Both the position numbers and the translations under genes were made by a program. A stretch of DNA of 64,000 bases from an uncultured Clostridia bacterium (GTDB taxonomy: Bacteria > Bacillota > Clostridia > TANB77 > CAG-508): the NCBI GenBank assembly GCA_944391885.1, contig CALXVE010000001.1:173-64172 (forward strand), read 5' to 3'. This document shows positions 1-64,000 of the stretch, one piece after another (the first letter of the stretch is position 1; every line of letters begins with the position of its first letter). The notes beneath the pieces were generated by a model that was given only the letters and a program-made list of their open reading frames with translations, ran no database searches and had not been told where the DNA came from.

Positions 1-1
1 A

Positions 2-820
2 AAAACTAAAAAAGTAGAAGAACTTAAATTAGATGAATATTTATATGGGGTTGTAAGTGCTGAAATGCCAGCAAGCTTTGAAGAAGAAGCACTAAAGGCG
101 CAAGCTGTTGTTGCTAGAACTTACACATTATATAAAATAATTAATAATAGCAAAAAACATAAAAATGCAGATATTTGTGATGATTCCACATGTTGCCAAG
201 CGTGGATTTCAAAAGAGGATAGATTAGCTAGGTGGGATGAAGAAGATAGAGAAGATTTTTGGAATAAAATTGTAAAAGCAGTAAATACTACTCAAGGAAA
301 GATAATTACATATGAGAATAAACCAATAAATGCATTTTTTCACTCAAATAGTGGTGGTGCAACAGAGGCACCAATAAATGTATGGGGTGGAAGCGGATAT
401 CCATATTTAAAATCAGTTACAACAGCTGGTGAAGATGCATATAGCCAATATTCATCAAATGTAACTGTAACACAAACACAATTTATTGAAAAAATAAAAA
501 AGGTGCATAGTGATTTTGAAATTGATTTTGATAAAAAGGATTGTATTGAAATTAAAGAATATACAGAAGGAAATAGAGTGAAAACTATTAAAGTTGGAAA
601 TTTATCATTATCAGGTGTGGAAATAAGGACATTATTTGGTTTGCGTTCTGCAAATTTTAAAATAGAGATGGAAGGAAAAAATATTACATTTGAAGTAACA
701 GGTTATGGACATGGAGTAGGAATGAGCCAAACGGGTGCAGATAGTCTAGCAAAACAAGGCAAAAACTATAAAGAAATCATTCATCATTTTTATACAGATG
801 TAGAAATTAAAGATATTTAA
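2..820 (+). CDS. spoIID: Stage II sporulation protein D (SpoIID, LytB-family lytic transglycosylase); 5' end lies outside the window
   Basis: The frame is open from nt 2. Motifs EYLYGVVSAEMPASF, ARTYTLY and HSNSGGATE are typical of SpoIID. Confidence 0.85.
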   Translation, partial: KTKKVEELKLDEYLYGVVSAEMPASFEEEALKAQAVVARTYTLYKIINNSKKHKNADICDDSTCCQAWISKEDRLARWDEEDREDFWNKIVKAVNTTQGKIITYENKPINAFFHSNSGGATEAPINVWGGSGYPYLKSVTTAGEDAYSQYSSNVTVTQTQFIEKIKKVHSDFEIDFDKKDCIEIKEYTEGNRVKTIKVGNLSLSGVEIRTLFGLRSANFKIEMEGKNITFEVTGYGHGVGMSQTGADSLAKQGKNYKEIIHHFYTDVEIKDI

Positions 821-890
821 CATTTTTGTATAATTTTTTCAAAACTGTCAATAATGCTATTAGTGAAAAATGTTAAAGGAGGAAATTTTT

Positions 891-1700
891 ATGAGAAGGG
901 AAAATAGAAGAAGACAAATTGATGAAGGATTGGACGGAAAAAAGATACTGTATATTACAGGAAGTGTACTTGCCTTAGCTGTTATTGCTTTTGTTATTAC
1001 ATTTTTAATTTATGGAAATAATGCTAATGATGAACTAGAGCTTTCACAATCAGAAGATAATGAAATAATTGGAAATTTAATGCCTGTAGAAGAAACAAGT
1101 ACATCATATGGAAAAACTGTAAATGAAGTAGAAGAAGAAAAGAGCCAAGAAAATGAAGAAGAAACAGAAAAAATAGCTATTAATACAAGCCAAGTACAAG
1201 AAGCAAATACAACCAAAAATGATGAAACTGAAGTAAAAAAAGAGGAAACGAATAAAAAAGAAGAAACTGTTAAAGAGCCAGAAAAAGTTGAAGATCCAGA
1301 ATTTAAAAAGCCGGTTGAAGGTGAAGTAATTAAAGATTTTGCAGATAATAAACTAGTATATTCTAGCACATTGGATGTATGGACAACTCATAATGGAATT
1401 GATATTAAAGCAGATGAAACAACAGTTGTAAAAGCATCTGCAGAAGGTACTGTTTCTTCGATAAAAAATGACCCACGCTATGGATTAACAGTTATTTTAG
1501 AACATGTAAATGGATATAAAACAGTATATGCAAACTTATTAAGTACAGAGTTTGTAGTAGAAGGTGAAGAAGTAAAACAAGGTCAAAGCTTAGGAACAGT
1601 GGGAAGTACTGCATCATTTGAAATACTAGATGAGCCACATTTGCATTTTGAATTATTAAAAGATAACAAACAACTAGACCCAGGATTATATTTAAAATAG
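891..1700 (+). CDS. spoIIQ: Membrane-anchored M23/LytM metallopeptidase, SpoIIQ-like
   Basis: It has an N-terminal TM helix, an E/K-rich linker and a C-terminal LytM domain. The catalytic HxxxD (HNGID) and HxH (HLHFE) motifs are intact. A GGAGG RBS lies 8 nt upstream of the ATG at 891. It sits directly downstream of spoIID, as in clostridia. Confidence 0.55.
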   Translation: MRRENRRRQIDEGLDGKKILYITGSVLALAVIAFVITFLIYGNNANDELELSQSEDNEIIGNLMPVEETSTSYGKTVNEVEEEKSQENEEETEKIAINTSQVQEANTTKNDETEVKKEETNKKEETVKEPEKVEDPEFKKPVEGEVIKDFADNKLVYSSTLDVWTTHNGIDIKADETTVVKASAEGTVSSIKNDPRYGLTVILEHVNGYKTVYANLLSTEFVVEGEEVKQGQSLGTVGSTASFEILDEPHLHFELLKDNKQLDPGLYLK

Positions 1701-1764
1701 ACTTTGTGATGAGTGTTGAATAGAAAATAAACAAAGTTTAATAAAAATTAAGCTTGTCAGTCTG

Positions 1765-1797
1765 AAAAAATCCAGCTTACTAAAAGCTGGATTTTCT
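1765..1797. terminator. Bidirectional rho-independent terminator between two convergent genes
   Basis: Hairpin AAAATCCAGCTT-ACTAA-AAGCTGGATTTT with flanking T and A runs. Confidence 0.6.
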
Positions 1798-1868
1798 GGC
1801 TTTGGGGTTCCTACTTTAGTATACCCTTTTTTGTTTAGAGTTCCTATTTTAGAACACCAAATTTAAAA

Positions 1869-2303
1869 TTAGAGATATTGTTTTAATTTATCAATATGGT
1901 TGTTTTGCAAATTAATGAAATCATTTAATATATCTTTTACTTCTTTCTCCATTTCTGGACTATGATTTAATAGCTTTTGAGATTCTATTATTCCCATTAA
2001 ATTGCCTTGTATCATTAATTCTGCAATGTGTGAATTACTTTTATCTGTCAAAGTATTCATTTGTACACCAGTCCATGTCATCATTTTGTCCATCATTGGT
2101 TCTTCATCAGGAATTTCACCATATTTTTCAAATTGAGTATTAACCTTGTCCAAAACTTTGCCATAATCTGCATATTGTGTACTTAAATCCTCTTTCATTT
2201 TTTCATCTTCAACTTTGTCAGAAACAAAAGTAATACTAGAAAGTCCCATCCTAGTTGCTTTTCCAATTTCATTTAAAATTGTTAAATTAATGTTATCATC
2301 CAT
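1869..2303 (-). CDS. Hypothetical four-helix (ferritin-like / Coat F-like) protein, possibly a spore coat protein
   Basis: The 144-aa ORF has weak resemblance to the Coat_F / YhcQ family (LTDK...ES...PE...L..YL pattern). It lies in a sporulation neighbourhood. Confidence 0.3.
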   Translation of the reverse strand: MDDNINLTILNEIGKATRMGLSSITFVSDKVEDEKMKEDLSTQYADYGKVLDKVNTQFEKYGEIPDEEPMMDKMMTWTGVQMNTLTDKSNSHIAELMIQGNLMGIIESQKLLNHSPEMEKEVKDILNDFINLQNNHIDKLKQYL

Positions 2304-2549
2304 ATTTTCATACCTCCCAAACTTAGTTTAACCAAAATTAAATTAAAAATTCAAAATTGTTTTTTAGAAATAAAATGAATAAGAAAAATTACACAACTTT
2401 TCACCAAACAATTGAAAGACTTGAGCTTATCTGATAAAATAAGGACGGAGATAAATGGAAATAAAAAAATTTCCTACTTACTCTGTCCTTTTAAAGTATA
2501 AAGTAATACTTAAAATAGGGCAAAAATAGTAAAATCAAAGGAAATATAT

Positions 2550-5500
2550 ATGAGTGAAGTAAAATGGACTACAGAACAATTGCAAGCAATTGAAGAAAAA
2601 GGAGCGAATATTTTAGTAGCTGCTGCTGCAGGTAGTGGTAAAACTGCTGTGCTTGTAGAAAGAATAATACACAAAATTATTGATAATAAAATAGATATTG
2701 ATAAAATGCTAGTTGTGACTTTTACAAATGCAGCTGCAGCAGAAATGAGAGAGAGGATTTTAGAAGCTATATATAAAAGGCTAGAAAAAGAGCCACAAAA
2801 TGCGCATTTGCAAAAACAAATAACTCTACTGAATAAAGCAAGCATCTGCACAATACACTCATTTTGCTTGGATATAATCCACAACTATTTTTATGAACTA
2901 GATTTACCAAGCAATTTTAGAATTGCAGATACTACAGAAATTGATTTGTTAAAACAAGAAGTTTTAGATGATTTATTTGAGCAAAAATATATTGAAAATA
3001 ACCAAGATTTTTTAGAACTTTTGGAAATATATACAGGTTACCGTGGAGATGAAGCTTTACAAGAACTAGTTTTGAACATATATAAGTTTATTCAAAGTAG
3101 TCCTTTTCCAGAAAAATGGCTACAAGAAAAAGTGGAGTTATTTAATAACTCTTTCATAGAAGATTTTAGCCAAACTAAGTGGGGAGAGATTGTTTTATCT
3201 GAAGTAAAAGAAAACTTAGAAGATAGCCTTTTAAAACTTAAAAACATACAAAAAGAGCTAGCAAAATATCCAGAGTGCTATAAATTTTCTCAAGTGATAA
3301 GTGAAGATATTATGCAAATAGAAATTGCAATAAGTCAAGCTGATTCATGGGAAGGGGCATGCCAAGCGATAAATCAAATAAATTTTACAAAATGGCCAGT
3401 GGATAAAAAAGTAACTTTAGATATTAAAGAAGATGCAAAACAAGTACGTGATAAGATTAAGAAAAATGTAAAAGAAAAAATTTCTGAGTTATTAAATAGC
3501 AATACAGAAGAAATAAAAGCTGACCTAAAAACTTTATACCCAATATTAACAAAAATCAAAAACTTAGTATTAGAATTTAGCCACAATTTTGCAGATAAGA
3601 AAAGAGAGAAAAATTGCATTGATTTTAATGATATTGAACATTTTGCTTTGCAATTGCTATTAGACGAAAATGGTGAAAAGACAATTATTGCAAAAAAATA
3701 TGAGGAAAAATTTGATGAAATTGCAATTGACGAATACCAAGATAGTAACCTGGTGCAAGAGGCAATACTTACAAGTGTTTCAAATGGAAAAAATATATTT
3801 ATGGTAGGAGATGTAAAGCAAAGTATATATAAATTTAGGCAGGCAAGACCAGAACTATTTTTACAAAAATATGATGAGTACAAAATTAAGGAAGAAAAGA
3901 AGGAAAACGATAATTTAAAAATTCAGCTATTTAGAAATTTTAGAAGTAGAAATAATATTTTAGATATTACAAACCTAGTTTTTGAAGCAATTATGAGCAA
4001 AAATTTGGGAGATATAGAGTATAACGAAAATGAATATTTAAATTATGGGGCAAATTACCCAGAAATAGAAGACAAAAGCCAAAATTATGCAGGTGTTACA
4101 GAACTTGATATTATTGACATGAAGGAAGATGAAAGCATAATTGCTATAAAAGGCGAAGAACCAGAAGAAGACCAAGAAGATTTAGAAAGAATTGAAGATG
4201 ACGTGCTAGAGGCAAGGTTTGTGACAAAACGCGTAAAAGAGCTTTTACAAAGTGGATATTTAGTTTATGACAAGAAAAAAGGCTATAGACCAGTTGAGCC
4301 AAAAGATATTGTAATTTTGCTAAGGGCAACAAATACATTAGCGCCAATTTATGAAAAAGAATTATCAGAATTTGACTTGCCAGTATTTAGTGATAATTCT
4401 ACTTCATATTTAGAAAGTGTAGAAATAGAAACAATATTATCAGTATTAAAACTAATAGATAATCCAATGCAGGATATTCCATTAGTTGTTGTACTAAGGT
4501 CAAGCATAGGTGATTTTACAGATAATGACCTTGTTACAATTAGGCTAACAGATAGAAACTGCAATTTCTATAATGCCTTATTAAAAAGTAGAATTTCGTG
4601 TGAAGGACAGCTAAAAGAGAAAATAGAAGAACTACTTAAAAAATTAGATAATTGGAGAAAACAGGCAGAATATTTGCCACTAGATGAACTGATTTGGCAA
4701 ATCTACTTAGATACTGGATATTACCAATATGTAGGACTACTTCCAAATGGTGAAATAAGGCAGGCAAATTTAAAAACATTATTTGAAAAGGCAAAACAAT
4801 ATGAAACCGCTAGTTTTAAAGGATTATTTAATTTTATACAATTTATTGAGAAACTAAAAAAGCAAAATGGAGATTTGAGTTCTGCAAAATTAATTGGAGA
4901 AAATGCAAATGTGGTGCGTATTATGAGCATACATAAAAGCAAAGGTCTGGAATTTCCAGTGGTGTTTTTATGCAATGCACATAAAAAATTTAATTTAAGA
5001 GATTTAAATGAAACAATATTAATGCACCAAGACCTAGGCATTGGACCAATTTTAATAGATACTAAAAGAAGGGTAAAATACCCAACAACTATTAAGCAAG
5101 CAATTGCATTAAAAGTAAAGCAAGAAACCCTTTCAGAAGAAGAACGAATTTTATATGTTGCATTAACAAGGGCAAAGGAAAAATTAATAATAACAGGAAG
5201 AAGTAGGGATATACAAAAATCATTAAAAGAAAAGCAAGAAAATTTAGCAACATATATTTTAGAAGATAGTGGCAAATTAGATAGTAAATTAATAAAAAAT
5301 GGAAGAACATATTTGGATTGGATAGAATATGTATATTTGCTAAACTCAGGAAAAAAAATCACATTAAAAGGCAAAGAACTAGGTTTGGATGATATTATAG
5401 AGTTAAAAACTTTTGCTAAAAAGGATTTGATAAAAGAATTGCAAGTGCAGGAAAAAGTACAAGATGAAGAAATTGAAAAGATTATTGAAAAAGAAGCAAA

Positions 5501-6254
5501 AAAGCAAGAAAACATAGAGCAAATACAAAAAATGTTAGATTGGAAATATTTAAATGAAGTAGATACCAAGCTTCCAACAAAAACCTCTGTAAGTAAATTA
5601 AAACAAGCACAGCAAGGAAAATTATTGTCATTAGAAAAAGAAACAAACTGGGAAGAAGAGACAGAAGAATATTTAAACGAAGAATTAAAATACATAAAAT
5701 TAGAAAATTTAGAAGATTTAAAAACTTCAGATATAACACCAGCACAAAAAGGAACTCTAGTACATTTATGTATTCAAAAAATTAATGAAAAACTAGATTA
5801 CACAATGGAAGATATTGAAAAACTAATTAATAATTTGCTTGAAAATGAAATCATATCTGAAGTAGAAGCACAAGCAATAGATAGAAAATTAATATATTCA
5901 TATACACAGTCAGAATTATTTAAAAACCTAAAAAATGCAAAAGAAATACATAAAGAGCAACCATTTTATATTAATATTCCTGCAACAGAAATATTTGAAG
6001 AAGCGCAAAAAGAAAACTCTAAGAAAAATATTTTGGTACAAGGTATAATAGATTTGTACTATATTGACGAATATGATAGAATAAATCTGGTTGATTTTAA
6101 AACAGATTATGTGCCAAAGGGAAAAGAAAAAGAAGTTGCAGAAAAATACAAAATACAAATTGAAATTTATAAAAAAGCATTGGAGCAAGCACTTGGTAAA
6201 AAAGTTACAAAAGCACAAATTTGCTTAGCAAATAGTAATTGGGAGTTGTTTTAA
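2550..6254 (+). CDS. addA: ATP-dependent helicase/nuclease subunit A (AddA)
   Basis: UvrD-like N-terminus with the Walker A motif GSGKT. The protein is 1234 aa with a C-terminal PD-(D/E)XK nuclease motif (DLYYIDEYDRINLVDFKTDY). Confidence 0.9.
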   Translation: MSEVKWTTEQLQAIEEKGANILVAAAAGSGKTAVLVERIIHKIIDNKIDIDKMLVVTFTNAAAAEMRERILEAIYKRLEKEPQNAHLQKQITLLNKASICTIHSFCLDIIHNYFYELDLPSNFRIADTTEIDLLKQEVLDDLFEQKYIENNQDFLELLEIYTGYRGDEALQELVLNIYKFIQSSPFPEKWLQEKVELFNNSFIEDFSQTKWGEIVLSEVKENLEDSLLKLKNIQKELAKYPECYKFSQVISEDIMQIEIAISQADSWEGACQAINQINFTKWPVDKKVTLDIKEDAKQVRDKIKKNVKEKISELLNSNTEEIKADLKTLYPILTKIKNLVLEFSHNFADKKREKNCIDFNDIEHFALQLLLDENGEKTIIAKKYEEKFDEIAIDEYQDSNLVQEAILTSVSNGKNIFMVGDVKQSIYKFRQARPELFLQKYDEYKIKEEKKENDNLKIQLFRNFRSRNNILDITNLVFEAIMSKNLGDIEYNENEYLNYGANYPEIEDKSQNYAGVTELDIIDMKEDESIIAIKGEEPEEDQEDLERIEDDVLEARFVTKRVKELLQSGYLVYDKKKGYRPVEPKDIVILLRATNTLAPIYEKELSEFDLPVFSDNSTSYLESVEIETILSVLKLIDNPMQDIPLVVVLRSSIGDFTDNDLVTIRLTDRNCNFYNALLKSRISCEGQLKEKIEELLKKLDNWRKQAEYLPLDELIWQIYLDTGYYQYVGLLPNGEIRQANLKTLFEKAKQYETASFKGLFNFIQFIEKLKKQNGDLSSAKLIGENANVVRIMSIHKSKGLEFPVVFLCNAHKKFNLRDLNETILMHQDLGIGPILIDTKRRVKYPTTIKQAIALKVKQETLSEEERILYVALTRAKEKLIITGRSRDIQKSLKEKQENLATYILEDSGKLDSKLIKNGRTYLDWIEYVYLLNSGKKITLKGKELGLDDIIELKTFAKKDLIKELQVQEKVQDEEIEKIIEKEAKKQENIEQIQKMLDWKYLNEVDTKLPTKTSVSKLKQAQQGKLLSLEKETNWEEETEEYLNEELKYIKLENLEDLKTSDITPAQKGTLVHLCIQKINEKLDYTMEDIEKLINNLLENEIISEVEAQAIDRKLIYSYTQSELFKNLKNAKEIHKEQPFYINIPATEIFEEAQKENSKKNILVQGIIDLYYIDEYDRINLVDFKTDYVPKGKEKEVAEKYKIQIEIYKKALEQALGKKVTKAQICLANSNWELF

Positions 6255-6272
6255 TTTAGAAAGGAGATAATT

Positions 6273-7706
6273 ATGAAAGAAAAATATGATGTTATTGTAA
6301 TAGGTGCAGGACCAAGTTCAATATTTATGGCATATGAAATGATACAATTACATAAAAACAAAAAAATATTATTAATAGAGCAGGGAAGAAAAGTCGAAGA
6401 CAGATATTGCCCAATTGATAAAACAGGTAATTGTATTAAATGTAAACCATTTTGCAATATTACAAGTGGATTTTCTGGAGCTGGTGCGTTCTCAGATGGA
6501 AAATTGTCTTTATACAACAAAGAAGATGACGATATATATATTGGCGGAATTTTACACGAATATATTGGAGTGCCTAAAACAAAAGAATTAATTGATTATT
6601 GTGATAAAATATATTTGAAATTTGGCGCTGATTCAAAGCTAGAAGGAACAGAACATAAAGAGGAAATAAAAAAGATATATGATAAAGCGAAAAAAGAAGG
6701 TATTAATTTAATAAATATACCAATTCGTCATTTGGGAACAGAAAAGGCACATGAATTATATAAAAAACTAGAAGATTATTTAACTGATAATAATATTGAA
6801 ATAAAATATCAGACAATTGTGGATGATTTAATTATAAATGATAACAAAATAAATGGCGTAAAAGTAAAACCTGCAAAGGAAATCTTTAATAAGCAAGCAG
6901 AACTAGAAGAAATTTATGCTGATAAAGTGGTAATAGCAGTGGGAAGAAAGGGCGCAAATTGGCTTGTAGAGATGTGTGATAAACATAATATTAAAACAAC
7001 AGCTGGAGTGGTTGATATTGGAGTTCGCTATGAGTTGCCAGATGAAATTATGAAAGACATAAATACATATATGTATGAAGGAAAATTCATTGGAAGACCA
7101 ACACCTTTTAAAGATAAAGTAAGAACATTTTGCCAAAATCCAAGTGGCTTTGTTGCTTCAGAAGTATATGATAATAACTTAAGCCTAGTAAATGGTCACT
7201 CATATAAAGAAAAAAAGAGTACAAATACAAATTTGGCAATTTTAGTATCACATCATTTTACATATCCATTTAATAAACCAATTGATTACGGAAGAAATGT
7301 TGCAAAAAATTTAAATGAGTTAGGAGCAGGAAATATTTTAGTCCAAAGACTAGGAGACATTTACCGTGGAAAAAGAACTTGGGAGCAAGAATTAAGTAAA
7401 AATAGTGTGGTTCCAACACTAAAGTCAGCAGTTCCAGGAGACATAACATACGCAATTGGTTATAGGACAATGACAGATATTTTAAATTTCATACGTAGTA
7501 TGGATAAGGTTATAGAAGGGTTTGCAAATCCGGATAATTTGCTATATGCACCAGAAATTAAATTTTATAGCAACCAAGTAGTAATAGATAATAATTTTGA
7601 AACAAGTGTTAAAGGTTTATATTCAATAGGTGATGGCGGTGGTATGACAAGAGGGCTAATGATGGCATCTGCATCAGGAGTTCAAATGGCAAGAATACTA
7701 TGTTAG
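6273..7706 (+). CDS. FAD-dependent dehydrogenase (COG2509 family)
   Basis: N-terminal dinucleotide-binding motif VIVIGAGPSS. The length and a C-terminal GDGGG motif are typical of the uncharacterised COG2509 FAD proteins. Confidence 0.7.
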   Translation: MKEKYDVIVIGAGPSSIFMAYEMIQLHKNKKILLIEQGRKVEDRYCPIDKTGNCIKCKPFCNITSGFSGAGAFSDGKLSLYNKEDDDIYIGGILHEYIGVPKTKELIDYCDKIYLKFGADSKLEGTEHKEEIKKIYDKAKKEGINLINIPIRHLGTEKAHELYKKLEDYLTDNNIEIKYQTIVDDLIINDNKINGVKVKPAKEIFNKQAELEEIYADKVVIAVGRKGANWLVEMCDKHNIKTTAGVVDIGVRYELPDEIMKDINTYMYEGKFIGRPTPFKDKVRTFCQNPSGFVASEVYDNNLSLVNGHSYKEKKSTNTNLAILVSHHFTYPFNKPIDYGRNVAKNLNELGAGNILVQRLGDIYRGKRTWEQELSKNSVVPTLKSAVPGDITYAIGYRTMTDILNFIRSMDKVIEGFANPDNLLYAPEIKFYSNQVVIDNNFETSVKGLYSIGDGGGMTRGLMMASASGVQMARILC

Positions 7707-7742
7707 TTAATCCAATGTCCAAAAACTAGCAGAAAGGAGAAT

Positions 7743-10700
7743 ATGATGGGAAGCTTTGTGCATTTGCATATACATAGTGAGTTTAGTTTATTAGATGGAG
7801 CAAATAGAATAAAAGATTTGCCAGTTAGGGCAAAAGAGCTTGGCATGGATGCTATGGCAATTACAGACCATGGGGCGATGTTTGGAGCAATTGATTTTTA
7901 CAAATCCTGCAAAGCAAATGGCGTAAAACCTATAATTGGTTGTGAGGTATATGTTGCACCACGTTCTAGGTTTGATAAAGACCCAGACTTAGATAGCAGA
8001 TATAGCCATTTGATTTTGCTTGCAAAAGACAATGAAGGCTACAAAAACTTGGCAAAACTAGTATCTATAGGATATGTTGATGGTTTTTATTATAAACCAC
8101 GAATAGACCATGAAGTTTTAGAAAAATATCATGAAGGATTAATATGCCTAAGTGCATGCTTGGCAGGTGAGGTAAACCAAGCAATTTTAGAAAATGATAT
8201 GGAAAAAGCTAAAAATGCTGCATTATGGCATAAATCTATTTTTGGTGATGACTATTATTTGGAAATCCAAAACAATGGAATAAAAGAGCAAGTTTTAGCA
8301 AATCAAAAACTAATTGAACTTTCAAAAAAACTAGATATTCCACTAGTTGCAACAAATGACGCACATTACTTAAAAAAGGAAGATGCATATAACCATGAGG
8401 TATTACTCTGTATTCAAACAGGAAAACGTATGACAGATGAGGATAGGATGCGTTTTGATACAGATGAACTATATGTTAAATCACCAGAAGAAATGAGTGA
8501 GTATTTTAAGGCTGTACCTGAAGCAATTGAAAATACTGTAAAAATTGCAGAAAAATGCAATGTGGAGTTTGAATTTGGACATACAATTTTACCTAACTAT
8601 GATGTTCCACCAGAATTTAGCACACATTATGACTATTTAGAAAAATTAACAATGGATGGAATAAAAGAACGTTATGGAGAAAATCCATCTGATGAAATTA
8701 AACAAAGAACCAAATATGAACTTGGCGTTATACAAAAAATGGGATATGTGGATTATTTCTTAATTGTTTGGGATTATATTCACTATGCAAAAACACATGA
8801 TATACCAGTAGGCCCAGGACGTGGCTCTGGTGCAGGTTCAATTGTAGCATATGCAATAGAAATTACGGACATAGACCCAATACAATATGGGCTTTTGTTT
8901 GAAAGGTTTTTAAATCCGGAAAGAATTAGCATGCCTGATTTTGACGTGGATTTTTGCTATGAAAAAAGAGATAGAGTTATAGAATATGTTGAAGAAAAAT
9001 ATGGTAAAGACCATGTTTCCCAGATTATTACATTTGGAACAATGTCTGCAAGGATGGTTATTAGAGATGTTGCAAGAGTGCTAGATGTTCCATATGCAGA
9101 AGCTGATAAGCTTGCTAAAATGGTACCAAACGAATTGCACATTACAATAAAAAAAGCAATGGAAAAGAACAAAGAACTGCAGGACTTATATGATAATAAT
9201 GGAGAAACCAGAAACTTATTAGATATTGCAATGGCATTAGAAGGTATGCCAAGGCAGGCTTCAACACATGCCTGTGGAATTGTTATAACAAAAGAGCCAG
9301 TAGTAAACTATGTTCCTTTATATGCAAGAGATGGTGTTATATCAACACAATACATCATGACAACATTAGAAGAACTTGGCTTGCTTAAAATGGACTTTTT
9401 GGGATTACGTACATTAACAGTTATTCAAGACACAATAGACTTAGTAAAGAAAAATCAAAGAATAGATGTAAAATTTGATGAAAAGATGAATGACCCTAAA
9501 GTATATAAATTATGGCAAAACGGCGAATCTGTAGGAATATTCCAGTTTGAAAGTCAAGGCATGACAAACTTTATGAAAGAATTAAAACCGGACTGCTTGG
9601 AAGATATTATAGCTGGGGTATCTTTATACCGCCCAGGGCCTATGGATCAAATCCCAAGATATATTGCAAACAAAAAAGACCCAGAGCATGCATATTACAC
9701 ACACCCAGCGTTAAAGCCAATACTTGAAGTTACTTATGGCTGTATGGTTTACCAAGAGCAAGTAATGCAAATAGTAAGGGATTTGGCAGGTTACTCATTA
9801 GGTAGAGCAGACTTAGTAAGAAGAGCAATGGGTAAGAAAAAGCTTGATGTAATGGCAAAAGAAAGAGAAATATTTATAAATGGTCAAGTTGATGAAAATG
9901 GAAATGTGGTCGTTCCGGGATGTGTTAGAAATGGAATTGATGAAGCATCTGCAAATAAAATTTTTGATGAAATGGCTGAATTTGCAAAATATGCTTTTAA
10001 CAAATCACATGCAGCAGCATATGCCGTGGTATCATATAGAACCGCATATTTAAAAGCATATTATCCAGCAGAATTTATGGCAGCTATGTTAAATAGCTTT
10101 TTAGGAAACCAAAATAAAATTCCTGAATACATCGAAGAGTGTAAAAGACTTTCAATTGAAATTTTAAAACCGGATATTAATAAGAGTGACACAAAATTTA
10201 CAGTTGATAAAAACCAAATTCGTTTTGGTATGGGAAGTATTAAAAACGTAGGAACAGCAGCAGTAGATGAAATTGTAGCAGAAAGAAACAAAAACGGAGA
10301 ATTTAAAGATTTTGGGGACTTTTGCGAGAGAATAAAAAATTCTGCTGTTAACAAAAAATGTGTAGAAAGCTTAATAAAATCAGGAAGCTTTGATAATCTT
10401 GGACATACTAGAAAAACGTTAATCGCATCATTTGAAAATATTATTGATACAATTGCAAATAATGATAAGAAAAATTTTGATGGTCAAGTTTCAATGTTTG
10501 ACATAGGAAATACTGCTAAAGAAGAAATGAAATATAATTATACTATTTTGCCAGAATATGATAAAAAAGAATTGCTTTCAATGGAAAAAGAAATGCTTGG
10601 ATTATACATATCTGGGCATCCACTAGAAAATATAAGAGAACAATTAGAAGCAAAGACAAATATAAATAGCATGGACCTAAGGCAAATAGGAAATAATGCT

Positions 10701-11243
10701 GAAGGTGATGGAAGCGAGCCAGAGCTAGAAAACTATATAAATAACCAAACAAACTTTAGAGATGGACAAAATGTTACATATGCTGGAATTATAACAAGCA
10801 TAAAAAAGAAATATACTAAAAACAATAATTTAATGGCATTTGTTACAGTGGAAGATTTATATGGTCAAGCGGAAATTATAGTGTTTGATAGTTGCTATAG
10901 AAATTGTTCATCTGTATTAATTGATGAAAATATAGTGGTGGTAGAAGGAAGACTAAGTATTAGAGAAGATGAAGAAGCAAAGATTGTAGCCAAAAGCATT
11001 TCTGCTTTTACAGAGGCTAAACACAAAGTTTTTGAACTTGACATTACTAATGCAGATGAAGAAACAAAAGAAAAATTAAGAGGTGCAATACACTTTTTCC
11101 AAGGAGATAAAAATAATATTCAATTACAAATTGTAAATGGTGATAAAGTGGATAAAGCAGGGGGAATATATATTACACCACAAATCCTAAAGCAATTTGA
11201 GGAAATACTAGGTGAAGGAAAAGCAAGCGTTAAGGAAATTTAA
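7743..11243 (+). CDS. dnaE: DNA polymerase III alpha subunit (DnaE)
   Basis: PHP domain N-terminus (HLHIHSEFSLLDGA). The protein is 1166 aa with polymerase core motifs. Confidence 0.95.
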   Translation: MMGSFVHLHIHSEFSLLDGANRIKDLPVRAKELGMDAMAITDHGAMFGAIDFYKSCKANGVKPIIGCEVYVAPRSRFDKDPDLDSRYSHLILLAKDNEGYKNLAKLVSIGYVDGFYYKPRIDHEVLEKYHEGLICLSACLAGEVNQAILENDMEKAKNAALWHKSIFGDDYYLEIQNNGIKEQVLANQKLIELSKKLDIPLVATNDAHYLKKEDAYNHEVLLCIQTGKRMTDEDRMRFDTDELYVKSPEEMSEYFKAVPEAIENTVKIAEKCNVEFEFGHTILPNYDVPPEFSTHYDYLEKLTMDGIKERYGENPSDEIKQRTKYELGVIQKMGYVDYFLIVWDYIHYAKTHDIPVGPGRGSGAGSIVAYAIEITDIDPIQYGLLFERFLNPERISMPDFDVDFCYEKRDRVIEYVEEKYGKDHVSQIITFGTMSARMVIRDVARVLDVPYAEADKLAKMVPNELHITIKKAMEKNKELQDLYDNNGETRNLLDIAMALEGMPRQASTHACGIVITKEPVVNYVPLYARDGVISTQYIMTTLEELGLLKMDFLGLRTLTVIQDTIDLVKKNQRIDVKFDEKMNDPKVYKLWQNGESVGIFQFESQGMTNFMKELKPDCLEDIIAGVSLYRPGPMDQIPRYIANKKDPEHAYYTHPALKPILEVTYGCMVYQEQVMQIVRDLAGYSLGRADLVRRAMGKKKLDVMAKEREIFINGQVDENGNVVVPGCVRNGIDEASANKIFDEMAEFAKYAFNKSHAAAYAVVSYRTAYLKAYYPAEFMAAMLNSFLGNQNKIPEYIEECKRLSIEILKPDINKSDTKFTVDKNQIRFGMGSIKNVGTAAVDEIVAERNKNGEFKDFGDFCERIKNSAVNKKCVESLIKSGSFDNLGHTRKTLIASFENIIDTIANNDKKNFDGQVSMFDIGNTAKEEMKYNYTILPEYDKKELLSMEKEMLGLYISGHPLENIREQLEAKTNINSMDLRQIGNNAEGDGSEPELENYINNQTNFRDGQNVTYAGIITSIKKKYTKNNNLMAFVTVEDLYGQAEIIVFDSCYRNCSSVLIDENIVVVEGRLSIREDEEAKIVAKSISAFTEAKHKVFELDITNADEETKEKLRGAIHFFQGDKNNIQLQIVNGDKVDKAGGIYITPQILKQFEEILGEGKASVKEI

Positions 11244-11251
11244 TGTCGCTT

Positions 11252-11299
11252 TTAGGGACAGTCCCCAAGCTACCACTTTTGTCCTACCTAGGGACAGGT
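11252..11299. repeat. GGGAC-box intergenic repeat (two TAGGGACAG boxes)
   Basis: TAGGGACAGTCCCC ... TAGGGACAGGT lies immediately 3' of dnaE. Related copies are at 26149 and 40496. Confidence 0.5.
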
Positions 11300-11310
11300 T
11301 TAAACAGCAA

Positions 11311-11343
11311 AATAAGGGCATTATAAGTGCCCTTATTTTTTGG
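11311..11343 (+). terminator. Rho-independent terminator of dnaE
   Basis: Hairpin AATAAGGGCA-TTATAAG-TGCCCTTATT followed by TTTTTT. Confidence 0.8.
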
Positions 11344-11448
11344 TCACAGAAAATTTACATTAATTATTTATTAAATACATTGCAAAAAGTTAAAAAGTAA
11401 AATATAATTAAAATGCTAAATTAGATATAAAAAGTAGGAGGAAACTTT

Positions 11449-12150
11449 ATGTCCTATATTGAATTTAAAGATGTAGTAAAAGAATATAAAATGGGTGAAG
11501 TTTCTATAAAAGCATTGAATAAAACCAATTTTGAAATTGAAAAGGGAGAACTTGCAGTTGTTGTAGGTCCTAGTGGTGCAGGAAAAACCACAGCACTTAA
11601 TATTTTAGGCGGTATGGATATTGCTACAAAAGGCAAGGTTATTGTTGATAATAAAGAGATAAGTTCATTAAAGGAAAAACAGCTAATTCAATACCGCAGG
11701 GAAGATATTGGGTTTGTTTTTCAGTTCTATAATTTAGTACAAAACTTAACTGCATTAGAAAATGTAGAACTGGCAACACAAATTTGTAAAAAACCTTTGG
11801 ATCCAAAAACAATTTTAAAAAAAGTTGGACTAGAAGACAGGATGAAAAATTTTCCATCACAATTATCTGGTGGGGAGCAACAAAGGGTGGCTATTGCAAG
11901 AGCAATTGCTAAAAATCCAAAACTATTATTATGTGATGAGCCAACAGGTGCATTAGATTACAAGACAGGAAAACAGATTTTGCAATTATTACAAGATACC
12001 TGCCGAAAAGAAAAAATGACAGTTGTTATAATTACACACAACCAAGCATTAACACCAATGGCAGACAGGGTTATACATTTTAAAAATGGAACAGCATATG
12101 ACATTAAAATAAATGAAAATCCAACACCTATTGAGTATATTGAGTGGTAA
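11449..12150 (+). CDS. ABC transporter ATP-binding protein (FtsE/LolD-like)
   Basis: Walker A motif [12 protein letters not shown] signature LSGGEQQR and Walker B motif [12 protein letters not shown]. Confidence 0.9.
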
Positions 12151-12205
12151 CTGAGTGGTGAGTGATGGGTGCTGAGTGATGAGAAGTGAGGGGTTGGAGT
12201 AAAAA

Positions 12206-15200
12206 GTGAAAAAGGCTTTGATGAAAGATACCATAAAAGAAATAACACAGAATTTCAAACGATTTATATCCATTTTATTAATCGTTTTATTAGGCGTGGG
12301 ATTTTTTGCTGGAATTAAAGCTACTAGCCCTGATATGAGAAAAACCATAGACAAATATTTTGATGATGAAAATGTTATGGATATTCAAGTGCTTTCAACA
12401 CTTGGTCTAGTAGAAGATGATTTTGAAGCATTAGAAAATGTTGAAGGTGTAGAAAATATTGAAGCAAGCTATTCTACAGATGCTATTGTAAATGGTGATG
12501 ATAAGGAAGTTGTAGTAAAATTAATGTCAGCACCTAAAGATATTAACAAACTTACACTAGTTGAAGGAAAACTTCCAGAAAGCAACAATGAGTGTGTAGT
12601 AGAGCCAAACTTTTTGTTAGGTACTGAGTATAAAATAGGGGATAAAATAACAATTGATGTAGAAGATATACAAAATGAAGATGGAGAAGATCAAGCATTA
12701 CTTAAAGAAACAGAAGTAACAATTGTGGGAACAGTTCGTTCGCCACTATATATTTCTAGTGATAGGGGAAGCACAAAACTAGGCTCTGGCAAAATTAATT
12801 ATTACATGTATATACCACTAGAAAACTTTGATACAGATATTAGAACAGAAGCATATATAACAGTAGCAGGTGCAAAAGACTTAAAAACATATAACAAAAA
12901 CTATGAAGATACAGTTCAAGATGTTCAAGATAGAATAGAAGAAATTTCTGAAGAAAGAAGACAAGAAAGATATCAAGAAATTTATGATGAAGCAAATAAA
13001 AAAATTGAAGATGGACAAAAAGAATTAGATGAACAAAAGGAAAAAGCATATAAAGAAATTTCTAATGCAGAGAAACAAATTGAAGATGCTAAAAAAGAAG
13101 TAGAAAATGGATGGGTAGAATTACAAAATCAAAAAGCTTCTACCCAAAGTCAGCTAGCCCAAGCTAAAAAACAATTAGATGAAGCAGATGAAGAATTAAC
13201 TAGCCAAGAAAAACTATTTGAAGAAGAAAAGAGAGTAGCAGAAACAGAAATATCACAGGCAAAAACACAACTAGAAACATTGGAAAATGTGCAAAAACAG
13301 TATAATACTTTAAATGCTACACTAACTACATTAAATAATAGCCTTAAAGCATTAAATTCACAATTAGAAGTGGAAACCGATGCAGAAAAAATAGAAGAAA
13401 TAAAAATACAAATAACTAAATTACAGGCACAAATTACGCAAATTAATACTGGAATAGAAACAATAAAAGCAGAATTAGAAAAACAAGGAATAAATCTAGA
13501 AAGTCTAGACAAAACAATAAATAGTATTAAAGAGCAAATTTCATCTGGAGAAGAAGAACTAGAAAGTGCAGAGCAAGAACTAAAAAAAGCACGCACAACA
13601 CTCAATACTCAAATTAAAAATTATGAAGCTAATAAAAAAAGTGCTGATAGTGGATTTGCTTCAGCAGAAGCTGAACTAAGCAATGCTGAAAAAGAAATTA
13701 AAGAAAACGAAGAAAAATTAGAAGATGAAAAGAAAAAAGCTGAAGAAGAAATAAAAAAGGCACAAGAGGAATTGGATGATGCCAAAGTTGAATTAGAACA
13801 AATAGAAAAACCGGATTGGTATATTTTAGATAGGGACACAAATGTTGGTTATGTTAGCTATTTACAAGAAACTGACAGAATTGAAAACATTGCAGCAGTT
13901 TTCCCAATAGTGTTTTTTATAGTTGCAGCACTAATTAGTTTAACTTCTATGACCAGGATGATAGAAGAGCAAAGGGGCCAAATAGGAACACTAAAGGCAC
14001 TAGGATATAGAAAAAGGCAGATTGCAAGTAAATACATTATTTATGCTACAGTTTCAACAATTGTAGGTGGACTAATAGGCATGAGTATAGGATTTTATTT
14101 AATTCCTAAAGTTATAAGCGATATGTATGGAATGATGTACATATTACCACCAACTATATTAGAATTTAATATTGAATATGCAATTTTTGGTATGGTAGCA
14201 GCAGGGCTTTGCACAATAGGCTCAACAATTTATAGCTCAGTAAGAACACTAAGAAATACCCCCGCAAGTCTAATGAGACCAAAAGCACCAAAACCAGGAA
14301 AAAGAGTATTTTTAGAAAAAATACCATTTATTTGGAAACATTTAAACTTTACACAAAAAGTAACAGCTAGAAATGTTTTTAGGTATAAAAAGAGATTTCT
14401 AATGACAATTATAGGGGTAACTGGCTGTACTTCATTAATAGTTGCAGGATTTGGGCTTAGAAATGCGGTAGATTCTATGATTCCTGCACAATATGGAGAA
14501 ATTTTTAAATATGATATACAAATGACATTAAAAGATGGGCTAAAACAAAAGGAAATTCAGAAAGCATATGATAAAATTGTAAATACAGCCGAGATAAAAA
14601 ATACTTTAAAGGCAGAAATGCAATCAGTAGAAATTGTTAAAAATGATAATAATCAAGATATTCAGTTGATTGTGCCAGAGGACATAAGCAATTTATCGAA
14701 TTTTATTGTCTTACGCGATAGAAAAGATAAAGAAAAAACATATACTTTAGATGAGCAAGGAATAATTATAACTGAAAAACTTGCTACATTATTAGATCTT
14801 AAAGTAGGAGATACAGTTACAATTAAAGATGCAGATGATGAGGAAGTAAATGCCAGAGTTTCTGCAATTACAGAAAATTATCTATACCACTATATGTATA
14901 TGTCACCAGAATTATATAAAAATTTATACAATGAAGATATGAGACCAAATACAATCCTTGCCTTAACAGATGATTTGAGTGAAGAACAAGAAGATGCATT
15001 GGGAAAACAAATTTTGCAAGATGATAATATTGCAAGTATAGTTTTTACATCTGTAAGTGAAGGTATTTTTGAAGACGTAATGAATAATATGACATTGGTA
15101 GTTTGGATTTTGATAATTGCAGCAGGATTACTAGTATTAGTTGTATTATATAATTTATCTAATACAAATATTAGTGAGAGAATTAGAGAACTTGCAACAA

Positions 15201-15490
15201 TAAAAGTTCTAGGTTTTTATGATAAGGAAGTATATGACTATGTAGGGCATGAGACAATTATACTAACAGCAATAGGAATACTTGTTGGTTTAATAGGCGG
15301 AAACTTTTTAACAACATTTATAATTAAAACCTGTGAACTAGATATATTGATGTTTAACCCATACATACCAGCATCATGCTATATATATGGAATTCTTATA
15401 ACTGCTGTTTTTGCACTAATTGTAAATATTACAACATATTTTACTCTAAAGAAAATTAATATGATAGAGAGTTTAAAAAGCGTAGAATAA
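12206..15490 (+). CDS. ABC transporter permease with two FtsX domains and a ~400-aa coiled-coil insertion
   Basis: GTG start. There is an N-terminal TM helix, a MacB-like extracellular domain, a long Q/E/K-rich coiled coil, then two FtsX 4-TM modules. Confidence 0.8.
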   Translation: MKKALMKDTIKEITQNFKRFISILLIVLLGVGFFAGIKATSPDMRKTIDKYFDDENVMDIQVLSTLGLVEDDFEALENVEGVENIEASYSTDAIVNGDDKEVVVKLMSAPKDINKLTLVEGKLPESNNECVVEPNFLLGTEYKIGDKITIDVEDIQNEDGEDQALLKETEVTIVGTVRSPLYISSDRGSTKLGSGKINYYMYIPLENFDTDIRTEAYITVAGAKDLKTYNKNYEDTVQDVQDRIEEISEERRQERYQEIYDEANKKIEDGQKELDEQKEKAYKEISNAEKQIEDAKKEVENGWVELQNQKASTQSQLAQAKKQLDEADEELTSQEKLFEEEKRVAETEISQAKTQLETLENVQKQYNTLNATLTTLNNSLKALNSQLEVETDAEKIEEIKIQITKLQAQITQINTGIETIKAELEKQGINLESLDKTINSIKEQISSGEEELESAEQELKKARTTLNTQIKNYEANKKSADSGFASAEAELSNAEKEIKENEEKLEDEKKKAEEEIKKAQEELDDAKVELEQIEKPDWYILDRDTNVGYVSYLQETDRIENIAAVFPIVFFIVAALISLTSMTRMIEEQRGQIGTLKALGYRKRQIASKYIIYATVSTIVGGLIGMSIGFYLIPKVISDMYGMMYILPPTILEFNIEYAIFGMVAAGLCTIGSTIYSSVRTLRNTPASLMRPKAPKPGKRVFLEKIPFIWKHLNFTQKVTARNVFRYKKRFLMTIIGVTGCTSLIVAGFGLRNAVDSMIPAQYGEIFKYDIQMTLKDGLKQKEIQKAYDKIVNTAEIKNTLKAEMQSVEIVKNDNNQDIQLIVPEDISNLSNFIVLRDRKDKEKTYTLDEQGIIITEKLATLLDLKVGDTVTIKDADDEEVNARVSAITENYLYHYMYMSPELYKNLYNEDMRPNTILALTDDLSEEQEDALGKQILQDDNIASIVFTSVSEGIFEDVMNNMTLVVWILIIAAGLLVLVVLYNLSNTNISERIRELATIKVLGFYDKEVYDYVGHETIILTAIGILVGLIGGNFLTTFIIKTCELDILMFNPYIPASCYIYGILITAVFALIVNITTYFTLKKINMIESLKSVE

Positions 15491-15528
15491 AAAGAAAGGA
15501 GATTTCGTATTTATACGAATATAACAAT

Positions 15529-17166
15529 ATGAAAATACAATTAAATGGACAAACAAAAGAAATAGATGAAAATAAAACAATTGCACAACTATTTAAAACA
15601 GAAATTGAGTCAGATGACACTATTATTGCGTGCAATTGTAATAATGAAATTAAAAGCTTAAATTATATACCAAAAGAAAATGACAATATTAATTTTGTAA
15701 ATACATTGGTAAGTGATGGAAGAAAAATATATATTAGAGGACTTTTATATATAATGAGTAAAGCTTTTTGCGAGTGTTACCCAGAGGCGCTGCTTTCTGT
15801 AAATTACCAATTAACAAATGCAATGTATTGTGAAATAGACAATATGGAATTAACACAGGAAATGATAAAAAATGTTGGAACTAAAATGAAAGAAATTGTA
15901 AAAGCCAACTTGCCAATAAAAAAAGTGGAAATGACAAAAGAAGAAGCAGAAAAATTTTATGAAAAAGAAAAGACCCTAAGGGGAATATTACAATTAGATA
16001 ATAAGGAAAAAGAAGAAGTTTCTTTGTATTTTTGTGAAGAATATTACAACTATTTTTATGGAGCAATGCCAATAAGTACAGGTTTTATACGTGTATTTGA
16101 AATATTACCATATAATGATGGATTTATAATTAGATATCCAAGCAAAAGAAATCCACATGAATTGGAAAAAGGAACTGCTAGTAAAAAAATGGTTGCTACA
16201 TTGGATGAATACAAAGATATTCACAGAATACTAAATATAAATACTATATATAAACTAAACAAACAAATTACAAGTGGAAATGCAGCAGAGTTAGTTTTAC
16301 TTGCAGAAGCGTTGCATGAAAAGAAAATTTCAGATATTGCAGATAATATAGTAAAAAGAAGGGGAGTAAAAGTTATACTAATTGCAGGTCCATCATCTTC
16401 TGGAAAAACAACATTTGCTAAAAGACTTGGAATACAATTAAGGCTAAATGGCTTAAAACCAGTTACCATATCTGTTGATAATTATTTTGTAGAAAGAAAA
16501 GATACTCCGCTAGACGAAAATGGAAAATATGATTTTGAGTGTTTAGAAGCAATTGATTTAAAATTATTTAATGACCATTTAAATGCTCTATTAAATGGAG
16601 AAGAAATTTTGTGCCCTACTTTTGATTTTAAATTAGGTACAAAACAATATAATGGAGAAAAAATGAAGTTAGCAGATGATGAAATACTTGTTATAGAAGG
16701 TATTCACTGCCTAAATGACAAACTAACAGAATCTATTCCAAAAGATAAGAAATATAAAATATATATAAGTGCATTAACAGTGCTTAATATTGACTATTAT
16801 AACAGAATTTCTACAACAGATAGTAGATTAATGAGAAGGATGGTAAGAGACCACAATTTTAGAGGATACAGCGCATTACATACTCTGCAAATATGGGATT
16901 CTGTAAATAGAGGGGAAGAAAAGCACATATTCCCATTTCAAGAGCAAAGTGATAGTATGTTCAATACTTCACTTATATATGAAATTTGTGTGCTAAAAAA
17001 ATATTTAATGCCATTATTAGCACAAATAGATAATACACACCCAGAATATTCAGAAGCAAAACGTTTACATGAATTTTTAAAATATTTTGAGGATATTGAT
17101 GATAAATATGTTCCAGAAAATTCTTTATTAAGAGAATTCATTGGTGGAAGTGTTTTTGAATATTAG
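15529..17166 (+). CDS. Uridine-kinase-family nucleoside kinase with an N-terminal TGS/ubiquitin-like domain
   Basis: P-loop motif AGPSSSGKTT in the C-terminal half. The 545-aa architecture is common in clostridia. Confidence 0.7.
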   Translation: MKIQLNGQTKEIDENKTIAQLFKTEIESDDTIIACNCNNEIKSLNYIPKENDNINFVNTLVSDGRKIYIRGLLYIMSKAFCECYPEALLSVNYQLTNAMYCEIDNMELTQEMIKNVGTKMKEIVKANLPIKKVEMTKEEAEKFYEKEKTLRGILQLDNKEKEEVSLYFCEEYYNYFYGAMPISTGFIRVFEILPYNDGFIIRYPSKRNPHELEKGTASKKMVATLDEYKDIHRILNINTIYKLNKQITSGNAAELVLLAEALHEKKISDIADNIVKRRGVKVILIAGPSSSGKTTFAKRLGIQLRLNGLKPVTISVDNYFVERKDTPLDENGKYDFECLEAIDLKLFNDHLNALLNGEEILCPTFDFKLGTKQYNGEKMKLADDEILVIEGIHCLNDKLTESIPKDKKYKIYISALTVLNIDYYNRISTTDSRLMRRMVRDHNFRGYSALHTLQIWDSVNRGEEKHIFPFQEQSDSMFNTSLIYEICVLKKYLMPLLAQIDNTHPEYSEAKRLHEFLKYFEDIDDKYVPENSLLREFIGGSVFEY

Positions 17167-17182
17167 AAAAATGAGGTAAGAT

Positions 17183-17491
17183 ATGGGAAGAAAATTTACA
17201 GAAATAGATGAAGAATTTATTTGTGAAAATTGTGGAAATAAAGTAGAACCACTAGGATATACATGTAGGGACCATTGCAATAATTGCCTATGTTCAAAAC
17301 ATGTGGATATAAACCCAGGCGATAGAGAAGAAACATGCCATGGACTCTTAGAACCTATTAGGGTAGAATTAGATAGCAAAAAGGGCTATGTAATTATTTA
17401 TCGTTGCAAAAAATGTGGGGCAATTCGTAAAAATAAGGCAGCAAATGATGATAATATGGATTTAATAATAGAGCTAACAACCAGGCAATAA
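17183..17491 (+). CDS. RNHCP domain protein (small Cys-rich zinc-ribbon protein)
   Basis: CENCG, RDHCNNC and CKKCG motifs in a 102-aa protein. Confidence 0.65.
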   Translation: MGRKFTEIDEEFICENCGNKVEPLGYTCRDHCNNCLCSKHVDINPGDREETCHGLLEPIRVELDSKKGYVIIYRCKKCGAIRKNKAANDDNMDLIIELTTRQ

Positions 17492-17510
17492 ATTGCCTGG
17501 TTGTTAGTTC
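17479..17510. terminator. Bidirectional terminator between the RNHCP gene and the convergent U32 peptidase gene
   Basis: Hairpin AACCAGGCAAT-AA-ATTGCCTGGTT plus a T-rich tail. Confidence 0.6.
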
Positions 17511-19962
17511 TATCTATATAAATTTCCATTTGTATATTGTGGACCTTCTAGTTTTTCGCGTATATATGCCTTATCAATTGCCTCATTTATTTCATCAATT
17601 GTCTCATCTATCATATCCAAACGTACAGAGGTAATAGGTAAATTCTTAGTGCTTATAGATAGTGTTTTGCTATTGCAAATTATTGTAACAGTTTGTATGC
17701 TGTCTGGTATAATTCTAAATTTAAAGCCAAGCCTATCTTTTAAATAATATTTATAATCTTTTTTGCAGTTGGCACCACAATCTGGGTAGCAGTGGTTGGT
17801 TTTGCCTAAAAAGCAATAGTTTGTAGCCATAATAGGTAAGTTTCCATATACAATTAATTCAGAGTCGATATTAGATGTTCTTAATATTTCATTTAAGCCT
17901 TCTTCATTTAATTCACGTGATAATGTAACACAATTTAATCCAAGCTCTTTGTATTCTTCCATAGTGTAATTATTAAAAACATTTAATGAGTAATTTCCAA
18001 TCAAATCATATTTGCCCTTGTATTTTTCTAAAAATTTAAAGTCAGCAATATTTGAAAGCACAAATCCTTTAACAGAAAATCTTGAAGTAATATCATCCAA
18101 GGAATTTAATATGATATTTTTGTAATTAGACTTTATAATGGTTGGCAAATAAATATATATATTATTATGCTCTGATAAATAATCAATAATATCTACATAA
18201 TTTTTATTAACAAAAAGTTTTAATGCTAAGTAAATTCTAGAAATCTTATCATGTTCTAATTTAGTATAATCATAATCAGTAAATAAATGCCTTAAAGATA
18301 AAGAGATTTTTGGATGTGCCAATTTTGGAATATATGTAATAGTATCTTCATGCTCAAAAGTAATTTCGGGCGGTTTTCTAAAAACTCTTTTTTCAACTTC
18401 TTTTTCCAATTTTTCAATTGCATTTCTGCGTAGTTCATTTAAACTACTAATACTTGGAACATAAAGTCCATCGTCTAAATAAACAGTGACATTTTCAAAG
18501 GTATATGGGGTGTTATTAGTCTTAGAAATCTGCTTAATAATTCTTTCAACACTAGTTGGTGTTTTTAAAGCATCAACAGGAACAACATTTGAAACAGTTT
18601 CTATTTTAATATTGTGATAAATGCCAGAAGGATGAGCATCATTTGTAGTAAATAATTCCATTTTAATAGGTTCATCTTTTTTTATTGTAATATTACAGCT
18701 AATAGGAATTTTTTTATTCTCACAATTAATATATGAAATGCGGGCTTGTTCCATAAGCTTTTTGCTTGTCACTTTATAAACCTTACAACCAATTTTAATT
18801 TTACCCTTCATCCTGCCAATAGTAACCCTAGTTCTGGCATTTGCAGTTTTAATATTTTCATTATTATACATTAACTCAGAGACAAGATATGTAGAGTTCT
18901 CAGTTTCTAGGCTAATGGAATCACCTATATCAAGAGGAGTTTCTAAATTAATGGTAATATATCCTTTTCTAGAATTATATTTCTCAACAGTACCAATATA
19001 AATGCCAATATGATTAGGCTTATCTTTAAAAACAAAACCTCTATTAGGGTTAACACCAAGATGCCCACTAGAAAAACCACCACGATTGAAAATTTGCATT
19101 AAATCTGCAATATCCTTATCATCAATAATATATTCCCTACCACTTAGTGCCATATCAATATATTTTCTATAAATTCTAGTAACAGTTGCAACATATTCAG
19201 GATTTTTCATGCGACCTTCCATTTTAAAGCATTTTACACCTGCATTAATCAGACGTGGAATATATGCAAGACCACATAAATCCTTTGGACTAAGCATATA
19301 ACCTTTATCCAATACTTTGCTTTTCTCAGATTGACCGTTTATTACTTACTGCCAATAATTCATATGGTAGCCTACAAGGGGCAGCACACTGACCACGATT
19401 TCCGTGAACGACCACCAACCGCACTAGAAAATAGGCATTGCCCAGAATAACATATACATAATGCGCCATGTATAAAAGTTTCTATCTCAACATTTGTATT
19501 ATGACAAATATATTCGATTTCATCAATAGAAAGTTCCCTGGCAAGAACAACCCTTTTAAAACCTAATTTTTCTAATTCTAAAACACCTTGCAAATTATGT
19601 GCAGTCATCTGTGTACTTGCATGAATTGGCAAATCTGGAAAATTATCAATTAAATATTTAGCCAACCCTAAATCCTGCACAATAATAGCATCAATTCCAA
19701 ATTCATAAGCTTTTTGCGCTAACTTAACAGCATCTTCAAACTCTGAGTTTTTAATTAAAGTATTTAAAGCTAAATGTGTTTTTACATTTCTAAGTTTGCA
19801 ATACATAATTGCATCTTTTAAAGAATTTTCATTAATATTTGTCGCATAAATTCTAGCATTAAATTTATCAACACCAAAATATACACTATCAGCACCATTT
19901 TGTACTGCTGCTTTTAAACAATCTAAATCTCCTGCCGGAGCCAAAAGTTCAACCTTAGGCAT
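17510..19962 (-). pseudogene. Peptidase U32 (collagenase-like, PrtC family) interrupted by two +1 frameshifts
   Basis: The N-terminal part is the 19372-19962 ORF and the C-terminal part is the 17510-19312 ORF. Between them, the conserved GNRGQCAAPCRLPYEL segment reads only in a third frame. Deleting the coding-strand C in tcaCgga (near 19404) and in aaaCggt (near 19337) restores one continuous U32 protein. Confidence 0.75.
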
Positions 19963-20063
19963 AAAAACCTCCGCTAAAAAATATTAACCTTTATTATTGT
20001 AACACAAAATTTATATTTTGCATACTATGTAATAATATTATTCAAGAGAAGGAGGAAAATGAA

Positions 20064-20225
20064 ATGCCAGAAGAAAGAGATTGTGGTTGCGGATGTGGAC
20101 GCAATAATAACTGTGGTTGTTTTGGAAATTTATTTGGGGGTTCAGGATGCGGTGATAATAGCATACTATTCTTTATACTAATATTCTTACTACTATTTAC
20201 AAACTGTGGATGCTGTAATAGATAA
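20064..20225 (+). CDS. YjcZ-family small sporulation protein (Cys/Gly-rich tiny TM protein); absent from the ORF track
   Basis: The 53-aa peptide is MPEERDCGCGCGRNNNCGCFGNLFGGSGCGDNSILFFILIFLLLFTNCGCCNR. A GGAGG RBS lies 8 nt upstream. It has CG-repeat ends and a hydrophobic core like the tiny_TM_bacill / YjcZ family. Confidence 0.6.
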   Translation: MPEERDCGCGCGRNNNCGCFGNLFGGSGCGDNSILFFILIFLLLFTNCGCCNR

Positions 20226-20253
20226 TCAAAACTTTTTCGTTTTTTTTAGATTT

Positions 20254-20282
20254 TAATTGACTAGAAAATTTATTAGTGTTAT
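20254..20282 (+). promoter_or_regulatory. Sigma-A-type promoter upstream of the glucosaminidase-dockerin gene
   Basis: TTGACT, a 17-nt spacer, then TATACT. Confidence 0.5.
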
Positions 20283-20358
20283 ACTTATTTTGTTGAAAAA
20301 TGTCACAAACGAGGAGGAAAAAAATCCAATTCATTTTTGAAAAGGAGATTTGATATAT

Positions 20359-22485
20359 ATGAGAAAAACATTAAGTATAGCACTAATTATTTTATTATTA
20401 TCAACAATATTTGTTTTCTATTTTGAAAAAAATTCTGAGGCTTCATATAGTTCTAAATTTGCAAATTATCCTGGGTATGAGGAATTAATAGAACATTTAC
20501 AAAAAGAATATCCAAACTGGGAATTTGAAATTTATGAAACAGGGCTTGACTGGTCAGATGTTTTAGAAGCAGAAACAGTAGCAAGGCATGGTAGAAGCTT
20601 AATTTCCAAAAAAAGTTCTTTATGGAATTGTGCAACTTGTGGAAGCAAACAGTATGAACCTGGGTGGTATTGTGCTTCTGTAGCAGCAGTTGCATACTAT
20701 TTAGACCCACGTAATTCCATATGTGAAGACTATATTTTCCAATTTGAACAATTAACATATGATTCTACAAATCAAACAAAAGAGGGCGTAGAAAAAATAT
20801 TGGCTGATTGTGATTATATGCAAGGAAAAATTACATATTATGATACAAAAGGTGCCAAAAAAACAATTAACAAAACATATATAGATGTTATTATGGAAGC
20901 TGCAAAAACCTATGATGTTAGCCCATATCACATTGCATCAAGAATTCGCCAAGAAATTGGAACAGGTAAGGGAAGTGTAATAGTTTCTGGTACATATGGC
21001 TCATATAAGGGATACTATAACTACTTTAACTGGGGAGCTTTTGGAGATGACATTATAGGAAGTGGATTAAAAACAGCCAAAGATAAAGGCTGGACAAACC
21101 CAGAAAAAGCTATTAAAGGTGGAGTAGAGGCAATTGCTAAAAACTATATTAGTATTGGACAAGACACTTTATATTTTCAAAAATTTGATGTAGTAGATGG
21201 TGGAGATGGATATTATGGCCACCAATACATGACAAATGTTTCTGCTAGCAAAACAGAGGGACAAACTGTAAGAAGTGCATATAAATCAATTGGACTTCTT
21301 TCAAAAGACATAAAAATTAAATTTAAAATTCCGGTATATAAAAATATGCCAACAATAAAAGCTGCAGAGCCTGGTAAAGAAACCATTATTACACAAGATG
21401 TGCAAATTAATGAAAACAGTGTAAATATTAGAAAAACTGCTAGCATAAGTGGAACAGTACTTAAGACACTTAATAAAGGAACAAAATTATTAAGAATTGA
21501 GTTAGCAGAGAAAAAAGATTCTGATGGATATTATTGGGATAAAGTAGTATTAAGTGATGGTTCAAAAGGCTATGTTTCAAGAACATATTTAACAGAACTT
21601 TCTCTTCAAAGTAATTGCAACGAAAAATATGTGGTGCTAAATGAAGTTGCTTTAAGAAATGGTCCAGGAACTTCAGGTACAGAGATTATAAAATATATAT
21701 CACCAGGAAAAATTGTTACAGCTGTAGAAAAAGGAAAATATCCAAACTTAAATGGAGAAAGTTGGTACCGTGTAAAACTTTCTGATGGAAGTTGTGGATA
21801 TGTGGCAATTGGAACTGAAAAAGACCCTAATATAGATTTATATGATGAGGCAAGTGGAAAATATGATTATGTAGAAGTAATATGCACAGATGGACTTAAC
21901 ATTAGGTCTAAGCCAACAACTAGTGGTAATAATGTTATAACTGCTGTAGTACAAGGAACAGAACTATTTAGAATACAAAAAGAAGCATCAAATGATGGCG
22001 GATATATTTGGGATAAAGTTGTTACACAATCTGGAATAGTAGGTTATGTAGTAAGGCAGGATAAAGAAACTGGAGAAGCTTGGATAAAATCTCTAAGTAC
22101 TGTAAAATATGTAGTTGAAGATGAAGAAGAAAATGTGGTTTGTGTTCCAGGGCTTACTGCAGAAGGGCTAAAAGCATTATCCGATAACATTGTAGTAAAA
22201 AATGGAGATAAGACCGTTGCAAAAGATGCTAAAATAGGTACAGGCCACACAATTACGATAGATGGTAAAACATACACAGCAGTAGTTAAGGGAGATGTAA
22301 AAGGAACAGGAACTGTTACAACTATAGATGCAGCGAGGGTATTAAAAAATGCCGCTAAGAAATATACATTAGAAGGTCCATATTTAGAAGCTGCAGAAGT
22401 AACGGGTGATGGTAAAGTAACAACAGTAGATGCAGCAAGAATTTTAAAAGCAGCAGCTGGAAAATACAATTTAGAAGTAGAATAA
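20359..22485 (+). CDS. Secreted N-acetylglucosaminidase (GH73) with four SH3b repeats and a C-terminal tandem type-I dockerin
   Basis: Signal peptide, then a glucosaminidase core (YNYFNWGAF...GQDTLYFQKFDV...HQYMTNV). SH3b repeats follow (NIRKTAS...GYYWDKVVLSDGSKGYV). The C-terminus carries dockerin repeats GDVKGTGTVTTIDAARVLK and TGDGKVTTVDAARILK. Confidence 0.8.
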   Translation: MRKTLSIALIILLLSTIFVFYFEKNSEASYSSKFANYPGYEELIEHLQKEYPNWEFEIYETGLDWSDVLEAETVARHGRSLISKKSSLWNCATCGSKQYEPGWYCASVAAVAYYLDPRNSICEDYIFQFEQLTYDSTNQTKEGVEKILADCDYMQGKITYYDTKGAKKTINKTYIDVIMEAAKTYDVSPYHIASRIRQEIGTGKGSVIVSGTYGSYKGYYNYFNWGAFGDDIIGSGLKTAKDKGWTNPEKAIKGGVEAIAKNYISIGQDTLYFQKFDVVDGGDGYYGHQYMTNVSASKTEGQTVRSAYKSIGLLSKDIKIKFKIPVYKNMPTIKAAEPGKETIITQDVQINENSVNIRKTASISGTVLKTLNKGTKLLRIELAEKKDSDGYYWDKVVLSDGSKGYVSRTYLTELSLQSNCNEKYVVLNEVALRNGPGTSGTEIIKYISPGKIVTAVEKGKYPNLNGESWYRVKLSDGSCGYVAIGTEKDPNIDLYDEASGKYDYVEVICTDGLNIRSKPTTSGNNVITAVVQGTELFRIQKEASNDGGYIWDKVVTQSGIVGYVVRQDKETGEAWIKSLSTVKYVVEDEEENVVCVPGLTAEGLKALSDNIVVKNGDKTVAKDAKIGTGHTITIDGKTYTAVVKGDVKGTGTVTTIDAARVLKNAAKKYTLEGPYLEAAEVTGDGKVTTVDAARILKAAAGKYNLEVE

Positions 22486-22510
22486 ATATAAATAAAGTGA
22501 GGAAAAAATA

Positions 22511-24145
22511 ATGAAAAAAAATACTATAAGAATAACAATATTTTTAATGGTTTTGATGTTAATGGTTACAGTGTTTTATTCAAAACCAGTTGAAGCAGTC
22601 AGCACAACACTAAGTGCAAGTAGTGCTACAGTAGAATCAGGAGAAAGCTTTTCTATAACGGTAAGTTCTTCATTAAGTTTATCTGCTTGGACTATTAATT
22701 TAACCAATAATGGTGGTTGCACTTTCACGAGTGCGTCTGGCGGAGAAATTACAGGTACTTCTGTTTATGGAACTAGTTTAAATGGCACAAAAACTCTTGC
22801 CACATATAAATTTAAGGCACCAAGTGTAACAAAAGATACTAAATATACAATTAGTTTTAGTGGAACAAGCATGGGAGATTCGACTGATGAGGTAAATCTA
22901 GTAGACGATGCAAGTTGTTCTGCTACTGTAACAGTAAAAGCTAAAAATACAAGTAGCTCTGGTGGTTCGAGTTCAAGTGGAAGCTCAGGCTCTTCATCAA
23001 GTGGTTCTAGCACAACTAAAAAACCAACATTTAAATCAGTTGATGATACAGTATATACAAAACAAGAGTGTAACTTACGTTCAAGTTGGTCAACAAGCAG
23101 TAGTGCTACTTCAGTACCAGCTGGAACAGAATTAAAACTAACAGGAACTTCAACTGAAAAAGATAACGATGGCAATACATGGTATCGTGTAACATATAAT
23201 GGAGCTACAAAATATATTGCAAGCTTTTTAATTACATATGATAAACCAGAAAAAGAGGAAGAAGAAGAAAAATCTAGCAACAAAAACCTTTCTTCATTAT
23301 CAATTGAAGGTGTTGAGATGACACCAGAATTTAAAAAAGAAACTACACAATATACTGCAACTGTAGATGGAGATGTAACAGAGCTTAAAATAGATGCAAA
23401 AGCAGAAGATAGTAAAGCAAAAGTAACTGTAGAAGGTAATGAAAATTTACAAGAAGGAGATAATGTTATAAAAGTTAAAGTAACAGCAGAAGATAATACA
23501 ACAAGAACATATTTTATTACTGTAAAAAAAGGTGAAGGAACAATAACAGATGATACTTTAAAACTATCAGCATTAACAATAGAAAGAGTAAACTTTGAAG
23601 GTGCATTTAGCCCAGATACATATACATATGAATTACCACTAAATACATTTGTAGATAGCCTTGAAATTACAGCAACTCCAAATCAAGCAGATGCAACAGT
23701 TGAGATTATAGGAAACAGCAATTTCCAAATCGGCGAAAATGTAGTAACTATATTATTAACTTCAGCAGATGGAACTGAAACAGCTACATACCAAATTAAA
23801 GTAAATATTGCAGAAGGTGCAACAGTAGAAGAGGAAGAAAGCGAATTAGGCATGCCTGTATATATTGGAATTGGAGTTGGAATTGCAATAGTTATTATTG
23901 CTATATATATTATCATCAAACGTAGAAGAGCAAAGAAAGATGAAGAGTTAGATGAAAATACAGATAACAGCGATGGCAATATAAATATTAATTTAATGTC
24001 AAGATATGAAACTGATGATGAAGAAATAAAAAGAAAACCAAAAAAAGAGAAAAAAGACGATAAATTGGATGACTTTATAAAAAATGATGAAGAAGAAAAA
24101 AACGAAGGCAAACCTAAGAAACCAAAAGGTAGACATTCAATGTAA
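22511..24145 (+). CDS. Type I membrane protein with N-terminal cohesin-like domain, SH3b, three cadherin-like beta-sandwich repeats and a C-terminal TM anchor
   Basis: Signal peptide, then a cohesin-like module (TLATYKFKA...ISFSG), an S/G linker, CLBS repeats ending TYFITVKK, a TM helix VYIGIGVGIAIVIIAIYIII, and a KRRRAKK plus acidic tail. Confidence 0.7.
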   Translation: MKKNTIRITIFLMVLMLMVTVFYSKPVEAVSTTLSASSATVESGESFSITVSSSLSLSAWTINLTNNGGCTFTSASGGEITGTSVYGTSLNGTKTLATYKFKAPSVTKDTKYTISFSGTSMGDSTDEVNLVDDASCSATVTVKAKNTSSSGGSSSSGSSGSSSSGSSTTKKPTFKSVDDTVYTKQECNLRSSWSTSSSATSVPAGTELKLTGTSTEKDNDGNTWYRVTYNGATKYIASFLITYDKPEKEEEEEKSSNKNLSSLSIEGVEMTPEFKKETTQYTATVDGDVTELKIDAKAEDSKAKVTVEGNENLQEGDNVIKVKVTAEDNTTRTYFITVKKGEGTITDDTLKLSALTIERVNFEGAFSPDTYTYELPLNTFVDSLEITATPNQADATVEIIGNSNFQIGENVVTILLTSADGTETATYQIKVNIAEGATVEEEESELGMPVYIGIGVGIAIVIIAIYIIIKRRRAKKDEELDENTDNSDGNININLMSRYETDDEEIKRKPKKEKKDDKLDDFIKNDEEEKNEGKPKKPKGRHSM

Positions 24146-24156
24146 TATATTTAAAA

Positions 24157-24188
24157 CGTTAGCGATTTTGCTAACGTTTTTTCTTGCA
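24157..24188 (+). terminator. Rho-independent terminator
   Basis: Hairpin AAACGTTAGC-GATTTT-GCTAACGTTT followed by TTTCTT. Confidence 0.75.
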
Positions 24189-24310
24189 CATGGAAAAATT
24201 AAAATTTTTTGATTTTGTTAATTCCTGGCTTTTTCATAACAAATTTTTGCCCAATAATATTTATATATTTTATATTTCACTGACATAAAATATATAAAGG
24301 GGGAAAATAT

Positions 24311-25174
24311 ATGATAAGATTTACAAAAATGCAGGGATTGGGAAATGATTATATATATATTAATAACATCACTAACAATATTAAAGAAACTTCAAAATTG
24401 GCTAAAATTATGAGTGATAGACATTTTGGTGTAGGAGGCAATGGGATAATTTTAATAGAAAAAAGTAATATTGCCGATTTTAAAATGAAAATGTTTAATC
24501 AAGATGGAAGTGAAGCTGAAATGTGTGGTAATGGAATTAGGTGCGTTGGAAAGTTTGTATATGATAAAGGATTAACTAATAAAACTAATATTAGCATAGA
24601 AACTTTGGCAGGCATAAAAAAATTAAGATTAAATATTTTAAATAAAAAAGTAAATACAGTTGAAGTAGACATGGGAGAGCCGATTTTAGAAGCTAGTAAA
24701 ATACCGGTGTTATCAGATGCATGTCCTATTAAAAACCTAAAAATCAATGCAAACGGCAAAGACTTTATATTTACATGTGTATCAATGGGGAACCCTCATG
24801 CAATAACTATTGTAAAGAATATAGATAATTTTAACGTTGAAGAATATGGAAAATTAATAGAACATAATAAACTATTTCCTCAAAAAACTAATGTTGAGTT
24901 TATAGAAATTATAGACAGACATAACATAAAAATGAGAGTATGGGAAAGAGGAACAGGTGAAACTCTAGCATGCGGAACAGGAGCTTGTGCTTCGGTTGTA
25001 GCTTGCAATTTAAATGGATTAATTGATAACAAAGCAAATGTTAAATTACTAGGTGGAAAACTAGAAGTAACTTGGGATAAAGAAAATAATCATGTGTATA
25101 TGATTGGTCCTGCAGTTACTGTGTTTGAAGGGACGTGTTTTTCTAAGTATCATCTAAGCCATAATAACCTATAA
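24311..25174 (+). CDS. dapF: Diaminopimelate epimerase
   Basis: [12 protein letters not shown]-terminus and both catalytic Cys motifs ([15 protein letters not shown]). Confidence 0.9.
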
Positions 25175-25261
25175 GCAAACATTAAATAGCTTGATTTAAG
25201 TAAAAAAATGAGATATAATTTAAACATAAAAATAAATGAATTAAATAGGAAGTGACAAACA

Positions 25262-26171
25262 ATGGATAAACAACAAAATTCGGTTAATATCAACTGGTAT
25301 CCTCGGGCATATGGCTAAGACAAAAAGGCAAATTATAGAAGATTTAAAATTGATAGATATTGTAGCAGAAATTATTGACAGTCGCATACCAATATCTAGC
25401 CAGAATCCAGATATAAAAGAAATAATAAAAGATAAAAAAAGACTTATTATATTAAATAAGTCTGATTTGGCATGTGAAAAAGAAAACAAAAAGTGGGTAA
25501 CATATTTTGAAAATAATAATATTTCAGCTGTATTAGTTGATTCTGCTACAGGCAAAGGAATTAAAGATGCAATTAATGAAATAAATGAGATTTATGATAA
25601 AGAAAAATATGAGGAAAAAGGCAGGATAGGGAAATCTATAAGAATAATGATATTAGGAATTCCAAATGTGGGTAAATCTTCGTTTATAAACAGAATTGCA
25701 AAAAAAAATACGGCACAAGTTGGAAACAAACCAGGAGTAACAAGACAAAAACAATGGATACATGTATCAGATAAAATAGAATTGCTAGATACGCCGGGAG
25801 TGTTATGGCCAAAATTAGATAATGAAAAAATTGCTTTAAATTTAGCATATACTGGAACTATAAAAAATGATATATTGTCAATAACAGATATTGGTTATGA
25901 ATTTTTAAAATTATTTCAAAAAAGATATTTAGAAAATTTAAAACAAAGATATAAACTTAACGAAGATGAAATAAATGATATTTTACAAATTGAAGAACAA
26001 AGAGAAAAAACATTAGCATTAATGGCTTTAATAGCAAAAAAACGTGGAGCAATAATATCCGGCGGAGAAATTGACTATGAAAGAGTTGCAAATATTTTAT
26101 TAGAAGATTTTAAAAATGGAAAATTAGGGAGAATTACATTGGAGACAGTTGGGGACGGGTCTCAGAGGTGA
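25262..26171 (+). CDS. rbgA: Ribosome biogenesis GTPase A (RbgA/YlqF) with an apparent +1 frameshift after codon 14
   Basis: The ATG at 25262 has an AGGAAG RBS and encodes MDKQQNSVNINWYP. The conserved WYPGHMAK segment is split by an extra C at about 25304 (cctCggg). The rest (25311-26171) is intact, with DSRIP, GxPNVGKSS and DTPG motifs. Confidence 0.8.
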
Positions 26172-26195
26172 AAATTTGCTACTTAGGGACAGGTC
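26149..26195. repeat. GGGAC-box intergenic repeat (TTGGGGACGGGTCTCAG ... TAGGGACAGGT)
   Basis: It overlaps the 3' end of rbgA. The same boxes occur at 11252 and 40496. Confidence 0.5.
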
Positions 26196-26212
26196 ATTAA
26201 ATTAATTTAGAA

Positions 26213-26614
26213 ATGGTAGGAGAATATAAATTGGACATATTTGATAGAACTAGGAATGTAGAAGAAGTAAAACAATTATCACCATTAACATGGGCATATG
26301 TAGGAGATGCAGTATATGAACTATATATTAGGACATATTTAATAAACACTACAAAGTTAAAACCGCATGAACTACATTTAAAATCAATAAAATATGTAAA
26401 AGCTAAAGCACAAGCAGAGATACTAGAAAAAATAGCAGAAATGTTAACAGAACAAGAAAAAGATATTCTTAGAAGAGGAAGGAATACAAAAGTAAATCAT
26501 AATGCTAAAAATGCAACTGTACAAGAATATATGTATGCAACAGCATTTGAAGCATTAATAGGATATTTGTATTTAACAAAGCAAGAAAAAAGGTTGGGAG
26601 AAATTTTTCGGTGA
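26213..26614 (+). CDS. mrnC: Mini-ribonuclease III (Mini-III / MrnC)
   Basis: RNase III signature AYVGDAVYELYIR in a 133-aa protein. Confidence 0.8.
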   Translation: MVGEYKLDIFDRTRNVEEVKQLSPLTWAYVGDAVYELYIRTYLINTTKLKPHELHLKSIKYVKAKAQAEILEKIAEMLTEQEKDILRRGRNTKVNHNAKNATVQEYMYATAFEALIGYLYLTKQEKRLGEIFR

Positions 26615-26645
26615 AATTTTGAAATAGAAAAACACCCAAAACTGT

Positions 26646-26674
26646 TGACAAAATCTTTTAAAACTAGTATAATT
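26646..26674 (+). promoter_or_regulatory. Consensus sigma-A promoter of rpmF
   Basis: TTGACA, a 17-nt spacer, then TATAAT, about 70 nt upstream of rpmF. Confidence 0.7.
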
Positions 26675-26743
26675 TTATAGTACTATTTTTAATAAGTAAG
26701 ATATATAAAGTTATATAAGTAACAGTCAAGGGAGGGAAGCACA

Positions 26744-26926
26744 ATGGCACAACCAAAAAGAAGATGGTCAAAAGCAAGAACACATTCAAAAAGATCTACA
26801 TGGAAATTGGAAAATCAAAATTTAGTTGATTGCCCACATTGCCATGAAAAAATAATGCAACACAGAGTATGCCCAAATTGTGGATATTATGATGGAAAAG
26901 AAGTAGTTGCAAAATCTGAAGAATAA
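26744..26926 (+). CDS. rpmF: 50S ribosomal protein L32
   Basis: MAQPKRRWSKARTHSKR followed by a CPHC...CPNCG zinc ribbon. Confidence 0.9.
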   Translation: MAQPKRRWSKARTHSKRSTWKLENQNLVDCPHCHEKIMQHRVCPNCGYYDGKEVVAKSEE

Positions 26927-26937
26927 AATATTATGTA

Positions 26938-26971
26938 GAAAGATAAAAAATTATCTTTCTATTTTTTTTGC
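26938..26971 (+). terminator. Rho-independent terminator of rpmF
   Basis: Hairpin AGAAAGATAA-AAAAT-TATCTTTCT followed by a run of eight T. Confidence 0.8.
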
Positions 26972-27066
26972 CTACAAACTTAAATAAATTTGCTAATTTA
27001 ATTGACTTTTTAATAGTTAAAACATATAATCTATCTATCAAAAACTAAAAACAAGGAGTTAACAAT

Positions 27067-28896
27067 ATGTGTGGATTTGTAGGATATGTTAATAAAAAAA
27101 ATAAAGACAAAGACATAATAAGCCAAATGGGAGATAAAATAAAACACCGTGGTCCTGATAGTGAAGGGTTATATACAGATGATGAACTTCACATGGCTTT
27201 TAGAAGACTAAGCATTATAGATTTAAAAGGTGGAGACCAGCCGATATATAACGAAAATAAAAATTTAGTTATAATGTTCAATGGAGAAATATATAATTTT
27301 CAAGAGCTAAGAGAAGATTTAGAGAAAAAAGGACATACATTTTCAACAAAAACCGATACGGAAGTCATATTACACGGCTACGAAGAATACAAGGAGAAAA
27401 TTTTAGATAAACTAAGAGGAATGTATGCATTTGTAATATACGATACTGTAGAAAAAGAATTATTTGCTGCAAGAGATATTTTTGGGATTAAGCCATTTTA
27501 TTATGCAAATATGAACGAAACCTTTTTCTTTGGCTCTGAGATTAAAGCTTTTTTACCAAACCCAGATTTTAAAAAAGAACTAAACAAACAAGCATTAAAA
27601 ACATATTTGACATTTCAGTATAACCCAATGGAAGAAACATTTTTTAAAGGAGTATATAAATTAAAACCAGGGCATTGCTTATTATATAAAGAAGGAAATC
27701 TAACAGTAAAACCATATTTTAATTTGGAATTCAAACCAACTAAAGAAAAAATAAAAGAAGAAGACATTGTTAACAAAATTAATGAAGAAGTAATTAGCAG
27801 TGTAGAAAAGCACAAAATTAGTGATGTTAAAGTTGGAGCATTTTTAAGTGCTGGAATAGATTCTTCATATATTGTTTCAATATTAAAACCAAATGAGACT
27901 TTTACAGTTGGATTTGAACAAAATGGATTTAATGAAATACAGCCAGCAAAAGATTTAAGCAAATTACTTGGCATTGAAAATGATAACAAAGTTATTAGTG
28001 CAGATGAATTTTTTGAGGCACTGCCAGAAGTGCAATACCACTCAGATGAACCACATGCAAATTTATCAGCTGTACCACTATATTTCTTAAGTGAATTATC
28101 AAGAAAAGAAGTTACTGTTGTATTATCTGGTGAGGGGGCAGATGAATTATTTGGTGGATATCAAACATATCCAGAAAGTGAGATAATAAAATTATACCGT
28201 CATTTGCCTAAAGCATTACGCCATTTTAATGCTAAAATTGCAGAAAAACTTCCAGATATAAGAGGTAAACAATTCTTTATTAGAGGGGCAGAAACTGTAG
28301 AAGAAAGCTATATAGGACAAGCCAAAGTATTTACAGATGAGGAAGCAAATGAAATAGTAAAAGATGAATACAAAACAGATATAAAGGCCTGTGATATTAC
28401 TAGACCATATTTTGATAATGTAAAAGATTTAGATGACATTACGAAAAAACAATATATTGATATGTTTTTATGGCTTCCAAATGATATTTTACTAAAAGCA
28501 GACAAAATGACAATGGCACACTCTTTAGAACTTAGAGTTCCATATTTGGATAAAGAAGTACTAAAACTAGCTTTGACACTACCTAAAAAATATAAAGTAA
28601 AAAATAAAATAGGAAAATATGCCTTAAGGAGAGCTGCTGCTAAAAAAATTCCACAAGAGTGGTTTAATAGACCAAAATTAGGCTTTTTAGTGCCATTCAA
28701 GGACTTTCTAAAACAAGAAAAATATTATAACATTGTAAAAAAAGAATTTGAAGCAGATTATGCAAAAGAATTTTTTAACACTGATGAACTAATAGAAATG
28801 CTTGATAAGCATTATAATGGAATAGAACAAACACACCGCAAAATATACACAGCATATTCGTTCTTGCTATGGTATAAAGAGTATTTTATAGCTTAG
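27067..28896 (+). CDS. asnB: Asparagine synthase (glutamine-hydrolysing)
   Basis: MCGFVGY N-terminal nucleophile and SGGIDSS PP-loop in a 609-aa protein. Confidence 0.9.
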   Translation: MCGFVGYVNKKNKDKDIISQMGDKIKHRGPDSEGLYTDDELHMAFRRLSIIDLKGGDQPIYNENKNLVIMFNGEIYNFQELREDLEKKGHTFSTKTDTEVILHGYEEYKEKILDKLRGMYAFVIYDTVEKELFAARDIFGIKPFYYANMNETFFFGSEIKAFLPNPDFKKELNKQALKTYLTFQYNPMEETFFKGVYKLKPGHCLLYKEGNLTVKPYFNLEFKPTKEKIKEEDIVNKINEEVISSVEKHKISDVKVGAFLSAGIDSSYIVSILKPNETFTVGFEQNGFNEIQPAKDLSKLLGIENDNKVISADEFFEALPEVQYHSDEPHANLSAVPLYFLSELSRKEVTVVLSGEGADELFGGYQTYPESEIIKLYRHLPKALRHFNAKIAEKLPDIRGKQFFIRGAETVEESYIGQAKVFTDEEANEIVKDEYKTDIKACDITRPYFDNVKDLDDITKKQYIDMFLWLPNDILLKADKMTMAHSLELRVPYLDKEVLKLALTLPKKYKVKNKIGKYALRRAAAKKIPQEWFNRPKLGFLVPFKDFLKQEKYYNIVKKEFEADYAKEFFNTDELIEMLDKHYNGIEQTHRKIYTAYSFLLWYKEYFIA

Positions 28897-28970
28897 CATA
28901 GAAAGCAATATTAAAACCAAGATGAAAATAAAAAGTCATTTTAGTTTTTTGTAATTTTGTGTCGAATTTT

Positions 28971-28999
28971 GTTGACATATGAAGAAGTATTGAATATAA
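28971..28999 (+). promoter_or_regulatory. Consensus sigma-A promoter upstream of the surface-protein genes
   Basis: TTGACA, a 17-nt spacer, then TATAAT. Confidence 0.6.
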
Positions 29000-29069
29000 T
29001 AGGTGTGGATTTGAAAAAAATTCAATTAAATACAAATTTCAATTTTAGATTGGAAGGGGGTGAACAATT

Positions 29070-30020
29070 ATGCAGAAGAATAGAAAGGCAATTATTGTTG
29101 CTGTAGTTATTGTTTTACTCCTTATTATTTTTGCCGTTATTTTCATACTTTCTAATCAAAAATATACAGTAACTTTTGATTCTAAAGGTGGAACATTAGT
29201 TGAAGCACAAGAAGTAAAGAAAAATGAAACAGCTACGGAACCTGCTGACCCAACAAGAGAAGGATATATTTTCTTGGGATGGTATACTAGCGAAACAAGT
29301 ACTGTAGAATATGATTTCGATACAAAAGTAGTAGAAGATATCACATTAATTGCAAAATGGGGACAAATTGGAGAAATTACTGATATTTCTATAGACTTAA
29401 AAGAAACAGAGCTAACAGTTGATGATGAAGTTTTATTATCAGCAATTGTTATGGCTGGTGATAAAGAAGTAGAAGATGCAGAATTAGTTTGGTCTTCAAG
29501 TGATGAAACAATTGCTACTGTTGATGAAAGTGGAAAATTAACAGCATTAAAGGCTGGCACAGTAACAATTACAGTTACAGCAAATGGAAGCATTAGAGCA
29601 GAAATTGAAATTACAATTAACGAAAAAGAAGATGAAAAAGACGAGGAAGAAGATAAGGAATCTACTACAAATACAGCTTCTGGAAATACAAGTACAAAGC
29701 CAAGTAAACCAAGCACTGGTGGTTCTAGCAAACCAGAAGAAAAGCCGGAAGAAGATAAACCAACAGAGCCAGAAAAACCAGAAGAAGAGGAACCAACAGA
29801 GCCAGAAGTAACTTATAGTTATTTATGGGAAAAAATAGGTGAGAGTACAGCTAATCAATATATCTTATACATTGTAAGTTCAGAAGGACAAAAAGTATCT
29901 GGAACAGCTACTGTTACTACAGTGGGTGGAGCTCGAGAAACAATATCAATTCCAGCAACTGGAAGAAACGATTTAATAAAAGATATAGTATCTAGTATAA
30001 CTAACATTAAAGCAAGTTAG
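29070..30020 (+). CDS. Membrane-anchored surface protein with a Listeria-Bacteroides repeat (Flg_new), a Big_2 domain and a PE-rich linker
   Basis: N-terminal TM helix, YTVTFDSKGG...GYIFLGWYT...AKWG repeat, Big_2 motif (VTITVTANG), then a PEEKPEEDKPTEPEKPEEEEPTEPE linker. Confidence 0.65.
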   Translation: MQKNRKAIIVAVVIVLLLIIFAVIFILSNQKYTVTFDSKGGTLVEAQEVKKNETATEPADPTREGYIFLGWYTSETSTVEYDFDTKVVEDITLIAKWGQIGEITDISIDLKETELTVDDEVLLSAIVMAGDKEVEDAELVWSSSDETIATVDESGKLTALKAGTVTITVTANGSIRAEIEITINEKEDEKDEEEDKESTTNTASGNTSTKPSKPSTGGSSKPEEKPEEDKPTEPEKPEEEEPTEPEVTYSYLWEKIGESTANQYILYIVSSEGQKVSGTATVTTVGGARETISIPATGRNDLIKDIVSSITNIKAS

Positions 30021-30043
30021 AAAAAAGGAAAGGATTTAAAATT

Positions 30044-32482
30044 ATGAGTAAGAGTATTAAAAGAATAATAGTTTTTCTTTTGATTCTTGCAGCTGTAGTA
30101 ATGCTAAGCTTAGGCATGGCTGTTAAAGCTACAACACCAACAATAACAGAAACTACAGACCCTAATGATGGATATGATACAATTGAGGATGGTTCTATTA
30201 TTATTGGTACAACTAAGTTTACTCCAGGAACAGTTGTAACTGGTGTAAGAGCAGCTACAGCAGGATCAAATGATATGCTTGTATATGCTTCTAAAAATGG
30301 AAGTATTGAAAACTATTCTTCGCCAAAAATGTATTATTATATTTGGGGTGAATGGTATGAATATGATGAAACAGGCAAAATGAAAATTGTTGAACAAGGT
30401 ATTGAATCATTAGATATTTACTTTGTAAATAATGTTCAAAAAGAAGGAATTCAAATTCCAACAGCACCAGAAGAAAAAGCTGAATATACAGTATTTTTCT
30501 TAAATGGACAAACTGAAGTAGCACAAAAGAAAGTATTAGAAGGTGAAACAATTGCAGAATTACCAACAGTAGCAGACACTGAAACTAGCATTTGTGTTGG
30601 TTGGAAAGATTTAGCAGGTAATGAATTTACATCTAGCACACCAGTAACAGGTGATACAGTTTTATTCCCAGTATGGGAAGAAAAACAAAAAGTAGAACTT
30701 TCACTTACAGCTAACGGAACAACAACTACAGAAGAATATTATGTAGGACAAGAAATAACAGAAGTTGCTACAAAAGACGGATATACTTTTGAAGGTTGGT
30801 TTGCAGAAGATGGCACAGAATATGAAACACCATTTGATATGCCAGAAACAGCTTTAGCTTTAACTGCAAAATGGAGTAAAACTGTATCAAATGTTGATAA
30901 ATTCAAATCTGGAATTGCTAACGCAACAGAAACAACAACAATGACATTAGGTGATAACATTACAGGAATTAGTGAAACATTAACTATTAACAAAGATATA
31001 GTATTAGAAGGTAATGGAAAAACACTTTCATTTAATGCTATAAACAAAGATGCAAGCAGAGTAGCAAGTGCCCTAGTTATAAATAAAGATAATGTAGTTG
31101 TAAATGATTTAACAGTTGAAATGACAGCACAAGAGGGATGGCAAGGAAATTATGCAATCCAAGTATATAATTCAAAAGGAGTTGTATTAAATAATGTAAC
31201 CGCTTCTAATGGAGATGCTGGATTACTTATTAATGCATCTGAAGCAGAATTAACAGGAACAACAACACTATTAAATAATGAAGTTGGTGGAATTGAAGTA
31301 TCTAAAGGTACAGGAACAGGACTACAAAACAGTACATTAACTGTTACTGGAACAATTTCAATGAATAATGAAGAAAGAACTGTACCTGTGATTTGGATTG
31401 AACCAAATCAAGGAACAGTTACAGGTGAAGGTGTAGCAGATTATCATGTAACAACAGAAACTAATAGCGAAAATAAAACATATTACTATTCAAGTAAAGA
31501 ATTTGCAACAACACAAAAAGTTGAAACAACAGAGGAAGTTGATAGTTTATTAGAAGCTATTGCAAATGGAGATGTTGACAATGTTGAATTATCTAAAAAT
31601 GTTGTTATTGAAAAGTCAGAGCCACTTACACTTGATAAGCCAATAACAATCAATGGTAATGGTGCTACTATAAAAGATTCATTAAATATTACAGGTGATA
31701 ATGTAACAGTAAAAGATGTAGTATTAAATGACAAAGTAACGGTTAGTGGTGATAATGCCGTTTTAGACGAAATCGAGATGACAGGAGTTGATACAGGCTA
31801 TACAGCTTCAAAACCATCAGGAGTAGCTTTAATAAAAGTAACTTCAGAAGGAGAGTTTACATTAACTAATTCAGAAATTACTAATGTAACAGGAACAGCA
31901 TATAATCTTATAAGTGTTGCAACTCCTGAAAAAGTAATAATAGAGAATAATACATTTGGAACAGGTATAGGTGATTTAGCTGGAATTTATGATCCTATTG
32001 AATTTAGCCAATCAGAAAATATACCAGTAAAAGATGGAACAACAATAAGGAACAATGTATTTAATTTTCAATCAGGTAATAATGTTATTAGTATGTATAA
32101 TATAGAAAATGGAGCAACAATAACTATTGAAGATAATACATTTGCTTATTCTGGAAATGCACTAAGATTATCAAACTATTACAATACTTCTGCAACATTT
32201 AATATTTATAACAATACTATATTAGATGGTGCAACAGATGGATATGGTGGATTTATTTGCTTCCAAGCTGTTGATGATACAGCACCTGCACATGCAGATA
32301 CATATTTTGCAAAATATACTATTAATGTTAAGAATTTAATAGGAACAGATGGAAATGTAATTAATACTATTGAAGGAGAAGAAACTGGTGCTAACCGTGT
32401 GGGATATTATTATGCTGACTATACACCAGACCATACTATGCCAGATACAGCAAAAGCAGTAATAAACTTCATCGATGAATAA
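30044..32482 (+). CDS. Secreted protein with two Listeria-Bacteroides repeats and a long right-handed beta-helix (pectate-lyase-fold) region
   Basis: Signal peptide, two LBR repeats (VGWKDLAGNEF...FPVWE and GYTFEGWFAEDG...AKWS), then T/N/G-rich repeats typical of parallel beta-helix proteins. Confidence 0.6.
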   Translation: MSKSIKRIIVFLLILAAVVMLSLGMAVKATTPTITETTDPNDGYDTIEDGSIIIGTTKFTPGTVVTGVRAATAGSNDMLVYASKNGSIENYSSPKMYYYIWGEWYEYDETGKMKIVEQGIESLDIYFVNNVQKEGIQIPTAPEEKAEYTVFFLNGQTEVAQKKVLEGETIAELPTVADTETSICVGWKDLAGNEFTSSTPVTGDTVLFPVWEEKQKVELSLTANGTTTTEEYYVGQEITEVATKDGYTFEGWFAEDGTEYETPFDMPETALALTAKWSKTVSNVDKFKSGIANATETTTMTLGDNITGISETLTINKDIVLEGNGKTLSFNAINKDASRVASALVINKDNVVVNDLTVEMTAQEGWQGNYAIQVYNSKGVVLNNVTASNGDAGLLINASEAELTGTTTLLNNEVGGIEVSKGTGTGLQNSTLTVTGTISMNNEERTVPVIWIEPNQGTVTGEGVADYHVTTETNSENKTYYYSSKEFATTQKVETTEEVDSLLEAIANGDVDNVELSKNVVIEKSEPLTLDKPITINGNGATIKDSLNITGDNVTVKDVVLNDKVTVSGDNAVLDEIEMTGVDTGYTASKPSGVALIKVTSEGEFTLTNSEITNVTGTAYNLISVATPEKVIIENNTFGTGIGDLAGIYDPIEFSQSENIPVKDGTTIRNNVFNFQSGNNVISMYNIENGATITIEDNTFAYSGNALRLSNYYNTSATFNIYNNTILDGATDGYGGFICFQAVDDTAPAHADTYFAKYTINVKNLIGTDGNVINTIEGEETGANRVGYYYADYTPDHTMPDTAKAVINFIDE

Positions 32483-32493
32483 TATATTTAATT

Positions 32494-32520
32494 TAAAAGA
32501 GAGGGAAACCTCTCTTTTTA
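32494..32520. terminator. Terminator between two convergent genes
   Basis: Hairpin AAAGAGAGGG-AAAC-CTCTCTTT followed by TTATTTAT. Confidence 0.7.
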
Positions 32521-32562
32521 TTTATGAACATTAAAAGTTAATATTAAATGATTATAAAGTAA

Positions 32563-33561
32563 TTAAACAATATACAAAATTTTATTATTAGGAAAATATT
32601 TATGCATATTATCACGAAAAAAACTTTCACCTTCTTCACGAATAAAAGCTTTGTACCAATATTTTCCTTTTCCTCTTCCCGTCATAAGTTCTTTATTATA
32701 TAAATTAATGGCATTTGGAAAAGCTTCTTCATTAATTTTAGTGTGAACATAGCTATAAGTCATAAAAATAATTTCAAAAAATACATCTTTTTTTACTTCT
32801 TCTGTTAGTTCATTGTTTAGCCTTTGAATTAGTTCAAGGTATAGTTCTTTCCAATTATCTAGAAAAATAACAGGTGCAATTAAAATTCCTATTTTATAGC
32901 CTGCTTGATTTAATTTATTAATGGCTTCAATTCGACCACTCAACCTAGAAGTTCCAAACTCGACTTTATTTATAATATCTTCTGGATTTACACTAACCCT
33001 AACAATAACTTTTCCATTATGTTCTAAAGGTAAAATAGGGTCTACCATATCAAATTTAGTTGGAAAAGTCAAAAAGCCTTTTGATGTGTTTTTAAAATTC
33101 TCAATTGTCCACACCAAATTATTAGTAATAGTATTTTCTAAAATTAAATCACTATTACTACCAATTTCAAAAGTAAGTTCTTTTTCAGAATTTTCAGCAG
33201 TTTTTATAATCTTACCTAACATTTGCTCACGATTAACAAAAAGCCTTAAATATGCACATTTGTTGTAATTACAAATTAGATAGCAATATAAACAAGAAGC
33301 TGTGCAACCAGAAGAAGTATAAGGAACTAAAAAATCTGAAACTTTGTGATTTTCTACAAATTTATGAGTTTTCCTTACACCTATAATTAAATTTCTTTTC
33401 ATATATGGAAAATCTTTGTTAGATTTATTTCTCATTTCTTCAATATTATTATGATTTTCTATAACTACCTTGGGAATATCAGCATATTTTTGCATCAATT
33501 CTTTTCCTAACTCATAATTTTCAATATCTTTTTCATAATAAATAGCTTGTGGTATAAACAT
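32563..33561 (-). CDS. splB: Spore photoproduct lyase (radical SAM)
   Basis: CTASCLYC (CxxxCxxC) radical-SAM motif. The 332-aa protein has an SplB-like N-terminus. Confidence 0.8.
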   Translation of the reverse strand: MFIPQAIYYEKDIENYELGKELMQKYADIPKVVIENHNNIEEMRNKSNKDFPYMKRNLIIGVRKTHKFVENHKVSDFLVPYTSSGCTASCLYCYLICNYNKCAYLRLFVNREQMLGKIIKTAENSEKELTFEIGSNSDLILENTITNNLVWTIENFKNTSKGFLTFPTKFDMVDPILPLEHNGKVIVRVSVNPEDIINKVEFGTSRLSGRIEAINKLNQAGYKIGILIAPVIFLDNWKELYLELIQRLNNELTEEVKKDVFFEIIFMTYSYVHTKINEEAFPNAINLYNKELMTGRGKGKYWYKAFIREEGESFFRDNMHKYFPNNKILYIV

Positions 33562-33727
33562 TTTTAATCACCTTCACTTATTTTTACCAATACAAATTTA
33601 TTTATGCATAATTTTAAATTATCAAGAATCTATGTTTTACATTAGTAAATAATTCTAGTTTTCTATTGCAACTAAAACAAAAATAATATAAAATTGTAAT
33701 ATAAAAAATCGGAAGGAAATGAAAAAA

Positions 33728-34837
33728 ATGAAGAACTACTTTTTTACATCAGAAAGTGTAACAGAAGGGCATCCAGATAAACTATGTGACTATATTTCAG
33801 ATAGCATATTGGACGAGTGCTTAAAACAAGATAAAAATTCAAGAGTGGCAGTAGAAACATTTGCAGCAAATAATAACATTATAATTGCAGGGCAAATTAC
33901 TTCAAATGCAAAATTTGATATAGAAAAATTGGTAAGAGAAAAAATAAAAGAAATTGGGTTTGATAATGAAAAAACAGATATGGATTATAGAACATGTAAT
34001 ATTAAAATAGACATTAATAAACAAAGCCCAGATATTGCACTAGGAGTGGATACAGGTGGCGCAGGAGACCAAGGCATTATGTTTGGCTATGCCTGTGACG
34101 AAACAGAAAACTATATGCCATATGCAATAGACATGGCACATAAACTATCAAAAAAACTAGCAGAAGTACGAAAAAATAATGAAATACCATATTTAAGACC
34201 GGACGGAAAAACGCAAGTAACAGTAGAATACGAAGAGGACAAACCAAAAAGAATAGAAAACATTTTAATCTCAACACAAACACTGGATAATATACCAAAT
34301 GAACAATTAAGGAAAGATATTATAGAAAAAATAATTAAAAAAGTTATTCCGGCAAACATGATGGATGAGCAAACTAAAATATATATAAATCCAACAGGTA
34401 GATTTGTAATAGGTGGACCACTTGGAGATACCGGCCTTACTGGAAGAAAAATTATTGTAGATACATATGGTGGTTATGCAAGGCACGGTGGTGGAGCATT
34501 TTCTGGAAAAGATGCGAGCAAAGTAGATAGGTCGGCTACATATATGTTACGACATATTGCTAAAAATCTAGTAGCAAATGGATATGCAAAAAAATGCGAA
34601 ATTCAAGTATCATATGGAATTGGAATAAAAGAGCCACTTTCTATTTTTGTTAATACATTTGGTACAAGTAATAAAAAAGATGAAGAATTAGTTAAATTAA
34701 TAAAAGAAAAATTTGACTTAACACCAAATGGAATTATACAGTACTTAGGCTTAAAAGAGCCAATTTATACTAAGACAACTAATTATGGACATTTTGGAAA
34801 ACAAGATTTATCATGGGAAAACATTATTAAAGTTTAA
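33728..34837 (+). CDS. metK: S-adenosylmethionine synthetase
   Basis: [13 protein letters not shown] and [17 protein letters not shown] motifs. A GGAAGG RBS favours the ATG at 33728. Confidence 0.9.
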
Positions 34838-34901
34838 AACAAATTTAAAAATTAAATAACTTCATAAATTTATAAAAACATAAAATTATAGGAGGAAAGA
34901 T

Positions 34902-35471
34902 ATGGAAAGAAAAGATGCAATTGAATTATTAAAAAAATATAACAAAGAAGAATTTCACTTATTACATGCTTTAACAGTGGAAGGGGTTATGAAATATTTT
35001 TCAAAGGAACTAGGATATAATCCAGAATATTGGGGACTAGTTGGGTTATTACATGATGTGGATTTTGAGCAATATCCGGACCAACATTGCCAGAAAGCAC
35101 CTGAACTTCTAAAAGAAATAAATACAACAGATGAAATGATTTATAGTATTTGCTCACACGGATATGGAATTTGTTCAGAGATAGAACCTAAGCATCAAAT
35201 GGAGAAAATTTTATTTGCCACTGATGAACTAACAGGAATTATTTGGGCAACAGCCAAAATGAGACCATCCAAAAGCACTAAAGATATGGAAGTTTCAAGT
35301 TTGAAGAAGAAATTCAAAGACAAAAAATTCGCGGCAGGATGCTCAAGAGATGTAATTAAGCAAGGTGCTGATATGTTAGGTTGGGAACTAGATGAACTTT
35401 TAGAAAAGACAATATTAGCAATGAGAGATTGTGAAGACGAAGTACGAGTTGAGTTGGAAAAAATAAAATAA
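34902..35471 (+). CDS. HD-domain phosphohydrolase
   Basis: H...HD motif (LLHDVD) in a 189-aa protein. Confidence 0.55.
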   Translation: MERKDAIELLKKYNKEEFHLLHALTVEGVMKYFSKELGYNPEYWGLVGLLHDVDFEQYPDQHCQKAPELLKEINTTDEMIYSICSHGYGICSEIEPKHQMEKILFATDELTGIIWATAKMRPSKSTKDMEVSSLKKKFKDKKFAAGCSRDVIKQGADMLGWELDELLEKTILAMRDCEDEVRVELEKIK

Positions 35472-35516
35472 ATTTCAATGTGGTTTTGCGTAGCTTTATG
35501 AATTAACAAATCAAAA

Positions 35517-35551
35517 AGTAAATTCCAGTTAATAGATGGAATTTACTTTTA
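35517..35551 (+). terminator. Rho-independent terminator
   Basis: Hairpin AAGTAAATTCCA-GTTAATAGA-TGGAATTTACTT followed by TTAAATTT. Confidence 0.65.
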
Positions 35552-35721
35552 AATTTAGGGGAAAATGGTAAAATATGTATTTTTCTTGATTTATTTAAAA
35601 AAGTGTGATATAAACTTATATGTTGTAAATATAATAAAAATGAGGAATCATATAAAATCATGGAATAATAAGTCCACATATAGGGCTTGTTTTTTTCCGT
35701 GGGAGAAGGAGAAAAAATCAA

Positions 35722-37463
35722 TGATAAAACATTTAGTAAAATCAATAAGAGAGTATAAAAAGCCAGCAATTTTAACACCCATTTTTATGATTTTAGAAGT
35801 AGCAATGGAAATTACAATTCCATTTTTAGTAGCAAAATTAATAGATGAAGGTGTTAATGCAAATGACACAAAAGCTATTTTTATAATAGGTGCAGAACTT
35901 TTAATAGCAGCACTTTTATCGCTATTTTTTGGTGTGCAATCAGGAAAAAATGCTGCAATTGCATCAGCAGGATTTGCTAAGAATTTACGTCAAGATATGT
36001 ATGAAAAAATGCAAAAATATTCATTTTTTAATATTGATAAATTTAGCACATCAAGTATTGTAACAAGACTAACAACAGATGTAACAAACGTACAAATGGC
36101 GTTTATGATGATTATAAGGGGAGCTGTAAGAGCGCCAATTACAATTATTTGTGCTTTAGTTATGTCATTTACAATAAACCCTAAAGTTGCACTAATATTT
36201 TTAATTGCTTCACCTATACTTGGTGGTTTGCTAATATTAATAGCTAAAACAGTTCACCCAATTTTTGAAAAAGTATTTAGAACATATGATAAATTAAATA
36301 ATGTTGTGCAAGAAAATGTAAGAGGAGTAAGAGTAGTAAAATCATTTGTAAAAGAAGATGCGGAAATTAGTAAATTTGACAAAGTATCTCAAACGATTTA
36401 TGAAAACTTTTATAGAGCAGAAAAATTACTTGCATTAAATAACCCATTAATGCAATTTACAGTATATACTTGTATAACACTTATATCATGGTTTGGTGCA
36501 AAGGCAATTGTGGGTGGAAGTCTTACAACAGGAGAACTAACAAGTTTAATTACATATGCAATGCAAATTTTATCTAGCTTAATGTTGGTTTCTATGGTGT
36601 TTGTAATGATTACAATGTCACTTGAATCTGCAAGAAGAATTGTAGAAATACTAGAAGAAGTACCAGATTTAGATAACCCAGAAAAACCTGTTATGGAAGT
36701 AAAAAATGGAGATATTGAGTTTAAAAATGTAAGCTTTAGTTATGTTAAAGACAAGAAAAAATTATGCTTGCAAAATATTAATTTAAATATAAAATCTGGT
36801 CAAACAATTGGAATTATAGGTGGAACAGGAAGTTCTAAATCTTCTTTAGTGCAATTAATTCCAAGGCTATATGATGTAACAGAAGGAGAACTAAAAGTTG
36901 GTGGAGTTAATGTGAAAGATTATGACATTAAAACTCTAAGAGATGCTGTTTCAATGGTACTCCAAAAAAATGAATTATTTTCAGGTACAATTAAAGAGAA
37001 TTTAAGATGGGGAAATGAGAACGCTACAGATGATGAAATTGAAGAAGCTTGCAAATTAGCGCAGGCAGATGAATTTATTAATGGATTTATTGATAAATAT
37101 GATACACATATCGAACAAGGTGGCACAAATGTGTCAGGTGGTCAAAAGCAAAGGCTTTGCATTGCTAGAGCACTTTTGAAAAAACCAAAAATATTAATAT
37201 TAGATGATTCAACTTCTGCAGTAGATACAAAAACTGATAGCTTGATTAGAAAAGCTTTTGCTGAAAAAATTCCAAATACAACCAAAATTATAATTGCACA
37301 AAGAATTTCTTCAGTACAAGATAGTGACCAAATTATAATATTAGATAATGGAAAAATAAATGGAATAGGAACACATGAAGAACTACTAAAATCAAACAGT
37401 ATTTATCAAGAAGTTTATTATTCACAAGTAAAGGCAGGTGAAGAAGAATGTCAAAAAGCGTAA
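35722..37463 (+). CDS. ABC exporter, fused permease/ATPase (heterodimer subunit 1)
   Basis: GGAGAAGGAG RBS. Six TM helices, then an NBD with GGTGSSKSS and LSGGQKQR motifs. The ORF-track start at 35565 is probably too far upstream. Confidence 0.85.
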
Positions 37464-39331
37464 AATCTAAAAAGAAAAAAATTGATAGACAAACAATTAC
37501 TAGATTATTAGGATATGTTTTTAGAGAATATAAATTGCAATTTGCAATAGTACTTATATTAGTTGTTTTAAGCTCTCTAACAAATATTGCAAGTTCATTA
37601 TTTATAGAAAGTTTAATTGATGACTATATTTCACCTATGCTATTACAAGATAACCCAGTATTTACACCTTTACTTAAAGCATTATCAATTATGGCATGTA
37701 TATATTTAGTTGGTATAGTATCTTCTTACTTGTATAATAGGATAATGTCAAAAATATCACAAGGCACATTAAAAACAATACGTGATGAAATGTTTGCAAA
37801 AATGCAAAGATTACCTATAAAATACTTTGATACACATACACATGGTGATATTATGAGCTATTACACAAACGATACTGACACACTAAGGGAATTAATATCA
37901 AGAGGAATACCTGAAATATTTTCAATGGTTATAACACTTGTTTCAACATTTGTAGCAATGTTATGCACAAGTGCATATTTAACAGTGTTAGTTATATTCC
38001 TTGCAATTATAATGGTAAAAGTAACACAAAATATTGGTGGCAAGAGTAGCAAATACTTTGTAAGGCAACAAATAACAATTGCAAAAGCCAATGGATTTAT
38101 TGAAGAAATGATAAATGGACAAAAAGTAGTAAAAGTATTTTCACATGAAGAACAATCAATAAAAGATTTCAAAGAGATTAATGACGAATTATGCAATGCA
38201 ACAACACTTGCAAATAAATATTCTAATATTTTAATGCCGGCACTAGCAAACATAGGTAATATACAATTTGTTTTAGTTGGTGTTATTGGTGGATTACTTG
38301 CAATTTATGGAATAGGCGGTACAACTGTAGGAACAATAGCAGCATTTTTGAATTTGAGTAAAAGCTTTACAATACCAATTTCAAGATTATCACAGCAAAT
38401 TAATTCAATTGTTATGGCTATGGCAGGTGCTAAAAGAATATTTAAATTTATGGATGAAGAAAAAGAATTTGATGATGGTTATGTAACACTAGTAAATGCA
38501 GAAAGAGAGGGGAAAAACTTAAAAGAAACAGACCATTACACAGGAATTTGGGCATGGAAATACCCACACCATGATGGAAGGCTTGAATATGTAGAATTAA
38601 AAGGATATATAGAACTTACAGATGTTAACTTTGGGTATGAACCAGGAAAACTTATTTTGCATGATATTAGTCTATATGCAAAACCTGGACAAAAAATTGC
38701 ATTTGTTGGTGCAACAGGTGCAGGAAAAACTACGATTACCAACCTTTTAAACCGCTTCTATGATATAGAAGATGGAAAAATTAGATATGATGGAATTAAT
38801 ATTAATAAAATAAAAAAAGATGATTTAAGAAAATCACTTGGTATGGTTTTACAAGATGTTAATTTGTTCACAGGTACAATAAGGGAAAACATTAGATATG
38901 GAAATGAAAATGCAACAGATGAACAAGTTTATGATGCTGCAAAACTTGCAAATGCTCATAACTTTATTATGAATTTGCCAAATGGATATGATACAATGAT
39001 AGATGGAAATGGTGGAAGCTTATCACAAGGACAAAAACAATTAATATCAATAGCAAGAGCAGCTATTGCAAATCCACCTGTTATGATATTAGATGAAGCT
39101 ACTTCAAGTATTGATACAAGAACAGAAAAAGTTGTTCAAGATGGTATGGATAAACTTATGGAAGGAAGAACTGTATTTGTAATAGCTCATAGGCTTTCAA
39201 CTGTAAGAAATTCAAAAGCAATTATAGTATTAGACCATGGAAGAATTATAGAAAGAGGAGAGCACGAATACTTACTAGACCAAAAAGGTGTATACTACAG
39301 CTTATACACCGGTGCATTTGAATTAGAATAA
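37448..39331 (+). CDS. ABC exporter, fused permease/ATPase (heterodimer subunit 2)
   Basis: It overlaps the upstream gene by 16 nt. NBD motifs GATGAGKTT and LSQGQKQL are present. Confidence 0.85.
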   Translation: MSKSVKSKKKKIDRQTITRLLGYVFREYKLQFAIVLILVVLSSLTNIASSLFIESLIDDYISPMLLQDNPVFTPLLKALSIMACIYLVGIVSSYLYNRIMSKISQGTLKTIRDEMFAKMQRLPIKYFDTHTHGDIMSYYTNDTDTLRELISRGIPEIFSMVITLVSTFVAMLCTSAYLTVLVIFLAIIMVKVTQNIGGKSSKYFVRQQITIAKANGFIEEMINGQKVVKVFSHEEQSIKDFKEINDELCNATTLANKYSNILMPALANIGNIQFVLVGVIGGLLAIYGIGGTTVGTIAAFLNLSKSFTIPISRLSQQINSIVMAMAGAKRIFKFMDEEKEFDDGYVTLVNAEREGKNLKETDHYTGIWAWKYPHHDGRLEYVELKGYIELTDVNFGYEPGKLILHDISLYAKPGQKIAFVGATGAGKTTITNLLNRFYDIEDGKIRYDGININKIKKDDLRKSLGMVLQDVNLFTGTIRENIRYGNENATDEQVYDAAKLANAHNFIMNLPNGYDTMIDGNGGSLSQGQKQLISIARAAIANPPVMILDEATSSIDTRTEKVVQDGMDKLMEGRTVFVIAHRLSTVRNSKAIIVLDHGRIIERGEHEYLLDQKGVYYSLYTGAFELE

Positions 39332-39332
39332 T

Positions 39333-39570
39333 TGTGTACGGAGATTTTGACAATATTTAAAAATAATTATAATCATCACAATTGTATTATGACGTTGGTC
39401 CTTGCTGTCGCCTTCCATCCGCATGTCAAAAATAAATTTTTGACATGGGTTAAGTGGTTGGAAGGCTCTAGAACTACGCTAACGCTCCGCCTGCGCGGAC
39501 TGCACGTACATAATACAATTGTGATTTATCATATTATAGAAAAGAATTTGTCAAAAATCTCCGTACACAA
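39333..39570. mobile_element. MITE-like palindromic element with 22-bp terminal inverted repeats and a GC-rich core
   Basis: Terminal repeats TTGTGTACGGAGATTTTGACAA ... TTGTCAAAAATCTCCGTACACAA. Subterminal inverted repeats ATCACAATTGTATTATG. Central perfect hairpin CATGTCAAAAAT-AAA-TTTTTGACATG. The core motif GCTCCGCCTGCGCGGACT is shared with the element at 46593. Confidence 0.6.
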
Positions 39571-39684
39571 TTAAATACAAACTTACAAAAAGTGACAAAA
39601 ACAACAAGTTTTGAAAGTACACTTACAAAATTTGTTGGTTTTTTGTAGCATTACATTAATATGAAACATATTATGTAATGTGAG

Positions 39685-40491
39685 GTGAGAAATTTGGCAT
39701 GGTTTGAAAACTTAAACCCAGCAATTCAGGCATTAATAGCAACAATATTCACATGGGGAATAACTGCACTTGGTTCACTTACTGTATACTTTTTTAAAAA
39801 TGTTAATCAAAAAGTATTAAATACTATTTTAGGTTTTAGTGCAGGTGTAATGATAGCAGCATCATTTTGGTCACTACTTTCTCCTGCAATTGACTTATCA
39901 GGTGAACTTGGTTACATACCATGGTTATTACCAGCGCTGGGTTTTGCAATAGGGGCACTTTTTGTTTTGTTTTCTGACAAATTTTTAGACAAAGTGTTAA
40001 GAAACAGAAAAGAAGGAAGAAATGCAGCTTCTTTAAAAAAGAGTATTCTTTTAATATCTGCAATAACCATACACAATATTCCAGAAGGTATGGCAATAGG
40101 AGTAGCATTTGGTGGATTAGCAACTGAAACACCAGGCATGACTTTAATAGGAGCGCTTATGCTTGCAATTGGAATTGGTATTCAAAATTTTCCAGAAGGT
40201 GCAGCAGTATCGCTACCTTTAAGAAAAGAAGGCTTTTCAAGATTTAAAAGCTTTATGTTTGGGCAAGTTTCAGGTATTGTTGAACCAATATCAGCCGTTA
40301 TTGGAGTGTTACTTGTTCTAACTGTTAGAAGTATATTACCATTTTTACTTGCATTTGCAGCAGGTGCAATGATAGCAGTAGCAGCAAGGGAACTATTACC
40401 AGAATCAATACAAGAAAACAAAAATTTAGCAACAGTAGGTCTAATTGCAGGATTTGTGATAATGATGATATTGGACATTGCGTTGGGGTGA
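39685..40491 (+). CDS. zupT: ZIP-family metal (zinc) transporter, ZupT-like
   Basis: Eight TM helices with the HNIPEGMA and QNFPEGAA signature helices. Confidence 0.8.
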   Translation: MRNLAWFENLNPAIQALIATIFTWGITALGSLTVYFFKNVNQKVLNTILGFSAGVMIAASFWSLLSPAIDLSGELGYIPWLLPALGFAIGALFVLFSDKFLDKVLRNRKEGRNAASLKKSILLISAITIHNIPEGMAIGVAFGGLATETPGMTLIGALMLAIGIGIQNFPEGAAVSLPLRKEGFSRFKSFMFGQVSGIVEPISAVIGVLLVLTVRSILPFLLAFAAGAMIAVAARELLPESIQENKNLATVGLIAGFVIMMILDIALG

Positions 40492-40495
40492 TTAA

Positions 40496-40540
40496 TTGGG
40501 GACGGGTCCCAGTCACCCTATTTAGGGTGACTCGGGACAT
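40496..40540. repeat. GGGAC-box intergenic repeat (TTGGGGACGGGTCCCAG ... CGGGAC)
   Basis: The 17-nt box matches 26149-26165 at 16 of 17 positions. It lies immediately 3' of the ZIP gene. Confidence 0.5.
40512..40531. promoter_or_regulatory. Perfect 20-bp palindrome GTCACCCTATTTAGGGTGAC, candidate CsoR-type operator of copZA
   Basis: ACCCTA..TAGGGT inverted repeat about 100 nt upstream of copZ. A second palindrome ATATCTCGAGATAT lies at 40539-40552. Confidence 0.3.
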
Positions 40541-40634
40541 ATCTCGAGATATATCTTTACAAAATCTCCTTTCGGCTATATAATACATAGTTGAAAGGAG
40601 ACTTATTAATTAAAAATAGAAAGGATGATTTTAA

Positions 40635-50332: not shown

Positions 50333-51046
50333 ATGAATTTTGGAGGAATATTAGCCGGGGGAAAAGGCACAAGGATGGGGAAAACAGATTTACCAAAACA
50401 ATTTTTAATGTTAGGAGAAAAGCCAATTATTATACACACTATAGAGCAGTTTTTGGTTTCACCAGCAATTGATGAAATTGTAGTAGGAGTTCCAGAAAAT
50501 TGGATTGACTATACAAAGGATATTATTGAAAAATATTGTAAAGACGATAGAATACATGTTGTTCAAGGTGGTCAAAACAGAAATGGTACTATTATGAATA
50601 TTTGCAAATATATTTGTGAGAATTTTAAAGATAATGAGAACATTATAGTAACTCATGATGCAGTAAGACCATTTGTAACACAAAGAATTATTAAAGAAAA
50701 TGTGGAAATTTGTAAGAAAATAGGTGCTGCTGATACTGTAATTTCTGCAAGTGATACAATAGTAGAATCAAAAGATGGAGAAATAATTTCAAATATCCCA
50801 ATACGTAGTCAAATGTATCAAGGGCAAACTCCACAAAGCTTTAATGTAGAAGAATTTATTAAGCAATATGAATCTTTAACAGATGATGAAAAAGAAATTT
50901 TAACAGATGCAACAAAAACATATGTGTTAAAAGGAAAAAAAGTAGGACTAGTATCAGGTGAACCTTATAATATGAAAATAACGACTAAATATGATTTAAA
51001 ATTAGCAAATTTAATGCTTAATAATTTAAGGAGTGAGGAAGAATAA
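50333..51046 (+). CDS. tarI: Ribitol-5-phosphate cytidylyltransferase
   Basis: The protein is collinear with the TarI sequence as I recall it (GILAGGKGTRMG...LPKQFL, THDAVRPF, MYQGQTPQSFN). Confidence 0.85.
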   Translation: MNFGGILAGGKGTRMGKTDLPKQFLMLGEKPIIIHTIEQFLVSPAIDEIVVGVPENWIDYTKDIIEKYCKDDRIHVVQGGQNRNGTIMNICKYICENFKDNENIIVTHDAVRPFVTQRIIKENVEICKKIGAADTVISASDTIVESKDGEIISNIPIRSQMYQGQTPQSFNVEEFIKQYESLTDDEKEILTDATKTYVLKGKKVGLVSGEPYNMKITTKYDLKLANLMLNNLRSEEE

Positions 51047-51049
51047 AAT

Positions 51050-52066
51050 ATGATAAATGAAATTGTAAAATTGGTATCACCTAAAAATTTAGAAACTTTT
51101 TTTCAAGATGAACAATATAATGATGATTTAGTAGTTGTTAGACCTACTTATTTATCTATATGTGCTGCAGATCAAAGATATTATCAAGGTAAAAGGAAAA
51201 AGGAGATTTTAGATAAAAAATTACCTTTAGCATTAATACATGAGGCTGTGGGACAAGTTATATATGATAAAACAGGAGAATATAAAAGAGGCGAGAAAGT
51301 AGTAATGATTCCTAATACACCAATAGAGAAAGATGATGTTATTCGTGAGAATTATTTACGAAGTTCTAAATTTCGCTCTAGTAGTGCAGATGGTTTTATG
51401 CAGAGTGCTGTTTATATTAGGCGTGATAGAATTATTCCTATTGGGAATATAGAAGAAGCAATAGGCTCACTTTTGGAACTTTGCAGTGTTTCTGTAAATG
51501 CTATTGAAACATTTATTCAAAAAAGTCATAAAAGAAAAAATGTTATTGGAGTATGGGGATGCGGAAGTGTTGGCTATATTACCACATTATTATTAACGAA
51601 GTGTTTTCCAGAAAGCAAAATTGTTATTGTTGGTACAAGGATGGAAAAGTTATCCTATTTTTCTTTTGCAGATGACATGAAAATGATTACAGAACTAGAA
51701 CCAAATTTTAGAATTGACCATGCTTTTGAGTGTGTTGGTGGAGTAAAATCAGCAGATGCTATTAATCAGATTATAGATTATATCAATCCAGAAGGAACTA
51801 TTTCTTTATTAGGTGTATCTGAAGAACCAGTGGATATTAATACAAGGATGGTTTTAGAAAAAGGACTACAACTTATAGGAAATAGCAGAAGTGGATACAG
51901 TGATTTTAAAAAATCAGTTGAATTATTGCAAGATAAGCAGATGCAGGCATACTTATCTAATATTATTTCAGAAGAACTAGAGATTAATAATATAAATGAT
52001 ATTAATGAAGCTTTTGATAAAGATGTAAACAATGAATTTAAAACAGTAATGAAATGGAATTTATAA
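51050..52066 (+). CDS. tarJ: Ribulose-5-phosphate reductase (zinc alcohol-dehydrogenase family)
   Basis: SICAADQRYYQGKR and HAFECVGG motifs match TarJ as I recall it. Confidence 0.8.
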   Translation: MINEIVKLVSPKNLETFFQDEQYNDDLVVVRPTYLSICAADQRYYQGKRKKEILDKKLPLALIHEAVGQVIYDKTGEYKRGEKVVMIPNTPIEKDDVIRENYLRSSKFRSSSADGFMQSAVYIRRDRIIPIGNIEEAIGSLLELCSVSVNAIETFIQKSHKRKNVIGVWGCGSVGYITTLLLTKCFPESKIVIVGTRMEKLSYFSFADDMKMITELEPNFRIDHAFECVGGVKSADAINQIIDYINPEGTISLLGVSEEPVDINTRMVLEKGLQLIGNSRSGYSDFKKSVELLQDKQMQAYLSNIISEELEINNINDINEAFDKDVNNEFKTVMKWNL

Positions 52067-52078
52067 GGAGAAAACAAA

Positions 52079-53269
52079 ATGAAAAAATTCATAAGAAGGT
52101 TATTTAAGGCATTTAGACAATTAGGAATAGCTATTTTAAATAGAATTTTTATAATATGTCTACCTTTAAAAGAAAACAGAGTATTATTTATTTCTGATGT
52201 AAGAGAAAATATTGGTGGCAACTTGGAGTTTATATATAATTATTTAGGGGACCAATATGAAAAAGTAGTGTCTTTTAAGAAAGACACTAGGACAAAAAGA
52301 AATATTAAAGATAAAATTGAAATGGTAAAATATTTATCTACTTCAAAATATATATTCCTAGAAGAAATCGTACAAGCCACTTCTTATTTGAAAGTTAGAA
52401 AAGGACAAGAATTAATACAGCTATGGCATGCTGCTGGGGCCTACAAGAGATTTGGGCATAGTAGGGAATCTACAGATTTAACAAGAATACATAAGGGATA
52501 CAAAAAATATACTAAAGCAATTACCAGTTCTGAAGCAATTAGACCTTGTTATGCAGAGGCTTTTGACATGGATTTAGAAAAAGTACAAGCTACTGGCTCT
52601 CCTAGAACAGATTTATTTTTTGACGAAGAATATAAAAGCAAGAAAAAAGAAGAAATATATAACAAATATCCTTTTTTAAAAGACAAAAAAGTAATACTAT
52701 TTGCACCGACATATAGGGGAACACAAGCACGCAATGCACATTATGATATGGAAATGCTAAATTTAGATAAAATTCATGAAAAGTTAAAAAATGAAAACTG
52801 TATTTTTATTTTTAAATGGCACCCATATTTATATAACAACATAGTTAGAAAAAACAACGAAGTTTATAAAGAATATTTAAAATATCCAGAGTTTTATTAT
52901 GACTTGTCAGAGGAAAGAGATATTAATGATTTATTACTAGTAACAGACATACTAATAACTGATTATTCTTCAGTAATTTTTGATTATTTATTTATGAATA
53001 AACCAATTATATATTTTACATATGATGAAGAAGAATACATCGATAATGGTAGAGGTTTATATTTTCCTTTTGAAGAATATGTATATGGGCTTGTTACTAA
53101 AAATGATGATGAACTTATATCTGCCATTTTAAAAGATGACATGATGCTAGAAAAAAGAGAAGTTTTTAAAGAAAAATTTCTAGGGGCTTGTGATGGTAAT
53201 TCAACAAAGAAAACATATGAGTGGGTTTTTGAAAATAAACTTCCCAAATATACTTTAACACTAAAATGA
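52079..53269 (+). CDS. CDP-alditol phosphotransferase of the TagF/TarK/TarL family (likely ribitol-phosphate primase/polymerase)
   Basis: LWHAAGAYKRFGHS and ITDYSSVIFDY motifs of the TagB/TagF family. Confidence 0.7.
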   Translation: MKKFIRRLFKAFRQLGIAILNRIFIICLPLKENRVLFISDVRENIGGNLEFIYNYLGDQYEKVVSFKKDTRTKRNIKDKIEMVKYLSTSKYIFLEEIVQATSYLKVRKGQELIQLWHAAGAYKRFGHSRESTDLTRIHKGYKKYTKAITSSEAIRPCYAEAFDMDLEKVQATGSPRTDLFFDEEYKSKKKEEIYNKYPFLKDKKVILFAPTYRGTQARNAHYDMEMLNLDKIHEKLKNENCIFIFKWHPYLYNNIVRKNNEVYKEYLKYPEFYYDLSEERDINDLLLVTDILITDYSSVIFDYLFMNKPIIYFTYDEEEYIDNGRGLYFPFEEYVYGLVTKNDDELISAILKDDMMLEKREVFKEKFLGACDGNSTKKTYEWVFENKLPKYTLTLK

Positions 53270-53284
53270 CTATAGGAGGAGAAA

Positions 53285-54412
53285 ATGTCAATAATTCTAA
53301 TAAAAATGGGAATTGCTATTTCAAACTTTATTTATTTTTTTATAAAGTTATTTCCAGTTAAAAAAAATAAAGTTACTTTTATTAGTAGACAAAGTAATGA
53401 TGCTTCTATAGATTTTAATATGATAGTGGAAAAGTTAAAGGAGAAAGATACAAACTGTAAGATAGTATTACTTTGTAAAAGATTAGAAAATGGAATTATT
53501 AGCCAAATAAAATATTGTTTCCATATACTAAGACAAATGTACCATATTGCTACATCGAAGGTTGTTGTTTTAGATAGCTATTGTATTCCTATCTGCATCT
53601 TAAAACATAAAAAAGATTTAGTAGTAATACAAATTTGGCATGCCCTGGGTTCTCTTAAGAAATTTGGTTATTCTTCCTTAGACAAAGAAGATGGAAGAAG
53701 TAGTAAAATAGCTAGAGCAATGAGGATGCATTATAATTACACATATATTTTAACTTCTAGTAAAGTCTCAAAAAAGTATTTTATGGAAGCTTTTAATGCG
53801 AAAGAAGAACAAATGAAAGTAATGAACTTGCCAAGAGTGGATTTTTTGAAATCTAAAATTGCAAGTGAAGAAATCAAAAATAAATTTTATGAAATATACC
53901 CAGAAGCCAATAATGATAAAAAAATAATCTTATATTGTCCAACTCAGCGTAAAAGTGGCAAAGTTCCACTTGGGGAAATTATAGAAGAAATTCCGTTTGA
54001 AAAATATAATTTAATGGTAAAATTACATAATGGAAAAGAAATTTTATACACAAATAAAGGTAAAATTTTAAAAGGAAGATTTTTTACAGGTATGGAACTT
54101 TTACATGTTGGGGATTATATTATTACTGATTATTCTGCTATTGTATATGAGGTAGCAATTACTAAAAAACCAATTTATTTTTATGCATATGATTATAGCA
54201 ATTATATGCAAGATAGAGGAACATATATTGACTATAAAAAAGAAATGCCGGGGCCAATTTGTGAAGATTTTAAACAGATTATAGAAATGATAGAAAGTAA
54301 TTACTATAATAAAGAAAAAGAAGAAGAATTTTGCCATAAATATATTGAGAATTTAGAAAAAAATGCAACAGAACAATTGACCGATTTTATACTAGGTAAA
54401 ATAAAAGAATAA
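53285..54412 (+). CDS. CDP-glycerol glycerophosphotransferase family protein (TagB/TagF-like)
   Basis: QIWHALGSLKKFGYSS and ITDYSAIVYE motifs. Confidence 0.7.
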   Translation: MSIILIKMGIAISNFIYFFIKLFPVKKNKVTFISRQSNDASIDFNMIVEKLKEKDTNCKIVLLCKRLENGIISQIKYCFHILRQMYHIATSKVVVLDSYCIPICILKHKKDLVVIQIWHALGSLKKFGYSSLDKEDGRSSKIARAMRMHYNYTYILTSSKVSKKYFMEAFNAKEEQMKVMNLPRVDFLKSKIASEEIKNKFYEIYPEANNDKKIILYCPTQRKSGKVPLGEIIEEIPFEKYNLMVKLHNGKEILYTNKGKILKGRFFTGMELLHVGDYIITDYSAIVYEVAITKKPIYFYAYDYSNYMQDRGTYIDYKKEMPGPICEDFKQIIEMIESNYYNKEKEEEFCHKYIENLEKNATEQLTDFILGKIKE

Positions 54413-54427
54413 CAAAGGAGATGAAGC

Positions 54428-57100
54428 ATGAATTACAAGTATAAGTTTTCAATTATAATACCAATATATAATGCTAAAGAATATATAGAAGCAACAATTA
54501 AGAGTGTTATTAATCAAACAATAGGATTTAGAAAGAATATTCAATTAATCTTAATAAATGATGGAAGTACAGATGAATCAGAAGATATCTGTTTGAAATA
54601 TAAGAGAAAATACCCAGAAAATATTGTGTATTTTAAAAAAGAAAATGAAGGTGTCAGCAAAACCAGAAATTATGGAATGCAATATATTCAAGGAAAATAT
54701 GTCAACTTTTTTGATAGTGACGATATATGGGATAAAACAGCATTTTCAAAAGCTTATAAAATGTTAGAAAATCATAATGAAATAGATTTTGTGTCTTTTA
54801 GGGTGAAGTTTTTTGATGCGAAAACTGGATTCCATGCTTTAGATTATAGATTTGATAATGGTAGCAGAATTGTGAATATAAATGAAGAACCATACTGTAT
54901 TCAAACATTTATAGGAACTGCAATTTTTAGATATGAGGCTATTAAGAATTGCAAATTTGATACTGAGCTTAAATATGCCGAGGATACTAAATTTGTAAAT
55001 GAATTACTTTTTAAGAAACAAAAATATGGAATAATATCAGATGCTATTTATTATTATAGAAAAAGAAAAGATCAAAGCAGTGCTACTCAAATGGGAGCAC
55101 AAAATCATTTTTATTATGATTCATTAGAAGGAACATATTGGTACTTAATGCAAAAATCAATTAAAAATTTCGGTAAGGTAACAAAATATTTTCAAGCATT
55201 AACAATGTATGAATTGCAATGGAGAATTAAAAGAAAAATCACAGATGATTTAGAACAAAAGAAAAAAGAAGAATACATTAAATCATTTGAAAAAATAATT
55301 TCCTATATAGATGATGTTGTTATTTTAAATCAAAAATCAATTGGATATGAATATAAGATATTAGCATTAAAAGTAAAGTATAAAGATCAATTATTGCAAA
55401 AACTTGAAACAAGAAAACAAGGAATTTATATAGGTGAAAATTTGCTAGTTAATTACCAAGATATTACAAATATAATAGAAACATCTAAAATAGAAAATGA
55501 TAATTTACTTATAGATGGAGAAATATTTTTATTAGATAAAACAATGGAATTATACTATAATATTAACAATGGAGAAAAACGTATAAAAATACCATTTTAT
55601 GCAACAAAGCAAATAAAAAATGTATTTGATAACAAATATGATAATGAAGTTAGAAATGTATATCGTATACAAATTCCATTGAAAAATGTGAAAAACATAC
55701 AAGTTGAATTAAAAATAAATAATGAATATTGGCAAATAAAAAATAAATTTATTAATTTTTCTAGAATTAATAATTTCAAATTGGGATATTATTATGCAAA
55801 TAAATATCTAATTACCAAAAAGAATAATAAAATAATTGTTAAATACAAACCAAGCCCATTAAATGTTATCTCAAAAGAAATATTTTTCTTATTATATATT
55901 ATGCTCAAAAAAAGGAAAATTAAAGTAGCTACGCAGAGAATATTATATTGGATGGCAAAACCGTTTCTACCAAAAAATATCTGGCTTTTTTCAGACAGGG
56001 AATTTATGGCAAGAGATAGCGGAGAATTAATGTTCAAATTTACAAATGCCCAAGAAAATATTAATAAAAGAAGTGCTTATTTTGTAATTGATAAACATTA
56101 TGATGATTATAAAAGAATGAAGCAATATGGTAAGGTAATTAGTTATCACTCACTTAAATATAAATTGTTATTTTTAAATTGCAAATATGATATATCTTCA
56201 CATGCAGATGCATATGTTACAAACCCATTCGGAAAATCACGAAAATATTATATAGATTTATTCAAATTCGATTATATTTATCTTACACATGGAATACTAT
56301 TACATGATTCTTCATCTTGGCTTAATAGATTGAATACTAATATTTGCTTAAATGTTGTAACAAGCCCATTAGAATATAATAGTATATTATCAGGCAATTA
56401 CTATTTTAGACCAGAAGAACTAATGAAAACTGGTTTGCCAAGACATGACAACTTAATGAAAGATGACGTAAAAGAAGAAAATAAAATATTAATTATGGCT
56501 AGTTGGAGATCTAAATTAGCAGGAAGAGTTATAAAAGGAACGCAAAGAAGGGAATATAATCAAAAATTTAAAGATACTGAATATTGTAAATTCTATAACA
56601 ACCTTTTCAAAGATGAAAGATTACAAGAAAGATTAAAAAAATATAATTATAAGATTAAATTTTGTGTACATCCAAGTTTTAGGACGCAATTTGAAGATTT
56701 TAAAGGAAATGAATTTGTAGAAATAGCTATTGATGTAGATTCTCAATATGAAACAAAGTCATCTAAAATGCTAATTACTGATTATTCATCTGCTGCTTGT
56801 GATTTTGCTTATCTAAAAAAACCAGTAATTTATGCAAATTTTGACTTGGACCATATTTATCAAATTCACTATTATAATAAAGGATATTTTGATTATGATA
56901 TAAATGGATTTGGACCTAATTGTAAGAATTATGAAGATACTATTAATGAAATTATAAAATGTGTTGAAAATAATTGTAAAATTGAAGAAAAATACAAGAA
57001 AAGATGTGAAGAATTTTTTTATTATCATGATGATAATAATTGCAAGCGAGTTTATGAAAAAATATTGGAACATGATAAACAAAAAACAAAACTAGATTAA
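54428..57100 (+). CDS. Bifunctional GT2 glycosyltransferase / CDP-glycerol glycerophosphotransferase (TagF-like) fusion
   Basis: N-terminal GT-A fold (FSIIIPIYNAKEYI, DGSTDES, FFDSDD) and C-terminal TagF-like domain (ITDYSSAACDFAYLKKPVIY). The protein is 890 aa. Confidence 0.75.
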   Translation: MNYKYKFSIIIPIYNAKEYIEATIKSVINQTIGFRKNIQLILINDGSTDESEDICLKYKRKYPENIVYFKKENEGVSKTRNYGMQYIQGKYVNFFDSDDIWDKTAFSKAYKMLENHNEIDFVSFRVKFFDAKTGFHALDYRFDNGSRIVNINEEPYCIQTFIGTAIFRYEAIKNCKFDTELKYAEDTKFVNELLFKKQKYGIISDAIYYYRKRKDQSSATQMGAQNHFYYDSLEGTYWYLMQKSIKNFGKVTKYFQALTMYELQWRIKRKITDDLEQKKKEEYIKSFEKIISYIDDVVILNQKSIGYEYKILALKVKYKDQLLQKLETRKQGIYIGENLLVNYQDITNIIETSKIENDNLLIDGEIFLLDKTMELYYNINNGEKRIKIPFYATKQIKNVFDNKYDNEVRNVYRIQIPLKNVKNIQVELKINNEYWQIKNKFINFSRINNFKLGYYYANKYLITKKNNKIIVKYKPSPLNVISKEIFFLLYIMLKKRKIKVATQRILYWMAKPFLPKNIWLFSDREFMARDSGELMFKFTNAQENINKRSAYFVIDKHYDDYKRMKQYGKVISYHSLKYKLLFLNCKYDISSHADAYVTNPFGKSRKYYIDLFKFDYIYLTHGILLHDSSSWLNRLNTNICLNVVTSPLEYNSILSGNYYFRPEELMKTGLPRHDNLMKDDVKEENKILIMASWRSKLAGRVIKGTQRREYNQKFKDTEYCKFYNNLFKDERLQERLKKYNYKIKFCVHPSFRTQFEDFKGNEFVEIAIDVDSQYETKSSKMLITDYSSAACDFAYLKKPVIYANFDLDHIYQIHYYNKGYFDYDINGFGPNCKNYEDTINEIIKCVENNCKIEEKYKKRCEEFFYYHDDNNCKRVYEKILEHDKQKTKLD

Positions 57101-57102
57101 AT

Positions 57103-57135
57103 TGCAATTAGGGATAGCCCCTAATTGCATTATTT
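57103..57135. terminator. Bidirectional terminator between the teichoic acid genes and the convergent tyrS
   Basis: Hairpin AATTGCAATTAGGG-ATAGC-CCCTAATTGCATT followed by ATTTTTC. Confidence 0.7.
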
Positions 57136-58356
57136 TTCTAATTTATGGAATATTTTTTTCCCTTTTCTTAAAATAGCATATCCATCTTTAAAATCTTTAT
57201 CAGATAATTCATATGCTGTATCTGAAATTTTTTCATCATTTAAAGAAATTCCACCTTGTTCAATTAAAATTCTAGCCTGACCTTTAGAAGGTGCAAATCC
57301 AATTTGTATCATAGCATCTAAGATTGAGTATGGAAGGTTTTCTATTTTAGAAGTTGGCATACTGTCTAAACTTCCTTCTCCTTCAAATAGAGCTTTAGAA
57401 GCTTCTTCGGCTTTTATTGCTTCTTCTTCGCCGTGAATTAATTTTGTAATTTCAAAAGCAGCCACTTTTTTAGCTTCATTTATTCTCTCGTCTTGATATG
57501 CACATAGTTCATCGACTTTTTCCATTGGCAAAAATGTGAGCAATGATAAAACTGTTTTTACATCTGCGTCATCAATATTTCTCCAGTATTGGTAAAATTC
57601 ATATGGAGAAGTTTTGTTAGGGTCTAGCCATAATGCACCTTTTTCAGTTTTTCCCATTTTTTTACCTTCTTTGGTAACTAGAAGCTTAAAAGTCAAACCA
57701 AAAGAATCTGAGTGCCCAACTCTACGGATTAAATCAACACCACCTAATATATTAGACCACTGATCATTTCCACCCATTTGCAATTTACAACCATAATCAT
57801 TATATAATGTTAAGAAGTCGTATGATTGCATTAACATATATCCAAGTTCAAAGAAAGTAAGACCTCTTTCCATCCTTTGTTTATAGCACTCGGCAGCAAG
57901 CATTTTATTTACAGAAAACAAAGAACCAATATCTCTCATAAACTCTACAAAATTTAAATCCAAAAGCCAATCTGCATTATTTACAAAAATTGCAGCATTT
58001 TCGCCTTCAAAACTCAAAAATTTTGACATTTGCTTTTTAAAGCACTCAACATTGTGGTTAATTTCTTCACGAGACATCATCCTTCTCATATCAGTTTTGC
58101 CAGAAGGATCACCAATAGTTGCAGTTCCACCACCAATTAATAAAATAGGCTTATGACCTGCTTTTTGCATGTATGAAGCTACCATTAAAGAAATAAAATG
58201 ACCAATATGCAAGCTATCTGCAGTAGGGTCAAATCCTATATAAAAAGGCACACTTTCTTTGCCTAATAAATCTCTTAATTCTTCATGTGTAACTTGTTCA
58301 ACAAATCCTCTTTTTGTTAATGTGTCAAATACATTTTCTTTTTCCATTAAAATCAC
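57130..58356 (-). CDS. tyrS: Tyrosine--tRNA ligase
   Basis: HIGH motif (SLHIGH) and KMGKT (KMSKS-type) motif. A C-terminal S4 domain is present. Confidence 0.9.
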   Translation of the reverse strand: MILMEKENVFDTLTKRGFVEQVTHEELRDLLGKESVPFYIGFDPTADSLHIGHFISLMVASYMQKAGHKPILLIGGGTATIGDPSGKTDMRRMMSREEINHNVECFKKQMSKFLSFEGENAAIFVNNADWLLDLNFVEFMRDIGSLFSVNKMLAAECYKQRMERGLTFFELGYMLMQSYDFLTLYNDYGCKLQMGGNDQWSNILGGVDLIRRVGHSDSFGLTFKLLVTKEGKKMGKTEKGALWLDPNKTSPYEFYQYWRNIDDADVKTVLSLLTFLPMEKVDELCAYQDERINEAKKVAAFEITKLIHGEEEAIKAEEASKALFEGEGSLDSMPTSKIENLPYSILDAMIQIGFAPSKGQARILIEQGGISLNDEKISDTAYELSDKDFKDGYAILRKGKKIFHKLEK

Positions 58357-58497
58357 CCTTTCATATTGTTATAAAAAACATCAACAATATTTTACCACAT
58401 AAATATCAAAAAACAAGTGGAAAATGTAAAAAAAGGTTTACTCAAAATAGATATAATGATATAATGGGTCTAGTTTTTAGAGAAATGAGGTTATATT

Positions 58498-59193
58498 ATG
58501 GATTGGATTACTAATGGATTAACAGAAATTGAGCCAAACAATATAAGTAATAAAGAACAAAAGGAAAAGGTGGCAAAAGAAATAGCACTTAAAGCTAAAG
58601 ATGGAGATATAATTGGTTTTGGTTCTGGTTCTACTTCATATTTGGCAATAAAGGAACTTGCCAAAAGGATGGAAGATGAAGACTTGAAAATTACAGCAAT
58701 TCCAACTTCTTTTGAAATTAAAGCATTATGCCAAGAACTAAAAATTCCGACAGTTAGTATTTTAGAAAAGAAACCAGACTGGGCTTTTGATGGTGCAGAT
58801 GAAGTATCAAAAGAAGATAATATTATAATAAAAGGCAGAGGAGCAGCAATGTTTAAAGAAAAATTAAATATTGCAAATTCAGGAATTACATATATTTTGG
58901 TTGATGATAGCAAATTTGTGGACAAGCTAAATGAAAAATTTCCAATTCCAATTGAAGTATACCCAGAAGCTGTGAATAGTGTAAAAGAAGCTTTAACTGA
59001 TTTAGGAGCAACAGAGTGTATACTAAGAAAAGCAGAAAAAAAGGATGGACCGGTATTTACAGAAAACAATAATGTTATATTAGATACTAAGTTTGCGGTA
59101 ATTTATGAAACACTTGAAGAAGATATAAAATCTATTACAGGGGTAATTGAAAGCGGTTTATTTATAGATTATCCAATTGAAGTATTACATTAA
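58498..59193 (+). CDS. rpiA: Ribose-5-phosphate isomerase A
   Basis: GFGSGSTS and FDGADEV motifs. Confidence 0.85.
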   Translation: MDWITNGLTEIEPNNISNKEQKEKVAKEIALKAKDGDIIGFGSGSTSYLAIKELAKRMEDEDLKITAIPTSFEIKALCQELKIPTVSILEKKPDWAFDGADEVSKEDNIIIKGRGAAMFKEKLNIANSGITYILVDDSKFVDKLNEKFPIPIEVYPEAVNSVKEALTDLGATECILRKAEKKDGPVFTENNNVILDTKFAVIYETLEEDIKSITGVIESGLFIDYPIEVLH

Positions 59194-59212
59194 AATAAAG
59201 GAGAAAAAGATT

Positions 59213-60341
59213 ATGTGGGGAGATATAGCAATAGCTTTTTTATTAGCCTTTATTACTGCATATGTGCTAACACCATATACTATGAGGCTTGCAAAAAAAG
59301 TAGGAGCAATAGATATACCAAATGATAGAAGAGTAAACAAAAAGCCAATCCCTAGACTTGGAGGAATTGCTGTAATTTGTGGTTTTTTAGTATCAATGAT
59401 TTACTTATTAATTGTTATGAGTGTAGAAAACACTATAAACTTATTTGGTGAAGAACAATATTGGTTAAAATTATTAGGGGTTTTAGGTGGAATTTTAATT
59501 TTAGGAATTACATGTTTTTTCGATGATTCAAAAGGAATTCCTAGTTGGGCAAAACTAATAGCACAAATACTTGCAGCTGTTGTTGTGGTGACTTGTGGTA
59601 TACGTATTGAAAATATTAACTTGCCATTTTTCCAAGGAGAAATATTATTTAATGAGTGGTTTTCATACATATTAACAGTTTGCTGGATTATAGGAATTAC
59701 AAATGCTATTAATTTGATTGATGGCTTAGATGGTTTGTCATCAGGAATTAGCCTGATTTCATGTGTTTCTCTACTAATTATATTTACTCTTAATAACTCA
59801 CCATTAATTGCTATTTTATTAATAACTGCTTTGGGTGGAGCTATAGTTGGATTTTTACCATTTAATTTTAGTCCTGCAAGAACATTTATAGGGGATACTG
59901 GCTCTAACTTTTTAGGTTTTTCACTTGCAATTATATCAATTTTACGGAGTTGCAAAAACATATACAGCTTTAGTGTTAATAGCACCAATTATAGTCCTTG
60001 GATTACCAATATTTGATACTATTTACGCAATAATTAGAAGAATTATAAAAGGTAAATCGTTAAAAGCAGTTTTTATGGCTGATAAAGGACATTTACATCA
60101 TAGACTTATGAAAAAAGGATATACACAAAAACAAGCTGTACTAATTCTATATGGATTAACTGCAATTTTAGGCATGTTTGCAATAATTCTTTTGGAAAGT
60201 GGAATTTGGAAGGCATTATCTTTTGCTCTATTAGTTATAGCATTTATTGTAATTGGATATAATGATATTTTTAAAGTAAAACAAGATGAGGAAAATTCTG
60301 AAGAAAATATAGATGTGCAGCACGTTAGACATGATAAATAA
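59213..60341 (+). CDS. tagO: Undecaprenyl-phosphate GlcNAc-1-phosphate transferase (TagO/WecA family) with an apparent +1 frameshift
   Basis: AGGAG RBS before the ATG at 59213. ORFs 59177-60016 and 59925-60341 are the N- and C-terminal parts (LAIISIL | GVAKTYTALVLIAPIIVLGLPIFDT). Removing the extra C in ttaCgga at about 59945 joins them. Confidence 0.75.
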
Positions 60342-60364
60342 TTATAAAGGGATGAATTTTTAAT

Positions 60365-61372
60365 ATGGAAGAAGAAAGATTAATTAGCCCAGAGTTAGAA
60401 GATGTTCAAGAAGAAAAAATGGAAAAAACTCTAAGACCAAAAACATTGGATGAATATATTGGACAAAACAAAGTAAAAGAGAATATGAAAATATATATAG
60501 AGGCTGCCAAAAAAAGAGGTGAGCCTCTTGACCATGTTTTACTATATGGCCCACCAGGACTTGGAAAAACAACTTTGGCAAATATTATTTCAAACGAAAT
60601 GAACTCAAATATTAAAATTACTTCTGGTCCAGCTATTGAAAAGCCAGGAGATTTGGCGGCATTACTTACAAATTTATCAGAATTTGATGTGCTATTTATT
60701 GATGAAATACATAGGCTGAACAAAAGTGTGGAAGAAATTTTATATCCTGCATTAGAAGATTATACACTTGATATTATAATAGGTAAAGGTCCAAGTGCAA
60801 GGTCAATAAGGCTTGATTTACCTAAATTCACATTAATTGGAGCAACTACAAGGGCAGGAGCATTGGCAACTCCATTAAGGGACCGTTTTGGAATTGTGCA
60901 TCACTTGGAATTTTATGACACAAAAGATTTGACAACAATAGTAAAAAGGTCTGCTAAAATTTTAGATGTAGAGATAGATAATGAATCAGCCACAGAAATT
61001 GCAAGGCGTTCAAGGGGAACACCAAGAATTGCAAATAGGCTATTAAAAAGAGTAAGGGATTATGCGGCTGTTTTAGATAATGGAAATATTAATTTGAAAG
61101 TTGCTAAAACTGCACTAACAAAACTAGAAATCGACGACATGGGGCTTGACAATATAGATAGAAAAATATTGGAAACAATGATATTAAATTACGGTGGAAG
61201 ACCAGTGGGAATTGAAACATTGGCTTCTACAATAGGGGAAGAAGTAGAAACATTAGAGGATGTATATGAGCCATATTTGATGCAAAACGGATTTTTAGGA
61301 AGAACACCAAGAGGCAGAATTGCGCTCCCAAAAGCATATGAGCACTTAAATTTGCCAAATCCAAATAATTAA
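60365..61372 (+). CDS. ruvB: Holliday junction branch migration helicase RuvB
   Basis: [21 protein letters not shown] and DEIHRL motifs. No ruvA is found upstream. Confidence 0.9.
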
Positions 61373-61398
61373 TTTATATTAAGGGGAACTAAATTAAA

Positions 61399-64000: not shown

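What the first reader, a model, noticed from the sequence alone, without database searches (positions are those of the whole stretch)
39333..39570. MITE-like palindromic element (238 bp) inserted between an ABC exporter and the ZIP transporter gene
It has perfect 22-bp terminal inverted repeats (TTGTGTACGGAGATTTTGACAA), additional subterminal inverted repeats, and a GC-rich core forming a perfect 12-bp stem hairpin. It begins one base after the ABC gene stop codon. The 80-aa ORF called inside it is almost certainly spurious. The core motif CTGCGCGGACT also appears in the element at 46593, so these may be members of one non-autonomous mobile or structured-RNA family.
Basis: seen in the sequence. 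Interest (0 to 1): 0.55.

Follow-up and report, generated by a model that had tools for sequence, protein, structure and literature searches.

The report
Flip-prone palindromic insert, REP-like core
A real 245-bp non-coding palindrome sits just after an ABC-exporter gene in an uncultured gut Clostridia bacterium; related strains carry it flipped or half-deleted, and its GC-rich hairpin matches a repeat that is abundant in soil bacteria, but it has not been shown to be a multi-copy transposon.

Summary
The palindrome is real: window 39329-39573 folds at about -99 kcal/mol (z about -12) on either strand. The outer repeats are 20 bp perfect, then one unpaired T, then 5 bp; they are not a perfect 22 bp. 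The perfect 12-bp hairpin is AT-rich. The 80-aa ORF is spurious.

The element is nested. A 151-bp inner module (39375-39525, with 17-bp perfect termini and a GC-rich asymmetric core) lies inside an AT-rich outer repeat. It sits between the ABC stop codon and an AT-rich terminator-like hairpin.

It is specific to this lineage; the sister species lacks it. Across 19 assemblies of the locus it occurs in four states:
- window orientation
- whole element inverted
- two different internal deletions

I found no second copy, no transposase and no clear target-site duplication. Rfam has no match.

A 20-mer from its core hairpin (TCCGCCTGCGCGGACTGCAC) is identical to the core of a dispersed intergenic repeat in about 70% GC soil contigs, with more than 90 copies retrieved. 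One of those contigs encodes a LepA closest to Longimicrobium. The element at 46592 shares part of this hairpin.

Verdict: a REP/MITE-like palindromic insertion and a hotspot for rearrangement. Classic MITE status is unproven. Interest is moderate.

The parts
39329..39353 (.). Outer inverted-repeat arm, left. It includes the ABC gene's TAA stop codon (39329-39331).
   Evidence: 20 bp perfect with the right arm, then a 1-nt T-run difference, then GACAA. This arm is highly variable between strains.
39548..39573 (.). Outer inverted-repeat arm, right.
   Evidence: It is degenerate in L092 and in the inverted alleles.
39354..39374 (.). Left AT-rich spacer. It is not complementary to the right spacer (39526-39547).
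   Evidence: It forms an internal loop in the folds. 7 of 21 columns vary between strains. A 12-nt deletion spanning the inner end of the left outer arm and the start of this spacer occurs in L094 and in the inverted alleles.
39375..39525 (.). Conserved 151-bp inner module, bounded by perfect 17-bp inverted termini ATCACAATTGTATTATG / CATAATACAATTGTGAT.
   Evidence: pair I6. 10 of 151 columns vary among 5 strains, against 31.7% of third codon positions in the adjacent ABC gene. In a 4-strain set, 4 of 151 vary, against 14.3% (ABC) and 10.5% (ZIP).
39422..39447 (.). Central perfect 12-bp AT-rich hairpin at the tip of the palindrome.
   Evidence: pair I5.
39465..39490 (+). Asymmetric 26-nt stretch with no partner in the left half of the palindrome.
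   Evidence: Unpaired in the fold. My own alignment of the right half against the reverse complement of the left half shows no partner. Only 1 variable column.
39486..39506 (+). REP-like GC hairpin UCCGC-CUGC-GCGGA followed by CUGCACG. Its 20-mer, 39486-39505, is identical to the core of the soil repeat family.
   Evidence: more than 120 metagenome contigs matched, about 94 of them distinct family copies. A covariance model of the soil family hits only this site in the window (23.5 bits, E 0.003).
39424..39433 (+). Direct repeat TGTCAAAAAT, also present at 39549-39558. The two copies are the end points of deletion form C.
   Evidence: family D3. L002 and L091 lack the 125 bp between the copies.
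39357..39494 (.). Segment missing in deletion form D.
   Evidence: L006, L096, L311 and L312 read ...GAAAATAT|GCGGACTGCAC....
39332..39574 (+). 80-aa ORF, spurious.
   Evidence: stop codon in L092; frameshift; only one ORF call in 5.8 billion protein clusters, and that one reads through an inverted allele.
39597..39648 (+). AT-rich hairpin followed by TTTTTT: the putative terminator of the ABC operon, downstream of the element.
   Evidence: pair I2. It is conserved in all strains, and the stem substitutions in L095 read as paired. The consensus scanner did not call it, so this is inferred.
46592..46752 (+). Second nested palindrome (E2), between the dockerin and cohesin genes. It shares GCTCC..CTGCGCGGACT with the element under study.
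   Evidence: The soil-family model did not detect it.

Best explanation
The feature is a lineage-specific, non-coding, nested palindromic insertion of the REP/MITE kind.

The unit that matters is the 151-bp inner module (39375-39525), not the outer 22-bp repeats. The inner module sits in the loop of an AT-rich outer inverted repeat, immediately after the ABC-exporter stop codon and upstream of the operon's AT-rich terminator-like hairpin. Its GC-rich hairpin (UCCGC-CUGC-GCGGA + CUGCACG) matches the core hairpin of a dispersed intergenic repeat that is abundant in soil contigs of about 70% GC. One of those contigs has a LepA closest to Longimicrobium.

**Shown**
- The structure.
- Absence from the sister species.
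- Four structural states among strains.
- A conserved interior against decaying outer arms.
- Identity of the hairpin to the soil repeat.

**Inferred**
- It is co-transcribed as the 3' UTR of the ABC mRNA. There it forms a very stable stem-loop, the usual role ascribed to REP/ERIC-type elements: a barrier to 3' exonucleases or a transcriptional insulator.
- At the DNA level the palindrome drives inversion of the whole element (recombination or template switching between its arms) and slipped-strand deletions.
- The hairpin is probably the recognition site of whatever protein once mobilised it (a hairpin-binding HUH/RAYT-like enzyme). That enzyme was not found.
For: - **Structure:**
- **Not coding:**
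- **Not a known RNA family:**
- **Sister species lacks it.** In L085/L086 (ABC protein 87% identical) the spacer is 163 nt, not 363 nt.
- **Four states in 19 assemblies of the locus**:
  - window orientation in 9 (L001, L003, L082, L083, L092, L094 and the window itself in full; L084 and three Logan contigs partial)
  - inverted in 4 (L093, L095, L097, L313)
  - deletion C in 2
  - deletion D in 4
- **The inversion is not an assembly artefact.** It appears in independent assemblies at 3-16x coverage, and in those alleles the arms match perfectly over only about 6 bp or less.
- **The states sit on closely related backgrounds.** L094 (window orientation), L095 (inverted) and L096 (deletion D) have ABC DNA 99.3-99.6% identical.
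- **Interior conserved, arms not.** The interior varies at 2.6-6.6% of columns. Neighbouring third codon positions vary at 10-32%. The outer arms and spacers vary at 18-42%.
- **Soil repeat.** More than 120 contigs matched, about 94 distinct copies, mostly intergenic, next to unrelated genes and with no fixed orientation. Its first hairpin covaries. The LepA of one carrying contig is 90-93% identical to Longimicrobium.
- **Other multi-copy palindromes in the clade:** F2 in L085.
- **Position:** both elements lie just after stop codons of co-oriented genes.
Against: - No second copy of the element could be found anywhere, so 'repeat element' rests on the shared hairpin alone.
- Similarity to the soil family is limited to about 21 nt. 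The element at 46592 is not recognised by the soil-family model.
- The 20-mer also gave about 20-25 chance hits inside GC-rich coding regions. Convergence of a short GC hairpin cannot be fully excluded.
- Deletion alleles that remove the hairpin or the interior circulate in 6 assemblies, so the interior is dispensable.
- The adjacent intergenic region is equally conserved (3.5% of columns variable). The low diversity may therefore be regional rather than selection on the element.
- No compensatory base changes support an RNA structure.
- Transcription, any terminator function and any mobilising enzyme are all untested.
Confidence: 0.5

Rival explanations
1. Classic MITE: a deletion derivative of an insertion sequence, defined by its 20-25-bp terminal inverted repeats. 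A DDE transposase encoded elsewhere cuts and pastes it, and TA or AATT is duplicated on insertion.
For: - Terminal inverted repeats begin TG...CA.
- In the window strain the repeats are flanked by the self-complementary TA / AATT.
- The element is absent from the sister species.
- It is found in both orientations at the same site.
- A two-copy palindromic element (F2) exists in the sister species.
Against: - The 17-mer terminal repeat gave only 74 single, chance-level hits in 185,579 genomes (about 70 expected by my estimate), and none extended.
- No second copy in 272 kb of same-clade sequence.
- The flanking bases differ between strains (TAAT / TAAC / TAAA / TAGT), so no target duplication can be defined.
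- The terminal repeats are the least conserved part.
- No transposase in the window.
- The element at 46592 has entirely different termini.
Confidence: 0.2
2. Phase-variable invertible switch ('inverton'): a site-specific recombinase flips the 205-bp segment between the inverted repeats to change expression of the ABC exporter or the ZIP transporter.
For: - Both orientations exist in natural populations between identical flanks.
- The size and repeat length resemble those of known gut invertons (my knowledge of Jiang et al. 2019 and of the C. difficile flg and cwpV switches).
- The inverted orientation occurs on two interior haplotypes that differ at 7 sites. This allows more than one flip.
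Against: - Orientation tracks lineage. Three of the four inverted assemblies carry one nearly identical allele. All four share the same derived left junction, which fits a single event.
- The repeats are degenerate in the inverted alleles.
- The whole element flips, arms included.
- No convincing promoter lies inside it, and a terminator-like hairpin separates it from ZIP.
- The interior is itself palindromic, so flipping changes little.
- No recombinase gene in the window.
Confidence: 0.1
3. A stand-alone structured RNA gene, or a cis-regulatory RNA for the downstream ZIP zinc/iron transporter.
For: - Very stable fold.
- Conserved interior.
- The two most recurrent polymorphisms (39417, 39421) toggle A-U and G.U pairs on the + strand.
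Against: - No Rfam match.
- No promoter.
- It is separated from ZIP by a terminator-like hairpin.
- In some strains a 1.8-kb gene cassette lies between it and ZIP.
- It works in neither fixed orientation nor fixed form, since inverted and deleted alleles persist.
- The sister species has the same ZIP leader without it.
Confidence: 0.08
4. An ordinary intergenic palindrome, for example an overgrown terminator, whose resemblance to other sequences is chance.
For: - It lies at the 3' end of an operon.
- It is single-copy in everything searched.
Against: - No U-tract follows it; the terminator-like hairpin lies further downstream.
- Its z-score of -12 and 245-bp size are far beyond the terminators in the window. 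The strongest, 17468-17513, is a 22-bp hairpin.
- An 11-mer is shared with the element at 46592 against 0.01 expected.
- A 20-mer is identical to a high-copy repeat.
Confidence: 0.07

Closest known systems
REP / BIME / REPIN elements (repetitive extragenic palindromes, mobilised by RAYT Y1 transposases; GTAG-tagged REPs of Di Nocera et al. 2013, PMC3733652)
   Same: - A short GC-rich hairpin with conserved unpaired flanks.
- Position just downstream of genes.
- Embedding in larger foldable structures.
- The matching soil repeat is dispersed, intergenic, independent of its neighbouring genes, and occurs singly or in tandem or inverted groups.
- On its reverse strand the soil repeat reads G(T/C)AG at the hairpin's 5' edge.
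   Different: - Only one or two hairpin-bearing elements were seen in 64 kb, not tens to hundreds.
- In this hairpin the AG of G(Y)AG is base-paired, whereas the REP tag is unpaired.
- The hairpin sits inside long AT-rich palindromic arms.
- No RAYT was found.
- The paper does not mention Firmicutes or Clostridia.
Bacterial MITEs such as Correia elements (Neisseria), ERIC/IRU (enterobacteria), RUP/BOX (pneumococcus) and bcr1 (Bacillus cereus). Comparison is from my own knowledge.
   Same: - 100-250-bp non-coding elements with terminal inverted repeats.
- They fold into long hairpins.
- They insert next to genes and are co-transcribed.
- They vary in presence between strains.
   Different: - No demonstrated multiple copies.
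- No target-site duplication.
- No parent insertion sequence.
- The termini decay faster than the core.
Invertons / invertible promoters of gut bacteria. Comparison is from my own knowledge.
   Same: - A segment of about 200 bp between inverted repeats of about 20 bp.
- Found in both orientations in metagenomes.
   Different: - No promoter.
- No nearby recombinase.
- Orientation is fixed by lineage.
- The interior is itself palindromic.

Membership tests
MITE | Terminal inverted repeats | tested here: met
   20 bp perfect, then a 1-nt bulge, then 5 bp. An inner 17-bp perfect pair is also present.
MITE | Multiple copies sharing the termini in one genome | tested here: not met
   One copy in the 64-kb window. 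None elsewhere in 272 kb of same-clade contigs. Only chance single hits in 185,579 genomes. The complete source genome could not be searched.
MITE | Target-site duplication flanking the element | tested here: inconclusive
   TA or AATT is possible in the window strain, but both are self-complementary. The left junction differs in other strains.
MITE | Cognate autonomous insertion sequence or transposase with the same ends | tested here: not met
   No transposase among the window ORFs scanned. No paired hits of the terminal repeat in any genome. The rest of the genome was not testable.
MITE | Empty site in relatives | tested here: inconclusive
   The sister species L085/L086 lacks the element, but its intergenic sequence is too diverged to give a clean empty site. 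Part of it resembles the left arm and spacer.
REP / REPIN | Short GC-rich stem-loop with a conserved unpaired GTAG-type tag | tested here: inconclusive
   The hairpin UCCGC-CUGC-GCGGA is present. Its reverse strand reads GTGCAG-TCCGC..., so the AG of the tag is paired rather than free.
REP / REPIN | High copy number within the genome | tested here: inconclusive
   Two hairpin-bearing elements lie 7 kb apart in the window. The matching family has more than 90 copies, but in contigs of a different phylum. The whole source genome was not available.
REP / REPIN | Associated RAYT (Y1/HUH) transposase gene | not testable with these tools
   None in the window. The 83 ORFs next to soil copies fall into 101 unrelated families, of which only the top 25 were listed.
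REP / REPIN | Location downstream of coding regions, between co-oriented or convergent genes | tested here: met
   Both elements start at or within about 10 nt of a stop codon between co-oriented genes. Soil copies favour the 3' ends of genes.
Inverton | Both orientations present within one strain or population, with a dedicated recombinase | not testable with these tools
No recombinase in the window.
Inverton | Promoter or other orientation-dependent signal inside the segment | tested here: not met
   Only weak promoter-like matches, fewer than in shuffles (5 against 8.6). The best -35 box is deleted in several alleles.
Any Rfam 15 RNA family | Covariance-model score at or near the gathering threshold | tested here: not met
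   No hit in the window at gathering score. The best hit at E<=10 is noise. The soil repeat reaches only 25 bits against CRISPR-DR28, whose gathering score is 35.
Intrinsic terminator | GC-rich stem followed directly by a U-tract | tested here: not met
   The element ends ...CCGTACACAATTAAATAC with no T-run. The scanner did not call it.

The most novel reading that the evidence does not exclude
The 151-bp inner module and the core of the element at 46592 belong to an undescribed family of hairpin elements that crosses phyla, from gut Clostridia to soil Gemmatimonadota-like bacteria. The family is defined by the hairpin (G)AAG-UCCGC-CUGC-GCGGACU-GCAC. Members insert into the loops of existing AT-rich hairpins at gene ends and are flipped or excised by a hairpin-recognising enzyme that has not been identified. 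The strain-to-strain inversions would then be enzyme-driven rather than accidents of a palindrome.
Probability: 0.12. Interest if true: 0.7.

Novelty: new variant of a known kind. Interest (0 to 1): 0.42.

Why it matters
- **Practical.** The element breaks assemblies: three Logan contigs start inside it. It also produces a false protein call (P0121). It marks a hotspot of structural variation (inversion, two deletions, adjacent cassette gain and loss) in an uncultured gut Clostridia species. This shows how palindromic intergenic elements shape strain diversity.
- **Conceptual.** A 20-nt hairpin is shared between a 29% GC gut Firmicute and a high-copy repeat in about 70% GC soil contigs, and it is absent from Rfam. 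If this is not convergence, it points to an unrecognised and very widely distributed REP-like element, possibly with a conserved protein partner.

Tried and rejected
- **Rfam.** Whole window at gathering score, and both elements at E<=10: nothing.
- **BLAST of the element** against plasmids and phages: nothing.
- **Genome-collection scan** with the 17-mer terminal repeat: 74 single hits, about the roughly 70 I expected by chance. None extended and none was paired. Three hits in Gastranaerophilales MAGs from the same study looked suggestive but were chance.
- **Viral-contig scans.** The generic core pattern gave 93 chance hits in coding DNA. The 20-mer and the F2 core gave none.
- **The 80-aa ORF as a proxy for other copies.** In 1.84 billion representatives and 5.8 billion clusters only P0121 matched, and it is the same locus in inverted form. 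The other hits are tandem-repeat artefacts.
- **Covariance model of the soil repeat against the window.** Only the element under study was hit. The element at 46592, the hairpin after ZIP and everything else were not.
- **tRNA-like, SRP-like, RNase P-like, group II intron domain V, retron, integron attC, CRISPR array and hammerhead readings.** I considered these from sequence motifs. I dropped them because Rfam gave no support, there is no reverse transcriptase or cas context, the attC core sites do not fit, and the copies are not arrayed.
- **Fur/Zur-box-like matches** in the AT spacers: judged chance in a 29% GC genome.
- **Compensatory base changes among alleles:** none convincing.
- **Gene association of the soil repeat:** none; 101 unrelated families next to it.
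- **Plasmid BLAST of the soil unit:** only chance hits.

Full report
**What is there.** Window 39329-39573 is a long imperfect palindrome. As RNA it folds at -98.9 kcal/mol on the + strand and -100.5 on the - strand. The z-scores are about -12, and none of 200 shuffles came close. A sliding fold scan of the whole window picks out four outliers:
- this element
- a second palindrome at 46592-46752
- a GC-rich hairpin just after the ZIP gene (about 40485-40550)
- an ordinary bidirectional terminator at 17468-17513

**Anatomy.** The element is nested.
- Outer arms are 39329-39353 and 39548-39573. They are 20 bp perfect, including the TAA stop of the ABC gene, then differ by one T, then continue as GACAA/TTGTC.
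- Two non-complementary AT spacers (21 and 22 nt) follow.
- Inside lies a 151-bp inner module, 39375-39525, bounded by perfect 17-bp inverted termini.
- The inner module contains GCCTTCC/GGAAGGC stems and a perfect but AT-rich 12-bp tip hairpin (39422-39447).
- On its 3' side only, it has a 26-nt unpaired stretch followed by the GC hairpin UCCGC-CUGC-GCGGA and CUGCACG (39486-39506).

**Context.** All genes from 35565 to 48654 are on the + strand: two ABC exporter subunits, the element, a ZIP transporter, a copZ-like gene, a P-type ATPase, a Na/Ca exchanger, a dockerin protein, the second palindrome, a cohesin protein and MscL. Downstream of the element, 39597-39648 is an AT-rich hairpin followed by T6. 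It is conserved in all strains. I read it as the ABC operon terminator, although the consensus scanner did not call it. If so, the element lies in the 3' UTR. No transposase or recombinase appears among the 28 of 44 window ORFs that I scanned. The organism is an uncultured Clostridia bacterium from gut metagenomes with 29.4% GC.

**Not coding, not a known RNA.** Several facts rule out the 80-aa ORF:
- a stop codon in L092
- a frameshift from T-run length in L082
- disruption by inversion or deletion in other strains

In 5.8 billion protein clusters only one ORF call overlaps the element (P0121), and it reads through an inverted allele. Rfam 15 gives nothing at gathering score for the window and only noise at E<=10.

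**Population variation.** I used the flanking ABC and ZIP proteins to fetch contigs. Nineteen assemblies of the locus (the window plus 18 fetched contigs) show four states:
- **A, window orientation.** The window, L001, L003, L082, L083, L092, L094, partial L084, and the Logan contigs L004, L005 and L007 that start inside the element.
- **B, whole element inverted between unchanged flanks, arms included.** L093, L095, L097 and L313. For example, window 39361-39573 aligns in reverse to L093 at 97.2%, while the ABC and ZIP flanks are collinear.
- **C, a 125-bp deletion between the two direct copies of TGTCAAAAAT.** L002 and L091.
- **D, a 138-bp deletion of 39357-39494.** L006, L096, L311 and L312.

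The inverted contigs come from independent assemblies at 3-16x coverage. Their arms match perfectly over only about 6 bp or less, so an assembler flip is unlikely. L094 (A), L095 (B) and L096 (D) have ABC DNA 99.3-99.6% identical, so the states turn over quickly relative to point substitutions.

Three B assemblies carry one nearly identical allele. L313 carries a different interior (7 differences) but the same derived left junction. One flip followed by recombination, or two flips, both fit. This is not evidence of routine phase switching.

The sister species (L085/L086, ABC protein 87% identical, same gene order) lacks the element. Its spacer is 163 nt rather than 363 nt. The sequence is too diverged for a clean empty site, and part of it resembles the left arm and spacer.

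**Which part is conserved.** Among five strains:
- the inner module varies at 10 of 151 columns (6.6%)
- third codon positions of the adjacent ABC gene vary at 31.7%
- the outer arms and spacers vary at 33-42%

In a four-strain set:
- the inner module varies at 2.6%
- ABC third positions vary at 14.3% and ZIP third positions at 10.5%
- the outer portions vary at 18-42%

So the 'TIRs' decay fastest and the interior is kept. Two caveats apply. The neighbouring intergenic stretch is about equally conserved (3.5%). Deletion alleles lacking half the interior persist, so the interior is not essential.

**Search for copies.**
- No second copy of either repeat pair occurs in the window or in 272 kb of same-clade contigs.
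- The 17-mer terminal repeat gave 74 single hits in 185,579 representative genomes, close to the roughly 70 I expected by chance. None was paired and none extended.
- Plasmid, phage and viral collections gave nothing.

The defining multi-copy property of a MITE is therefore not shown. No consistent target duplication exists either: the left junction reads TAAT, TAAC, TAAA or TAGT in different strains.

**The unexpected link.** A metagenome scan with the 20-mer of the GC hairpin (TCCGCCTGCGCGGACTGCAC) stopped at its 120-contig limit. About 20-25 hits are chance matches inside GC-rich coding DNA. About 94 are distinct copies of one repeat unit. The unit consists of:
- a 5-bp hairpin with a UGAA loop, whose stem covaries (A-U, G-C, U-A and C-G at two positions)
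- a linker (GCUNCAAC..GCACGAAG)
- the invariant hairpin AGUCCGC-CUGC-GCGGACU
- GCAC
- flanks that pair in about half the cells when scored in a fixed register

Other properties of the soil copies:
- They are mostly intergenic and have no fixed orientation.
- They lean towards the 3' ends of genes.
- They lie next to 101 unrelated Pfam families.
- They occur singly, in tandem (22 of 94) or as inverted pairs (7 of 94).
- At least 26 loci belong to one assembly, JAESFL01, at about 70% GC. One of its contigs (L193) encodes a LepA 90-93% identical to Longimicrobium, a member of the Gemmatimonadota.
- A second group of contigs has 60-65% GC.
- The unit is not in Rfam. The only weak hit is 25 bits to CRISPR-DR28.

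On the reverse strand the unit reads G(T/C)AG at the 5' edge of the palindrome. This is the style of the GTAG-tagged REPs described by Di Nocera et al. (PMC3733652), although here the AG is paired.

A covariance model built from the soil copies hits only this element in the window (23.5 bits, E about 0.003). The similarity does not extend beyond about 21 nt. The element at 46592, which carries GAAG-CUCC-CUGCGCGGACU, is not detected. I judge a chance match to the consensus of a high-copy repeat improbable, by my own rough estimate on the order of 1 in 500 or less. It is not excluded.

**Other palindromes in the clade.** The sister species carries a different 145-nt palindromic element, F2, in two copies about 93% identical. 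One copy lies at the site orthologous to the 46592 element. The other is nested inside a palindrome with 60-bp arms. The right arm of the 46592 element is homologous to native sequence in the sister species. The recurring picture is a structured inner module sitting inside an AT-rich outer hairpin at a gene end. This suggests either insertion into pre-existing hairpin loops or inverted duplication of the flank. That is inference.

**Mechanism I commit to** (confidence about 0.5). The element is a REP/MITE-like non-coding palindromic insertion and is probably no longer mobile.
- It is transcribed as the tail of the ABC mRNA. There its stem-loop would act as a 3' barrier or insulator, as proposed for REP and ERIC elements (inferred).
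- Its DNA palindrome causes whole-element inversion and slipped-strand deletions. The outcomes are shown; the mechanism is inferred.
- The conserved GC hairpin is probably the handle of a hairpin-binding mobilising protein, which was not found.

**Rivals:**
- classic MITE, 0.2
- phase-variable inverton, 0.1
- stand-alone or ZIP-regulatory RNA, 0.08
- ordinary palindrome with chance resemblances, 0.07

**Verdict.** The MITE reading is partly supported: the general kind is right, but the defining features are unproven and the emphasis on the terminal repeats is misplaced. Novelty: a new variant of a known kind. Interest is moderate (0.42), driven by the population-level flipping and the hairpin shared across phyla.

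Noticed in passing
window 40485-40550; L082 12120-12215: A GC-rich hairpin starts at the ZIP stop codon. In strain L082 it is a longer palindrome of about 95 nt (GTGATTAAT...ATTAATCAC), followed by a 4HBT thioesterase gene that the window lacks. Window 40537-40601 replaces L082 12175-12794, so a deletion breakpoint lies inside this palindrome.
   Followed up: partly
L085 17013-17160 and 19543-19680: The sister species carries a different palindromic repeat of about 145 nt (F2) in two copies about 93% identical. One copy is nested in a palindrome with 60-bp arms. The other lies at the site orthologous to the window's 46592 element.
   Followed up: partly
between window 39644 and 39640 (seen in L002, L083, L094, L096, L311, L312; partial in L091): A 1.8-kb cassette (an AAA_14/DUF4143 ATPase plus a 164-aa ORF) is inserted just after the AT-rich terminator-like hairpin in many strains. 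It is absent from the window.
   Followed up: no
after window 40487 (L083, L095, L097): In some strains synteny ends right after ZIP. DUF3792, HD and SecDF genes replace the copper-ATPase / Na-Ca exchanger / dockerin / cohesin / MscL block of the window.
   Followed up: no
window 39649-39680: The inverted repeat CATTACAT...ATGTAATG lies just upstream of the ZIP ribosome-binding site. It is conserved even in the sister species, so it may be an operator or a leader structure for ZIP.
   Followed up: no
window 39597-39648: This is an AT-rich terminator-like hairpin. The three substitutions in L095 (A>T, T>C, G>A) read as keeping or improving pairing in the stem.
   Followed up: partly
window 17510-19312 and 19372-19962 (- strand): A U32 peptidase (collagenase-like) is split into two adjacent ORFs. 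This is either a frameshift or pseudogene, or a genuine two-gene arrangement.
   Followed up: no
metagenome loci L191-L310 (e.g. L281 866-947, L263 around 720): A dispersed intergenic repeat in about 70% GC soil contigs (one contig of the JAESFL01 assembly has a Longimicrobium-like LepA) and in a second group at 60-65% GC. It consists of a covarying UGAA-loop hairpin, a linker and an invariant AGUCCGC-CUGC-GCGGACU hairpin. It is not in Rfam. In the lower-GC group it forms palindromes of about 190 nt with an inverted partner unit.
   Followed up: partly
L004, L005, L007 (contigs start at window 39507 or 39476): Several Logan contigs begin inside the palindrome. The element breaks short-read assemblies.
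   Followed up: no
window 39417 and 39421: The two most recurrent polymorphisms in the inner module toggle A-U and G.U pairs in the + strand fold. This is a weak hint of RNA-level constraint, but the sample is too small to test it.
   Followed up: partly
proteins P0122, P0125: These are spurious ORFs translated across tandem DNA repeats in other metagenomes (one looks tRNA-derived). They show weak similarity to the element's ORF and are probably compositional.
   Followed up: no
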